A stretch of 64,000 nt of DNA, taken from NCBI GenBank assembly GCA_965261595.1, contig CBDHDG010000006.1, forward strand, positions 1,184,001-1,248,000, in the 5' to 3' direction. The notes under the pieces are model-generated. The model searched no databases. It saw only the letters and a program-made list of their open reading frames with translations, and was not told the origin of the DNA. This DNA comes from a bacterium. GTDB taxonomy: Bacteria > UBA8248 > JACPRG01 > G963555815. A program made the position numbers and the translations under genes. How positions within the stretch are numbered: position 1 is the first letter of the stretch; each line of letters begins with the position of its first letter. Below, piece by piece: positions 1 to 64,000 of the stretch.

Positions 1-115
1 ATTCCTCCGTCCTCGCCGTCGGGTCGGGCGTCCGGGTCTATCCGAAGCGGATTTTGGGGGCGGAAACGGAGGCCGGGTGAAGGGCGATTGTTAAGCCCTT
101 GGGAGAAGACGTCGC

Positions 116-529
116 ATGGCGCATGACGAGAAATCGGGCGCGCTCGTGCTCTTCGATGGGGTGTGCAACCTCTGCAACGCGTCCGTCACGTTCATCATCG
201 ACCGCGACCCGGCCGAACGCTTCCGTTTCGCGTCGTTGCAATCGGAATTCGGAGAGGAACAGATCCGCCGACACCGGCTCTCGGGTCCCGTCCTGCGCAG
301 TCTGGTCCTGATCGAGGGGGGCCGATGCTTCACCCGATCGACGGCGGCGCTTCGGATCGCCCGCCGCCTCACGCTGCCGTGGAACCTGCTCTACGGCCTC
401 ATCCTCGTCCCCGCGCCGGTCAGGAACACCGTCTACGATTGGATTGCCCGCAACCGGTATCGGTGGTTCGGAAAATCCGACGCCTGCCGTCTGCCGACCC
501 CCGACCTCGCCCGCCGGTTTCTTGATTGA
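116..529 (+). CDS. DCC1-like thiol-disulfide oxidoreductase (DUF393/YuxK family)
   Basis: N-terminal FDGVCNLC (DxxCxxC) and C-terminal YDWIARNRYRWFG motifs. Confidence 0.9.
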   Translation: MAHDEKSGALVLFDGVCNLCNASVTFIIDRDPAERFRFASLQSEFGEEQIRRHRLSGPVLRSLVLIEGGRCFTRSTAALRIARRLTLPWNLLYGLILVPAPVRNTVYDWIARNRYRWFGKSDACRLPTPDLARRFLD

Positions 530-535
530 GGGTTT

Positions 536-754
536 TTGGCTATCGCTATCGGAGCCGGAGATCCGGCACCCATCTCAATGCAGAGTGTTAGTTGGTCCCT
601 AGGAATAGATGCCCCTCCGATTTATACATTCGATTTCTGGTGGGATTACACAGATTTTTGCCGAAGAATTACGGCCGAAAACGGGGTGTCCCTGAGGACG
701 CTGGACCCTGCGCTACGGCAATACTCGAAGGAGCATCAGCCAAAGACCGGCTGA
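536..754 (+). pseudogene. Probable C-terminal remnant of a hypothetical protein
   Basis: Protein-like C-terminal segment (WSLGIDAPPIYTFDFWWDYTDFCRR...RTLD..L.QYSKEHQ), lower GC, no good start or RBS. Confidence 0.35.
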
Positions 755-882
755 AACGTATTTCCTCTATCCTGTACGCATCGGATGCCTGAAACCCGCG
801 AAAACCCGGAACTTAATCGCGAGTGAGCGGTCAAATCCTGTAAGCTGGAATGGCGTTCCCTTCTACGAAAGGGCCATGAGAG

Positions 883-1707
883 ATGAAATCGCGCAATGGG
901 AGAAGCCGCTCAAGGGTGATTGGGCGAACCGCCGCGTTGATGGTCGCCACGATTTGGCTGAGTCCCGTCGGCGCGCCCGACGCCGCCGCTCAATCCTGCC
1001 GCTCGCTTTTACAGCTTGAGAGAAGACACCCGAAATTTTCCGTCAAGCGAATGCTGAGACGGGGCCGGTACGTCATCGCCATTCGCCACGGGGATAAGGG
1101 CGCGCGGGATGACGGCGTTCCCGAGATTCCCGGGTGCCCCCAGCCCGGTCAATCCTTGACGAATCGTGGAAAAGAGCAGGCCGGGCAGATCGGCGCCGGC
1201 CTCCGGGGCTTGGTTTACAAGGTCAACGCCAGCCCCTATTGCCGGACAATGCAGACGGCGATCGTCGCCTTCGACCGTAAGAAGGTCAAATCGGACGCGA
1301 GGCTGGCGGGCGGGTCCGACAAGAACCTGAAAGACCTGATCCTGGAGCAGCTCAGAAAGAAAGAGTGGTCACAACCCCTCGCGCGCAGGCGGCGGCCGGT
1401 CCCTAAGCGGATCGTCAAAAGAAAACCGGATAGGCGGCCGCCCGTTCGCAGGCGGAAAGTGAGCCCGAACCTGTTGAAAAAACAGGCGCTTGCGAGAGCC
1501 GCCGCCCGAAGACAGAACGTCGTCCTCGTCACGCACAGCAACCTGCTGGCCGAGATCGAGATTGGGGGGGGATTTCCGCTTCACGACGCCCCTGAACCGG
1601 AGAACCTCGGCCGGGCGGCGATTTTCACCCTGTCGAAGCGGAAAAAGCGAAACCGGAGGTTCCTGGTCGGATGCGTCCTGCCCCAGGATTGGAGCCGCCT
1701 GAGGTAA
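883..1707 (+). CDS. Secreted histidine phosphatase (phosphoglycerate mutase-like) family protein
   Basis: IRHG, SPYCRTMQTA and VLVTHS motifs; N-terminal signal-peptide-like segment. Confidence 0.8.
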   Translation: MKSRNGRSRSRVIGRTAALMVATIWLSPVGAPDAAAQSCRSLLQLERRHPKFSVKRMLRRGRYVIAIRHGDKGARDDGVPEIPGCPQPGQSLTNRGKEQAGQIGAGLRGLVYKVNASPYCRTMQTAIVAFDRKKVKSDARLAGGSDKNLKDLILEQLRKKEWSQPLARRRRPVPKRIVKRKPDRRPPVRRRKVSPNLLKKQALARAAARRQNVVLVTHSNLLAEIEIGGGFPLHDAPEPENLGRAAIFTLSKRKKRNRRFLVGCVLPQDWSRLR

Positions 1708-1733
1708 CGCCCCGTCGTCCAGCCCCCCGGCTC

Positions 1734-2150
1734 TCACTTCCCCAGCGACCAGACGCCGGTGGTTCCGGGCTCGTTCCCGGTGCTGAGGAGCAGCCTTTCC
1801 TCCGGCCCTTCGTGCAGCGAGGCGAATCCGCTCGCCCTCGGACCGTCGAAGAACAACAGGCTTCCGTCATCCAGCCTCATGGTTCCCCGGGCCGTCCATC
1901 GGGACGTGCGCATCTCATACGTTCCGTCCTTCTTGATGATCCAGGTGGCCCCCACGACGGACGTCCCAAAAAGCGACTTTTGGACCGTCAGGTTCCCCTC
2001 CCACCTTCCAGCGATGGCGCTGAAGTCCCGGATGGGCTTGGCGGCGGGGATGGCGGAGCATCCGGTCAGCGCAAACGCCCCGATGACGCAGACGGCGCCC
2101 GCCAACGTCCGGACCGACCCCTTTCTCATTCTTTCCCGCCATCGGATCAT
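1734..2150 (-). CDS. Hypothetical lipoprotein (beta-rich)
   Basis: Basic N-terminus, hydrophobic stretch, lipobox LTGC; paralogous to the interrupted neighbouring gene. Confidence 0.7.
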   Translation of the reverse strand: MIRWRERMRKGSVRTLAGAVCVIGAFALTGCSAIPAAKPIRDFSAIAGRWEGNLTVQKSLFGTSVVGATWIIKKDGTYEMRTSRWTARGTMRLDDGSLLFFDGPRASGFASLHEGPEERLLLSTGNEPGTTGVWSLGK

Positions 2151-2578
2151 GATGTCGCTCCTCCCACCTCAAACCCATTCCTAAAGAGGACGCGGCGGGC
2201 TGGCCGGTCCATGCGCCATCAATCCGAACGGCCGGGGCGCCGGGACCTTGAAAACCTACTTCGCGCGCCACCAGGTCCCGGACATGTCCGGGTCGCCCAT
2301 GCTGAGGAGGTATTTCCCCTGGGCGTCTTCCTGCATATAGGCGACGCCCGACGCCCTTCTGCCGTCGGCGTAGAAGCCGCTCGTCCGATTGCTGTCGAAG
2401 AAGATCCGGCCTTCCCGGATGCTTAACGTCCCCGCGGCCCTCCACCGGGGCGTGATGATCTCGTACGTTCCGTCCTCCCGGATGATCCACTCGGCCCCGA
2501 CGTTCGTTGTGCTCCCCCGCTCTAGGGTTTTGTTGGACACTCGATTGATCCATGATTCATGGAGAAAGGGGTGTCGCG

Positions 2579-2965
2579 ATGAACGAACAAAAGCAAGAGG
2601 GGGCTTTGGCGGAGGGCGCCCGCAGGGCGAACGGAGCCAAGGCCCCAGGGCATCGCAGTGAGCGGGGTCGGTTCTCCTGCCAGCGCAAGCGGGAGGCGGT
2701 CCTGCGTCTTTTGCGGGGCGAGAGCCTGGAGACGCTCTGCCGCGAGTTGGGCACGACAGCGGCTCGGCTTTCCGCCTGGCGCGAGGCGTTCCTTCGCGGG
2801 GGCGAGGCGGCGCTCAAAGCCCGCCCGGCGGATGAGCGGGACGAGGAGAACGCCCGGCTCAAGGCCAAGGTGGGCGAACTCACGATGGAGGGCGAGGTCC
2901 TGCGGGAGAAGATCGACCGCCTGGAGGCCGGCCGCCCTTTAGCCGGCAGGAGGTGGAGGCGATGA
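2579..2965 (+). CDS. IS3-family transposase OrfA (HTH plus leucine zipper)
   Basis: RFS..RKREAVLRLLRGESLE..REL HTH, RLKAKVGELTME coil; ATGA overlap with OrfB. Confidence 0.85.
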   Translation: MNEQKQEGALAEGARRANGAKAPGHRSERGRFSCQRKREAVLRLLRGESLETLCRELGTTAARLSAWREAFLRGGEAALKARPADERDEENARLKAKVGELTMEGEVLREKIDRLEAGRPLAGRRWRR

Positions 2966-3870
2966 GTCAGGCCCGCTTCACCTCCACGGGCAGAGCCTAC
3001 GGCCTGAAGCGGGTGTGCGCCCTTTGGGGCTTGGCGCGCTCCACGGTCTACGCGCAACGGCGGCGAGAGGCGGTCCCCGTTCATGAACGCCCCACGCCCA
3101 ATAAGCGCGGCCCTGTGGGCCCGTGCACCGATGCGGAACTCCTCGGCCACATCCGGCAGGTCCTGGAGGACTCTCCCTTCCATGGCGAGGGCTACCGCAA
3201 GGTGTGGGCGAGGCTGCGCTTCGCGGGCATCCGCACCAGCAAGGAGCGGGTGCGTCGCCTGATGCGGGAGGCGGGGCTTCAGGCCCCTCACCGGGTGGGC
3301 AAACCCCGAGGTCCCAAGGCCCACAACGGGACCATCCGCACCGAGCGGCCCGACCGAATGTGGGGTACGCACATGACGACGACGGTGACCACCGAGGAGG
3401 GGATGGCCTCGGTGTTCGTGGCGGTGGATCACTGCTCGGTGGACTGCGTGGGGATCCATGCGGCCAAGAGCGGCAACCGCTTCGAGGCCCTGGAGCCGAT
3501 CCGGCAGGGGGTCGCCGAGCGCTTCGCCGGCTTGGAGGCGGACGTCGCCGAGGGGCTTAAAGTTCGTCACGACCACGGCCCCGCCTATCTGTCCGATGAC
3601 TTTCAGCGGGAGATCGCCTACCTGGGCATGACCAGTTCGCCCAGCTTCGTGCGGGCGCCCGAGGGAAATGGCTACTGTGAGTGGTTTATCCGCATCTTGA
3701 AGGAGAATCTCCTGTGGGTGCGCTCTTTCGCCACCGTAGAGGAACTGCGGTGGGCGCTGCTTGAGTTCAAAAACCTGTACAACCATCATTGGATTCTCGA
3801 GGGCTACGGCTACCGAACGCCGGCCCAGGCAAGGCAGGAAAAACTCGCTCAAGTTGCGGAGGCCGCATGA
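2962..3870 (+). CDS. IS3-family transposase OrfB (rve integrase core); first catalytic Asp replaced by His
   Basis: GYRKVWARL, WGTHMT (WGTDMT in copy 2), RHDHG, GNGYCE..IRILKE, YN..W. Confidence 0.85.
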   Translation: MSQARFTSTGRAYGLKRVCALWGLARSTVYAQRRREAVPVHERPTPNKRGPVGPCTDAELLGHIRQVLEDSPFHGEGYRKVWARLRFAGIRTSKERVRRLMREAGLQAPHRVGKPRGPKAHNGTIRTERPDRMWGTHMTTTVTTEEGMASVFVAVDHCSVDCVGIHAAKSGNRFEALEPIRQGVAERFAGLEADVAEGLKVRHDHGPAYLSDDFQREIAYLGMTSSPSFVRAPEGNGYCEWFIRILKENLLWVRSFATVEELRWALLEFKNLYNHHWILEGYGYRTPAQARQEKLAQVAEAA

Positions 3871-4419
3871 GGTCGAATACCCTCACCCGAGTGTCCAATA
3901 ACCCAGGGGCGGTCCAGTGCCGTACTGCGCCCGCTGATAAGAAAGACTCCCGTCCCACCGCCCGGCGATGGAGCGGATGTCCTGAATGGGCATGGCGGAC
4001 ATCGTCGCGCCGCAACCCGCCGCGCCAAGTCCGGCCGCAATCAATACCGAGATCGCCATCCAGGTTCGGGCGATATCGCGCATCCTTCGAGTCATGGGAG
4101 GCCCCCCCTCTCAAACCGGTTTTGAACTCAGGCGGCCATCGTACAGCCGTTTCGCCCGTGTATCCATCCAAACAAGACGCGAGGCCGGATATTCCGCCCC
4201 TCCCCCCCCTCCAGGTCTCCATCGGAGGAAGCACGGACCCCGCGGCGCTCCGGAGCATCCACGGCCGGACGCGCCGGGATTCGGAGAATTTCAGCCCGCG
4301 TCACCTTCGCCATCCGGTTTCTGTATAATCCAGGAGTTTTGTTTTCCTGAACACACCGAAAAGACAAGCGCCCAATCGCGCGAAGGAATGCGCGCTCAAA
4401 TCGCGGGAGGACATCAGGC

Positions 4420-6012
4420 ATGGAGAAAGTAGACGGAATCGTCATCGGCGCGGGCCACAACGGCCTTATCACCGCCGCGTATCTGGCCAGGGCCGGCCTG
4501 CGGATGCTGGTCATCGAGCGCAACCCCGAGATCGGCGGCGGCACCACCACCGATGAGGTCACCCTGCCGGGTTTCCGGTCCAACCTGCACGCCAACTTCC
4601 ACTTCGGATGCGTGGACTCCCCCTGGTTCCGGGACCTCGAGCTCCAACGCTACGGCTTCTCCTACATCCTGCCCCAGGCCATGATCGCCATGACGTATCC
4701 GGACGAAACCTGCATGACACTCCATCAGGACCCGGAGAAGACCGCCGCGTCCATCGCGCGGATCTCCAAGGCCGACGCCGAAAGCTTCCGGGATCTGCAC
4801 GAGATGTTTTCGGTCAAGATGCGGCCCTTCATCCTGTCCGCCGCCTTCTCTTCTCAACACGACTTGGAAGAGGCCCTGAACCGCATGGAGGGGCCGCACG
4901 CCGACGCGCTCCTGTCCTTCAACAAGCTCTCCGTCAACGGGGCCATCGAAAAGGCCTTCGAGCACGACAAGGTCCGGAACTGGCTCAGGCTCATCATCCA
5001 CGCGCGGACGGTGGACTTCGACACCGCCGGGTCCGGCGGATTCCTGCCCGCCATCTTCTCCGGCCTGCACCGGACCGGGCTCGCCATGGGCGGATCGCTT
5101 CAGCTCCCCCGCGCCCTGGTCCGCATCATCGAAGAGGGGGGCGGCGCCGTTGTAACGAACGCCTCCGTGAGGGAGATCGTTCTGAAATCAGGCGAGGCCC
5201 GGGAAGTGGTCCTGGAGGACGGAACGCGGTATGAGGCCGGTCGATGCGTCATCAGCGCCATTGACGCACCCCAGACGATCCGGCTGGTCGGGGAGGAGGC
5301 CTTCGAGGACAACGTGGTCCAAAAGCTCCGGAATTGGAAGTGGGGGGACCATACCCTCCTGACGATCCACCTGGCCCTGAACGAGCCTCCCCGGTACGCC
5401 TCGGCCGATTTCGACCCGGACATCAACCGCACGTTCAACGTCTTCATGGGCCCGGAAACCTCCGAAGACTTCCATGAAAACTCGGCGGAGCTCGACCGGA
5501 ATGAGATGCCGACGCGGCCCATGGGCAACGGCGCGTGCAACTCCCTCATCGACCCAAGCTATGCCCCCGAAGGGAAACACGTCGCCTTCTGGTGGCCCTT
5601 CGCCCGGTTCGATTTGAATGGAGACGCCGCCAATTGGGACAACGTCCGGGAGGAAGCCACGCAGCACCTCATCAAATCCTGGCAGGGCTACGCGCCCAAC
5701 GTGAACGAAGACAAGATCCTCGCCAGCTACCTTTTCACGCCCCTCGACATCTCGCGCCGAAACATCAACATGGGGCGCGGGGCCGTGCAATCGGGCGCGT
5801 ACGACCTGGACCAGTCCGGAGTCCATCGGCCCCACGTCTCGATGTCGAACTCGCGGACGCCGATTCCGGGACTCTATCTCTGCGGCTCGACCACGGGCGC
5901 GGGCGGCGGCATGAGCGGCGCGCCGGGCTACAACGCGGCCAACGTCATCGCCGAAGACCTCAACGTCAAGCCGTGGTGGGAGCGGATCACCCCGCCCAAG
6001 CAGCCCCTGTGA
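4420..6012 (+). CDS. Phytoene desaturase-like FAD-dependent oxidoreductase (COG1233 type)
   Basis: VIGAGHNGL Rossmann motif, ER..IGG, RTPIPGLYLCGS..GGG.SGAPGYNAA. Confidence 0.88.
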   Translation: MEKVDGIVIGAGHNGLITAAYLARAGLRMLVIERNPEIGGGTTTDEVTLPGFRSNLHANFHFGCVDSPWFRDLELQRYGFSYILPQAMIAMTYPDETCMTLHQDPEKTAASIARISKADAESFRDLHEMFSVKMRPFILSAAFSSQHDLEEALNRMEGPHADALLSFNKLSVNGAIEKAFEHDKVRNWLRLIIHARTVDFDTAGSGGFLPAIFSGLHRTGLAMGGSLQLPRALVRIIEEGGGAVVTNASVREIVLKSGEAREVVLEDGTRYEAGRCVISAIDAPQTIRLVGEEAFEDNVVQKLRNWKWGDHTLLTIHLALNEPPRYASADFDPDINRTFNVFMGPETSEDFHENSAELDRNEMPTRPMGNGACNSLIDPSYAPEGKHVAFWWPFARFDLNGDAANWDNVREEATQHLIKSWQGYAPNVNEDKILASYLFTPLDISRRNINMGRGAVQSGAYDLDQSGVHRPHVSMSNSRTPIPGLYLCGSTTGAGGGMSGAPGYNAANVIAEDLNVKPWWERITPPKQPL

Positions 6013-6067
6013 CCCGAGGCCCTCTCGGGCGCAAAGAATTTGTTTCCACCGATCAGGGAAGGACGCC

Positions 6068-6481
6068 ATGAAAACCACCGTCATTCAGTCGGACGCCCCG
6101 CGTCCCCTGGCCAACTATTCCGAGTGCGTCGTCGCCGGCCCGCTTGTCTTCGCCGCCGGCCAGATCGCCAGCGACTACAAGACCGGCATCCCGCCCTCAG
6201 CGCGAACCGATTCCGCCTTCCCCTATTACGGGTCAAACATCAAGCGCCAAACGGACTACATCCTCGGCAACCTGTCGAAAACCTTCGAGGCCGCCGGGTC
6301 CTCTCTGGACCACGTCGTCAAGGCCCAGGTCTTCATAGCCGACCTGAACGAGTTCTTCGCCTTCGACGAGGTCTGGAAAACCTACTTCAAGACGCCGCCC
6401 CCGCGCACGACCATCGGGACGACCGGCCTGCTGGCGCCGGGATGCAAGGTGGAGATCGACCTCATCGGCGTGGCCGGCTGA
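6068..6481 (+). CDS. RidA/YjgF family imine deaminase
   Basis: YS..V..G.LVF.AGQI, PPPRTT (catalytic Arg retained), VEIDLI. Confidence 0.9.
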   Translation: MKTTVIQSDAPRPLANYSECVVAGPLVFAAGQIASDYKTGIPPSARTDSAFPYYGSNIKRQTDYILGNLSKTFEAAGSSLDHVVKAQVFIADLNEFFAFDEVWKTYFKTPPPRTTIGTTGLLAPGCKVEIDLIGVAG

Positions 6482-6569
6482 GCGGAGACGCCGGCGCGAA
6501 CGCGGGTAAGTCGAGGGGGTCCCAACCTCAATTTGAAAAGCGACGTTTGTTCCAGAAAAGGAGACATAT

Positions 6570-6959
6570 ATGTCCAGGACCGTTGTCACGCCGGACGGAA
6601 TCGGAGATCCCGTCACGCCCTATTCCCACGGAATCCTGACCGATTCCAAAGAAATCCTCTTCCTCGCGGGACAGGTCCCGATCGACAAGGACGGCAACAT
6701 CGTCGGAAGCGGAGACATCGAGGCCCAGACCCGGTGCGTTTACGACAACCTGGAAGCCGTCCTCGCAAAAGCGGGGATGGGCTGGTCCAACGTCGTCAAG
6801 TTCAACATCTATATGAAGAGGAAGGAAGACCGGGACCGGTTCACGGCGCTGCGCGAGAATGACCTGTTCGGGAAATTCTACCCCGGCGGTGACTATCCCC
6901 CGAGCACGCTGGTCTTCGTGGATCTCTACAAGGAAGAATTTCCGGAGTTATATACTTGA
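6570..6959 (+). CDS. RidA/YjgF family protein, probably 3'-truncated
   Basis: PYSHG, LFLAGQVP, YPPSTLV; ends EEFPELYT without the usual IEIEA strand. Confidence 0.75.
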   Translation: MSRTVVTPDGIGDPVTPYSHGILTDSKEILFLAGQVPIDKDGNIVGSGDIEAQTRCVYDNLEAVLAKAGMGWSNVVKFNIYMKRKEDRDRFTALRENDLFGKFYPGGDYPPSTLVFVDLYKEEFPELYT

Positions 6960-7019
6960 CACAGACGACCACAACATGTAGATCGCGTCCGCGTCTCGGT
7001 TGACCACAAGATGTAGGGG
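6956..7019 (+). promoter_or_regulatory. TTGACA followed by tandem NrdR-box-like sites
   Basis: GACCACAACATGTAG (6967) and GACCACAAGATGTAG (7002); cores fit CwAnATrTwG. Confidence 0.4.
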
Positions 7020-7036
7020 GGAGGTTTTTCGAGGGA

Positions 7037-7357
7037 TCATCGGGGCTGACCCCGGCGCCGTGGCCTTTTTTGTGGCAAGTGTTTTTTTATGGGCTTGGCT
7101 TTTAGATTCAGGGATGGGATTTCTTTATTCTCACATTTTGGGTCAATCTCCAAATGATTGACCATCTGCTTGATCTTACCCCTCTTGATATCGGATTGTG
7201 ATTTTGAGCCGTGCTCCCCTTTTGGCAATGAGGGGAAGGATTTCTCCCCAAATTTTACGCAGTAATAGTGGTCAGTCGTTTCAATCTCGTGTCCTTGGGC
7301 ACACTTCTTGAGCATGTCAAAGACATTTTTGAGCTTAACTTGGCCAAAAGAGCCCAA
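7037..7357 (-). CDS. Low-GC hypothetical protein, possibly HicA-like
   Basis: TTG start at 7357; LPKGEHG....DIKRGKIKQMVNHLEI resembles the HicA C-terminal pattern. Confidence 0.45.
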   Translation of the reverse strand: MGSFGQVKLKNVFDMLKKCAQGHEIETTDHYYCVKFGEKSFPSLPKGEHGSKSQSDIKRGKIKQMVNHLEIDPKCENKEIPSLNLKAKPIKKHLPQKRPRRRGQPR

Positions 7358-7445
7358 ACGCCCTAAGCCGCCAAGAGGTTCCCCCGCTCTAGGGTTTTGT
7401 TGGACACTCGATTGATCCATGATTCATGGAGAAAGGGGTGTCGCG

Positions 7446-7832
7446 ATGAACGAACAAAAGCAAGAGGGGGCTTTGGCGGAGGGCGCCCGCAGGGCGAACG
7501 GAGCCAAGGCCCCAGGGCATCGCAGTGAGCGGGGTCGGTTCTCCTGCCAGCGCAAGCGGGAGGCGGTCCTGCGTCTTTTGCGGGGCGAGAGCCTGGAGAC
7601 GCTCTGCCGCGAGTTGGGCACGACAGCGGCTCGGCTTTCCGCCTGGCGCGAGGCGTTCCTTCGCGCGGGCGAGGCGGCGCTCAAAGCCCGCCCGGCGGAT
7701 GAGCGGGACGAGGAGAACGCCCGGCTCAAGGCCAAGGTGGGCGAACTCACGATGGAGGGCGAGGTCCTGCGGGAGAAGATCGACCGCCTGGAGGCCGGCC
7801 GCCCTTTAGCCGGCAGGAGGTGGAGGCGATGA
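7446..7832 (+). CDS. IS3-family transposase OrfA
   Basis: Near-identical to copy 1 OrfA. Confidence 0.85.
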   Translation: MNEQKQEGALAEGARRANGAKAPGHRSERGRFSCQRKREAVLRLLRGESLETLCRELGTTAARLSAWREAFLRAGEAALKARPADERDEENARLKAKVGELTMEGEVLREKIDRLEAGRPLAGRRWRR

Positions 7833-8737
7833 GTCAGGCCCGCTTCACCTCCACGGGCAGAGCCTACGGCCTGAAGCGGGTGTGCGCCCTTTGGGGCTTG
7901 GCGCGCTCCACGGTCTACGCGCAACGGCGGCGAGAGGCGGTCCCCGTTCATGAACGCCCCACGCCCAATAAGCACGGCCCTGTGGGCCCGTGCACCGATG
8001 CGGAACTCCTCGGCCACATCCGGCAGGTCCTGGAGGACTCTCCCTTCCATGGCGAGGGCTACCGCAAGGTGTGGGCGAGGCTGCGCTTCGCGGGCATCCG
8101 CACCAGCAAGGAGCGGGTGCGTCGCCTGATGCGGGAGGCGGGGCTTCAGGCCCCCCACCGGGTGGGCAAACCCCGAGGTCCCAAGGCCCACAACGGGACC
8201 ATCCGCACCGAGCGGCCCGACCGAATGTGGGGCACGGACATGACGACGACGGTGACCACCGAGGAGGGGGTGGCCTCGGTGTTCGTGGCGGTGGATCACT
8301 GCTCGGTGGACTGCGTGGGGATCCATGCGGCCAAGAGCGGCAACCGCTTCGAGGCCCTGGAGCCGATCCGGCAGGGGGTCGCCGAGCGCTTCGCCGGCTT
8401 GGAGGCGGACGTCGCCGAGGGGCTTAAAGTTCGTCACGACCACGGCCCCGCCTATCTGTCCGATGACTTTCAGCGGGAGATCACCTACCTGGGCATGACC
8501 AGTTCGCCCAGCTTCGTGCGGGCGCCCGAGGGAAATGGCTACTGTGAGTGGTTTATCCGCATCTTGAAGGAGAATCTCCTGTGGGTGCGCTCTTTCGCCA
8601 CCGTAGAGGAACTGCGGTGGGCGCTGCTTGAGTTCAAGAACCTGTACAACCATCATTGGATTCTCGAGGGCTACGGCTACCGAACGCCGGCCCAGGCAAG
8701 GCAGGAAAAACTCGCTCAAGTTGCGGAGGCCGCATGA
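7829..8737 (+). CDS. IS3-family transposase OrfB, DDE intact
   Basis: WGTDMT, RHDHG, GNGYCE motifs. Confidence 0.87.
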   Translation: MSQARFTSTGRAYGLKRVCALWGLARSTVYAQRRREAVPVHERPTPNKHGPVGPCTDAELLGHIRQVLEDSPFHGEGYRKVWARLRFAGIRTSKERVRRLMREAGLQAPHRVGKPRGPKAHNGTIRTERPDRMWGTDMTTTVTTEEGVASVFVAVDHCSVDCVGIHAAKSGNRFEALEPIRQGVAERFAGLEADVAEGLKVRHDHGPAYLSDDFQREITYLGMTSSPSFVRAPEGNGYCEWFIRILKENLLWVRSFATVEELRWALLEFKNLYNHHWILEGYGYRTPAQARQEKLAQVAEAA

Positions 8738-8783
8738 GGTCGAATACCCTCACCCGAGTGTCCAATAACCCAGGGGCGGTCCA

Positions 8784-9728
8784 GGGCCTTTTGGGCGGTC
8801 GGCCAACCGGCCGGGTCAGAAGGCATTCGATGTCCCTGTACAAGATGGCGTTGGCCGGAAGCCGAATCGCATAGGAGTAGCCCTCCGCCTCAAGGTATCG
8901 GTACACCTCCGGCTTGGCAAATGCCGCGTCGCCTCGAAAAAACCGACAGACCTTCGCATCCCGGTAGCGAGCTACCACCGGCTCCAATACAGACCACCAG
9001 TCATCAGCGCTGTGGACCTTGCCGTTGCGCAACAGCGCCCGCTCCAGATCGCCAAACTGGTTGAAGCAAAACAGTGGGTGATAGCAGGTGCAGCCGAAGT
9101 GGCCGTTGTAGGAAGAGCCTTCCTGCTCACCGTGGGTCGGGCTGACCGAACTGTCCATGTCCAGGATCAGCTTGCGAATCGGCTTGCGTTTGCGGACACG
9201 ATCCACCAACACACCGGGCAGACCGCTCAGCGCCTTGAGGGGTTAAGGGGCCGGGTGAGGGTCTGCGTCTCGAATCGGCTCATCTGGCTGGTGGAGGCAG
9301 CGGTGTGATACTTCGCTCGCCCCCCAACCACCTGACGCATGGCGGGATCGACACAGAGCCGCTCGGCATCATTGGTGTCTTTATATCCTGCCAGGCGGCT
9401 GTAGACCGACTGGCGCACCAAAGCGGTGAGGCTGTGCCGGGTGTTCCCGCCCGTCCGTGAATCGGACAGAAACCCCTCGGCCGCCTTCGTCAGCCCCAAC
9501 ACCTCATCCAGTTCACGATAGGCAAGCAAACCGGCGTCACTCGTAACCTTTGCTCCGTGAAACTCCAGCCTGAGCCGACCGTCGAATTGGAGCCTCAACG
9601 GCCTCTTTTTCGCTTCACCCATCGGGTCCCCTCGCAAGATGATGGCAGGGAGAGGACAACACCTTGATTTTACACGAGAAAACGGCCTTCGGGGCGTTAA
9701 AAATTATCATCCATATGGGAAATGCGGG
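8784..9728 (-). mobile_element. IS1380-family element remnant: frameshifted transposase, 3' end removed at IS3 copy 2
   Basis: [60 protein letters not shown]; frameshift in the G/C run near 9240; terminus-like CCCGCATTTCCCATATG near 9728. Confidence 0.85.
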
Positions 9729-9894
9729 GAAAAATGTCTCATGGAATAGCATCCTTCCTTTTCAAGAATCCAGAGTAAACGTCTCTTTGCCTTCGGCAGC
9801 CTGGAGTGTCAACTGTATTTGATGTTTCTCAGGACTCTGCTAGAAGGGTTGGAATTGTCAAGGAAGAATTGACTCTCCCCCCCCGCGGGACCGC

Positions 9895-10863
9895 CTACCT
9901 TCCCGTCCGTCCGGCGGGGGGCTTGGCCGATCTTCCCCCGCCCACCCGCATCCTGGGATCGAAGGCGTCGCGCAGGCCGTCTCCGATGAGGTTGTACGCC
10001 ATGACGGAAAAGAAGATGAACAGCCCCGGGAAAAACGTGATCCACCACGCCGTCCGCAGGAACGTCCGGCCCTCGGCCACCATGTTCCCCCAACTGGGCG
10101 TGGGCGGCTGGATGCCGAACCCCAGGTAGCTCAACCCCGCCTCCGCCAGAATGACGTAGGCCACGCGCAAGGTGGCGGCCACGACGATCACCGGTACGAC
10201 GTTGGGCAGGATGTGCTTGAGCATGACGCGGACCTTCCCGGCGCCCGTCGCCAGGGCCGACTCCACAAAGGGCCGCTCCCGTAAGGAGAGAAACTCCGCC
10301 CGGACGACCCGCGCGGTGATGGGCCAGGACGTCAGGCTGAGCACCAGAATGAGGTTCAGAAAACTCGTCCCGAACAGCGCGACAATGGCAATCATGATGA
10401 AGTACGTGGGGAAGGTGATGATCGTCTCGGTGAACCTCGAAAGAATGTGATCGGTCCACCGGCCATAGAAGCCCGCCAGCGCGCCGACGATGATTCCGAT
10501 CAGAATGCTGATGGACATCGACAGCAGGCCGACGGACTGTGAGATTTGGCCCGCCCACAGGGCGCGGCTGAGGATGTCGCGGCCGTAGCGGTCGGTGCCC
10601 ATCCAATGCTGGAGGCTCGGGGGTTTCAGCCGGCCGGAGAGGTTCTGCTCGTCGATGCCGAAAGGGGCCAACCGGGGCGCCAGGAGCGCGCTGAGGTAGA
10701 ACGCCAGCAGAAGTGCGAGGCCGACGGCCGCGCGGCGGTTCCGCAGGAACCGCCTCCAGAACCCCGGGGCGGCGGGCATTCCCGTTACAGCTTCAACCCC
10801 GACCGCCCCAAGGCCCGAGGATTCGGAACCCCGATCTTCCGCCAAATTCGCACCCATTGACAC
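9895..10863 (-). CDS. Peptide/nickel ABC transporter permease (DppC/OppC-like)
   Basis: HWMGTDRYGRDILSR, EAA-loop ESALATGA, EAGLSYLGFG.QPPTPSWG. Confidence 0.92.
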   Translation of the reverse strand: MSMGANLAEDRGSESSGLGAVGVEAVTGMPAAPGFWRRFLRNRRAAVGLALLLAFYLSALLAPRLAPFGIDEQNLSGRLKPPSLQHWMGTDRYGRDILSRALWAGQISQSVGLLSMSISILIGIIVGALAGFYGRWTDHILSRFTETIITFPTYFIMIAIVALFGTSFLNLILVLSLTSWPITARVVRAEFLSLRERPFVESALATGAGKVRVMLKHILPNVVPVIVVAATLRVAYVILAEAGLSYLGFGIQPPTPSWGNMVAEGRTFLRTAWWITFFPGLFIFFSVMAYNLIGDGLRDAFDPRMRVGGGRSAKPPAGRTGR

Positions 10864-10884
10864 TGATCCTCCCCCTCCCCCCAG

Positions 10885-11838
10885 CTACGTGTGCTTGATT
10901 CTCGGGTCGAGAAGGCTGTAGGCAACGTCCACGAACAGACCCGCCGTCAACGCCAGGACCGCCGCCATGATATTGATCGTGATCACCACGGGGTAATCCC
11001 GAAGAAGCGCCGCGCTGATGGCCATGCTGCCGATCCCCGGCAGGGCGAAGACATACTCGACCACCACGGTGGCGCCCAGCATCAGGGGGATGAGCATGCC
11101 CAGCACGGTGACGACGGGGAGCAAGGAGTTCTTGAGGGCGTGGCGGTAAATCACCCTGGCGCCCGGCAATCCCTTGCTCCGGGCCGTCCGGATGTAATCC
11201 TGGTCGAGCGATTCCATCATGGCGTTGCGCGTGTAGCGCACGATGGGCGGCAAAGAGACCGTTCCCAGAACCACGACCGGGAGGATCAGGTGGCGCAGGA
11301 CGTCCAGGACGGGAAAAGGACCCGGATCGTCCGACATCCACCCCGTCGCCGGGAGCCATCCCCAGGACTCCGCGAACACGTAGATCAGCATCAGACCCAA
11401 CCAGAACTGGGGGATGGAGATGCCGAACAGGGAGAACACCGTCAGCGAGTTGTCGAGTTTCGTGTAAGGCCGGACCGCCGAAACCACACCCAGCGGGATG
11501 CCGATAACGACGGCGAACAAGAGGCTGCCCGCCATCAATGAAAGCGTTATGGGCAGACCTTCCAGGATCATCACCCAGGTGGGCTGCGCGGTCTCGAAGG
11601 AATCCAGCCGGCCGGACAGGAGCGCGCCCATCGTCTTGACAAACTGGATCGGCAGGGGCTCCTCCAGACCGAGACCCTTTCGGACCTCCAAAAGCTCCTC
11701 GTCCGTCAGGATCTCTACATTGACGAGCAGGCCGGTCGGGTCTCCCGGCGCCAGGTGGATGATGAGAAACGCGACCACCGAGATGCCGAACAGGATGGGA
11801 ATGAACTGTAGAAGCCGGTTGGACAGGTATTTACCCAC
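10885..11838 (-). CDS. Peptide/nickel ABC transporter permease (DppB/OppB-like)
   Basis: HLAPGDP, DYIRTARSKGL, HALKNSLLP, RDYPV. Confidence 0.92.
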   Translation of the reverse strand: MGKYLSNRLLQFIPILFGISVVAFLIIHLAPGDPTGLLVNVEILTDEELLEVRKGLGLEEPLPIQFVKTMGALLSGRLDSFETAQPTWVMILEGLPITLSLMAGSLLFAVVIGIPLGVVSAVRPYTKLDNSLTVFSLFGISIPQFWLGLMLIYVFAESWGWLPATGWMSDDPGPFPVLDVLRHLILPVVVLGTVSLPPIVRYTRNAMMESLDQDYIRTARSKGLPGARVIYRHALKNSLLPVVTVLGMLIPLMLGATVVVEYVFALPGIGSMAISAALLRDYPVVITINIMAAVLALTAGLFVDVAYSLLDPRIKHT

Positions 11839-12029
11839 GATGACTCAAAAACCCTTGGGCGGGGAGGAGGTTTCCGGCGAACACCGAAACCCGGGGCGGA
11901 GGGAAAGCTCCGGATTCCAACGTGACGGTTCCTGGCTGTCCGATTCTTGGCTGTCCAATTCGAGGGACCGGCGCGGAATGTTGCACGGACGTCCTTCCCA
12001 GGATTCGAGCCTTTCCCCGGATCATCCCC

Positions 12030-13217
12030 TTACATCCGATCGCCGACAATGGGATCCTCGATCGGGTGCGTGTGGAGATCCTCGACGCCGGTCTCGGTGA
12101 CCGCCAGCAGGTCTCCCAGAAAAATCCCGCTCTTGCCGTCCGGGGTGCTCGGGTTCGGCTCAACCACAATCGTCCGACCCTTCCGGAACGTGAAATCCGG
12201 GATGGGATACGGCGACCCGGGAATGCCGATCACCGGCGCCTCCAGGGAAACTCCCCACCCGTGCACCAGCGGGGCCCGTATCGTGAGCCCCGCGTCGATC
12301 ATGGGCTTCGCCCCGTCCAGGACGTCGGCCACGGTGCTTCCGGGCCTGATTCGGTCGCGAATCCGCTGGAAGACCTCCAGGCCGATCTCGAACAGCCGCT
12401 CATACGGCTTGGGCGGCGTCCCCGCGAAAACGGTCCGAAGGATCTGGCCCGAATACCCGCCGTAAGAAGAGCTGTGCTCGCTGATGGTGACATCCCCCCG
12501 GCCGATCCCGCGGTCTGAGATGTACGCGTCCGGGAACGACATTGCGGGATTCGCCATGGGAGTGGACCCCACCAGAGCGAAGATAAAATCCCCCCCCGCG
12601 CGATGGGATTCGAAGAGGATCTCATGATACAGATCGATGTTGCGGACACCGGGCCGGATCGCCTCCACCATCGCCTCAAAGGCGCGATCGCTGATCTCGG
12701 CGCCCTTTCGCAGGAATGCCAACTCCTCTTCCGACTTGATTTGCCGGACCCGCTCCATCAAATCGGTCGCGGGCGCGAACCGGGCTCCGGGCAATGAGGC
12801 CTCGAACGCGGCATGATGCTCGCTTGGAATCGAGATCTTCCACCTGGAGGCCATCCCCACGAGACCGATCCGAGCGCGTTCCAGTTCCTTTTCGCACAGG
12901 ACTTCAACAACCTTCTCTCCCATGCGCGCCCCGGCCGCTCGCATGTCCTTCACGACCGCCACCTCTCTGCCCGTGTCAAGGTGGGGAAAGAGGCTCGTCA
13001 ATAACGTCGGGGGCCCCTGCTTCGGAAAGACACAATAGGCCTGCATCTGATCGGTGTAATTGGTCAGGTATCTCAAATTGGCCTGGCTCTCGGGACCGCA
13101 GGCCCCGTACACCAACAGGCCATCGAATTGGGCGGCGTCCATGGCGTCGCGAATCTTTTGCCAACGACTCCGAACCTCTTCGTCACTGAACTTGGGGTAG
13201 AAGACCGGCTCTGCCAT
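12030..13217 (-). CDS. M24 (Xaa-Pro peptidase/creatinase-like) family protein
   Basis: NLRYLTN N-domain, R.IKSEEE, HGWG, VEPN. Confidence 0.85.
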   Translation of the reverse strand: MAEPVFYPKFSDEEVRSRWQKIRDAMDAAQFDGLLVYGACGPESQANLRYLTNYTDQMQAYCVFPKQGPPTLLTSLFPHLDTGREVAVVKDMRAAGARMGEKVVEVLCEKELERARIGLVGMASRWKISIPSEHHAAFEASLPGARFAPATDLMERVRQIKSEEELAFLRKGAEISDRAFEAMVEAIRPGVRNIDLYHEILFESHRAGGDFIFALVGSTPMANPAMSFPDAYISDRGIGRGDVTISEHSSSYGGYSGQILRTVFAGTPPKPYERLFEIGLEVFQRIRDRIRPGSTVADVLDGAKPMIDAGLTIRAPLVHGWGVSLEAPVIGIPGSPYPIPDFTFRKGRTIVVEPNPSTPDGKSGIFLGDLLAVTETGVEDLHTHPIEDPIVGDRM

Positions 13218-13306
13218 GCCCCCCGATTCCCCCTTCGGCCCATCTTGAGCCCCGGAGGCGATGAACCTCCCCCCGGAATGAAAAGTTTTACGGGACCCGG
13301 CGTCCT

Positions 13307-14320
13307 TCAGTCCTTGAAGTGCGGCCAGACCTTTTCAGTGAATTCCCGGAATTGTTTCATCTGGTCGGGCGCGGTGAAGAGGATCGCGAACGTCTGAATC
13401 CCGGCATCGATGAATGCCTGAATTCGTTCGCGGATGTATTCGGCGTCGCCGTACGGACCCCAGATGTGATGGCCGTTCACCTCCTTCCAGAATTTCATGT
13501 TTCTGTAATATTCGAGAAGATGACTCTCGTACTCTTCCCGGGCCCGCTCTTTGTTCGAATTGATGTTGACCCTGAGGGTGCACGCGGCGTGGAGGGCCGA
13601 CGGGTCTCTGCCCGCTTCCTTCGCGGCGGCGGCCAGCACCCGGCCGGTCTCGACACAGTCCTCCGGAAACGCGACAGCGGTCATCCAGCCGTCCGCCCGC
13701 TCGACGACCCGCCGGACCTGAACCGGGACGAGGGGGCGCAGACCGTGCCCGCACACCGTCCAGATGGGGATGCCGCCGGGCCGGACAGACTTGGGCTCGA
13801 GGGTCACGTTCTCGAACTGGAAATACTTCCCCCGGTGCGTAACGCCGTCCTCTTTCCAGAGCTTCCGGAGAATGTCGATGGTCTCGTCCATCCTCCTTCC
13901 CCGCTCTTCGGCCGGGACGCCGAGGGCGTCCCACTCGTTCGAATAGACCGAGCCGCGCTCATACGCCCCCCCGGCCCCGAAGGCCAGGATGAGTCGGCCG
14001 TCGGAGACCTGGTCGATGGTGGCGGTCTGGTGAGCCAGGTGGATGGGGTGGCGCAAGGCGGGCAGCAGAACGGTCACGCCGATCTTCACCCGCTCGGTCG
14101 CCGCCCCGAGGGCCGAGAGCAGGGTCAACGCCTCGTACCGCGGCTTGGCGACGACGCTGTCGCCGATCCAGACCGAATGGTATCCGGCTTCCTCGATCTC
14201 CCGGGCCATGCGGAGAAGGGTCGATTTGACGGAGGACCGCTCCCCCCCCTCCCCCTCCCCCCTCATCGACCACGCACGGTTGCTCAGGTGAATGCCGATC
14301 TCCACCTTCTTCGCCGACAT
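13307..14320 (-). CDS. LLM-class (luciferase-like) flavin-dependent oxidoreductase
   Basis: GYHSVWIGDS, LSALGAATERVKIG, ATIDQVSDGRLIL. Confidence 0.9.
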   Translation of the reverse strand: MSAKKVEIGIHLSNRAWSMRGEGEGGERSSVKSTLLRMAREIEEAGYHSVWIGDSVVAKPRYEALTLLSALGAATERVKIGVTVLLPALRHPIHLAHQTATIDQVSDGRLILAFGAGGAYERGSVYSNEWDALGVPAEERGRRMDETIDILRKLWKEDGVTHRGKYFQFENVTLEPKSVRPGGIPIWTVCGHGLRPLVPVQVRRVVERADGWMTAVAFPEDCVETGRVLAAAAKEAGRDPSALHAACTLRVNINSNKERAREEYESHLLEYYRNMKFWKEVNGHHIWGPYGDAEYIRERIQAFIDAGIQTFAILFTAPDQMKQFREFTEKVWPHFKD

Positions 14321-14521
14321 CACGCACCTTCCCGAAATGAGACGAGAGACAAACCGCCCGCGCCGCAAAGGGACGGACGGATTCAATCAAAAGCGAATTG
14401 ATCGCCCACCATTCTGACAGAAGGGAGAAAACCGGACAAGGAACGGTGATGGCAACCCCGGGGATTGAAACCGTGGCGGTTCAATCCCAGAGGCATATTT
14501 GCAGTTGCCGGGAGGTCACGG

Positions 14522-15496
14522 TCATTGAATGACACGGCCCAGCCGGCCGGAGATGATCGCTTCGGCCTCTTCCACGGTGCGCCGGATGACCTCGGCCGCC
14601 GGCAGGATCTCTTCGATCAGCCCGGCGTCCTGCCCGTATAGAAGCGGCGCGTTCTCCACGTCTCCCGCTTGGCGCGCCGCCATGGCCGCCTCGGCCGCCT
14701 CGCGCCGGTTGCGGCGCAGGTCCCACTCCCGCCCGGCCCACTTCCGAATAAACCCGTTGCGCGCCGCGCGGGCCATCGCCCCCGGCCAAACCCGGCCGGA
14801 CGCGATATCGGGGATCTCGGTGAGGTCGGTGTCGTGGCCGTCGCTGCGGACGATCGCATCCTTGAGGTTCGGGTGAAGGGGAGATTCCTCGGTGGCCAGA
14901 AACCGCGTCCCCAAAAGCACACCCTCCGCCCCAAGCGCAAGGGCGGCGGCCAGGCCGCGCCCGTCGACAATGCCCCCCGCGGCCAGAACGGGGAGGGGCG
15001 CGACGGCGCTCACCACCATCGGCACGAGCGGCATCGAGGCCATCCAGCCCACGTGGCCTCCCCCCTCCGTCCCCTGGGCGACGACGACGTCGGCCCCCGC
15101 TTCGGCCCCGCGAACGGCCTCGGGCGCCTCCCCCGCCATGAACATGACCTTCGAGCCGATGTCGTGAACCCGATCGAACCAGGTCCGCAGATCCTGCTCC
15201 GGCCGCGCCCAGGCGAATGCGATGAGGGGAGGCTTGGCCTCCAGGGCGGCGGCAAAACCTTCTTCCTTTATCTCAAACAGGAGAAAATTGACGCCGAAGG
15301 GTTTTTTCGTTGAGGCCCGGATGGCCGCGATCTGCTCAGCCACCTGCGTCGGGCTCAGGTTGGCCGCCCCCAACGTCCCGAACCCGCCCGCGTTCGACAC
15401 GGCGGCCACCAGCGGCGCGGACGTCCCCGAAGCCATCCCGCCGAGGACGACGGGGTGCTCGATTCCGAGGAGGTCACAAATTCGCGTCCGGATCAT
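14522..15496 (-). CDS. Nitronate monooxygenase / FabK-like FMN enzyme
   Basis: AVSNAGGFG, AQGTEGGGH, AAGGIVDGRG, LGTRF; RBS before MIRTRIC. Confidence 0.9.
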   Translation of the reverse strand: MIRTRICDLLGIEHPVVLGGMASGTSAPLVAAVSNAGGFGTLGAANLSPTQVAEQIAAIRASTKKPFGVNFLLFEIKEEGFAAALEAKPPLIAFAWARPEQDLRTWFDRVHDIGSKVMFMAGEAPEAVRGAEAGADVVVAQGTEGGGHVGWMASMPLVPMVVSAVAPLPVLAAGGIVDGRGLAAALALGAEGVLLGTRFLATEESPLHPNLKDAIVRSDGHDTDLTEIPDIASGRVWPGAMARAARNGFIRKWAGREWDLRRNRREAAEAAMAARQAGDVENAPLLYGQDAGLIEEILPAAEVIRRTVEEAEAIISGRLGRVIQ

Positions 15497-15649
15497 TCTG
15501 CTTCTCCTGATGATGAATGGGATAGGGAAATCATTTGCATCGGTTTCGAGGGGGGGGAAGGGGAGGGCTTTTCGGCCGCGCCCGGGAAAGGCTTTGAAAT
15601 CGCCCCGCCCGGCCCCGGCGTTCTCACCCGCCAATCAGCGCGAAAGACA

Positions 15650-17431
15650 TTACCGGGCCTGCGTCAGGACGTCCACGAGGGCAAGGCGCTTCTCTTTCTT
15701 GACGACCTGAATGGCCCGGTCCAGGACGGGGGCGAGCTCCGCCGGGTCCTCCACGAGGCCGAAGCCCGCCAGGCCGTAGGACTCGGCCATGCGGGCGAAG
15801 TCCACCGCCGGCTCATCCAGGCGGACGCCGATTCCGGCCCGGCTCGTGGGCCGGTCCCGGTGTCGGGCCATGACCAGGGCGTGCTCCTCCGAGTTGTAGT
15901 ACGACCGGTTGTTCACGATGACGGTGAGAAGCGGTATGTCGTGATGCGCCGCCGTCCAAAGAGCGGATGGCGTGTACAGGAAATCTCCGTCGGCCTGAAG
16001 GTTGACGCAAAGGCGCTCGCTCCCCCGGTGGGCGAGGGCGACGCCGAGGGAGGCCCCCATCCCGTACCCCAGCCCCGCGCCCCCGCTATGGCCCAGGAAC
16101 TGATGGGGCGAGGTCCACGACCAGAGCCTTCTCTCCCACCCGTAGAGCTGACCGTTCGTGAGCACCCAGTCCTCATCCTTGAGCAAAGCCCAAAGCTCGC
16201 CGGCCAGACGGGCCAGGGAGATGGGCCTATCGTCCCAGGAATCCCGGGCCTCTTTCTCCCACCCGGCGCGCAGCGCGAGCCTTTTCTTCTTGAGCTTTTC
16301 GAAGCGATCCCGGGCCGCTCCCCGGCGAGCGGCGTCCTTCTCCAGCCGCCCCCGGACCTTTTGGACCAGGGGAGGAAGCGACCGGGCGGCGCTGCCCGCC
16401 AGGGGCAGGTCCACGGGTGTCAGCCGGTGGTAATCGGTGGACCAGGACGGGATCGCCAAATCGAAATTCGAGATCTGAGCGACCCGGCATTCCGGTGAAA
16501 GACGGAAAACGGACTCCCGCGTCGTCTTGTCCTGGACGGTGAGGGCGCGGTACAGGTCCGGGATATCGAGGCCCAGGACGAGGTCGGCCCCGGGGAGCAC
16601 TTCGCCGGCGGCGCCGGTGAAATCCATCGGATGGGTGGAGGGGAAGTTGAACCGGCTGCCGTGGTCCAGGACCGGGGCGCCCAAGAGATCGGCCAGCTCC
16701 GTCAACGCCGGAATCGCGTCGGGCTCCCGCCCCACGTACTCGGCCGCTATCACGGGAAACGCCGCGTCGACGAGCTGCCGCGCCAGCTCCTCCAGTTGTT
16801 CATCGGGCGGAACGGCGGGCGCCGGCGGGAGATACCGAGCCGGATCGGGAAGCGGGGGCATCTCATCCACGCCCTCCTCCTGGATGTCGGCGTCGAAACA
16901 GACGTACACCGGGCCCGGCGGATCGGTTCGGGCGACCCGGTGCGCCCGCAGGAGGGACTCCGGGACGGCGGCGAGGCCCGCGGGCTGGTCGTCCCATTTC
17001 ACATATTCCCGGACGAGGGACCCCTGGACGAGAGCGGTGTGGATCCAGTCGATCCACGGCCGGCGCTTCGTCAGGTCCATGGGGCCGGTCGCGCCCAGGA
17101 GCAGGATCGGCGCCTTGTCGCACCAGGCATTGTAGATGGCCATGGCGCCGTGCTGAAGACCCACAATGTTGTGGAGGCACGCGGCCATGGGCCTGCCGGC
17201 GGCCTTGGCGTAGCCGTGGGCAAGGGCGACGGAGACCTCTTCATGCAGACACTGGATGATCTCCGGAACGGGATTGCCCGTCTCCCCGCCGCCGGGGAAA
17301 TTCACCAGTGAATCGTGAATTCCCCGGAACGTCGCCCCCGGGTTGAAGGCGGCGTACTCGATGCCCAGGCGGCGTAAAAGCTCGACAATCACATCGGATC
17401 CGTAGAGACTCGCACTCATCGCGTCATACAT
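15650..17431 (-). CDS. Thiamine-diphosphate-dependent enzyme (benzoylformate decarboxylase/ALS-like)
   Basis: CLHEEVSVALAHGYAKA, ADGDF..N ThDP motif. Confidence 0.9.
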   Translation of the reverse strand: MYDAMSASLYGSDVIVELLRRLGIEYAAFNPGATFRGIHDSLVNFPGGGETGNPVPEIIQCLHEEVSVALAHGYAKAAGRPMAACLHNIVGLQHGAMAIYNAWCDKAPILLLGATGPMDLTKRRPWIDWIHTALVQGSLVREYVKWDDQPAGLAAVPESLLRAHRVARTDPPGPVYVCFDADIQEEGVDEMPPLPDPARYLPPAPAVPPDEQLEELARQLVDAAFPVIAAEYVGREPDAIPALTELADLLGAPVLDHGSRFNFPSTHPMDFTGAAGEVLPGADLVLGLDIPDLYRALTVQDKTTRESVFRLSPECRVAQISNFDLAIPSWSTDYHRLTPVDLPLAGSAARSLPPLVQKVRGRLEKDAARRGAARDRFEKLKKKRLALRAGWEKEARDSWDDRPISLARLAGELWALLKDEDWVLTNGQLYGWERRLWSWTSPHQFLGHSGGAGLGYGMGASLGVALAHRGSERLCVNLQADGDFLYTPSALWTAAHHDIPLLTVIVNNRSYYNSEEHALVMARHRDRPTSRAGIGVRLDEPAVDFARMAESYGLAGFGLVEDPAELAPVLDRAIQVVKKEKRLALVDVLTQAR

Positions 17432-17619
17432 CCTCAGTCGTGAAATGGATCAGGAAGACGGAGAAAGGCGTTCCCCCGCCTCGGCACCCCGCGAATTCCC
17501 AGCGGGTCAATCAGGAAAAAGGGCGGACGCACCCCCAGGGTGGACCCCTCCCCCCTGGGGACGAGATGAGTCCCCGGAATGGAAACCGAACGAACCGGAA
17601 ACGCGCGCCCGCCGATGAA

Positions 17620-18675
17620 TTACATCTTCGTCCGCTTCGGGAACCGCCAAGCCCTCGGGGTCGCCTCGATGAACTTGTTGGTAAAGGTGTCCCGCGAATT
17701 CAGCGGCCCCTTCAATCCGAGGTGGTCCCTGACCAGCCCGACCGCGCTCTTCATCTTCCCCGCATCGGCATAGCCCAAGCCGTTTTTCTTGAACAACTCG
17801 TCGAAGGTCAGCGCCACGACGAATTTCCATTCGGCCTCGATGACCTTCCGGCTACGTCCCAGGTTGTACTTCAAAAAGGCGTCAATCGCCTCTTTGGGAT
17901 GATCTATGGCGCAGGTGTACCCCCGCATGGCGGCCCGCGTGTACCGGCGGACGAGGTCGGGGTCCGATTGGATGACCTTGTCGGAGGAGATGACCACCGA
18001 TCCGTAGAGCTGCAGGCCATAGTCCGCCCACAGGAAGTAACCCACCCGGCCTTTCTTGCCCGCCTGCGCCGCGGCCTTAGCGAAGGCGGGGATGTTTACC
18101 AGCCAACCGGTCGCAGCGTCCACAATTCCCGATGCCAAGCTCGGAGCGAGAGCGGATCCACCCATGTTGACGTGAACCATTTTCTTGTCGTCAAACCCGC
18201 TGATCTTGGCGAAAGCCGGGATGAACCAGGTGCTTGAAGACCCCGCGACAACGGCGATTTTTCGTCCCTCCAGCATCTTTAGGCTTCGAGATTCCCTTTC
18301 CTTTCATATAGGCGATTGCGTAGGGTCCCTTATGGAAGGTGACAAAGATGATCTTCACCTTCGCCCCGCCGCCCGGCCGGAGATGACCGATTGGGCCGCC
18401 GCGCGGGAAATCTTGGTCGTCCCGGCGGCGACGCGCTTCACCGCGTCCCCCGACCCGTAGCCCCTGGTGATCTTGACCTTCAGCCCTTCCGCCTCATAGA
18501 AGCCCTTGGCCAGAGCCATGAAATCGCCGATGTGCTCCGCCCCCAGGACCCAGTTCTCCGTATAGACCAGCTTGGTCATTTCCGCATGAACCGGAAAGAC
18601 GCCGAACAGGCCCAACTGTAGGAACGCAGCCAACAGAATGCCCGTCCTGAAATTTGTGTTCGCACGAATTTTCAT
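17620..18675 (-). pseudogene. NMT1/THI5-family ABC substrate-binding protein, broken by two compensating frameshifts
   Basis: Signal peptide, ALAKGFYEAEGL.V.I.RG.GS, DYGLQLYG; the middle segment reads AKVKIIFVTFHKGPYAIAYMKGKGISKP in a shifted frame. Confidence 0.8.
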
Positions 18676-18979
18676 CTTTGTCTCCCCCTCAGGAATAGAC
18701 CCCCGCGTGGAGGCAACGGCGCGGCCGAGCGCCGCTCCGTCCGGGAACACCCGGCAGCGCCTCCCGATCGAGGTCTTGGAAAACAACGCCTCTGCCCTCC
18801 CACAGCGAGTTCCGCACAGGCCCGCTACGTCTGAGATTTTCGACGGGATTCCTGAAAACCGTCACCATCTTAACTTGAAATCCGATTCCTGTCACGACAA
18901 GCCTTTCCACGAAACCGGGTCAACCCCGGTTTTCTATACCGACCGAATTCTGATTCATCGGTGATGGGCCAAGCCGAAT

Positions 18980-19015
18980 AAAAAAAGGCCCCATCCTCGT
19001 GACGAGGACAGGGCC
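18980..19015 (-). terminator. Rho-independent terminator of the rRNA operon
   Basis: GGCCCTGTCCTCGT/ACGAGGATGGGGCC hairpin followed by T7 on the minus strand. Confidence 0.85.
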
Positions 19016-19024
19016 CTGGAAAAA

Positions 19025-19142
<118 letters not shown>

Positions 19143-19244
19143 AATCGAAATCCCCCGCAGGGCGGCACCTGCGGGGGACACTGAATAGCGCGAAGGGTGG
19201 TCTTGGCAAAGCACTGAGCGTTTTCATGTTGGATGAGACCATCA

Positions 19245-22272
<3,028 letters not shown>

Positions 22273-22328
22273 TGAAACTCGATGATCTCGCTCAGTGACT
22301 ATTGCTTTGACTTCTTCGCGCTATTCAG

Positions 22329-22342
22329 TTTTCAAAGAACAA
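22329..22342 (-). promoter_or_regulatory. Spacer boxA and upstream arm of the 23S processing stem
   Basis: TGTTCTTTGAAAA; the adjacent CTTCGCGCTATTCAG (22314-22328) is the inverted complement of 19181-19195. Confidence 0.7.
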
Positions 22343-22419
22343 TGGGGCCAGCCTTTGGCCGGACGCCCAAAGAGGACACATCCACCGTCAAAATCGAGCC
22401 GCCCAGGGGAGAGTTACGG

Positions 22420-22492
22420 TGGAGGTGAGCGGATTCGAACCGCTGGCCTCCTGCGTGCAAGGCAGGCGCTCTCCCAGCTGAGCTACACCCCC
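22420..22492 (-). tRNA. tRNA-Ala(TGC), CCA not encoded (followed by CCG)
   Basis: GGGGGTGTAGCTCAG..., G3.U70 pair, anticodon TGC. Confidence 0.96.
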
Positions 22493-22506
22493 GTCACGCG
22501 CGACCC

Positions 22507-22583
22507 TGGTGGGCCTACCTGGATTTGAACCAGGGACCTCACGCTTATCAGGCGTGCGCTCTAGCCAACTGAGCTATAGGCCC
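22507..22583 (-). tRNA. tRNA-Ile(GAT), CCA encoded
   Basis: GGGCCTATAGCTCAGTTGG..., anticodon GAT, ends CCA. Confidence 0.96.
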
Positions 22584-22846
22584 ACGTGAATTTCAGGCGG
22601 CCCACTCTTCTCGCCGCCTCGAATCACATGCACCCTCGCCGGAGCGCCGGGATATTCTCGGCCCGAGCCGGCTCTCATTGGATTTCGACGATAAATTTAA
22701 AACAGGGGGATCGCAGTCCGCAGGGTATCGACCTTGGTGTAGCCGCCTACCGGACGTTATTGCCTTCATCGGCACCTTTTCCGTTTCCCGTGAAGGGAAA
22801 CGTACTCGAGCCCCTCAGGCTAGTCGCTCGCAGGACGTTTTTGCTA

Positions 22847-24413
<1,567 letters not shown>

Positions 24414-24517
24414 GAACTGCATGTTTCAACTGCGAGTCTGTTTTCGAACAGATCTCCGTAGAGCCCGTCCGAATACTGCTCAAAGGAACCCGTTGGACTG
24501 CGATGCACCCTATTTCG

Positions 24518-24582
24518 TTGTCAAAGAGCGATAGACAGATTGGAGACCCGGGAATCTTCGTTGATCCCGACAGGTTTGTCAA
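24518..24582 (-). promoter_or_regulatory. rRNA operon promoter and leader boxA
   Basis: TTGACA (24582-24577), 17 bp, GAAGAT; CGCTCTTTGACAA boxA at 24530-24518. Confidence 0.6.
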
Positions 24583-24935
24583 GGAGCAACGTTAAACACC
24601 AAAGATCGGGTCAACCCTCCGGCTAAGTGAAGAAGAATATACCTCCGAGCGGGCGATTGCGCCACAATATTTTACGGGGGAGCGCCGGATTTTCAGAATC
24701 CTCCCGATCCATCTCTTCGGGCCGCGCTCGGGACGGCGACCCGCCCGATTGCAGGCGTGGCCATTCAACTCCGGGCCGGGCAGGATGGCCGGCCTACCGG
24801 ACGGTGTAAATCCGGTGTTTTCAAAACAGGCAGAGCGGGCGTTTGGATCGTTTCACCCCTTGCCCGCCTCCCCCGCAAATCATCCTATGCTATGCTCCCG
24901 ATGAACCCGAAAGAACCTCACGGCGGGAGCGAATC

Positions 24936-25766
24936 ATGCTTTTCCAAAAGGCGTTGCGCCGCCTGACCCCGGACCAGCGGAGGGCGTTCAGGGCCTGGCA
25001 AACCAGGGCCCGCGCCCGCCGGGGAGCGGGCGGCCCGCCGGAAGACGGCCGCAAGGTTGTTACCAACCTCTCTGCCGAAGATCCGTTGGGACGTGACGGC
25101 GATCCGGAAGAAGAGGTGTTCCGCCGGTTCCTCGTCCGGTTGAGCTTGACACGGACAAGGGCCAACTTAAAAAAGAGCTACGAGAAGGCGTGCGCATCTT
25201 TCACCCTTGAAGGTCCCGAGGTCTCCGGGAGAACCTCCGGCTTGGTCAGCCGTGTCATCCCGGCGGACGTTTTCCTCCGAGAACTCGGAATCGCCGCCGG
25301 CCGGCCCGCCGCCGCCTCATCCCTGAACAAGCCCGCGGTTGAGGTGGAGCGCTTTCTGACGCGCTGGAGGAGACGAAGGGCCCGTGTTCTTCGCGACCTG
25401 GAAAAGGTCAGGCTCGGAAGACGCGATAAGAAGGCGGTTTTCCTGGTTTTCGACATTTCCGACGCCGACCGCTCCGATCCCGCAACCCTCAACCGAAGGA
25501 TTGGAAAAGACCCGCCGCCGGACCCAGATACCATATTATTGGAGATGGAAATCCCCGTTGCCGCTCTCGGGCCTAAAAGGTATCCTACGGTCTGTGACGC
25601 GGGCTGGTCGGGATATTTCAAGCCGTCGGCCAGAGAGGCCGATTTCGGCCGGACGCTTGATCTGAACCAACGTCCTCCCGGGCCGGGATTGCCCGAGATC
25701 GTGGCCGAAAATTCGAATGCGAATTGCGTGAGAGATTTTAGGCGCATACCAAGCGGTACGCCATGA
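24936..25766 (+). CDS. Hypothetical protein, candidate ADP-ribosyltransferase/NADase-like effector
   Basis: RBS GGGAG and upstream TGcTATGCT extended -10; C-terminal YPTVCDAGW..YFKP...GRTLDL...GLPEIV; function inferred only. Confidence 0.6.
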   Translation: MLFQKALRRLTPDQRRAFRAWQTRARARRGAGGPPEDGRKVVTNLSAEDPLGRDGDPEEEVFRRFLVRLSLTRTRANLKKSYEKACASFTLEGPEVSGRTSGLVSRVIPADVFLRELGIAAGRPAAASSLNKPAVEVERFLTRWRRRRARVLRDLEKVRLGRRDKKAVFLVFDISDADRSDPATLNRRIGKDPPPDPDTILLEMEIPVAALGPKRYPTVCDAGWSGYFKPSAREADFGRTLDLNQRPPGPGLPEIVAENSNANCVRDFRRIPSGTP

Positions 25767-26695
25767 AACGAGCCACCGCCGTCTGGCGGCCGAAGAACAA
25801 CAGAGACGGGACGCTCAACCTGGACTCGCTGGGAGACGCCTCAGCCGCTGACATCCGACGCTGGATGAAGGCGCGTCTATCGGGCGACGACCTTTACTTC
25901 CCCGAGCGCCCCGACGATCTTCCGGCGCCCGAGCGCCTCTTCATCTACATCTGGGCCAACGCCGAAGGCCGCGCGCAGCGGCTTGTCGAGCGGGGCGCGG
26001 TCTCCCTCCTGAAAGAGATCTTGAAGAAGGACCGCACGCCCGGCCCGGCCGAGACGGCCTACAATCAGGCCATCCTTTTGCTTCTGGCCCACATCCGGCC
26101 CATCGAGGCCCGGGACTTGCTCGAACCCGTCGTCCGATCGGATGAATTCCGGAAAGAGCGTTTTACGGCATCCGGTCTGGATCGTTTGCTCGTCGGGGCC
26201 TGGGCGGCGCAGGGGCAACGGGCGGACGAGGGCCTCGCGCGCGGCCTTTTATCCGAGAAACCCTACGCCCTCGACGCCTTCTGGGTTTTCGCGGAACGGG
26301 GGCCCGAATCGGCCCTCCGCGCCCTGCCCGCGCTCCTGAAACATTTCCGGGACGACCCGGAGGACTACGCCCTCTCGGAGCTCCTCGGGGATTGGGTGGA
26401 GCTCCTTCAGGGGCCAAAGCGTCCGGGCGTTCAGGTCCTGACCTCTCACTTGAAGGACGCGCACGCCTGGGTCCGGGAGATCGTCGCGGCCTCCCTCGAC
26501 ACTGTGGGCATCGAGGTTCCCGGCATCCGCTCCCGGAAAGCGGCCTCACGGGAAAGCAGGCTGATCGGGGAGAAACTCGTGACGGCCTATAACGGCAACG
26601 CCGCAACGCCGGCCATACCTCCCCCCGCCCCCGCCGCCGGACGGCCGTCCACCCCGAGCGCCTGGCACGCTCCCTATCATCCTTCGCCGGCTTGA
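25763..26695 (+). CDS. Hypothetical all-alpha (HEAT-like) protein
   Basis: ATGA overlap with the previous gene; Leu/Ala-rich amphipathic helices; Pro-rich tail. Confidence 0.65.
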   Translation: MKRATAVWRPKNNRDGTLNLDSLGDASAADIRRWMKARLSGDDLYFPERPDDLPAPERLFIYIWANAEGRAQRLVERGAVSLLKEILKKDRTPGPAETAYNQAILLLLAHIRPIEARDLLEPVVRSDEFRKERFTASGLDRLLVGAWAAQGQRADEGLARGLLSEKPYALDAFWVFAERGPESALRALPALLKHFRDDPEDYALSELLGDWVELLQGPKRPGVQVLTSHLKDAHAWVREIVAASLDTVGIEVPGIRSRKAASRESRLIGEKLVTAYNGNAATPAIPPPAPAAGRPSTPSAWHAPYHPSPA

Positions 26696-28137
26696 GACCC
26701 TCCTTGTCCGCCCCCCCGCCCCCCCAGACAACGCACTTCATCACATTCTACTCGTTCAAAGGCGGCGTGGGCCGGACGATGGCGCTCTTGAACGCGGCGC
26801 ACTATCTGGCCGCGGCGGGCCTGGACGTCCTGATGATCGACGCCGACCTGGAGGCCCCGGGGCTGACGCTGGCGCACAAGCGCGGCCGCAGGAAACCGGC
26901 CCAAGGGTTCATCGCGCTCTACGAGGAGTGCCGGGGTTTCATCGAGAGCGGCGCCGAACCGGACGATGCCCCCCACAAGCTCAAAGGATATCTTCACTCC
27001 TTCACCGTGAATACGCCGCCCCTGCCGGGGGTCGAGCGGCCCGGACGCCTCGCCCTCCTGCCGGCCCACCCGTCGGACACCTCGCCGGACGCCTATCTCC
27101 GCCAGCTCTCCGAGCTGTCCATCCGGGAGGTCGTCGGAAAAGGCATTGCCGTGTACGTGGCCGAAGTCATCCGGGCGCGCGTCCGGGAGGAGGGGTTCGA
27201 CTACGCCCTCATCGATTCCCGGACGGGGTGGAGCGAGGCGGCCGGCTTCTGCGTCCTGGGGCTGGCGGACGCCCTGGCCGTCGTCTCGGGCTTGAACGAG
27301 CAGAACCTCCTCGGGACGAAGGACTTTCTGGAGTTCGTGGCGGGCCGGGAGGGCGAGGCGCCGAAACCCGTCCTGCGGATACTCTCTCCGGTCCCGACGG
27401 CGGAGGAGGATCTCAAAGAGAAACGGTTCAGGCGGGCGCGGGAGCTACTCGGCGGAGAGGCCGCCGTCCAGATCCCGTACCACCCCCGGATCGCCCTCAT
27501 CGAAGAGCCTTTCGTCGTCACCCAGCCGGACCACCACGTGACCGAGCAGTACCGAAAGGCCGCCCGGGCGGTCCTGGCCCTCGTCGGCGACGACCCGGAA
27601 ACGCATCTGCGCGAGGCCACGCGACTCGTCTCGGAGGACAAGATCGAAGAATCGTTGAGCCGCCTGCGCCGGGCCTGCCCCTTTGCGAAGAACGAGGTGA
27701 TCCAGGTTCTCCGTTTAGTCATAACCCAGACGATCCTGGCGAGGGGAGACGTTCCACCGTGGGGCGACGACGCCTTCCTTCTCCTCACTCGCCTGGACCC
27801 CCAAGACGACATCGCATTCAACAACTGGGGAAACCACCTCACCCGCTTAGCTGAAATGGTCTGGAAAGACAAAAGGAAAACCGCCGAAAAATATTTCCGG
27901 GACGCGGAGAAGCGCCTTCGCGAGGCAGTGAGCCTTGCGCCCGAAAAAGAGGCTTACCGGAAGAATCTCGTAACGATGCTCAAACTGTGGGCGGATAAAC
28001 TGGAGGAATCCGGAGACACCCGGGCGGCGGAGAAAAAGCGCGAAGAGGCGGAGGGAGTTTCCTCGACCCCCGCGACCAACAGGAAAAAGAAGACACCGAA
28101 GAAACGTCCGGCCAAACCACGGACGGTCAAAAAGTAA
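26692..28137 (+). CDS. ParA/MinD-like P-loop ATPase (KGGVGR variant) with C-terminal TPR repeats
   Basis: TFYSFKGGVGRT, IDADLEAPG, IDSRTG, LNEQNL.G; TPR-like AFNNWGNHL; TTGA overlap. Confidence 0.85.
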   Translation: MRPSLSAPPPPQTTHFITFYSFKGGVGRTMALLNAAHYLAAAGLDVLMIDADLEAPGLTLAHKRGRRKPAQGFIALYEECRGFIESGAEPDDAPHKLKGYLHSFTVNTPPLPGVERPGRLALLPAHPSDTSPDAYLRQLSELSIREVVGKGIAVYVAEVIRARVREEGFDYALIDSRTGWSEAAGFCVLGLADALAVVSGLNEQNLLGTKDFLEFVAGREGEAPKPVLRILSPVPTAEEDLKEKRFRRARELLGGEAAVQIPYHPRIALIEEPFVVTQPDHHVTEQYRKAARAVLALVGDDPETHLREATRLVSEDKIEESLSRLRRACPFAKNEVIQVLRLVITQTILARGDVPPWGDDAFLLLTRLDPQDDIAFNNWGNHLTRLAEMVWKDKRKTAEKYFRDAEKRLREAVSLAPEKEAYRKNLVTMLKLWADKLEESGDTRAAEKKREEAEGVSSTPATNRKKKTPKKRPAKPRTVKK

Positions 28138-28323
28138 GACGGGCGGCTCGCCAATAGGGACTACCACGGGCCTGCCGGTGGGGGGGGCGCTGCCCTGGTG
28201 ATGAGAAACCTCCGCGCTACACCGCAACGAGTTGTCGGAATGCAACGAGGCCGGCATCTCCTCTTGGTGAGAAATGCGGGCTATTTGAGTTCTGTCTTAT
28301 TAATGGCCTATCTGCGTCTCGCG

Positions 28324-28402
28324 TGTAGGGGCCGGTACTGAGCCCGGCCCCTACATGTCCATTGTACGATCGCGTGTAGGGGCGGGGCTCCGTACCCGCC
28401 CC
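28324..28402. repeat. Two GTAG-family REP-like palindromes
   Basis: TGTAGGGGCCGG-N8-CCGGCCCCTACA and GTAGGGGCGGG-N8-CCCGCCCC. Confidence 0.75.
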
Positions 28403-28431
28403 AGAAGTGTCGGGAAAACCCGGCCACGCGC

Positions 28432-29631
28432 CTACCCGCCGATCGTCACTTCCAGAAACCGCCGCTTGCCGACCTGGATCAGGTGGGTCCCCGCCTCGAC
28501 GTGAAGGTCGGCGTCCGAGACCTTCTCGCCGTTCACTCGCACCCCGCCCTGCCCGATGAGACGCCGCGCTTCGCTGTTGGACTTCGTGAGACCCTGGTCC
28601 GTCAATAACTGACAGATCCAGTGTCCCCCTTCCCGCGCCGGGATCGACACCTTCTTCACGTCCGACGGGACTTCATGCCGGCGGAACCGCGCGACGAATT
28701 CCTCCGCCGCGGCCCGGGCCGCTTCTTCTCCGTGAAACCGCGCCGCGAGCTCGGCCGCCAGGGCGGCCTTGACGTCGCGGGGGTTCCGCGCGCCGCTCTC
28801 GGTCTCTTTTTTCAGCGCCGCCAGGGCGTCCTCATCCACGTCGCTCAACAGCTCATGCCAGCTCCACATCAGCTCGTCCGAGATGGACATGACCTTGCCG
28901 TAGATCTCGCCCGGCGGCTCGTCGATCCCGATGTGGTTGCCGAGGCTCTTGCTCATCTTTCGCCGGCCGTCCGTGCCGACGAGCAGGGGGAGGGTCATCA
29001 CCACCTGGGGTGCCTGGCCGAAGGCGCGCTGGAGCTCCCGGCCCACAAGGAGGTTGAACTTCTGATCGGTCCCGCCGATCTCCACGTCCGCGCGCAGCTC
29101 CACCGAGTCGTAGCCCTGGAGAATGGGGTAGAGGAACTCATGGATGCCGATGGGCCTGCCCTCCCGGCGCCTTATCTGGAAATCGTCGCGCTCGAGCATC
29201 CGGGCCACGGTCTGGCGCGCCGCCAGGCGCAACAGGTCGGCCGCCGAGAGGCCCCCCAGCCAGGCGTTGTTGAAGACGACCTCGGTTTTATCCGGATCGA
29301 GGATCTTGAAGACCTGCCGCTCGTAGGTCCGGGTGTTCTCGCGAATCTGGTCCTCGGTAAGCTGCGGCCGGGTCTCGGAGACGCCGGTGGGGTCCCCGAT
29401 CCGGGCGGTGAAATCCCCGATGAGGAACAGGACGTGGTGGCCGAGGTCCTGGAAATGACGGAGCTTTTGGATCAGGACCGTGTGGCCCAGGTGAAGGTCG
29501 GGGGCCGTCGGGTCGAAACCGGCCTTGACGCGGAGCGGCTTTCCGGCGGCGATCTTCTTCCGAAGCTCCCCCGCCGGGATCACCTCGGCGGCGCCGCGCC
29601 CCAATCGGGCCAACTGGTCTTCCGCGTCCAT
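28432..29631 (-). CDS. tyrS: Tyrosine--tRNA ligase
   Basis: [27 protein letters not shown]-terminal S4 domain. Confidence 0.97.
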
Positions 29632-29731
29632 CTCCCGACACCCCCGGGCGCAGGCTTTCCAAAACACGAAAAGGCATGGCAACCCCTCGGGCGCCTGCCT
29701 TTTCGTGAAGAAATGCCGGATCTTTGAAAGA

Positions 29732-30004
29732 TTAGTTTACGGCGTCTTTCAACTCTCTTCCAGCCGAAAACTTCGGGATCTTCCGGGCCTTGATCTTCAG
29801 CGCCTCACCGGTTCTCGGGTTCCGGCCCATCCGCGCCTTCCGCTTGCTCACGGAGAAGGTGCCAAACCCGACCAGCGTCACCTTGTCGTTTTTCTTCAGC
29901 GCTTTCTTGATTCCATCCAACGCCGCCTTGAGCGCGCTCTCGGCGTCCTTCAGCGTAATCCCCGCTCCATCCGCCATCTGCTTAATCAATTCGCCCTTGT
30001 TCAC
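29732..30004 (-). CDS. hup: DNA-binding protein HU
   Basis: MNKGELI...GFGTF...GRNPRTGE. Confidence 0.96.
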
Positions 30005-30196
30005 TGTCCCCGCTCCTCCCTCATAAGATTACCGCACGACCATCCCCTGGCGACCTCCCCACATCCCCATCATGATTGCAAAATATTAAGGGGTATCCGT
30101 CCGCCCGGCCGTCTTCTTATCACCGCGCCATGCCGAGTGTCAAGGCAAATTCCGGCGCTTTGCGCAGGAAAACCACATCCAGCCGGGAACGCCGCA

Positions 30197-30225
30197 TTGA
30201 CACCCCTCCATCAGTCGCCTATGTT
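30197..30225 (+). promoter_or_regulatory. Sigma70-type promoter for the NUDIX gene
   Basis: TTGACA-17bp-TATGTT; a divergent TTGACA for hup lies at 30143-30138. Confidence 0.55.
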
Positions 30226-30320
30226 TCGCTGCAAGACCGGGCCGAGCCCGCCGGCAAGACGGATCGGCCGCGCCTCGAACCCGCCGCCCGCTGAAACCGA
30301 CCACCGGGGAGACCTCGCCT

Positions 30321-30794
30321 TTGGGACGGAAATACCCCTCGCGCCCCATTGTCGGCGTCGGGGCCTTAATCTTCCAGGATGGCGGAGAAGAGGTTCTCGT
30401 CGTGCGCCGGGGAACGCCGCCGGGGGCGGGGGCGTGGAGCGTTCCGGGCGGCGCGGTGGAGATCGGCGAACACCTCGAAGACGCCCTCCACCGCGAGATC
30501 GACGAGGAGACCGGTCTGCGGATCGAAATCCTGGAGACCGCCGCCGTCCTCGACCGCATTCACCCGGACGCGTTCGGCCGCGTCCAATACCACTACGTTC
30601 TCATCGATTATCTCTGCGCCCACGTGTCCGGCGAGCCCGTGGCCCGAACGGACATCGTCGACGCCCGTTGGGCCAAGGTCCGGGAGCTGGAAGCGCTCGA
30701 GATGACCGAGTGGACCCTGGAGCACTTGCGGAAGGCCTCGGAGCGGTTTCGAGAAATCAAGTCCGGCGCCGCGGCGCCGCCGGCCATCGGCTGA
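30321..30794 (+). CDS. NUDIX hydrolase
   Basis: PGGAVEIGE....ALHREIDEETGL Nudix box. Confidence 0.92.
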   Translation: MGRKYPSRPIVGVGALIFQDGGEEVLVVRRGTPPGAGAWSVPGGAVEIGEHLEDALHREIDEETGLRIEILETAAVLDRIHPDAFGRVQYHYVLIDYLCAHVSGEPVARTDIVDARWAKVRELEALEMTEWTLEHLRKASERFREIKSGAAAPPAIG

Positions 30795-30861
30795 GCGCGT
30801 TTCGCTGCCGGCCCCGCCGGATCCGCGGCGGCCCGCCGGGTCGAGAGAAGGAGATAACCCG

Positions 30862-31383
30862 TTGTCGATTGCAACCCGCCGAGGCGACACCGGCGAGACC
30901 GATCTCCTCTACGGTGGACGCGTCGCCAAGCATCACCCCCGCGTGGAAGCCTACGGGGCGCTTCACGAGGCCATCGCCGCCCTGGGCCTGGCGCGCGCGG
31001 GGCTCCCGCCGGGCGGACTTCGGGAGGACACCTTCCGCGTCCAGAAAGAACTCTTCCTCATCGGCTCGGAGCTGGCCGCCGATCTCGCCCATCTTCACAG
31101 GCTGGCGACCCGCATCGGCGAAGAACACGTTCAGTGGCTGGACAAGCGATTGGCCGAGGCCGAGAAGACGCGGCCGGTGACCGACTGGATCATCCCGGGG
31201 GAGGGGTCGGCTTCGGCCGCCTTCCACCTGGCCTCCACCATCATCCGCCGCACGGAGCGCCGGGCGGTCAAGCTGCGGGACGACGGCCTCCTGGAGGGCG
31301 GGCACCTGCTCACCTACCTGAACCGCCTCGCGGACCTGCTCTTCATGTTCGCCGTGCTGAGCGAGGAGCCTTCGGGGGATTGA
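30862..31383 (+). CDS. PduO-type ATP:cob(I)alamin adenosyltransferase
   Basis: TRRGD.GET, RRTERR, YLNRLADLLF. Confidence 0.9.
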   Translation: MSIATRRGDTGETDLLYGGRVAKHHPRVEAYGALHEAIAALGLARAGLPPGGLREDTFRVQKELFLIGSELAADLAHLHRLATRIGEEHVQWLDKRLAEAEKTRPVTDWIIPGEGSASAAFHLASTIIRRTERRAVKLRDDGLLEGGHLLTYLNRLADLLFMFAVLSEEPSGD

Positions 31384-31398
31384 AGCCGCCCGCGCCGA

Positions 31399-32502
31399 TC
31401 AGGGCGAGCCGTAAAAACCGGATTGGCGGTATTGTGAGGTCAGCGCCTCCCACCAGACCTTCAGGACAACAGCCGCCGGCACCCCCAGCAGCACACCCAG
31501 GAAGCCGAAAGCCGAGCCCCCGATCAGGACCGCCAACATGACCACCACCGGGTGGAGGCCGATGCGCTTTCCCACGATGCGCGGCGTGAGAACAAACCCC
31601 TCCAGGCCCTGACCCACCGCGAAGACCGCCACAACGCCCAGCAGATGGGCGACGTCATGGAACTCCAAAACCGTCATCACCAGGGCCGGGAGAAGGCCCA
31701 CGATCAACCCCAGGTACGGCACGATGTTGGCCAAGCCCGCGACGATCCCGATCCCGATGGGCAGGGGGGTTCCCACGATCATGAGTCCGGCGCTGTACAC
31801 CACGACCAGGCAGAGCGCAACCAGAAACTGGCCCTTGATGAAGCTGCCCAGCAGCTCATCCATCCGCTCGAACCGCCGGATCAGAAACACCCGGTGTTTG
31901 GGCGGGACGTACCCGAGCGCCCTTTCCTTGAGCACATCGAAATCCCTCAACAGATAAAAAGCCGCCACAGGGATGACGGTCAGGTTCACCAGCAGCAGGG
32001 TGACGTTCAGCAGGCCCGACGTCGCCTGCCAAAGCAGCCCGCTCGCGGACTGCCACAGGTTGGGCGGCAGCGACTTCAGGCGCGCCGCCAGGGAGTTGAC
32101 GGTGAGACCCAGCTCCGAGGCGTCCATCCCGGTCACCCGCATCACCCAGGGCGCGATCCAGCTCCGCAACTGTTCAACGTATTGCGGGAACCGTTGGATC
32201 AAGTCCGTGACGTGGGATTGGATCAGGGGGAACACCAGAACGGACACGGCGGCCGCGAAGAGCAGGAGGAAAACCATCAGCAAAAGGATGCCGACCCACC
32301 GCGACAGCCCCACGCGCTCCAGTTGATCGACCACCGGGTCCAACAGGTAAGCCAGCAGGGCCGCCAGGAAAAACGCCGTGAGGACCGACCGGAAGGCATA
32401 GACGGTGTAGAGGACGAGGATGACGGCCGCGACGCCCGCAAGATTCAGCCATACAATCCGGCCGGTCCGACTCGCGGGCGTCCGGACCTCCGGTTCGTTC
32501 AA
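31399..32502 (-). CDS. AI-2E family transporter
   Basis: LAYLLDPVV, IVPYLG, LTPRIVG..IGLHP. Confidence 0.9.
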   Translation of the reverse strand: MNEPEVRTPASRTGRIVWLNLAGVAAVILVLYTVYAFRSVLTAFFLAALLAYLLDPVVDQLERVGLSRWVGILLLMVFLLLFAAAVSVLVFPLIQSHVTDLIQRFPQYVEQLRSWIAPWVMRVTGMDASELGLTVNSLAARLKSLPPNLWQSASGLLWQATSGLLNVTLLLVNLTVIPVAAFYLLRDFDVLKERALGYVPPKHRVFLIRRFERMDELLGSFIKGQFLVALCLVVVYSAGLMIVGTPLPIGIGIVAGLANIVPYLGLIVGLLPALVMTVLEFHDVAHLLGVVAVFAVGQGLEGFVLTPRIVGKRIGLHPVVVMLAVLIGGSAFGFLGVLLGVPAAVVLKVWWEALTSQYRQSGFYGSP

Positions 32503-32512
32503 GGAACGCTCC

Positions 32513-33145
32513 TCAGGAGGACTCGCCCACCCGCCGCATGAATCTCAGGAGATAGTGAATGCCGGAGACAAACGTAACGATCGCGGCCGCGAAGGAAAGA
32601 CCCGAAAGGTAGGGGGCCTGCGTTTCTTGGAAAAAATAGAACAGGAGCGCCCAAAAAATGGTGGCCAGCTGGAGGCAGGTGGTGACCTTGCCGAGAAAAC
32701 TCGGCGCCATCACGGACTGTCCCTGGATGCTCCGGAGAAACAACGCCCCGCCCACGATCATCGCGTCCCGGCTGACGACCAGGATCGTCAACCAGACCGG
32801 CAGGACGCCCATGGAGGAAAGAACCCAGAAAGAAGCGGTGAGCAGGATTTTGTCGGCCAGCGGGTCCAGAAGGGCCCCCAGCTCCGTCGTCAGGTGATAG
32901 CGGCGGGCAATCAGGCCGTCCAACGCGTCGGAAATCCCGGACAGGCAAAAAACGAACAGGGCCGGAACCTTCATCCCGTAAACCAGAAACCCGATAAAGA
33001 TCGGGGTCATCAGGAGGCGCAGAATCGTGATTTGGTTCGGGATGCTCCAGTCGATCCCCCGGGCGGCCGTCGCCTCGCCAATCCGCCGGACGACCTCTTC
33101 CCCCCGCGCCCTCTTCGCCGAAGTGAAACCCTTCACGTTATCCAC
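32513..33145 (-). CDS. CDP-alcohol phosphatidyltransferase (PgsA-like)
   Basis: PNQITILR, DALDGLIAR....G..LDPLADK. Confidence 0.9.
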   Translation of the reverse strand: MDNVKGFTSAKRARGEEVVRRIGEATAARGIDWSIPNQITILRLLMTPIFIGFLVYGMKVPALFVFCLSGISDALDGLIARRYHLTTELGALLDPLADKILLTASFWVLSSMGVLPVWLTILVVSRDAMIVGGALFLRSIQGQSVMAPSFLGKVTTCLQLATIFWALLFYFFQETQAPYLSGLSFAAAIVTFVSGIHYLLRFMRRVGESS

Positions 33146-34082
33146 GATATAACCCCAACGGAAACAGGAGCCGCTTCACCCGCTCCAGGGTCTCGATCGC
33201 CTCGAGTCCGGAAACCGAGCCGAGCGGGAAAAAATCTCCCCTTCCGGTCTTCCGCATCAACCCTCTCCCCAGCGTGAACAAAACCGCGCGCAGGGAGAGG
33301 TGCCGAACCCCCATATCGATCGGGCGGCGCGCCCCAAGGTCGTCATCCGCCTTCACGCCCGCGCCTTGAAAAACATTGTACACCACCACCGCGAGCTGCA
33401 CCCGTTGAAAAGGCTCGCCGGGCCCGAAGGTGTGGTCCGGCCGGGAAGCCATCCACCCCTTTCTGACGGCGTTCAGGATGGCGTCCTTCGCCCAATGGGC
33501 GCCGATATCGGTCAAAACCTCGGTGAAGGGACTCTCCCGGAGTCCTTTCAAATCGGCCATGTGCGCGGCCAGGATGCCCGCCATGTCGCCCCGGGTGATC
33601 CGCTGCGAGCGGGCCGCCTGGCCGACTTCTTTCGGCCAGTTCACCGGGACGCCCAGATAGGCCAAAAAGGCCCGGGTCTCGGGGTCGTCCGGGTTTCGGG
33701 TCAGCGCCGCGCGCAGCCTTCGCCGGGCCCCTTCCAGGTCGCCGGTGAAAAAGGACCACTTCGCCAGGCCCACGATGACCCGCACGTCCGAGGGCGAAAG
33801 CGTCAGGGCCTTTCCATAAAACTGTATGCTGCGGGCGTATTCCCGCCGGGAAAAAGAGAGGTCGCCCAGGCCCAGGTACGGGCGGGGGTCCTCCGGACGC
33901 GCCTTGCGCGCGGCCCCCAGGATGGATTCGGCCTCGGCCGTCCGCCCCTGCCGCATGGCGGACCACGCCCGGCGGTACAGGGCCTCTTCATCCTGGGCCC
34001 CGACAAGCGCGGGCGGGAGCGGCGCACACAGGGCCGCCGCCCACAGCGCCAGGGTCATCCGCGCCCGGACCGCGCTCCTCAC
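33138..34082 (-). CDS. Secreted TPR plus S-layer homology (SLH) domain protein
   Basis: Signal peptide, TPR repeats, TDIGAHWA...DHTFGP...RVQLA; GTGA overlap with rluB. Confidence 0.75.
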   Translation of the reverse strand: MRSAVRARMTLALWAAALCAPLPPALVGAQDEEALYRRAWSAMRQGRTAEAESILGAARKARPEDPRPYLGLGDLSFSRREYARSIQFYGKALTLSPSDVRVIVGLAKWSFFTGDLEGARRRLRAALTRNPDDPETRAFLAYLGVPVNWPKEVGQAARSQRITRGDMAGILAAHMADLKGLRESPFTEVLTDIGAHWAKDAILNAVRKGWMASRPDHTFGPGEPFQRVQLAVVVYNVFQGAGVKADDDLGARRPIDMGVRHLSLRAVLFTLGRGLMRKTGRGDFFPLGSVSGLEAIETLERVKRLLFPLGLYRG

Positions 34083-34810
34083 CGCTTCGGTTTCTCCATC
34101 CCCGTCAGCCGGCGCAACCCTTTCACTTCCGGCTCCTTCAAATATCGCCACTCTCCCGACTTGATCCCCGCCAGCGAGAGGCCCCCGAAGCGGACCCGGC
34201 GTAGCTTCAGAACCGGGTGACCCACGGCTTCGCACATCCGTTTCACCAGGTGGCTTCTCCCTTCCCGGACCGTGAGCCGCAGCCAGGCGGCCCGCGCCAG
34301 GCGGGTGTCCAGCCGGACGTTCTCGGCGACCCCCGGACCGTCGTCCAGCTCGACCCCCCGGGCCAGCCGCTTGAGTGTGCGCTCGTCCGGCAATCCCCGC
34401 ACCTTCGCGCGGTAGGTCCGTTCGACGCCGTACCGGGGGTGGGTGAGACGGTTGGCCAACGACCCTTCGGTCGTCAAAAGGAGAACCCCGTCGGTGTCAT
34501 AGTCCAGCCGCCCCACCGGCTGGACGGGGGCCTTGACGCTCGTGAGGCAATCGTACACGGTGGCCCGCCCTTGCGGATCGCGCCGCGTCGTCACGACGCC
34601 GCGCGGCTTGTACAGGAGGAGGGTCACGCCGGGCCGGGGAGGCCGGACGGGCTTGCCGTCCAGGTGCACCCGGTCCGAGGAAGGGTCCACGTCGAGCCAG
34701 GGTTCTTTGATCGGCCGACCGTTGACCTTCACCCGGCCGGCCAGGACCAATTCCCCCGCGCCGCGGCGGGAGGCCGCGCCCGCGCCCGCCAGCCATTTGA
34801 CCAGTCTCAT
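34079..34810 (-). CDS. rluB: 23S rRNA pseudouridine synthase (RluB/RsuA family)
   Basis: S4 domain, KPRG, VGRLDYDT; follows scpB. Confidence 0.88.
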   Translation of the reverse strand: MRLVKWLAGAGAASRRGAGELVLAGRVKVNGRPIKEPWLDVDPSSDRVHLDGKPVRPPRPGVTLLLYKPRGVVTTRRDPQGRATVYDCLTSVKAPVQPVGRLDYDTDGVLLLTTEGSLANRLTHPRYGVERTYRAKVRGLPDERTLKRLARGVELDDGPGVAENVRLDTRLARAAWLRLTVREGRSHLVKRMCEAVGHPVLKLRRVRFGGLSLAGIKSGEWRYLKEPEVKGLRRLTGMEKPKR

Positions 34811-35340
34811 ACGGCGCTCGACACTTCTCCGGGCTTCGGCAAATCCTGGATGGAATGGAAACCGAAATGTTCCAGAAAGCGGGAGGTGGTTCCGTAGGCC
34901 AGCGGCCGTCCCACAACCTTGCGGCGGCCGACGATGCGGACCAGCTCCCGCTCCATCAGCGTATGCAGGACGCCGCTGCAATCCAGGCCGCGCACTTCTT
35001 CAAGCTCCGCCCGGGTCACGGGTTGGCGGTAGGCCACGACCGCGAGGGTTTCGAGCGCGGCCGGAGACAGGCGCGAGCGCGTCGTCCGCTTCAGGTATCG
35101 CTTCACCCACCCGCCGTATTGGGGCCGCGTCGCCAGCCGGCATCCTCCGCCGGCCCGCCGGAGCTGAAGGGCCCGCCCCTCATACTGGGCGTCGATCTCC
35201 GCCAGGGCGGCCTCCACGCCCTCCGCGTCCAACCGGCCGTCGAACATCTCGACCAGGTCCTTGATCCGGACGGGCTCCTCCGACACGAAGAGCAAGGTCT
35301 CGATGATCGCCTTCACGTCCTGTGGATTCCGATCAGCCAT
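34807..35340 (-). CDS. scpB: SMC-Scp complex subunit ScpB
   Basis: IETLLF, LS.AALETLA.VAY.QPVTR, GRP..YGTT..FL..FG. Confidence 0.95.
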   Translation of the reverse strand: MADRNPQDVKAIIETLLFVSEEPVRIKDLVEMFDGRLDAEGVEAALAEIDAQYEGRALQLRRAGGGCRLATRPQYGGWVKRYLKRTTRSRLSPAALETLAVVAYRQPVTRAELEEVRGLDCSGVLHTLMERELVRIVGRRKVVGRPLAYGTTSRFLEHFGFHSIQDLPKPGEVSSAV

Positions 35341-36064
35341 TTCCGGCGGCCTCCGGATAGAGGTAGATGGCGCCGTGGATTTCGTTCTGCCGGATCCGGA
35401 TCAGCCGCTGGCGGATGAGCTCGAGCATCGCCAGGAAGGTGGCCGCGATCTCGATCCGCCGGACCATCCGCTCGAACAGCGCGGGGAAGGTCGTCCCTTC
35501 GGACCGGACGCGATTCAGGACGAACGTCAACCGCTCGGCGAGATCCATCTCGTCCACGTCGATTTCGTGGCGGCCCGCGTCGCCGATCCGGCGCATGACG
35601 CCCTCGTACGCCTTGAGCAGATCGAAAATGCGCACCTCTCCCAGAAAGGTCTCGGCCGGAACCGGCTCGTCCTCCATCGGGACCGAATCCGGCGAAAGGG
35701 CGCGCCGGTAGATCCCTTCATGGATCGCCTCGCGCTCCTGGAGCGCACCGGCGATTTCCTTGAACCGCTGGTATTCGAGCAGGCGGTCCACCAGATCCCG
35801 GCGCGGGTCTTCCTCCTCCACGGCCTCCTCATCCTCACGGGGGAGCAGCATCCGCGACTTGATGTACGTGAGCGTTGCGGCCATCACGAGAAAATCGCCC
35901 GCCACCTCGATGTTCAGTGTCTTCATGAACTTCAGGTAATCGAGATACTGATCGGTGATGCGGGCGATCGGGATGTCACAGATGTTGACCTGGTTCTCAC
36001 GAATCAGGTGGAGGAGAAGATCGAGGGGGCCTTCGAAAATTTCCAGACGGACTTTGTAGGTCAT
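35333..36064 (-). CDS. scpA: Segregation and condensation protein ScpA
   Basis: FEGPLDLLLHLI, FLVMAATL..IKSRMLLP, FLAMLEL; upstream TTGACA-18-TACATT. Confidence 0.95.
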   Translation of the reverse strand: MTYKVRLEIFEGPLDLLLHLIRENQVNICDIPIARITDQYLDYLKFMKTLNIEVAGDFLVMAATLTYIKSRMLLPREDEEAVEEEDPRRDLVDRLLEYQRFKEIAGALQEREAIHEGIYRRALSPDSVPMEDEPVPAETFLGEVRIFDLLKAYEGVMRRIGDAGRHEIDVDEMDLAERLTFVLNRVRSEGTTFPALFERMVRRIEIAATFLAMLELIRQRLIRIRQNEIHGAIYLYPEAAGNG

Positions 36065-36353
36065 TCTTCCTCTATCGCGCTCGGATGGCCAGCCAGCCAC
36101 CTCCATGGAATGTATCCCGGCCTTCGGGCGGATGTCAACGTAAAGATTCGGGACCCGGCGGAAAATCGTGGCTTCCGCCGCCCCGCGGCGGAAGCCGTCA
36201 CCGGATTCATCCCCCAAAAACCTCCCGGGGAAACAACCGCAAATCGAAGCGCCTTATGTATAATCCATCCATCCTGCTTTTTCCGGCCGCCGGAAGGGGT
36301 CCGCATCTTCCGGTGACGACCTTTCATCCCTTTCGCCGAGGAATCCCCCCGCG

Positions 36354-37346
36354 ATGACAAAACTTCGATTGACCCTTGCCTGCCACATCTCGGACCGGAC
36401 CCGGGCCGTCGCCGACGGCAGCGCGCCCATCGACGGCGTCGATCTGAACTGGCTGAACCTTCACGTGGCCGAGATCTTCTGGCGGATGTGCCAACACCGG
36501 GAGTTCGACGCCTCGGAGATGTCCCTGGGCGCCCACACGACCCTCACCGGCAAAGGGGAATCGCCCTTCATCGGCGTTCCGGTCTTTCCGTCCCGGGTCT
36601 TCCGGCACTCGGGGATCTTCATCTGCGCCAAAAACGGGATCGGGCGCCCGGAAGACCTGAAAGGGCGGCGCATCGGGATTCCCGAATACGCCATGACGGC
36701 CTGCGTCTGGATGCGGGGGCTGCTCCACCACGAATACGGCGTCGCGCCGGAAGACGTCACCTGGGTGGCCGGAGGCCAGGAAGTCCCCGGAAGGAAGGAG
36801 CGCGTCGCCCTCGACCTCCCCGCCTCGATCCGCCTGGAGTCGATTCCCGAACACGACACCCTGAACCGGGCGCTTTGCGAGGGAGAGGTGGACGCCCTGT
36901 TCTGCGCGCATCCCCCTTCCGCCTTCCAGGCCGGAGACCCGCGCGTGAAGCGGCTCTTCCCCGATTTCCGCGCCGCCGAGCAGGACTATTTTCGCCGCAC
37001 GGGCCTGTTCCCCATCATGCACACGCTCGTCCTGCGCCGGGACGTTCACGAGGACAACCCCTGGCTGGCCCAGAGCCTCCTTCAGGCCTTCCAGGCGGCG
37101 AAGCGGGAGGTGGAGCGCGCCCTGGGAGACCCGGGCTGGCTCATCACGATGCTGCCCTGGCAGGTCGCCGAAATGGACGACACCCGCCGGGTCATGGGCG
37201 ACGATTTCTGGCCTTACGGGATCGAGGCCAACCGCAAGACCCTCGAGACTTTCTGCCAATACGCCCTGGAGCAGGGCTTGACGTCGAGGCGGGTCGCCGT
37301 AGAGGAGATCTTCGCCCCCAACACGGCCGAGGCCTGGAAGCTGTAG
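36354..37346 (+). CDS. 4,5-dihydroxyphthalate decarboxylase-like / periplasmic-binding-fold protein
   Basis: EIFWRM..EFDASEMS, PVFPSR.FRHS, FPIMH, WPYGIEANR. Confidence 0.8.
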   Translation: MTKLRLTLACHISDRTRAVADGSAPIDGVDLNWLNLHVAEIFWRMCQHREFDASEMSLGAHTTLTGKGESPFIGVPVFPSRVFRHSGIFICAKNGIGRPEDLKGRRIGIPEYAMTACVWMRGLLHHEYGVAPEDVTWVAGGQEVPGRKERVALDLPASIRLESIPEHDTLNRALCEGEVDALFCAHPPSAFQAGDPRVKRLFPDFRAAEQDYFRRTGLFPIMHTLVLRRDVHEDNPWLAQSLLQAFQAAKREVERALGDPGWLITMLPWQVAEMDDTRRVMGDDFWPYGIEANRKTLETFCQYALEQGLTSRRVAVEEIFAPNTAEAWKL

Positions 37347-37612
37347 AGCCGCGCCGAATGGAAACCCAGCGGAGATTGAGGGTCAACCGACCCGCGCTGC
37401 AACTCACAGATCGTGTGCGCCGACCAAGTTGTGATAAGCACGAGGGCCCTCATCCGCAGCTTGGCCGGCGCGCAAGCGCCCCCCGTTTACAGGACGCGGG
37501 GTTCTCATCCCGGCCCGGCCCTGTTATAAAGGACCCCATACGTAAAAGACCCGTTGGCTCGCCCCATCCGGGAATTTCTCGCGCAACCCGCACGCACCAG
37601 GAGGCGCAATCC

Positions 37613-38788
37613 GTGACCGGACGCTCCTTTCTCTCGGACAGGGTTCAGCAACTCGGCGTTTCGCCCATTCGAGAGATCTTCGAGATCGCCGCCAAGATGA
37701 AAGACGTCGTTCGACTGGAAGTCGGGGAGCCCGACTTCGACACCCCCGCTTACATCGTGGACGCCTGCAAGGCCGCCCTGGACAGCGGGTTCACCCACTA
37801 CACATCGTTCGGGGGGATCCCCGAGCTCCGCAAGGCCCTGGCCGGCAAGCTCCGGCGAGAGAACGGCATCGAGGTCAATCCCGAGAACCAGGTCGTCGTC
37901 ACGCCGGGCGGGACAGGCGCGCTGTATGAGGCCGTCCAGGCCACGGTGAACCCCGGCGAGGAGGTTCTCCTTCCTTCTCCCGGGTGGCCTCAGTACACTT
38001 CCATCGTCCAGCTTGCGGCGGCGACGCCCGCGTACTATCCGATCACGGAATCCGGCGGTTTCATGGCCACGCGGGCCCTCATCGAGCCCCACATCAACGA
38101 CAAGACGAAGGTCCTGCTCATCAACTCGCCCAGCAATCCCACCGGCGGCGTCATCGACCGCGAGGCGCTCGAAGGGATCTGCGACCTGGTCCGGGAAAGG
38201 GACATCCTCCTGTTCTCGGACGAGGTGTACGAGCTCATCCTCTACGAAGGCGAGCACATCAGCCCGGCGGCCCTGCCCGGCATGGCCGAGCGCACGATCA
38301 CGATCAACGCCGCTTCGAAGACCTTCGCCATGACGGGCTGGCGCATCGGCTACGCCGCCGGACCCGCCGACATCATCACGGAGATGACGAAGCTAAACCT
38401 CTACACCAACACCCACCCCAACTCCTTCGTCCAGCTTGCGTGCGTGGAAGGCTATGACAACCAGCAGCAGGACGTTCTGGACGAGATGGTCTCGTCCTAC
38501 CGGCAGCGGCGGGACTTCATGGTGAAGAACTTGAATGAGCTCCCCGGCGTCCGCTGCCCCAACCCGAAAGGGGCCTTTTACCTGTTCCTCAACATCGAGG
38601 GCACGGGGCTGAGCTCGATGGAGTTCGCGAAGACGCTCCTGGAAAAAGGCGGGGTGTCGACGGTCCCCGGAAGCGGCTTCGGCCCCGGCGGGGAGGGCTA
38701 TCTGCGCCTCTGCTTCGCCCAATCGATGGATGAGCTGGAAAAGGCGGTGGACCGGATGGCGAAGGTGACGGGGGAGCTGAAAGGGTAG
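37613..38788 (+). CDS. Class I/II PLP aminotransferase (aspartate aminotransferase-like)
   Basis: GEPDFDTP, NSPSNPTG, SDEVY, SKTFAMTGWRIG. Confidence 0.93.
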   Translation: MTGRSFLSDRVQQLGVSPIREIFEIAAKMKDVVRLEVGEPDFDTPAYIVDACKAALDSGFTHYTSFGGIPELRKALAGKLRRENGIEVNPENQVVVTPGGTGALYEAVQATVNPGEEVLLPSPGWPQYTSIVQLAAATPAYYPITESGGFMATRALIEPHINDKTKVLLINSPSNPTGGVIDREALEGICDLVRERDILLFSDEVYELILYEGEHISPAALPGMAERTITINAASKTFAMTGWRIGYAAGPADIITEMTKLNLYTNTHPNSFVQLACVEGYDNQQQDVLDEMVSSYRQRRDFMVKNLNELPGVRCPNPKGAFYLFLNIEGTGLSSMEFAKTLLEKGGVSTVPGSGFGPGGEGYLRLCFAQSMDELEKAVDRMAKVTGELKG

Positions 38789-38848
38789 AGGCGAAAATCG
38801 CGGGGGACGTTTTTTGAACGACGTGCCCTCGCCCCCACCAGTCCCTCC

Positions 38849-39592
38849 TTATACCGGCTTCAACCCTAAACCCATTTCGATCGCGTCTACGTTCAGGTGC
38901 TCCTCGACGGCGTTGATGAGCCGCATGGGGTCCGGGGTGTCGCCGCCGGCAATCGGCAGGTGGGGCAGGACACCCAGGAGGGGAACGTCGGTGAGGGCCG
39001 TCAGGACGTCCGGGTTGGTCTCCTCTGAAACCGTTGAAGGCGGGGCGGCGGCGCTCAGAACGACGCCGAGGACGCGGAGGTCCCGGCGGGCGGCCGCTTC
39101 GAGGGTCAGGAGGGTGTGATTCAGCGTTCCCAACCCCAGCCGCCCGACCACCAGGATCGGCGCGCCGAACCGGACGGCCAGGTCCGAGACCCGGAACCCC
39201 TCCGCAATGGGGACGAGGAACCCGCCGACGCCTTCGATCAGCGTCACATCATGGGCGGCGCGAATCCCCTCGAAGGCCGAGACGATCCGCTCGGGGTCGA
39301 TCCGGCGTCCTTCTCTCTCGGCGGCGACGAACGGCGCCAGGGGCTCGCGGAACCGGTAGGGGCAGATTGCGTCCAGCGGGCCCTCGCACCCGGCCATTGC
39401 TTTGACGAACAGCGCGTCCCGGGGGACCGTTTCTCCCCCCTCCTCCGGGCACCCGCTTTCCGCCGGCTTCATGTTTCCGACCAGACGGCCGCGGCGCCTG
39501 AGCGCCCCCGCCAGCCCCCCGGCCGTCCAGGTCTTCCCGACGCCGGTGTCCGTCCCGGTGATGAACAGGGCCTTGCCTTGGGGACTTCTCAT
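38849..39592 (-). CDS. bioD: Dethiobiotin synthase
   Basis: FITGTDTGVGKT, EGVGG, LGTLNHTLLT. Confidence 0.95.
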   Translation of the reverse strand: MRSPQGKALFITGTDTGVGKTWTAGGLAGALRRRGRLVGNMKPAESGCPEEGGETVPRDALFVKAMAGCEGPLDAICPYRFREPLAPFVAAEREGRRIDPERIVSAFEGIRAAHDVTLIEGVGGFLVPIAEGFRVSDLAVRFGAPILVVGRLGLGTLNHTLLTLEAAARRDLRVLGVVLSAAAPPSTVSEETNPDVLTALTDVPLLGVLPHLPIAGGDTPDPMRLINAVEEHLNVDAIEMGLGLKPV

Positions 39593-39638
39593 GGAGGGAA
39601 TTTCCCGTTGGCGCCATGTCGTTCGCGGAATGCGCTCA

Positions 39639-40481
39639 TCAGGATTGCGTTTGACTTTCCCCCGGCAGGACGATGACCGAATCGTCCCGGTTTCCCCATT
39701 CCCACCAGGACCCCAGGTAGTTCTTCACGTTCGGGTAGCCGAGCAGCTTCAGGGCCAGATACGTGTTGGCCGAGCGGTAGCCTCCCTGGCAATAAGGCAG
39801 GATGTTTTTGTCGGGCGTGACGCCTTTGGATTCGTAGAGCGCCCGGATCTCTTCGGCGGGGCGGAAGGCGCCTTTCCCGTCCAGGTGCTCGCGCCAGAAG
39901 AGGTGGACGGCCCCGGGAATCGTCCCGACCCGCCGCGCGCGCTTCTCGGTCCCGACGTATTCGGACTCCCGCCGTGTGTCGAGGAGGATGGTTTCCGGGT
40001 CTTCGATGGCCGCGTGGACGTCGAACCGCGTCGCCAGGCGGTCCATCCTGCGGCGGTTGCCCTCGAAGGACATCCGCTCCACACCCTCGGCCTTTGCCGT
40101 GACCGAGTGGCCCGCCTCCCGCCACGCCGGAAGGCCGCCGTCCAGGAGCCGGGCGTCCGGGTGGTCGAAGAGATCGAGGAGCCAGACGCCCCGGGCGGCG
40201 CGCTCTCCGGACTCGTGGTCGTAGAAGACGACGGTCCTGTCGCGGTCCACGCCCCGGAAGCCGAAGAGGTTCTCGACCATCCAGAGGAAGGCGTTCAGGG
40301 GGTTTTCGGAGGTGTCGTTGAGACTCACGCCGTAAAAATCGAAATGCAGGGCGGTCTCGATGTGGCCGTTGGCGTAATCCTCCCCCGGCCGGACGTCGAT
40401 GAGGGTGACATCACGAAGCCGCGCGTTCAGCTCGTCGGGTGTGATGAGGCGCCTTGGCTCGGAAAATCCTTTGTACGTCAT
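39639..40481 (-). CDS. Two-domain rhodanese / sulfurtransferase (SseA-like)
   Basis: GHI..A, LDGG..AW, IPGA, YCQGGYRS active site, YLGSW.EW. Confidence 0.93.
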   Translation of the reverse strand: MTYKGFSEPRRLITPDELNARLRDVTLIDVRPGEDYANGHIETALHFDFYGVSLNDTSENPLNAFLWMVENLFGFRGVDRDRTVVFYDHESGERAARGVWLLDLFDHPDARLLDGGLPAWREAGHSVTAKAEGVERMSFEGNRRRMDRLATRFDVHAAIEDPETILLDTRRESEYVGTEKRARRVGTIPGAVHLFWREHLDGKGAFRPAEEIRALYESKGVTPDKNILPYCQGGYRSANTYLALKLLGYPNVKNYLGSWWEWGNRDDSVIVLPGESQTQS

Positions 40482-40501
40482 GAAATCCTCCCGGTATTTT
40501 T

Positions 40502-41872
40502 TCAGTTCGTTTCCGTCGCCGCCCGGATGCTCTCAAACGTCGTCCGGACGATCTCCCGCAGCACCTCATCCGGCGTCGCCAACGGCGGCATGAGGACGAT
40601 GACGTTGCCGAGGGGACGGATGAGGAGGCCGAGCTTGCGGGCCTCGATCGCCACTTGATGGCCGACGCGCTCTTCAGGCGGATAGGGCGCTTTCGTCTCG
40701 GTGTCCAGGACCAGCTCGATCCCCGCCATCAGCCCGCGCCGGCGGATCTCCCCCACGTGCGGGCGCGTCTTCATCCGGTCCAGCTCCCCGGCAAAAAGAT
40801 CGATCTTCCCCGGCAGCCGGTCGAGCGTCCTCTCCTCCTCGAAGATGTCCAGGTTGGCCAGGGCGGCCGCGCAGGCGATGGGGTTGCCGGTGTACGTGTG
40901 GCCGTGAAAGAAGGTCCGCATCGAGGCGGCGTCCCCGAGAAAGGCCCCGTAGACCTCCTCGGTTGCCAGCGTGGCGGCGAGGGGGAGCGTCCCCCCGGTG
41001 ATTCCCTTGGCGACAGCCATGAGGTCCGGGACCACGCCTTCGCGCTCGCAGGCCCACATCGTCCCTGTCCGGCCGAAACCCGTGGCGACCTCGTCGGCGA
41101 TGAGGAGGACATCGCATTCGTCGCAAACCTTCCGGACGCGCTTCAGGAATCCCTCCGGGGCGGCGATCATCCCGCCCGCCCCCTGCATGACGGGCTCGAC
41201 GATGAACGCGGCCAGCTCATCGGCGTGCTCGCGGACCCGCGCCTCCATCTCGTCGGCGCAAAAGAGGTCGCACGCCGGATACGTCTTGCCGAACGGGCAC
41301 CGGTAGCAGTAAGGGGCCTCCGCTTTGACCGTATCGAACAACAGGGGCCGGTACACCTCATGGAACAGGTCGATGCCGCCGACGCTCACCGCGCCGATCG
41401 TGTCCCCGTGATAGGCCTCCCGGAGGGAGATGAACCCGCGCTTCTCCGGCCGGGGGGGCGTTCGCTGGACCTGATACTGGAAGGCGATCTTCAGGGCGAC
41501 CTCGACCGCCGTGGCCCCGCTGTCCGAGTAAAAAACGCGCGTCAGGCCCTCGGGCGCGACGGCGGCCAGCCTTTCGGCCAGGCGGACGGCGGCCGGGTGG
41601 GTGAGTCCGAGGAGGGTCGAGTGGTCGAGCGTAGCGGCCTGGCGGGAGATGGCCTCGACGATCTTCGGGTGGCCGTGGCCGTGAACGACGCACCACAGGG
41701 ACGAGACCCCGTCGATGTAGCGGCGGCCCGCCTCGTCGATGAGATGCACCCCTTCGCCCCGGACGATGACGGGAAAATCCTCCTTCTCCCATTCGAGCAT
41801 CTGGGTGAAGGGGTGCCACAGGTGTTCGAGATCGCGGGCGGCGATGTCGGATCGGTTCCGGCGGTCATTCAT
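40502..41872 (-). CDS. bioA: Adenosylmethionine-8-amino-7-oxononanoate aminotransferase
   Basis: LWHPFTQM, DGVSSLW, YHGDT.GA, DEVATGFGRTG, HGHTYTGN. Confidence 0.96.
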   Translation of the reverse strand: MNDRRNRSDIAARDLEHLWHPFTQMLEWEKEDFPVIVRGEGVHLIDEAGRRYIDGVSSLWCVVHGHGHPKIVEAISRQAATLDHSTLLGLTHPAAVRLAERLAAVAPEGLTRVFYSDSGATAVEVALKIAFQYQVQRTPPRPEKRGFISLREAYHGDTIGAVSVGGIDLFHEVYRPLLFDTVKAEAPYCYRCPFGKTYPACDLFCADEMEARVREHADELAAFIVEPVMQGAGGMIAAPEGFLKRVRKVCDECDVLLIADEVATGFGRTGTMWACEREGVVPDLMAVAKGITGGTLPLAATLATEEVYGAFLGDAASMRTFFHGHTYTGNPIACAAALANLDIFEEERTLDRLPGKIDLFAGELDRMKTRPHVGEIRRRGLMAGIELVLDTETKAPYPPEERVGHQVAIEARKLGLLIRPLGNVIVLMPPLATPDEVLREIVRTTFESIRAATETN

Positions 41873-43089
41873 CGTGAGACCCCGCGGACGGCGCCGAGAA
41901 GGCCGAGGGATCGGCCGGCGGCCTCAAAGGCGTCGAGGGCCCGCTCCAGGTGGACGCCTTCGTGGGCGGCGGAAACCGTCGCGCGGACCCGCGCCGTCCC
42001 CTCGGGAATAGTGGGGGGGCGGATGGCCCGGGCGAAGACGCCGTGTTCCAACAAACCTTCGGCCAGCTTCATGGCCCTGTCGGCGTCTCCCGCGATGACG
42101 GGGATGATGGGCGTCCCGTCTTGCGGGACGTCGAAGCCGACGGACCGCAGGCCCTCCCGGAAGAAGGCGATGTTTCGGTGGAGGCGGGCGATTCGCTCGG
42201 GCTCCGTCTCGACGATGCGGAGGGCTTCCCGGGCGGCGGCCGCCACAGGGGGCGGGAGCGCCGTCGTGTAGATGAACGACCGGCAGGCGTTGATCAGGTA
42301 ATCGATGAGCGCGCGTGAGCCGCACACGTAGGCCCCGGAGGCCCCGAGGGCCTTGCCCAGGGTCCCCATCTTCACGTCGATGAGGGGGTCCACGCCGAAA
42401 TGGGAGGCGGTCCCCCTCCCCCTCCCCCCTTCGCCCAGGACGCCCGTGCCGTGGGCGTCGTCCACCATGATGGAAGCCCCGAAGCGGCGGGCGATGGGGA
42501 CGATCCGGTCCAGGGGGGAAAGATCGCCGTCCATGCTGAAGACCCCTTCGGTGACGACCAGCCGGGGGGCGGGGAAAAGGGGGGAGGGGGGGTCTTCGAC
42601 GGGCTCGGCGAGGAGCGCTTCCAGGTGGTCCGGGTCGTTGTGCCGGAAGACCCGGACATCGGCCCGGCTCAGTCTCGCCCCGTCGATGAGGGAGGCGTGG
42701 TTGAGGGCGTCGCTGTAGACGACGCATCCCGGTCCGGCCAGGGCGGGGATGACACCGACGTTCGCCGCATATCCCGAGCTGAAGATCAGGCAGGCCTCGG
42801 CGCCCTTGAACCGGGCCAGGGCCTCTTCCAGCTCGTGATGGGACCTCTTGGCGCCCGAGACGAGGCGGGCGCTTCCGGCCCCGAAACCTTCCCTGTCCAT
42901 GGCCTTCTTCGCGGCTTCGGCCAGCCGGGGGTCCGAGGCCAGGCCCAGATAGTCGTTGCCGCACAGGACGACGGCCTCCCGTCCGGCGATCCGCCCGGTG
43001 GGTCCCGTGGGACCTTCGACGGGGAGGATGGACCGCATCAGGCCGGCATGCGCAATCCGTTCCAGGAGGGTTTTGAGGCGCTCTTCCAT
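41869..43089 (-). CDS. bioF: 8-amino-7-oxononanoate synthase
   Basis: NDYLGL, SGYAAN, NHASLIDG, FSMDGD, DDAHG, TLGKALG. Confidence 0.94.
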   Translation of the reverse strand: MEERLKTLLERIAHAGLMRSILPVEGPTGPTGRIAGREAVVLCGNDYLGLASDPRLAEAAKKAMDREGFGAGSARLVSGAKRSHHELEEALARFKGAEACLIFSSGYAANVGVIPALAGPGCVVYSDALNHASLIDGARLSRADVRVFRHNDPDHLEALLAEPVEDPPSPLFPAPRLVVTEGVFSMDGDLSPLDRIVPIARRFGASIMVDDAHGTGVLGEGGRGRGTASHFGVDPLIDVKMGTLGKALGASGAYVCGSRALIDYLINACRSFIYTTALPPPVAAAAREALRIVETEPERIARLHRNIAFFREGLRSVGFDVPQDGTPIIPVIAGDADRAMKLAEGLLEHGVFARAIRPPTIPEGTARVRATVSAAHEGVHLERALDAFEAAGRSLGLLGAVRGVSR

Positions 43090-43454
43090 CGGGGGGCTAC
43101 ACTTCGCGGTTTATCCGGTCAGGCTCTCCGCCCATATCGAACACGGCCTTCCGCCGAGGTCTTTCCGGCCGATCCGATCACCATTCTTGATCAAGATCGG
43201 ATTGAGAGGAAGGGGTTCGCGGGCATTTCACTGAAAATCGAAGGATGTTTGAGATGAGACCGTGAGCGATCCGCTGGGCGCCCCGTCCCGGTCCATCACA
43301 CGCCCAAGCGCAGAACGGGGTGTTTCTGCCGGGGACTCCCTCGCGTCGGGCAATAAATAGAAAGAAAACCCGTTCACCGGCCCATCCGAAGTTGAAAAAT
43401 CTCTTTGCGAGCCATTCATAACACATTGAAATAAAGTTCTTTAAATAATGGGGA

Positions 43455-44309
43455 TTATAAAGGTTTTGACACCAATTGAGTGAGATGTTGTACCACCAGG
43501 GGAAAGAGATCCTGGTGTCGGTGATTGTAACGGAATTCCATCTCCTTCAGGTAGAGGGGGAACCGCTCTTTGGACACCCCATGATGTTTGATGAGCCTCT
43601 CCTTGGCGTAGGCCCAAAAGCCTTCCAGGCCGTTGATGTGCACTTTGCCCCGACTGAAGCGCCGATCATGATCCACCCGCAAGTGGCGATAGCCGCAGAA
43701 CATCAGGGCGTCATAGACCCGGTAGCGGTCGGTGTAGACCACGCTGCCCCGACGGACCAACTTCACGGTGGAGGCCAAAAGGGTCTGGGCCTTGACGTTG
43801 CCGACCGCCTCCACCTTCACCCGGCCGCCCCGCTCCAATATGCCGAAAACAGGGACTTTACCCGCTGCGCCTCGGCCTCTCTTGCCCTTGCGCTTGCCCC
43901 CGAAGTAGGCCTCGTCCGCCTCCACCTCCCCTCGAAGAAGCTCCTGTCCCCCCGGCGTGCCGGCCACAAGACTGCGCCTGAGCGTCGTCACGGCCCGCAG
44001 CGCTGTCGGATAGCTCACGGCGAGTTGCTGGGCCATCTTGCGGGCCGAGACCTCCAGCTCAAAGAGCTTCACCACCCAAAGCCACTGCCGGGCCGAGAGG
44101 CGAAGTTGGCCCAGCCAGCGGCCCGTGAACGGCCCGAAGGTGTACCGACACCCAGCGCAGCGAAAGCGCCCCCGCGTGCCCAAAACGTAGCGTTTTCGAC
44201 CCTCACAACGAGGGCAGATTTTACGCCCGTTTTTCTGACACGCCATGAGCAGATGGCGTCTCGCTGTAGCTTCCGATTTTACAAGGACTTCAAAGCTCTT
44301 CAGGTCCAC
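43455..44309 (-). CDS. IS1595-family transposase
   Basis: Zn ribbon CPRC..C..C, EADEAYFGG, YTD, HINGLEGFW, YLKEMEFRYN. Confidence 0.92.
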   Translation of the reverse strand: MDLKSFEVLVKSEATARRHLLMACQKNGRKICPRCEGRKRYVLGTRGRFRCAGCRYTFGPFTGRWLGQLRLSARQWLWVVKLFELEVSARKMAQQLAVSYPTALRAVTTLRRSLVAGTPGGQELLRGEVEADEAYFGGKRKGKRGRGAAGKVPVFGILERGGRVKVEAVGNVKAQTLLASTVKLVRRGSVVYTDRYRVYDALMFCGYRHLRVDHDRRFSRGKVHINGLEGFWAYAKERLIKHHGVSKERFPLYLKEMEFRYNHRHQDLFPLVVQHLTQLVSKPL

Positions 44310-44337
44310 GACACCAGCCTAATCCGGTGTCATATCT
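43462..44337 (-). mobile_element. IS1595-family element (ends approximate)
   Basis: Imperfect IRs GTTTTGACACC / GATATGACACC in AT-rich flanks; transposase stop falls outside the IR; no clean target duplication. Confidence 0.7.
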
Positions 44338-44413
44338 TTTACAATTGCCAAAATAATTATAGAGATTCCATCCAGACGGATCTGAAATATTATATATCTT
44401 TATAGTTATATTA

Positions 44414-44443
44414 CTTGATAATAAATCACTCAGGTTATATCTT
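44414..44443 (+). promoter_or_regulatory. hsp20 promoter with overlapping HAIR-like inverted repeat
   Basis: TTGATA-17-TATCTT; CTTGATA-N7-ACTCAGG versus HAIR CTTGAGT-N7-ACTCAAG. Confidence 0.5.
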
Positions 44444-44517
44444 AATAATCAAGAAGAGAGATAAACCCCGAACCCAGGATTGGACGGGTTTCGACAACCT
44501 CAATAAGGAGAAAAACC

Positions 44518-44958
44518 ATGACGCTGGTTAAATGGGGCCCCTTCAGTGAGCTCACGAACCTTCATCGGACTGTGGACCGCGTGTTCGGCGGCCGCAATCT
44601 CCGGAGGCTGGATAGCGGCATCCATGGCGGCTTCTCCCCTTCGGTGGACGTGTACGAGACCGAAAAGGAAATCGTCGTCGAGGCCGAGGTTCCCGGCGCG
44701 ATCGAGAAGGACATCGCCGTCGAGGTGAAGGAGAACATCCTCACGATCAGCGGCGAGCGCAAGAAGGAGGGCGAGGCCAATTACGACGACTACCACCGCA
44801 TCGAGCGGACGTACGGCAAGTTCCGGCGGGCGTTCAAGATTCCCGACACCATCGAGACGGACAAGGTGAAGGCGAAGGTGAAGAACGGCGTCCTCACCAT
44901 CCGCCTGCCCAAGGCCCCCAAGGCCGTCCCCAAGAAGATCGCCGTCAGCGTGGGGTGA
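44518..44958 (+). CDS. Hsp20/alpha-crystallin small heat-shock protein
   Basis: PSVDVYE, LTISGER, ERTYGKF.R, NGVLTI.LPK; RBS AAGGAG. Confidence 0.95.
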   Translation: MTLVKWGPFSELTNLHRTVDRVFGGRNLRRLDSGIHGGFSPSVDVYETEKEIVVEAEVPGAIEKDIAVEVKENILTISGERKKEGEANYDDYHRIERTYGKFRRAFKIPDTIETDKVKAKVKNGVLTIRLPKAPKAVPKKIAVSVG

Positions 44959-44977
44959 TCCGGCGTCCGGGGTAAAT

Positions 44978-45018
44978 GAAAAGGGGGAAGACAGCCGGCC
45001 TGTCTTCCCCCTTTTTTC
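44978..45018. terminator. Rho-independent terminator (probably bidirectional)
   Basis: AAAAGGGGGAAGACAG/CTGTCTTCCCCCTTTTTT. Confidence 0.85.
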
Positions 45019-45136
45019 ATGATGACAGCGGAGCGCCGTGGGAGCGCGTATGTTGCCCTCAGCGATCCCCAGTTTTCATCGACCGTGCGGCGCGAGCGAT
45101 CGCAATAACAGGCGTTGTCAAACGTCTACCCCGAGC

Positions 45137-45164
45137 CGTCATTCCCGCGAAGGCGGGAATCCAG
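45137..45164. repeat. CGTC-type REP-like palindrome (ATTCCC-N8-GGGAAT)
   Basis: CGTCATTCCCGCGAAGGCGGGAATCCAG. Confidence 0.65.
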
Positions 45165-45364
45165 CGTTCTGCGCTGCGGGTCCATCCTACTGCCCCCGTG
45201 ATCATTGCGTTGAGAAGTATACGAAAGGGGGCAAATGGAGAAATGAGTTTGGTGTCCCCCTAATTCCCGCGGAGGAAGATAATTGGGTCTCATTTCTATC
45301 AACAAAAGACTTGACCCCTTTACCCTTACCGCGAAGGGTAAAAGGGCGAAAGGGCAAAGGGTAA

Positions 45365-47212
45365 TTAAGAAGCCTTGGCGCAACGAAAACCCAGGTGGAA
45401 GTTCCTGTAGTCCCGGCCGGCCCTGTTCCGGAAGGCAGTACGAAACCACGAGGGATTGTTGGCGCTCCACGGGCCGCCGCGAACCACGCGCCCCCTGCCG
45501 GACGCAGGACCCTCCGGGTTCCGGTTCGGGGCATTCCGGTAATAACCCTTCCCGTGCCAGTCCGATACCCACTCATATACGTTACCCGACATGTCCACTG
45601 CCCCATACGGGCTCCGGTGCGTGTTGTAATCCCGGTCCACCGGGTGTGTCTTGCCTCCGCTGTTCTTGTCCCAGATGACCTTCGAGCCGTCTCAAGCGTT
45701 CCCCCAGGGGTACTTCCGCCCATCCACGCCACGCGCCGCCTTCTCCCATTGCGCCTCCGTAGGAAGGTGCTTGCCCACGGACTTACAGTAATCCCGTGCC
45801 TGGAACCAAGTCACGCCAACCACCGGCTGCCGGGCGCCGTTGAATTTTGAGCCGTAATCTCTCTTCGGCTTTCCGAACCTCCGAAACCGGGCGTTCGTCA
45901 CCGGGTACTTGTCCATGTAAAACGCGTCCAGATACACACGGCGCCGGGGCCTCTCGTCGGAAGAGCCGTCGTTGCTCCCCCTAATGAATGAACCGGCAGG
46001 AACCAGGATCATCGTTTCCAGCCCGCTGCCGATCCGGTGCGGAATGCCGGGGCCAACGGCGACGCGGGGGCGGTCGGACTCGCGGGGTGACGGGCGGGGA
46101 CGGGGACCCGCCCCTACATCTTTTTTCAAGGCCGCGAGACGCCTTTTCTCTTCTTCGATTCGCCTGCGCTCCGCCTCCAGTCGCTTTCGCTCGGCATCAA
46201 TTCAGGCCTTCTCCGCCGCGAGGCGCTCGCGCTCCAAACCGGCCTTCTCGACTTCGAGCTTCCTGCGCTCCTCCGCCAGCCGGGCGCGCTCCTTCACCAG
46301 GTCAAATGCCGGCTTCTCCGTCGGGAGGAGGAAAACAAACTGCCCGTCCCCCGAGAGGTTCCCGAACTGGGGATACTGCTGCCTGCCCGATTCGGCGTAC
46401 GCCCGGTCGCGGACGTACTCGCCCAGATGCTCCAGAGACAGCCAGCCCCATCCCCTCCGGTCAGCGGAACCCTGAAGGCCCTTCAAGAGGACCCGGGTGA
46501 ACAGACCGTTCCCCTCCCGTTCCTGGGCGACCTCGCCCGCGCGGCCGGCGGTGATCACCTGGACGGCGGGACGGGATGTCAGGTCGGTCACGAGCTCGGG
46601 GTTCAGGAGTTTCTTGGTCCGGAAAATCGCGTAGCCCGAGTAGCAGGCGTCCACGGCGAACAGGACATGCTGCGCCCTCATCCGCTTTGCGATAACGGTG
46701 AGCTGGCTCATGGAGATCGCCGTCGAAAAGAGGTTCTTGGGATCGGCGTCGTAGGGGATGAGATAGCCTTCTTTCTCTTCGTCCTTGCCGTGGCCCGAGA
46801 AGAAGACGAACACGCGGTCCCCCGGCGAGACGCGCCGCCGTATCTCATCGCCCAGGAGACGCTCGATGTTCCGCTTGGTGGCCTGCCGGTCGAACAGCGT
46901 GAGGATCTGGCTCTTCGGAAACCCCAGGCGGGGAAGGGCGTCTCGGAGGTCCTCCGCGTCTTTGCGGGCGTAACGCAGCGTGGGGATGCTGGGGTGCTGG
47001 TAGCGGTTGACGCCGATGACGACGGCCCAGGAGTTCGAGTAGAGCCGCTTGCCCTTGTAAACGGGAGCGGGTTGGACGGTGATGGATTTGGACGTCTGGG
47101 CGAACCCGGCCGAAGCAACCAGGAAAACCCCTGGAATCAAAAGAACCAGTAGAATGAAAAGAATCGCCGGAATAAAAAAACCAAGCCCCGCCCGAACGCC
47201 TTCATGCCCCAC
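45365..47212 (-). pseudogene. Caspase-like (peptidase C14) + coiled coil + FGE-sulfatase (SUMF1) domain protein with two in-frame TGA codons
   Basis: FSGHG and DACYSG dyad; LPTEAQWEKAARG, DMSGNVYEW, RGG.W, GFRCA; the three ORF pieces share one frame, with stops at 46202-46204 and 45692-45694. Confidence 0.85.
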
Positions 47213-47311
47213 CCCCTGCCGGCCAACCCCGGCATGTCGGATTAGACAGATGAAATGTTAATGAAGTTCGGGGGAAACGTAAAGACGCCGGCGGCAGGAT
47301 ACAATCCTTGA

Positions 47312-47459
47312 TTCAAAGGAGTGTGCCACTGGCAGCTTGCCTGCCGGCGCCGCCTTTCAAGATCGTCTATTGATTCGGAAACCTCCGCATCGCTCAAATT
47401 GGACCAGAAATTAAATGGAGCCACTGGCGGACCAGCCGCCAGTGGCACACTTTCTTGAA
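47312..47459. repeat. REPIN/MITE-like inverted doublet of GTGTGCCACTGGC hairpins
   Basis: TTCAAAGGAGTGTGCCACTGGCAGCT versus reverse complement TTCAAGAAAGTGTGCCACTGGCGGCT. Confidence 0.6.
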
Positions 47460-47542
47460 ATGCGAGTCGCCTTTCCTCCATCCAACCGTCACCGCGCTTC
47501 AAGGAAGGGCGGAGTCGGGCGAACCGCACCCAGGCCAAAATC

Positions 47543-49927
47543 TCAGCCGGGCGGCTCGGCCTTCGCCAATTCGACGCGGCAGTCGTTGAAGGCGGCGGAC
47601 TCGGAGTAGCCGGTCACGCGGTCGGGCGTGAGGAGGTTCGCGGCCCCCAGCTCGGGCGAGCCGCCCGAATAGACCCGGACCGTCCCCGGGCGGGCGTCCT
47701 CGGTGACCCGGACTTCGATCCGCGTCTCCCCCCGATCGTTGAACAGCCGCACCCGGTCCCCGTCCCGGACGCCCCGGGGCGCGGCGTCGTCCGGATGGAC
47801 CCACGCGCGGTTGTACCCCAGCCGCAAGAGTTTCGGATGGTCGGCGAACGTGGAGTGCGCGCGGAAGATCGACTTGGGCGACACCAGGGTCAGGGGATAT
47901 TCGGGGCCGCCGGCCGCGCTTGCCCCCTGGACCGCCGGGGGGGCGGCTTCGCCGTCATCCGGCCACTCGGGCAGCGGGCTCGCGCCGCGAGAGAGGAGCG
48001 CCTCGCTGTACACCTCGATGCGCCCCGAGGGCGTGTCCAAATCCCAGGTGTCCTCGAGCGGCGGCATGTCCAGGTCCACCACGCCTTCGCGCTCCAGGCG
48101 CTCCATCGTCACATCCCGCATCCAGGGGAAGCGCGGGTCACGCCGGGCCAGGCCGACGACCTCCTCTATCCATTCGTCGGACGTCCTCCAGGGGAACTCC
48201 GCCCCGAACCCCATCCGCCGCGCCAGGTCGCAGATGATCTCGAAATCGTCCCGGCTCTCGCCCAACGGCTCGACCGCGCGGCGGGAGAAGAAAAGCTGAC
48301 GCTTGGGATTCAGGTGGAGAAGGTCCTGGATGTGCGTGGGCGCGACCTCCCCGCCCTCGACGATAGCCGTCCGCTCCATGAGGGTGGAGACCGGAAGGAA
48401 GACGTCCGCATACCGGGCGGTGGGCGTCATGAACAGGTCCGACACGGCGACGAAATCCAGGGCCTTCAGGGCGCGGATGGTCTTCCCGGCGTCCGGGTTC
48501 TGGCTGACCGGATTTCCCCACATCACCAGGAGGGCGCGCAGGTCCGTCCCATAGGCCTCGGGATTCAGGACGGCTTCCGCGAGGCGGTTGACCGGGAATC
48601 GGTCCTTGACAGGGTTGGGGACGACATAGCGCATCGCCGCGTCCGAGATCCCCAGGGTGTAGAACCGCCTGAGCCCGACGGGGTCCTCGGCGCGGGTGAG
48701 GGGCCTTTCGCGCCCCGGGGCCGCCATCCCGCGAATCCGGCCGGTGACGACGTTGAGGAGGGCGGTGGCCTGCACCGCGCCCTCTCCCCCCCGGTTCCGC
48801 TGGTATCCGCCCTGGCTGACCTTGACCTTGGCCTGCCGGGATTTTCCCAAAAGGGCGGCCACCCGCCGAATCGCGTCGGCCGGAACGCCGCAGACCGGTG
48901 CCGCGCGCCCCGCCGGCCAGGCCGCCGCCGTCTCGCGCAGCCTGAGATAAGCCGTGCGGGCGCAAATCCCGCCGGCGGAGACGGAGGCCGTCAGTGAAAC
49001 CCCCGCGTCCCCCGGCGCGTCCGCCCCGCCACCACCATCTCCCATCCCCGGCGAGACCGGATGAAGGACGCCATCCGCGTCGCTCACGAGACAGGCGTCC
49101 GATCCGCCCGAGGCGACGTCCCTTTCACGCAGGAAATTCCCCGTGTCCTCGCGAACCAACAACGGCGCGTTGGTGCGCCGCTTCAGGAAAGACTCATCCA
49201 CCCAGCCGTTGATGAAGATCTCGTTCAGCAGGGAGAGGGCCAGCGGGATGTCCGTTCCCGGCCGGATGGGCAGGTGATGGTCCGCCAGGCGTTGAACGGA
49301 CAGGGTGCGCACCGGGTCCACGAAGATGAGCTTCGTCCCCTTCCACCTGGCCCGTTTCAGGGACTGGGCCGGTCCCCGGACGCCCGTCTCCAGCGGGTTA
49401 TAACCCCAGATGACGACGGCGTCGCACTCCTCGTCCGGAGGAAGGGAGACGTGCCACGACCCGTAAAGCGCGGCGGAGGCCTGGACGTAGGCCCCCCAAC
49501 AGAGGTCCCCCCTCTCAATGGCGGGGACGAACCCTCCCCAGCGATTCAACAGGGCGTGGATCGTGAACTTCGCCCCCTTCACCCCGCCCGGCATGCTGTG
49601 CTGGCCGACGTAGTTGTAGAGCGCGACGGACCGGTTGCCGGAGCGGGCCTTGGCCCTTTCCAATCCTTCGGCCACCAGATCGAGGGCCGCCTCCCAGGAG
49701 ACGCGCTCCCAGTCGCCGGCGCCGCGGGCGCCGACCCGCTTCATGGGATAGAGGATCCGGTCCGGGTGGTTCAGCCGATCGATAAGTTGGAAGCCCTTGA
49801 TGCAGGGCGGGAACCTCAGATGGGGATGGGCCTTGAGCCCGACCGGATTGCCGTCGCGAACCTGGACCTGCAGGGCGCAGGGGTGGTTCCCGCAGTGGGG
49901 GGCGCAAAGTGTATTGCGAAGCTCCAT
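47543..49927 (-). CDS. Molybdopterin (Mo-bisPGD, DMSO reductase family) oxidoreductase
   Basis: N-terminal C.3C.4C...C Fe-S motif, HPDRILYPMKRVG, D.FMTPTARYAD..LP, C-terminal dinucleotide-binding domain; no Tat signal. Confidence 0.9.
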   Translation of the reverse strand: MELRNTLCAPHCGNHPCALQVQVRDGNPVGLKAHPHLRFPPCIKGFQLIDRLNHPDRILYPMKRVGARGAGDWERVSWEAALDLVAEGLERAKARSGNRSVALYNYVGQHSMPGGVKGAKFTIHALLNRWGGFVPAIERGDLCWGAYVQASAALYGSWHVSLPPDEECDAVVIWGYNPLETGVRGPAQSLKRARWKGTKLIFVDPVRTLSVQRLADHHLPIRPGTDIPLALSLLNEIFINGWVDESFLKRRTNAPLLVREDTGNFLRERDVASGGSDACLVSDADGVLHPVSPGMGDGGGGADAPGDAGVSLTASVSAGGICARTAYLRLRETAAAWPAGRAAPVCGVPADAIRRVAALLGKSRQAKVKVSQGGYQRNRGGEGAVQATALLNVVTGRIRGMAAPGRERPLTRAEDPVGLRRFYTLGISDAAMRYVVPNPVKDRFPVNRLAEAVLNPEAYGTDLRALLVMWGNPVSQNPDAGKTIRALKALDFVAVSDLFMTPTARYADVFLPVSTLMERTAIVEGGEVAPTHIQDLLHLNPKRQLFFSRRAVEPLGESRDDFEIICDLARRMGFGAEFPWRTSDEWIEEVVGLARRDPRFPWMRDVTMERLEREGVVDLDMPPLEDTWDLDTPSGRIEVYSEALLSRGASPLPEWPDDGEAAPPAVQGASAAGGPEYPLTLVSPKSIFRAHSTFADHPKLLRLGYNRAWVHPDDAAPRGVRDGDRVRLFNDRGETRIEVRVTEDARPGTVRVYSGGSPELGAANLLTPDRVTGYSESAAFNDCRVELAKAEPPG

Positions 49928-50168
49928 CGGCGTTCGCCCGCTCTCCCTTCCGCATCCCGGCTCGGGCCGGGCCGGCCGGCCTTGCCGGCTCCTCACGGCC
50001 GCGAAGGCCGCAGTCACGCTTGATGTGTTGATTCTACCGCAGTGGGCAGCGTCCGTCTCGACCGATCATGATCCGCGTCATGTTCACTGTGGCTCTCGGG
50101 GACTAGGCTTGCAACATGCGAACCGAATTCCGATTCACCGGCGTCCCACAGAATCATGGACCGGGTTG

Positions 50169-50942
50169 ATGGACTGGTTTGTGGGGTTGGGACCCATCGG
50201 GCAGGCGTTTATCGCCACACTCGGCACATATCTTTTAACGGTCGTCGGGACCTTGCCCGTCCTGTTCTTCCGGACCGCCCCGCGGCGGCTGATGGATGGC
50301 CTGATGGGGGCCGCCGGGGGCATCATGGTCGCCGCCTGCTCGTGGTCGCTCCTGGAGCCCGCCATCGAGATCGGGGGCGTCGCGCCCGCCGTGATCGGCC
50401 TGCTCCTCGGGGCGGCCGTCCTCTACGGGATCGATCAGGCGCTCCCCCACCTTCACCCGGAGTTTCCCGACGAGGCCGCACGTGAAGGACCGAAGGTCCC
50501 CTGGCGCCGCTCGGCCCTGCTGATGCTCGCCATCACCATCCACAACTTCCCCGAGGGCATGGCCGTCGGCGTCGGCTACGCCGGCGCGGACATCGGCGCG
50601 GCCACGGCGCTCGCCGTCGGGATCGGCCTTCAGAACATCCTGGAGGGTTTGGCGATCGCGCTGCCGCTGCGGCGCGACGGCATGAACCGGTGGAAGGCGT
50701 TCTTTTTCGGCCAGCTGTCCGCCGTCGTCGAGCCCGTCGCCGGAGTCTTGGGGGCGGCGCTGGCGCTTCTCTCGATCGCCTTCCTCCCCTACGCCATGTC
50801 CGCCGCCGCGGGCGCGATGCTCTACGTGGTGGTGGAAGAGTTGATCCCGGAAACCGTGCGCAGCGGCAATATCGACGTGGCCACGCTCGGTTTCATCGCC
50901 GGGTTCACCGTCATGATGGCGATGGACAACGCCTTCGGATAA
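50169..50942 (+). CDS. ZIP-family metal transporter
   Basis: AITIHNFPEGMAVG, IGLQNI.EG, VVEELIPE. Confidence 0.92.
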   Translation: MDWFVGLGPIGQAFIATLGTYLLTVVGTLPVLFFRTAPRRLMDGLMGAAGGIMVAACSWSLLEPAIEIGGVAPAVIGLLLGAAVLYGIDQALPHLHPEFPDEAAREGPKVPWRRSALLMLAITIHNFPEGMAVGVGYAGADIGAATALAVGIGLQNILEGLAIALPLRRDGMNRWKAFFFGQLSAVVEPVAGVLGAALALLSIAFLPYAMSAAAGAMLYVVVEELIPETVRSGNIDVATLGFIAGFTVMMAMDNAFG

Positions 50943-50999
50943 CGGCGCGATGAAGCCGGCCCGCCGTTCTTTCCCCGGGCGTTCCGCTATAATCCCCGC

Positions 51000-51872
51000 A
51001 TGCTTGAATGGACCTTCATCGCCGAGACCTCGGCCCTGCTGTCCACGTTCTTCTTCGGCGTGCGGAACATCTTCATCCGAAAGGCGCTGCCGTACACGAC
51101 CTCCCTGGTCAGCAGCCTGGCGGTGACAGCGTTCACGGTTCTGTTTTTCATTCCCTGGACGTGGATACAGTGGCCGGGTCTTCCAATCACCTGGCTGGGC
51201 CTTTTGTGGCTGATCCTGGCGGGTGTGAGCGCCCCCGGCCTCGCCCTGCTTTTCTACTTCTCGAGCGTGAGCCGAATCGGCGTGGCCCGGTCCACCCCCT
51301 TGGCCAGCGTTCAACCCTTCGTCTCTTTGATCATCGCCGTCCTCTTTTTGGGAGAACGGCCCGATTTCCCCGTGTACATCGGGACCTTCCTTGTGGTCGG
51401 CGGGATAGCCATCGTCACCGGTGAAAAAGAGGAGTTTCGGTGGACGGCGCGGGAGATCGCCCTGCCCCTCCTTGCGGCGACCTTCTGGGGACTGTCGTCG
51501 ATCTTCCGGAAATTGGGGATGAGCGCGATTCCCTGGCCGACCTTCGGCGCGTTGATCATGTCCGCGGCCGGATTAGCAACACACCTTTGCGCCTACAGGA
51601 TTTTCGCCGGGCGGGCCGAACGATCCACGCAGGCGCGCGCGGCGCCTCTTCTGCTGGCCGCCGGGGCCTCCCTCGCCGTGGGCTTTTATCTGAACCTGTT
51701 CGCCTTCATGCGGGGGACCGTCGCGACCATCGGACCCTTGGGCAGCACGTCGCCGATCATGACGCTCCTCCTCGCGGCGATCTTCCTGAGAAGGCTCGAG
51801 AAGGTGACTTGGCGATTGATGATCTGCACTGCGGTCATCGTCGTCGGGTGCGTGCTGATCACCGCGTACTGA
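51000..51872 (+). CDS. DMT/EamA-family transporter
   Basis: About 10 TM helices, two EamA repeats (LFLGE, IFL..LE). Confidence 0.85.
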   Translation: MLEWTFIAETSALLSTFFFGVRNIFIRKALPYTTSLVSSLAVTAFTVLFFIPWTWIQWPGLPITWLGLLWLILAGVSAPGLALLFYFSSVSRIGVARSTPLASVQPFVSLIIAVLFLGERPDFPVYIGTFLVVGGIAIVTGEKEEFRWTAREIALPLLAATFWGLSSIFRKLGMSAIPWPTFGALIMSAAGLATHLCAYRIFAGRAERSTQARAAPLLLAAGASLAVGFYLNLFAFMRGTVATIGPLGSTSPIMTLLLAAIFLRRLEKVTWRLMICTAVIVVGCVLITAY

Positions 51873-51960
51873 CACCGGGACGGCCCGGCGGAGAAACCGA
51901 TGTAAGATGGACCGGCGGGGGGCTCGCGTTTTCCCCCCCCGCTTTCAAGGAGACTCCACG

Positions 51961-53136
51961 ATGATCAAGGCCACGAAGGAGATGGTCCTCGCGACAACGA
52001 TCACCGGGTCCCTGCCGCGTCCGGGCTGGTACACGGCCAACCTGGTGGGCAGGCCCTTCCGGCTGGCCATGGCCGACAGCGTTTTCCGCGAGCAGTACAA
52101 CGACGCCGTCTCCTGCTTCCTCCGGGACCAGGAGCGGGCGGGACTCGACATCCTGACGGACGGGGACTGCCGGTTCGACACCGACGTGGGCGGGCGCTCG
52201 TGGGTGACCTATCCCGCCCAGCGCATCCGCGGCATGACGGCCTACGATCACACCACCCGGCACACAAATTGGGGCGGGACGGCGCCCGGGGAGCTGCTCT
52301 ACGAGCTTCTCGAGGCCCGGATGCTGCCCATCGTGACCGACAAGGTCGGCCGGGGGCCGCTGGAATACGGACCGCTCTGGAAGACCGCCCAGAAGATGAC
52401 GCGCAAGCCGGTCAAGTTCGGCGCCATCACGGCGGAATGCATCGAGTCCACCTGCGGGAACGAGTATTACAAAGACCGCAAAGAGCTGATCATGGACCTG
52501 GCGGCTGTCATCAACGAAGAGGTCCTGGATCTGGCCAAGAGCGGCTGCCCCGTCGTTCAGATGGAAGAGCCCTGGGTCCACCGGGTCGAGCATCACGAAG
52601 ACGATAAAGGAATCGGGATCGACTTCTACGTCGAGGCTTTCAACCGCTCCGTCCGGGGGCTGGGGGACCTGACCGAGGTCTGGTGCCACACGTGCTGGGG
52701 AAGCCCGGGAGCCCAGCGGTTCTACGACGAAGGGACGCAGACCTACGCCCGCTCCCTGGAGAAGCTGAACGAGCTCGACGCCGACGTGATCACCTTCGAG
52801 TGCGCCGGCTCGCCCGAGTGGGAGTTCGAGGAGATCGGCCGGGCGATCGCCGAGAAGAAAATCGCCCTCGGCGTCGTGAATCACCGGCTCCTTCAGGTCG
52901 AGACGCCCGAAAAGGTCGCCCGCATGGTGCGCGAGGCCCTGAAGCACATCCCGCCCGAGCGGCTGATCCTGTCGTCGGGTTGCGGATTCGGCCGGGAGGG
53001 GATGAGCCGCCGCCACGCCTTCTACAAGATGGCGGCGATTGTCCGGGGGGGCAACATCGTGCGGAAAGAGCTCGGGATACCGGAGGCCGACTGCGTGGCC
53101 GAAGACCCCCGGTTCAATCTCGTTGACGCGGAATAA
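51961..53136 (+). CDS. Cobalamin-independent methionine synthase II-like (MetE C-domain) protein
   Basis: GSLPRP, DQ.RAGLDI.TDG, Zn ligands HTCWG / E / GCGF. Confidence 0.88.
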   Translation: MIKATKEMVLATTITGSLPRPGWYTANLVGRPFRLAMADSVFREQYNDAVSCFLRDQERAGLDILTDGDCRFDTDVGGRSWVTYPAQRIRGMTAYDHTTRHTNWGGTAPGELLYELLEARMLPIVTDKVGRGPLEYGPLWKTAQKMTRKPVKFGAITAECIESTCGNEYYKDRKELIMDLAAVINEEVLDLAKSGCPVVQMEEPWVHRVEHHEDDKGIGIDFYVEAFNRSVRGLGDLTEVWCHTCWGSPGAQRFYDEGTQTYARSLEKLNELDADVITFECAGSPEWEFEEIGRAIAEKKIALGVVNHRLLQVETPEKVARMVREALKHIPPERLILSSGCGFGREGMSRRHAFYKMAAIVRGGNIVRKELGIPEADCVAEDPRFNLVDAE

Positions 53137-53181
53137 AATCTTCGCGCGCTGAGGAGATCGCCGACCGGAAATTCGCGCATC

Positions 53182-53279
53182 GGGGCGGGTGCAGAGCCCC
53201 GCCCCTACACCGATTCAGAAGGTAGGGGCTCTGAAATGTAGGGGCGGGGCGAGAGTCGGGTGACTCCTATACCCGCCCC
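53182..53279. repeat. Cluster of GTAG-family REP-like palindromes between convergent genes
   Basis: Minus-strand GTAGGGGCGGGGCTCTGCACCCGCCCC (two mismatches to the unit at 28376); further GTAGGGGC units at 53222 and 53238. Confidence 0.75.
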
Positions 53280-53287
53280 CCTCAAGG

Positions 53288-54046
53288 TCAGGTGAAGACA
53301 ACCCCCCCGTCCACGATGATGAGCTGGCCGGTCATGAAATCGCCGGCGGGCGAGGCGAGGTAGACGATCGTCCCCTGGACGTCTTCGGGGTATTCGGAGC
53401 GCTTGAGGCAGCGGGTGGCGTGGGAGCGCTCCTCGGCCTTCCCGACGAAATCCCCCATCTCCAAGACCTTCTCGCTCAACGTAAAACCCGGGGCCAGCGT
53501 GTTGACGGTGATCCCGTACTCCCCCACTTCCCGGGCCAGGGCGCGCGTGAGGCCGTGGACGGCCCCCTTGGAGGTCACGTAATGCAGGAAGCCGGTAATC
53601 CCGCACTCGGCGGTGGGTGAGCCGATGTTGATTATCTTCCCGGCCCCCTGCGCCTTCATGTGGGGGAAAACCGCCCGGCAGAGCAGGAAGATTCCTTTGA
53701 CGTTGACGCCCAGGACCCGGTCCCACTCCTCCGGGGTCTGCTCCCAGAAGGGCTTGTATTCGAGGTCGGCCCAGAGGGCGGCGTTGTTGATCAGAACGTC
53801 CACGCCGCCATACGCCTCCACCACATCCTGAACCAGCTTCCCGACGGAAGCCTCGTCGGAAACATCTACGTGGAAGGCCCGCCCTTCTCCTCCGGCGGCC
53901 GTGATTTCCGCCGCCGCGGGGCCCGCGTCGAGGATGTCGGCCAACGCCACGCGCGCGCCCTCTCCGGCCAGGGTCTTCGCGTACGCCTTCCCGATGCCGC
54001 GGCCGGCCCCCGTAACGAGAATGCGTCTTCCGTCAAGCCCTCCCAT
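53288..54046 (-). CDS. Short-chain dehydrogenase/reductase
   Basis: TGAGRGIG, NNA, YVTSK. Confidence 0.93.
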   Translation of the reverse strand: MGGLDGRRILVTGAGRGIGKAYAKTLAGEGARVALADILDAGPAAAEITAAGGEGRAFHVDVSDEASVGKLVQDVVEAYGGVDVLINNAALWADLEYKPFWEQTPEEWDRVLGVNVKGIFLLCRAVFPHMKAQGAGKIINIGSPTAECGITGFLHYVTSKGAVHGLTRALAREVGEYGITVNTLAPGFTLSEKVLEMGDFVGKAEERSHATRCLKRSEYPEDVQGTIVYLASPAGDFMTGQLIIVDGGVVFT

Positions 54047-54140
54047 ATCGTCCCCCCTCCCTCCCTACCCGGCGAAATGACCCGCGCCCGATTCAGGTGT
54101 GATGGATGGATCCGGCTTCGGCCGTCCGCCGCCGAACCCC

Positions 54141-55034
54141 TCACCGGAAGAAGGTCTCGGACTCCGGGACCTCGCGCTCTTCTTCCAGGAGACGCCGCTG
54201 CTCCTCCACGGTCGGCACGGCGGTCGATTCGAGATACTCCCGGGTGAACCCGTCCGCCAGCCCCTTCGCCCCCGAGCGGACCTCCCCCCGGACGGAGGCG
54301 TATATCTGGTCGAATTTCAGCGCCATGATCTTCTTCCGGATGTTCCGATACTCCTCCAGATGATAAGGGACCCGGCGCGGCGTGTTCTTCCAGGAGGTCA
54401 GCTCGCCCGTGCTCGGGGAGATCATGATCGTGTCGCCGGGGAAGAGGATCCCCCCGTGACGTCCGTACAACAGACAAAGCCCCCCCTCGAATTGGGCGGG
54501 GATGTGATGGACCCGAATCGCGTCGTCCAGGTCCAGCGATTCGGCGTCGAAGAATTCCACGTTGGGGTAACCGGCGGGCCAAGCCTTGTCCGCTACATGC
54601 ATCCGGATGGGGGCCTCGAATCGCGTGGAGAACTCGTCCATGGCCCCGTAGTAGTGCGGGTGCGAGAGGATGATGGTCTTCAGCCCGCCCCGCGAGGCGA
54701 TCCACGCCTCCAGGTCATCGGTCAGGAGCGGCTGCATGTCCATGAGGACGTTTCCGCCGGGCCGCTCGATGAACCAGGCGTAGTGGCGGATTCCCAGGAC
54801 CGGATGGACGTGGAGCCGCCAGACGTCCTCTTCCAGTTGGACGATGTCCATCGTGTGGTCCGCCCGAGCGGCGTCCGGGTCGGCGAACCGCTCCCGATCG
54901 CCCGTGGGCTCCGGGACATACCGGTTGGCGCAACCCAGACACTCGGGGAGGGGGGGGGATTCACCCGCCCGGACGAACGTCCGGTTGCCGCAGTACGTGC
55001 AGATCAAAGGGGATCGTGACATCAGGGTCGTCAC
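54141..55034 (-). CDS. Metallo-beta-lactamase-fold hydrolase with N-terminal CxxC...CxxC
   Basis: CTYC..CLGC, ILSHPHYYG, LFPGDT. Confidence 0.8.
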   Translation of the reverse strand: MTTLMSRSPLICTYCGNRTFVRAGESPPLPECLGCANRYVPEPTGDRERFADPDAARADHTMDIVQLEEDVWRLHVHPVLGIRHYAWFIERPGGNVLMDMQPLLTDDLEAWIASRGGLKTIILSHPHYYGAMDEFSTRFEAPIRMHVADKAWPAGYPNVEFFDAESLDLDDAIRVHHIPAQFEGGLCLLYGRHGGILFPGDTIMISPSTGELTSWKNTPRRVPYHLEEYRNIRKKIMALKFDQIYASVRGEVRSGAKGLADGFTREYLESTAVPTVEEQRRLLEEEREVPESETFFR

Positions 55035-55077
55035 CTGGGCCGAGGGCCGAATGGATGCCTCGGTTGGGACGTCGGGC

Positions 55078-57063
55078 CTATGCGGACGCCTCCTCCAAGC
55101 CCTCCCGTTTATATCGAGACCACAGAAGCAGAAAGAGCCCCCCCCCCACGATAGCGCCGGGGATGTGCCAGTAAAGGGTCGGGCCGATCAGGCCGATCCC
55201 CGCGACAAAGAACAAGATCCGCTTGACGGGATCGAGGGGGACGAAGGCGTAGTTCTGAATCGCGATGGCCATGGATACGATCCCGCCCAACGCGAAGATG
55301 ATGCCCACCGTGACCTTCCCCGCCGAGCCGATCAGGAGCAGGGACGGGTCCACGACGAACATGAAGGGGAGGAGAAACGCTGGCAGGGCGAGCTTCATGG
55401 CCTCGATGGCCGTGGGCATGATCAGCGAGCGGGCGATGGCGGCGGCCGCGTAGCTGGTGGGCGCCGTCGGCGGTGTAATGGCCGAAAAAGCGCTGAAGAA
55501 GATCACGAACAGGTGCGCCTGCGGGACGAGGATTTTCTCCGGCATGCCGAGGCTCTGCATCATCGTGATGAGGGCCGGAATCGCGATGCCCACCTGGATG
55601 ATGTACGCGGAGGAGAGAGGGAGCCCCATCCCGAGGACAATCGAGGTGAGCATGATGAAGACAAGCGCGAGGAAGAGGCTCCCCCCCGCGAAGTCCACGA
55701 GGAGGCCCGAGAATTTGACGGCGACGCCCGTGAGATCGAATATCCCGACCATGATGCCCGAGGTGATGATGGCGACGGCCACGATGGTCGCCTGGAGGCT
55801 CCCCTGGACCAAGGCGTCCCAGATGCGCCGTAGACCCATCTGGTTCTCTCTCTTCCAAACCACATAAATCCCCCGGGCGTTCATCCGCCCCGGTTTTTTC
55901 TTCATGGCGACGATGACCTGCATAAGCGCCCAGATCCAACAGACGATAAGAATCCCGCCGATGCACCGGACGACCGCATAACCCGGGCTGTAACCGGCCA
56001 CCAGGAGATAGATCAGGATGATCAGCGGCAGGGCCAGATATCCCCGCCCCTTCACGATCTTCTTGAGATCCGGCAGATCTTCCTTCGGGATGGTCGGAAT
56101 CTTTTCCTTCACCGAGTAGATGTGGACCATGATCCCCACGCTCAGGAAGTAGAGAACCGCCGGCAGGACGATCAGTTTCATGATCCGGGCGTAGGGAATC
56201 CCCGTGTACTCCGCCATCAGGAACCCGACCGACGCCATGACGGGCGGCATGATGAGCCCGCCGGTGGAGGCCGCCGCCTCCACCGCCGCCGCCACGTGGG
56301 CCTTGAAGCCGATCTTCTTCATCATGGGGATGGTGAAAGACCCCGTGATCACGGCGTTCGCGGTGCTGCTGCCCGAGATCGACCCCATCAGCCCGCTGGA
56401 CAGGACAGCCACCTTCGCCGGACCTCCCCGGAACTGGCCCGCGACGGCCGTGGCGAAGTCGATGGTGAACTGCCCGAACCCGGATTTTTCGAGAAACGCC
56501 CCAAACACGATGAACAGGAAGATGAACGTCGCGGAAATGCCCGTAGGCAAGCCGAACAGGCCGTCGGGCAGGAAATACTGGTTGTCCACCACCAGAGAGG
56601 CCGAATAACCCAGGTGGTAGAACAACCAGGGCATCCACGGCCCCACGAAGGCAAAGACGACGACGAGGATGGTGAGGGCCATCAGCGGCCATCCAATGAC
56701 CCGGCGGCAGCACTCCAAGACAACGCCCATGGCGCCGAACGCAAGGATCTTGTCAAAAACCGAGAAGGTGTCGACATGCCCGATGTGTTCGCTGATCCAT
56801 TCGTAGTGATAGAAGATATAGCCCATCGACGTCAGCCAGAAGAGCAGGATCAGGCCGTCATACCAGGGGAATCTGTCCGTATCCCGGTTTTTAAGAACCG
56901 GATAGGCCATCAAGCTGAGGGAAAACATGAAGGTGACATGAATAACGCGGTGGAGATAGGCCTCCGGCTGGCCGAAAACACCCGTCCAGATGTGATAGAT
57001 GGAAGAGCCCGCGGCAATCAGGCTCAACACCATCCAGGCCCGACCCTTCAGTTGTCTCTGCAT
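55078..57063 (-). CDS. TRAP transporter fused 4TM/12TM permease (TAXI type)
   Basis: GGPAKVAV.SS..MGSISGS, EAAASTGG.IMPPVM, ITPP.A. Confidence 0.93.
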   Translation of the reverse strand: MQRQLKGRAWMVLSLIAAGSSIYHIWTGVFGQPEAYLHRVIHVTFMFSLSLMAYPVLKNRDTDRFPWYDGLILLFWLTSMGYIFYHYEWISEHIGHVDTFSVFDKILAFGAMGVVLECCRRVIGWPLMALTILVVVFAFVGPWMPWLFYHLGYSASLVVDNQYFLPDGLFGLPTGISATFIFLFIVFGAFLEKSGFGQFTIDFATAVAGQFRGGPAKVAVLSSGLMGSISGSSTANAVITGSFTIPMMKKIGFKAHVAAAVEAAASTGGLIMPPVMASVGFLMAEYTGIPYARIMKLIVLPAVLYFLSVGIMVHIYSVKEKIPTIPKEDLPDLKKIVKGRGYLALPLIILIYLLVAGYSPGYAVVRCIGGILIVCWIWALMQVIVAMKKKPGRMNARGIYVVWKRENQMGLRRIWDALVQGSLQATIVAVAIITSGIMVGIFDLTGVAVKFSGLLVDFAGGSLFLALVFIMLTSIVLGMGLPLSSAYIIQVGIAIPALITMMQSLGMPEKILVPQAHLFVIFFSAFSAITPPTAPTSYAAAAIARSLIMPTAIEAMKLALPAFLLPFMFVVDPSLLLIGSAGKVTVGIIFALGGIVSMAIAIQNYAFVPLDPVKRILFFVAGIGLIGPTLYWHIPGAIVGGGLFLLLWSRYKREGLEEASA

Positions 57064-57278
57064 CTCAGGCCGCCTTGCGAGCGTTCACTGCGGGGGAGAA
57101 GCCTTCAGGAGGGATCAGCGGTCAGCCGCCCCCCCTTCCCCCCCCCGGCCACCGGGCGCGTGGGCGCACACTCCGGCGAGTTTCTCAGATCCGGCAACGG
57201 ACTTCAAACGAAATAAAACGGGGCCGGCGCACGGGCGCCGACCCCGTCGAGGCTGACGGTATCAACCGGAACCAAGCC

Positions 57279-58235
57279 CTACAGGGCGCCTACCTCCTTG
57301 AGATATTTCGTCAAGCCGGGGTGGCGCTTGGCGCCCAGGTCCTGCGTGGCGGATTTCGCGGTCACCCTTTTGAAGTTCGGGTTGACCTTTCTCATGTAAT
57401 CCAGGTTGCCGTACATCGCCTTGGCCATCTTATAGACCAGATTTGTCGAAACCTTCGCGCTGGTGACAACGATCTGGTAGGTCTGCACGACCTGGACGTC
57501 CTTCGCCCGGTTGTAGTACTTCTTCTCCAGCGTCACCGGGACGAGGGCGGGCTGAACCGAGCGGATCTTGCGGACATCCTCGTTGGTGAAGTTGAGGATG
57601 CGGATCGGCTTATGCGCCGCAAGCTGGATGAGCGGGGCGTATCGCTTTTCCCCCGGCCCCATGTAGGCGTCGATGTGGCCGTCTTTCATCTGCGAAACGG
57701 AATCGTTGAACCCCAGGTGAAGCGTCTTGGCGAAATCCTTGTAGGACATCCCGAGACCCTTCAGCATCTGCTTGTTCATGGCCTGGGCGGAGAATCGCTT
57801 GGGCATGGCGCTGACGCGCTTGCCCTTGAGCTGTGACCAATGCGTGATGCCGGAATCGGCCCAAACCACCCAGGTCATCATCTGGTTGTACTGAACGGCG
57901 GCGATTCTCAGGTCCGAGGTGTCCTTTCCCTTGAATGGCCCTCTGCCTTTGAGCGCGTCGGAGACCGTCGAGGCGAAGGTCAAGCCCATCGCAATCTTGC
58001 CGCTCAACGAGTTCAGGGCGTTGGCCACACCGCCGCCGATATCCAGGCTCACCTTGTCGCCGTACTCCTTATCCATCAGCCGCTGGATGGCGGTCCCGAT
58101 GGGATACCACGCGCCGCCCGGCTTCGAGACGCCGAACTTGAAGCTTTCCGCCGAGGCCGACGGGGTGATGGCCAGAGCGCCCACCAACAGGAGCGCGCAG
58201 ACGGCCGCGAGACCAACCTTGAAGTGCTTCATCAT
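57279..58235 (-). CDS. TAXI-family TRAP solute-binding protein
   Basis: Signal peptide, GGAWYPIG, MKDGHIDA, HPG..KY.KE.G. Confidence 0.9.
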   Translation of the reverse strand: MMKHFKVGLAAVCALLLVGALAITPSASAESFKFGVSKPGGAWYPIGTAIQRLMDKEYGDKVSLDIGGGVANALNSLSGKIAMGLTFASTVSDALKGRGPFKGKDTSDLRIAAVQYNQMMTWVVWADSGITHWSQLKGKRVSAMPKRFSAQAMNKQMLKGLGMSYKDFAKTLHLGFNDSVSQMKDGHIDAYMGPGEKRYAPLIQLAAHKPIRILNFTNEDVRKIRSVQPALVPVTLEKKYYNRAKDVQVVQTYQIVVTSAKVSTNLVYKMAKAMYGNLDYMRKVNPNFKRVTAKSATQDLGAKRHPGLTKYLKEVGAL

Positions 58236-58326
58236 CTTTTCCTCCTCCTCGCTTCCAGGAATTGAACCGCGTCCTCCGTTCCAACCACCGATTCCGCGGG
58301 CGTGGAGCCCGCGCCCGGATCCTCCT

Positions 58327-59796
58327 TCAAACAACGACCTTGTTCCGGCCCAGGTCCTCGAAAAGCTCGCGATGCTTTTCCCGTGTCGCTTGACGGACCT
58401 TATCCGAGACCCGGTTCATCACCGGATAGTCCTTGAACCACTTGTAATTCTTGCAGGCGTTGATGATGACCTTGGAGTTGAGGTGCATCTCGGGACCCAA
58501 CTTCAATCTCACCTCGGGCGACAGGCTCGGGTCCAGGGACGAGCCCCAGGTCTCTTTGATGATGTCCATCGATTCTTCGGGGTTGCAGCGCGTAACGACG
58601 GCCCACATGACGTCTTCCAGGCTTGTGATGTCGATGTCGTCATCCACGACCACCACGTACTTGATGAAGTAGGCCGTTCCCCGGGCGCCGGCCGCCACCA
58701 GCGCAGCCGATTTGGCGTGCCCCGCGAAACGCTGGCGGATGGACACGACCGTCATGAGGCGGCTCACCGGCTGCCAGACCCCAACCACTTCGGGAATCCC
58801 GGACTTCTCGAGGGCGTCCCACGTATCCGCCGCCAGCAGGGGTATCCCGGTATAAGGCCCGACCGGCGGCTTGAGCGGGGGGACGCCGAAAATGATCGGG
58901 TCGTTCCGGTGATAAACAGCGTCGATTTTGACGACGGGCTGGGGGTGCGGTCCCGACGCGTAATAGCCGGTGAACTCGCCGAACGGGCCTTCCATGCGAT
59001 TCTCGACTTCCATCGGGGGGATGTGACCCTCGATGACGATCTCCGCCGTGGCCGGAAAGGGGAGACCCGTCAACGGCCCATGAACGACCTCCAACGGCTC
59101 GCCCCGCAGATGCCCGATGTAATCGAATTCGCTGGTCCCGTAAGGGAAGAAAAACCCGGCCGGTATCCACGTCAGGGGCTCCTGGCCGAAGGAGATGACC
59201 ACGGGGAGACTCTCGCCTCGGGCGTGGGCCTTCTGGAGGAAAATCGCCGGGGTCTTGCCGGGCAAGGGGAGGATGCCGATGGTGTCGCGATCGAACACCA
59301 TATTCCGCTGGGCCGCCACGTTGATCCAGTCGCCCTCGGGGTCTTTCATGATGACCATGTTCCCCGTCCCGATGAAGGCACCGGGATCATGCTCATGCCA
59401 GCGGGGGGCCGGAAACTTGAGGATATCGACATCATCCCCACGGAAGACGTTCTCGAAAACCGGACCGTCCTTCACCACCCTCGGCGGAATCGGCTGATAA
59501 GCCGCCACCTTGTTCTTCCAATACCGCAGCGCCTCCATGGGCGGGGTGTCCGGATCGATCCCCAACGCCAGGGCGTTGCGCCGGACGTTGGTCAGGATGT
59601 TGGAGAGAACCCGGTATCCCTTGGGATAACCCTTGACCTGATCGAAGAGCAGGGCCGGATGACCCATGAGGTCTTCCTCCGCAATCATTTCGGTCAGGGC
59701 GCCGATCTCCAGGTCGGTCTCCGCACCATCGATCCGATGGAGCTCTCCAATCCGATCACACTCATCGATGAACTCTCGAAGGTCTTGAAAGATCAC
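58327..59796 (-). CDS. UbiD-family prFMN-dependent (de)carboxylase
   Basis: DLREFI, PALLFD.VKGY, EGPFGEFTGYY, VVVDDDID. Confidence 0.93.
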   Translation of the reverse strand: MIFQDLREFIDECDRIGELHRIDGAETDLEIGALTEMIAEEDLMGHPALLFDQVKGYPKGYRVLSNILTNVRRNALALGIDPDTPPMEALRYWKNKVAAYQPIPPRVVKDGPVFENVFRGDDVDILKFPAPRWHEHDPGAFIGTGNMVIMKDPEGDWINVAAQRNMVFDRDTIGILPLPGKTPAIFLQKAHARGESLPVVISFGQEPLTWIPAGFFFPYGTSEFDYIGHLRGEPLEVVHGPLTGLPFPATAEIVIEGHIPPMEVENRMEGPFGEFTGYYASGPHPQPVVKIDAVYHRNDPIIFGVPPLKPPVGPYTGIPLLAADTWDALEKSGIPEVVGVWQPVSRLMTVVSIRQRFAGHAKSAALVAAGARGTAYFIKYVVVVDDDIDITSLEDVMWAVVTRCNPEESMDIIKETWGSSLDPSLSPEVRLKLGPEMHLNSKVIINACKNYKWFKDYPVMNRVSDKVRQATREKHRELFEDLGRNKVVV

Positions 59797-59955
59797 CCCG
59801 GAAATCTCCCTTCTCGGGTGGGGGACGAGGAAAGGGGCCTCCTCACTGCCGGGTGTGCGGCCCGGAGACGGCCGGACTCAGGTGCGTCCCGCATGTTCGA
59901 ATTCCCTCAACGGTACACAATCCGCCCAATCCGCGTCAACCGAAAATCAATCGGG

Positions 59956-60860
59956 GGTGATGTACCGTTTTGTGTGTAGAAAGTGTTTTCGGGCAAAAAG
60001 AGAGGGTGTACTCTTCCTGGGAGCAAGAAACCCATTTTGGAGGAGCACACCCAATGCAACCGAAGTTGCTTTTTGGGGATAAGGATTTGGGCCGGGCATT
60101 TCAAGAGCTGAATGAGACGTGGGAGGTGGAGTTGCCCATCGAGGCGAGCCTGAAAGGGTTTTTGGAGGGCCTGATGGCCGAGGAGCGGGCCGTCTACCTG
60201 GCGGCCGGGTTCCGGGAGCGCACGCCCAAGCGGCGCGACTGGGCCAACGGCCACTACGTCCGGGACCTGGGGACCGAGGGGGGGCTGATCCGCGCCCTGC
60301 GTGTGCCCCGGGTTCGCGGCGGCGGCTTTCAGAGCCGGGCGTTCGCGCTACCGGCGCCGCCGGGCGGTGGTGGACCGCACGCTTCGCGATTGCTTCCTGG
60401 CCGGGGTGTCCACCCGCCGGGTGGGGGCGTGCGTGAAGGGGTTGTTGGGTGAAGCGGTGAGCGCCTCCACCGTCTCGCGGGTGTGCACGGCGCTCAGCCG
60501 AGACGTTGCGGCGTTCCACGACCGCCCTTTGAGCGACCACTACCGTTGTGTGTTCCTGGATGGCCTGGCTTTCAAGGTGCGCGGGGCGTCGAGAAGCCGG
60601 CGCAAGGTCCTTTTGTGCGCGATGGGCGTCACACTCGCGGGCCGGCGGGAGATCATCGACTTCCGTCTGGCCGACTCGGAGAGCGAGGCCACATGGACGA
60701 AGTTCCTCGACGACCTCTACCACCGGGGGCTTTTGGGTCACTCCCTTCGCCTCATCATCACCGACGGCAACCCGGGGCTGTTGGCGGCGCTGGAGGTGGT
60801 CTACCCCTTCACGCCCCATCAGCGGTGCTGGTTTCACAAGATGGAAAACGTGGTTAAAAT
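59956..60860 (+). mobile_element. IS256-family element remnant (frameshifted, 3'-truncated transposase from 60054)
   Basis: NGHY.R.L.T..G.I..LRVPR.R, GVSTRRV, VFLDG, ITDG.PGL, QRC.FHK.EN; 2-bp slip near 60345; ends after MENV. Confidence 0.85.
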
Positions 60861-61067
60861 ATCTCACCTCGCCAATGGTGCGACCGAGAACGCTGTGCTG
60901 AGATAAAGTGCTGTAAACATTGAATTTATTTTTCATTATCCCGTCTCTTGCCCCTTGCATTCCCGCCACGCTTGTGCTCAAATACGCACCGATTTGATGC
61001 AGCGTGTGTTCTATTTGATTACGGAATTGCATACCGAATCACCATAGAACAAAGGCAAGGAGCGACC

Positions 61068-61852
61068 ATGCCCAGAAGGAGCGAGCTCAGGATCACCAAA
61101 CGCACCGTGGATGCACTCACCGTCGATGCCACGGATGGCGTCTTCTGGGACCGGGACCTGGCGGGCTTCGGGGTGCGGGTCCATGCCACGGGTCGCAAGG
61201 TCTACGTAGTGCAGTCCCGGGGGCCGGCCGGACCGAAGCGAGTGACCCTCGGACGGCATGGGGACATGTCGACCGAGGAGGCGAGGAAGCGGGCGGCCGT
61301 GGTCATCGACCGCATCAAGCGGGGGGAGGACCCCGTGCCCGCGCCGCCCGAGCCGGAGCTCACGTTGACTGTCCGAACGGTTCCTGCGCACCCATGTCAA
61401 AGCCGAGCACCGTTGCAACGTACCGGAGCGTGCTCGACAAGCACATTCTTCCCACCCTGGGCGCGATGTCAATCAACGAGGTAGGACGAAGAGAGATTTC
61501 CGCGCTGCATCACCGGCTTCGTGACACGCCTGCAATGGCCAACCGGACGGTCAAGGTTCTGTCGAGAATGTTCTCGTTGGCGGAAGCCTGGGAAAGACTG
61601 CCGCCCGGCCGGAATCCGTGCCGGTCGGTGCGCCGCTACAAGGAGAGGTCGTGCGAGCGGTTTCTGACGCCGGAGGAGTTCCGGCGGCTGGGCCGTGTGT
61701 TGAGGGACGCGGAAACGGACGGCTCGGTGTGGCCGCCGGTGATTGCGGCGCTCCGGCTGCTGCTGCTGACCGGATGCCGGAAGAGCGAGATCCTGACGTT
61801 GCGCTGGGAATTTATGGATCGCTTTTTTCCACGCGATGCGGCGGTTGCATAA
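61068..61852 (+). pseudogene. Tyrosine recombinase/integrase remnant (arm-binding domain, frameshifted, truncated)
   Basis: WDRDLAGFGVRV..TGRK, LLLLTGCRKSEILTLRW; lacks HxxR and the catalytic Tyr. Confidence 0.85.
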
Positions 61853-61862
61853 CATATTGATA
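61850..61862. promoter_or_regulatory. IHF-consensus site
   Basis: TAACATATTGATA fits YAANNNNTTGATW in an AT-rich patch. Confidence 0.4.
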
Positions 61863-62566
61863 TTATATGTAGATATCTGTTTCTCCATGCTTCCTGACTG
61901 ACGGCTTCCTGCAAAGTTCAACACTATTTCAACACGGGGATCGGGTAGTACCGAGGCGCGCTCCTGACGCCGTGTGCCGCCGCCGATCCGCCGTTTCCGC
62001 CGATTCGAGACCATCGGCCGCGCGAATCGTAGCCGTTCGGACTCCGGCCCGGAGCCGCCCCGAACCCGGAACCCCCCCGCCGGCGAGGGCCGCAATGATG
62101 GCGTTGACCAACGCCCTCGCGTTGCCGGTGCCCGTCCGTGGCCGCGAACCAATGCCGCGGGCGATCCCGTTCCAGGCGGTTCATCTCCATTCCGGAACGA
62201 TACCGTTCTCCCGGAGGAACTCTTCCGCCAACTCCGCAATCTGCTCTTCCCGGGAGGCGCAGAAGGCATGAACCGCACCCTCGTCGCGGACGTCACGCCG
62301 TTCGTGATGGCAATCGCGATGTGTGCGGCGGCGTTGGCAGCTTGGCGCGGAATCGCTCAGACATCAAGCAGATTCCGGGCGAGGTTCGCGGCATCTGCGG
62401 ACGCATCAAGAAACACAACAGTTTCGAGTGCCATCAACCAGGAACGGGCTGCAACCGGGTCTCCTACCCTTGCTTCCGCGACGATTCAGTCTTGAAATTC
62501 GCACCAATTTTGTGCAGTATAGAGCAGACTCATCGACGGCAATGGCCGATAGTTGGAGCAAATCTA

Positions 62567-63853
62567 ATGCTGTACTTGTCACGCGTACAACTGAGCAACG
62601 TCCGATGCTTTGACGCGCTAGATCTTACACTTAGCCGTCCGGATACTGAACCACCGGGGTGGAACCTCATTTTAGGTGATAACGCAACTGGTAAATCGAC
62701 ACTTCTTCGAAGTATCGCAATAGGTCTGTGTGATGAGGCAAGCGCAGCCGGTTTGCTGAAGGAATCGGACGAAGGGTACATCCGGCGAAGGGAAACCAAG
62801 GCGGCTATTGTGATTTCGTTGCACGATCCAAACGCGCCAGGCAAGAAATTTCGTATCAAGACGGAAGTGACCCGTGAAGAGAAAAGACACGGTATCTTTG
62901 CCGATAAAGTACGACAGAGGACCTATCCTTCAGGTAAGGAGTTTCCTTGGGAGACGTTGTTTGTCTCTGCGTACGGCGCTGGGAGAGGGGTGACGGGCAC
63001 GGGCGATATTTCCTCCTATTCCGCAATCGACGCTGTTTACAACATGTTCAATTACAGCGAAGGGCTTCAGAATCCTGAACTGACCATTCGGCGGCTAATG
63101 GAACATACTGCCGGCAACCAGTTGACGCAGCGTCAGATCTTCCAAGTCTTGCAGACCGCTATAGGAACTAAGGAGATCAAGCTTACCAGCAGTGGCATTC
63201 GAGTGTCCGGTCCATGGGGTGAGGGAATGCCCTTAAGGGATCTTGCTGACGGGTACAGATCCGCTTTTTTGTGGTTGACCGATCTAATTGGGTGGGCTCT
63301 AGCCTTTGATCCTAGTCGAAAAAGCACTGAGGGGATACGCGGAATCGTGTTGGTCGATGAAATCGAGCAACACCTGCACGCCCGATGGCAGCGGACAGCA
63401 ATAGACGATCTCCGAAAGCTCTTTCCTAATGTTCAGTTCATTGCTAGCACGCACTCGCCTCTTGTGGCATCTAGCGTTGGTCCACATTTGGCGAGAAATG
63501 TAACTGACAACCTATTTGTACTTGAACCTCATGAAACTGAGGGCGTGAAGGTTTCGGAACACGAATTCATGCGAGGTTGGAAGATGGACCAAGTGCTGGC
63601 TTCCCGTGCTTTCAAATACCAGGTCCAAGAGGCTTCTTCTACCGAGGAAATGTTGCGGAAGGTTTCTCAGATTGGTGACGTGGATGAACGTACTGAGGAG
63701 GAGAAGAAGCTGTTTGAAGAAATCAAAAATAAACTGAAGCATGCCTTTCTCACCGGAACTACGCCTATCGAACGCATCGCTGAAATTGAGGCGGACAAAG
63801 AGTTGATGGAACGGCTCGCTAAACTCAAAGAGCGGAACTCCGGGGAGCAATGA
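62567..63853 (+). CDS. ABC/AAA_21-type ATPase, Septu PtuA-like
   Basis: NVRCF, GDNATGKST, LADGY, LVDEIEQHLH..WQ, QFIASTHSP; low GC. Confidence 0.85.
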   Translation: MLYLSRVQLSNVRCFDALDLTLSRPDTEPPGWNLILGDNATGKSTLLRSIAIGLCDEASAAGLLKESDEGYIRRRETKAAIVISLHDPNAPGKKFRIKTEVTREEKRHGIFADKVRQRTYPSGKEFPWETLFVSAYGAGRGVTGTGDISSYSAIDAVYNMFNYSEGLQNPELTIRRLMEHTAGNQLTQRQIFQVLQTAIGTKEIKLTSSGIRVSGPWGEGMPLRDLADGYRSAFLWLTDLIGWALAFDPSRKSTEGIRGIVLVDEIEQHLHARWQRTAIDDLRKLFPNVQFIASTHSPLVASSVGPHLARNVTDNLFVLEPHETEGVKVSEHEFMRGWKMDQVLASRAFKYQVQEASSTEEMLRKVSQIGDVDERTEEEKKLFEEIKNKLKHAFLTGTTPIERIAEIEADKELMERLAKLKERNSGEQ

Positions 63854-64000
63854 AGTTGATCCGAATAAAGCGATCTCGTTGTCCGACTGTACTGAAAAAT
63901 GCCACCGCAGATAGCGACAGATATCGCCATCCCAAAGTGGTAAGTAAACTGTGGAAGATGCAGTCTGGGAAGTGCTGCTATTGCGAACAAAAGATTCCTG
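63850..64000 (+). CDS. HNH endonuclease, Septu PtuB-like (partial, runs off the window)
   Basis: ATGA overlap; MKLIRIKRSRCP...V..KLWKMQSGKCCYCE. Confidence 0.75.
   Translation, partial: MKLIRIKRSRCPTVLKNATADSDRYRHPKVVSKLWKMQSGKCCYCEQKIP

Follow-up and report, generated by a model that had tools for sequence, protein, structure and literature searches.

Results

Organization of the three-gene locus

The window analysed here, a 64,000 nt stretch of a bacterial contig, carries three co-oriented genes flanked by an rRNA operon on one side and tyrS/HU on the other; the GC content of the locus is typical of the genome (Table 1). The genes are joined by 4 bp overlaps, ATGA at 25763–25766 and TTGA at 26692–26695, exactly where a preliminary description of the DNA had placed them. 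On sequence comparison all three ORFs are real genes. Profiles built only from the neighbours in other genomes, with the window excluded, match gene 1 with 72.6 bits (E 2e-21) and the gene 2 product with 28.9 bits (E 5e-8, Z=1000). For gene 3, 177 homologues were found at E<=1e-3.

Table 1. Features of the locus, with positions in the window
Feature	Position	Strand	Basis or remarks
Possible promoter	24860..24896	+	TTGCCC 24860–24865, extended −10-like TGcTATGCT 24888–24896; by eye only, unproven
Shine–Dalgarno-like GGGAG	24925..24929	+	6 nt 5′ of the gene 1 ATG; read from the sequence
Gene 1, putative toxin, 276 aa	24936..25766	+	ORF, homologues, alignment, AF2 model, leave-out HMM
Gene 2, helical, putative cognate antitoxin/immunity partner, 310 aa	25763..26695	+	ORF, alignment, leave-out HMM
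Gene 3, ConB2/KGGVGR ParA-like ATPase, helical repeat region and basic tail, 481 aa	26692..28137	+	TTG start, TTGA overlap with gene 2
KGGVGR ATPase domain of gene 3, residues 15–214	26734..27333	+	NF047398, PDC-M28B, invariant motifs
Helical region of gene 3, one 47-aa TOM20/TPR-like unit, putative sensor	27592..28071	+	NWG at residue 378, about nt 27823
Lys/Arg/Pro-rich C-terminal tail of gene 3 (…RKKKTPKKRPAKPRTVKK)	28075..28134	+	Conserved in close relatives

Although a TTG is also in frame at 24843, gene 1 starts at the ATG at 24936 (stop codon 25764–25766), and the homologues P0124 and P0125 begin at the MLFQKA/MLFDKA position, which matches the ATG rather than the TTG. The operon had been credited with its own extended −10 element and ribosome-binding site. 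The latter is seen in the sequence, but the former is weaker: the candidate promoter lies in a 520 nt divergent region common to the trio and the rRNA operon, and a consensus scan called no + strand promoter upstream of gene 1, its single upstream site being on the minus strand (24696–24669).

As the preliminary description had noted, no ParB, MinC or MinE family is present among the 49 other proteins of the window (E<=1e-5). Proximity to defence islands, which it had suggested looking for, was found neither among the window proteins nor in the flanks of related loci; the latter consist mostly of housekeeping genes and so give no defence-island signal. Among 14 loci of the window type the flanks differ in every genome and conservation of the context ends with the trio, the pattern that a mobile three-gene module should show.

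A KGGVGR ParA-like ATPase with a single repeat unit

The ATPase domain of gene 3 contains all the motifs previously attributed to it (KGGVGRT, with arginine for lysine, DLEAPG, DSRTG and NEQN), within the stretches FYSFKGGVGRTM, IDADLEAPGL, IDSRTGW and GLNEQNLLGT. The Walker A motif is SFKGGVGRT, the sensor-1 DAD is followed by LEAPG, Walker B reads YALIDSRTG, and KGGVGRT (residues 23–29) is invariant across 40 aligned relatives. The NCBIfam model NF047398 (AAA_KGGVGR) gave 133.8 bits against a cut-off of 90, whereas gene 3 was rejected as an ordinary ParA/Soj, MinD or Mrp protein (17–23 bits against cut-offs of 180–450), so its placement in a ParA-like clade apart from Soj/MinD/Mrp is upheld; all ParA, MinD, Mrp and BcsQ models failed (12–30 bits against cut-offs of 108–800). 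In common with classical ParA/Soj, MinD and Mrp/NBP35, gene 3 has the signature lysine of the deviant Walker A (KGG), a DxD sensor, Walker B and the asparagine of a degenerate NKxD motif, but it differs from them in that the GK[ST] lysine is an arginine and in its fused putative repeat sensor.

Three features of gene 3, the Walker A arginine, the PG after the sensor-1 DxD (IDADLEAPG) and the serine before KGG (YSFKGG), are hallmarks of ConB2, for which the text of a recent preprint gives a Walker A arginine in KGGxGR[ST], a PG past the sensor-1 DxD and, as a PriB2 trait, a serine at the first Walker A position (bioRxiv 10.64898/2026.10.19.760177). Domains with this lysine-to-arginine change had earlier been called ‘predicted to be inactive’ (PMC7159879).

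Running PADLOC, as had been advised, returned a partial result. The PDC-M28B model (PDLC04559) matches the ATPase domain of gene 3 (2.1e-24) over profile positions 126–306 of 438 only, and PADLOC returned nothing for genes 1 and 2. Classification of the trio as a PDC-M28 system was rejected, as subunit B alone is present and not the full subunit set of this PADLOC candidate; the name ‘PDC-M28’ occurs in no paper of the literature collection searched.

The ‘TPR tail’ previously ascribed to gene 3 exists in reduced form, as one 47-aa TOM20/TPR-like unit that is weaker than claimed (Pfam TOM20_plant, E 0.008, below the cut-off). The closest relatives, of 79–85% identity, have five to six such 47-aa units with Pfam TPR matches, and alignment with P0002 and P0003 indicates an in-frame loss of four to five units in gene 3, located between repeat units. 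A second record, P0001, is 99% identical to gene 3 and has the same 481-aa form.

Gene 1 and its weak structural similarity to ADP-ribosyltransferases

The gene 1 product comprises an N-terminal helical domain (approximately residues 1–92) and a C-terminal alpha/beta domain with weak similarity to the split beta-sheet ADP-ribosyltransferase (ART) fold. It matched none of the Pfam, NCBIfam and PADLOC families searched, the Pfam ART families had zero matches among all 43 members of the gene 1 family, and the family profile found nothing relevant among PDB sequences. With an hhalign probability of 0.09 against Escherichia coli KptA, no sequence-profile similarity to known ART families was detected (hhalign with KptA, Pfam ART).

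The structural check recommended in the preliminary description was informative in part: an AF2 model from an input of 43 sequences was confident (pLDDT 92.2, pTM 0.89), but its Foldseek matches were all non-significant, with nothing at E<=0.001 in the PDB or BFVD (best E 0.048, TM 0.23–0.37), the best weak ones being nearly all of the ART fold. ART-superfamily proteins made up 18 of the 48 PDB matches listed and, at non-significant scores throughout (E 0.048–6, TM 0.19–0.37), spanned seven families: SPN NADase, Tpt1/KptA, PltA, NatT, pierisin, DarT1 and MTX. Among these listed PDB matches the Foldseek probabilities were highest for the ART proteins (0.03–0.35, against mostly 0.01–0.04 elsewhere). 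The top named BFVD matches, also weak, were RNA 2′-phosphotransferase and DarT, and the TM of the BFVD ART matches reached 0.55 when normalized to a 98-aa target.

A homologue search gave 34 relatives of gene 1. The family alignment conserves G93, R106, P217, T218, D221, G238, T240, E254 and V256. Of these, R106, T218/T240 and E254 follow the R-[ST]-E order along the sequence, and in the model R106 lies on strand 103–109 and E254 on strand 249–258; in ARTs the catalytic residues form an R/H–S/T/Y–E triad located on strands 1, 2 and 5. Gene 1 probably consumes NAD+ or ADP-ribosylates a target, and we regard it as a putative toxin.

Pairing and swapping of upstream cassettes

Gene 2 likewise matched none of the Pfam, NCBIfam and PADLOC families searched, and its similarities are weak and confined to helical repeats of the HEAT, CNOT1 and PPR-like kinds. 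Its alignment conserves W34, L39 and P47, and its C-terminus is a Pro-rich tail.

A contig scan gave at least 586 pattern matches, at least 570 of which encode gene 3 relatives, and the best 80 of these at least 570 loci were classified by six-frame HMM search; as they are the top-scoring part, picked by likeness to gene 3, the proportions that follow are not unbiased. Gene-1-like and gene-2-like ORFs lie directly upstream of the ATPase gene in 16 loci from many phyla, in the order seen in the window, which answers the earlier call for a check of conserved three-gene synteny. Fifteen loci carry a two-gene cassette of another, unrelated kind, with products of about 275 and 265 aa, and 31 encode a protein of about 120 aa with an MqsA-family antitoxin (TIGR03830, E to 1e-20); a complete alternative two-gene cassette is thus present in 46 of the 80. 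Seven loci have the MqsA-like protein only, bringing the MqsA-family antitoxin to 38, nine have none of these cassettes, one has a gene-1-like ORF alone and one further locus of the window type is cut at a contig edge. Intergenic gaps in the related loci are mostly −8 to +20 nt.

No mixed cassettes were found among the 80 loci. Gene-2-like proteins occur only with gene-1-like proteins, the other cassettes bring their own partners, and the partner family changes along with the effector family in all 62 full-cassette loci. Because of this strict co-variation with gene 1, a role as cognate antitoxin or immunity partner seems to suit gene 2 better than that of a generic adaptor.

In a tree of the ATPases with 77 rows, the MqsA-type loci group as a single clade (SH-aLRT 99), and the window-type and the approximately 275/265-aa cassettes are interleaved, the starred branches forcing at least three switches. 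One locus, L004, has the other of these two cassettes, although its ATPase falls within a group of near-identical ATPases of the window type. The spread is patchy, and ATPases that are nearly identical turn up in different phyla. The upstream cassettes have been swapped under the ATPase.

Discussion

The layout of the trio corresponds to that of the TA-ParA ternary systems (toxin, antitoxin and ConB2 ParA) described in silico by Li, Burroughs and Aravind in October 2026 (bioRxiv 10.64898/2026.10.19.760177). As set out in the text of that preprint, their ParA carries an arginine in Walker A together with a PG motif, is most often fused to TPRs and is proposed to be a toxin-releasing switch; the toxins are of six types (C-N hydrolase, ART, BECR RNase, REase, Pol-beta NTase and papain-like), and one subtype pairs ART toxins with novel antitoxins. 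Set against these text descriptions, the trio has the same three-gene operon, a ParA with the same arginine and PG, and a putative C-terminal helical-repeat sensor, and differs in that its sensor is a single 47-aa unit and its ART assignment is weak. As the architectures match, the trio is, on sequence grounds and as far as the preprint text describes the class, a TA-ParA-type member of a predicted class and not an undescribed system. The preliminary description had called it undescribed, matching no defence system that could be named; since the trio matches one already named in the preprint text, the claim of novelty fails, and the KGGVGR domain model was already in NCBIfam and a PADLOC candidate already matched the ATPase domain. 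Its layout of sensor/switch, adaptor and enzymatic effector fares better, as the comparative data agree with a switch that is combined with a partner and an enzyme-like effector, with the adaptor giving way to an antitoxin-like protein.

We therefore consider it fairly likely, though well short of certain, that the three genes make up a self-contained ternary conflict module of the TA-ParA type, consisting of an ART/NADase-like toxin, a helical antitoxin and a ConB2 ParA-repeat switch. In such a module, the gene 2 antitoxin would neutralize the toxic gene 1 product and hold it inactive, presumably within a ternary complex that includes gene 3. An invasion or stress signal, bound by the repeat region of gene 3, would be the trigger; binding would make the ParA domain change in a nucleotide-dependent manner, and this change would rearrange the toxin–antitoxin complex. 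The freed toxin would arrest or kill the cell, possibly through NAD chemistry, and an anti-phage role may follow from this.

In SPN-IFS (the NAD+ glycohydrolase of Streptococcus pyogenes with its helical immunity factor), DarT-DarG and NatT-NatR, an NAD-using toxin is neutralized by the product of an adjacent partner gene, and the strongest of the weak structural matches to gene 1 come from these systems (4kt6, 3pnt, 8baq and 8qnl). They differ from the trio in that the matches are weak (E 0.05–6, TM 0.19–0.34), gene 1 has no sequence similarity to them, and a third, ParA-like component is absent from the pairs. TAC (SecB-like) systems do extend a type II TA pair by a third protein, but there the third place is taken by SecB, a chaperone of the antitoxin, and not by an NTPase-sensor fusion, a contrast also drawn in the preprint text (bioRxiv 10.64898/2026.10.19.760177).

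The same ternary ParA-gated module could have a gene 1 of another or new fold and chemistry, and so be a seventh type beyond the six in the preprint text; the non-significance of every structural match and the lack of a link to KptA, Pfam ART or PDB sequences speak for this. We think it rather unlikely, as the seven ART-fold families dominate the best weak PDB matches, RNA 2′-phosphotransferase and DarT head the named BFVD matches, and the conserved R...[ST]...E order fits an ART. A more specific proposal, which we put forward as doubtful, is that gene 1 represents an unnamed enzyme family nearest to the nucleic-acid-directed ARTs (Tpt1/KptA, DarT and pierisin), so that the trio would carry out ParA-gated ADP-ribosylation of DNA or RNA rather than simple NAD+ burning, with a sensor retuned by gain or loss of 47-aa units and an exchangeable toxin–antitoxin cassette under a conserved ATPase.

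The short sensor raises the matter of decay. One repeat unit, where relatives of 79–85% identity have five to six, could mean that the sensor has shrunk and that the module is a disarmed, unresponsive remnant, and at third codon positions gene 1 (GC 0.70) and the tail of gene 3 (0.72) are poorer in GC than 20 housekeeping genes (0.84 ± 0.03). Such a remnant is nevertheless improbable: the three frames are intact, the family-conserved residues of genes 1 and 3 are all kept, and the deletion is in frame, falls between repeat units and recurs in P0001.

APE systems, in the preprint text, combine an alpha-alpha-toroid sensor, a ConB2 ParA and a variable effector (HD, caspase, TIR or KAP-like NTPase) (bioRxiv 10.64898/2026.10.19.760177). 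The trio resembles them in its ConB2 ParA, conserved three-gene neighbourhood, uncharacterized helical protein and enzymatic effector, and gene 2 might accordingly be a constant sensor partner of the ParA, with gene 1 as a back-up effector. On that description, however, the helical partner of APE is constant while the effector varies, whereas in the 80 loci partner and effector co-vary, gene-2-like proteins accompanying gene-1-like proteins only; gene 3 has its own putative C-terminal repeat sensor, as in TA-ParA, and the trio contains none of the four APE effector types. We regard an APE-like arrangement as very improbable. Least probable of all is a housekeeping role outside conflict, with a ParA-like module that positions or assembles a cellular cargo, for which the chromosomal site between the rRNA operon and tyrS/HU, the genome-typical GC and the many such roles listed among ParA relatives in the preprint text (bioRxiv 10.64898/2026.10.19.760177) might be cited, but against which stand the separation of the Walker A arginine clade from housekeeping ParAs in the model scores and in that text, the patchy spread with near-identical ATPases in different phyla, the swapped cassettes, the MqsA-family antitoxin in sister loci and the lack of conserved context beyond the trio.

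The TA-ParA class of putative immune modules, of which the trio is a compact and intact example, is known from computation alone, and two unnamed families, those of genes 1 and 2, accompany KGGVGR ATPases in no fewer than nine phyla. The locus offers an unannotated toxin-like protein that is modelled with high confidence and has R106 and E254 as candidate catalytic residues, and, among gene 3 relatives of 79–99% identity, natural sensor-length variants of one, five and six units. Together with the cassette swaps, the trio provides constructs for asking whether a ParA with a Walker A arginine acts as an immune switch, and for asking what chemistry its effector performs.

Conserved synteny and cassette exchange

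The grouping of the trio, namely gene 1 (putative toxin), gene 2 (helical, putative antitoxin or immunity partner) and gene 3 (KGGVGR ParA-like ATPase with a repeat region), is real and lies far outside what chance would produce. We used the gene 3 family alignment to scan genomes, one per species; this yielded at least 586 pattern matches, with at least 570 encoding relatives, and we analysed the neighbourhoods of the best 80 of these relatives' loci. Six-frame HMM classification of the region upstream of the ATPase bore out the three-gene synteny: a window-type pair lies directly upstream of the ATPase, in the window's order, in 16 of the best 80 loci. A further locus of this type is cut at a contig edge (L005) and another carries the gene-1-like ORF only (L016). 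Window-type loci occur in Myxococcota, Lentisphaerota, Verrucomicrobiota, Armatimonadota, Rhodothermota, Pseudomonadota, Actinomycetota and other phyla. No close relative of the window's gene 3 is among the best 80 of the at least 570, the closest being only 37% identical.

By BLASTP, gene 1 of the window matches the gene two positions upstream of the ATPase in the related loci L001 (3e-12), L006, L013 and L018, and gene 2 matches the ORF directly upstream in L013 (7e-4). Leave-out profiles, built solely from the neighbours at other loci with the window excluded, gave scores of 72.6 bits (E 2e-21) for gene 1 and 28.9 bits (E 5e-8, Z=1000) for gene 2, and all cross-family scores were noise. An iterative HMM started from gene 2 and one close homologue was empty at round 0; the link of gene 2 to its distant neighbours was made in reverse, with the neighbour-built profile finding the window's gene.

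The other loci carry different cassettes. A second, unrelated pair, of approximately 275 and 265 aa, is found at 15 loci (L004, L012, L015, L020, L023, L024, L031, L038, L039, L043, L053, L054, L059, L070 and L075). An approximately 120-aa protein with an MqsA-family zinc-finger/HTH antitoxin (TIGR03830, E down to 1e-20) is encoded at 31, an MqsA-like protein only at seven, and none of these cassettes at nine. Mixed cassettes were absent from the best 80 loci, and intergenic gaps are mostly -8 to +20 nt. The unannotated 275-aa family takes the toxin position, approximately 1.7 kb upstream of each ATPase, has an invariant G, PFD-G, Y and W (SPFDSGGL, DY and RAWTFEVR motifs), and is accompanied by three sub-families of partner protein. 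It is unrelated to the gene 1 family (hhalign probability 0.15), and had no match in Pfam or in a profile search of the PDB. The 120-aa family, which may be MqsR-like judging by its C-terminal motif pattern, returned nothing relevant among PDB sequences. Loci outside the three cassettes include L008, L025 and L028 (upstream gene of 430-535 aa), L055, L058 and L063, and L064 and L073; some of the nine cassette-less loci have other upstream families in common, and they may represent further system types.

On a tree of the ATPases (77 rows; quick IQ-TREE run, SH-aLRT support; the three ATPases lacking a motif match left out), the MqsA-type loci group in a single clade (support 99). Loci with one or the other of the two larger cassettes are interleaved, the starred branches forcing at least three switches, and L004, which carries the second cassette, is nested among the near-identical window-type ATPases of L003, L010 and L011 (end branches 0.06-0.19). 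The upstream pair has therefore been swapped while the ATPase stayed conserved. Near-identical ATPases were found in different phyla, and for these four loci, from Rhodoferax, Verrucomicrobia, Chthoniobacteraceae and Contendobacter assemblies, the sequences point to recent horizontal transfer with cassette replacement. The ATPase of the window sits at the end of a long branch (1.21); its nearest neighbour is L001 (42% identity), and its exact place is unsure.

Conservation stops at the three genes themselves, as is typical of toxin-antitoxin-like islets. Across 14 window-type loci the flanks differ from genome to genome and are mostly housekeeping (purL, aminoacyl-tRNA synthetases, glyoxylate-shunt enzymes, recJ and others), the sole mobile or conflict hints being MazE (L006), a DDE transposase with a DruA-like region (L014), and DUF433 with PDDEXK_3 (L022). 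The proximity to defence islands raised in the preliminary description found no signal among the 68 flanking proteins of these loci.

Organization of the trio and its surroundings

The three co-oriented genes and both 4-bp overlaps were read in the sequence as originally described (see table). P0124 and P0125, two homologues of gene 1, start at the same MLFQKA/MLFDKA position as gene 1, so that an in-frame TTG at 24843 is an unlikely start. In gene 2, residues 1-34 can be aligned to a conserved L-x-x-L…W-L-x-x-A-L element of its distant relatives, which supports its start within the overlap. As to the proposed extended -10 and ribosome-binding site, the latter is present (GGGAG, 6 nt 5′ of the gene 1 ATG), but no plus-strand promoter upstream of gene 1 was called by a consensus scan, and the TGcTATGCT motif there was seen by eye only; the sole promoter-like site from the scan of this region is on the minus strand. 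Because a complete rRNA operon lies upstream on the other strand, the trio is transcribed divergently from the rRNA promoter region.

Features of the window in and around the trio
Feature	Position	Strand	Detail
Unclassified 1.4-kb element, two copies	2513-3917, 7380-8784		4867 nt apart; ~8 positions different; 431-aa minus-strand ORF in each, no Pfam/NCBIfam family
IS1595-family transposase (1e-47) and IS1380-family transposase fragment	43458-44309 and 9230-9637	-
rRNA operon	19025-24413	-	16S (22855-24413), two tRNAs, 23S, 5S (down to 19025)
16S end to trio start	24414-24935		520 nt
Promoter-like site	24696-24669	-	from scan
TGcTATGCT motif	24888-24896
Gene 1	24936-25766	+	276 aa, ATG start
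Gene 1/gene 2 overlap	25763-25766	+	ATGA
Gene 2	25763-26695	+	310 aa
Gene 2/gene 3 overlap	26692-26695	+	TTGA
Gene 3	26692-28137	+	481 aa, TTG start
Caspase-family protein	45695-47212	-	Peptidase_C14
Second KGGVGRT peptide	47505-47525	+	64-aa stop-to-stop frame between two minus-strand genes
3′-end region	60301-63853		GC 0.49-0.58
Phage-integrase N-terminal fragment	61394-61849

Third-position GC is 0.70 in gene 1 (24936-25763), 0.72 in the gene 3 tail (27592-28134) and 0.89 in the ATPase domain, against 0.84 +/- 0.03 in 20 housekeeping genes. The toxin and sensor parts appear to fit the genome less well than the core of the ATPase does; the overall GC of the trio is that of the neighbourhood. 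Downstream lie tyrS, an HU/IHF-family gene, a Nudix hydrolase and a PduO-type adenosyltransferase, and ScpA is encoded 7 kb from the trio. The absence of nearby parB, minC and minE held, as none of these families matched any of the 49 other window proteins scanned.

Elsewhere in the window, the two copies of the 1.4-kb element may reflect a recent duplication, or else an insertion sequence of unclassified type. The caspase-family protein matches the NCBIfam model 'caspase, EACC1-associated type' at 2.3e-27, below cut-off, and its gene is adjoined by a short FGE-sulfatase-domain ORF; both domains are frequent in other predicted bacterial conflict systems. The 3′-end region contains an IS256-family transposase fragment, the integrase fragment and a 571-aa ATPase with PtuA-like (7e-33, below cut-off), AAA_15 and AAA_21 matches; given its fall in GC, it may be an acquired defence islet.

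The KGGVGR ATPase and its repeat region

All four motifs originally noted in gene 3 are present in the translated sequence (SFKGGVGRT, IDADLEAPG, IDSRTGW and GLNEQN). The protein passes the NCBIfam model NF047398, 'KGGVGR-motif variant AAA ATPase', at 133.8 bits (cut-off 90), whereas the ParA-partition, MinD, ApbC/Mrp, BcsQ and VirC1 models score 12-30 bits, far under their cut-offs. Pfam recognizes no more than the N-terminal P-loop part of CbiA, VirC1 and AAA_31, the PADLOC candidate PDC-M28B aligns to the ATPase domain over profile positions 126-306 of 438 (2.1e-24), and a profile search of PDB sequences found no solved structure at 1e-3. The second KGGVGRT peptide of the window was judged a chance match, because its codons differ and it has no flanking similarity to gene 3.

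Among the candidates scored, 177 homologues of gene 3 reached E<=1e-3, most of them 550-840 aa long and showing Pfam TPR hits; the nearest homologues that are named come from assemblies of Nitrospinota and Tectomicrobia. The proposed TPR tail stood in part: the helical region is present, but it holds only a single 47-aa TOM20/TPR-like unit (Pfam E 0.008, below cut-off). The close relatives P0002 (85% identical) and P0003 (79%) have six and five such units, so that four to five copies are missing from gene 3, in frame, between units; P0001 (99% identical) has the same short form. Adjacency of the trio in these closest relatives is suggested by equal-sized contigs only (P0002 and P0124, both 1,504,650 bp; P0003 and P0127, both 32,478 bp).

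The putative toxin and its helical partner

Neither gene 1 nor gene 2 matched any Pfam, NCBIfam or PADLOC family. Word-indexed searches found five close relatives of gene 1 and three of gene 2, and an exhaustive phmmer search with gene 1 as query brought up 34 proteins at E<=1e-3 (four at E<=1e-10), nearly all of 230-300 aa. An AlphaFold2 model of gene 1 from five close sequences was unusable (pLDDT 41.7) and was superseded by one from the 43-sequence family alignment (pLDDT 92.2, pTM 0.89), in which a four- or five-helix N-terminal domain (approximately residues 1-92) precedes an alpha/beta domain with strands at 103-109, 167-171, 201-207, 238-242, 249-258 and 267-271.

The best lead from this model is an ADP-ribosyltransferase (ART)-like fold. 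Foldseek returned nothing at E<=0.001 against either the PDB or BFVD. ART-superfamily entries make up 18 of the 48 PDB rows listed, none significant (SPN NAD+ glycohydrolase, Tpt1/KptA, EcPltA, NatT, pierisin-1, DarT1 and MTX), and have the highest probabilities, 0.03-0.35 versus mostly 0.01-0.04 for other rows; the top named BFVD matches, also weak, are a phage RNA 2′-phosphotransferase and DarT. Near-invariant residues of the family are G93, R106, P217, T218, D221, G238, T240, E254 and V256; R106 is on the first modelled strand and E254 is on the fifth, an arrangement that follows the R-[ST]-E order known from one ART branch. Against this, hhalign of the family with Escherichia coli KptA was negative (probability 0.09), and no Pfam ART family matched any of the 43 members. 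As these sequence-level tests were negative, we do not assign membership, and the chances of an ART-like identity appear about evenly balanced. The family profile found nothing relevant among PDB sequences, with VapC and an NTP pyrophosphohydrolase at E 0.35-0.58, and an integrase SAM-like identity was rejected, its ESM Atlas scores (0.82-0.88, for the whole protein and residues 95-276) being below a meaningful level.

Gene 2 weakly resembles helical repeats (HEAT_2, E 0.014), and its family profile picks up CNOT1 and PPR helical repeats among PDB sequences (E 0.06-0.09).

Relation to known systems

Literature searches on KGGVGR returned only an unrelated lectin review, those on PDC-M28 returned nothing, and one on tripartite toxin-antitoxin systems with a ParA-like/TPR component listed no experimental study. 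The architecture has already been predicted computationally, so the trio can no longer be called an undescribed system. In its available text, a preprint by Li, Burroughs and Aravind (22 Oct 2026; bioRxiv 10.64898/2026.10.19.760177) describes ternary operons of toxin, antitoxin and ConB2 ParA (TA-ParA), the ParA being fused most commonly to TPRs, and lists six toxin subtypes; in the model proposed there, the antitoxin restrains the toxin until a sensor-ParA switch reorganizes the complex. Our independent neighbourhood analysis reproduces this picture as far as the available text presents it, including the MqsA-type subtype. The alpha-alpha toroid-ParA-effector (APE) systems of the same text, with a variable effector, fit the trio less well, because here every change of effector comes with a change of helical partner. 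A previous publication of this group, in the part available, speaks of MinD/ParA-like domains in conflict systems as 'predicted to be inactive' (PMC7159879).

Overall, the original reading of the trio as a conflict system is supported by the comparative evidence. Within that reading we infer toxicity of gene 1, its neutralization, NAD chemistry, complex formation, a trigger and any anti-phage role. The trio adds unannotated putative toxin and antitoxin families to a kind of system known only from computational prediction.
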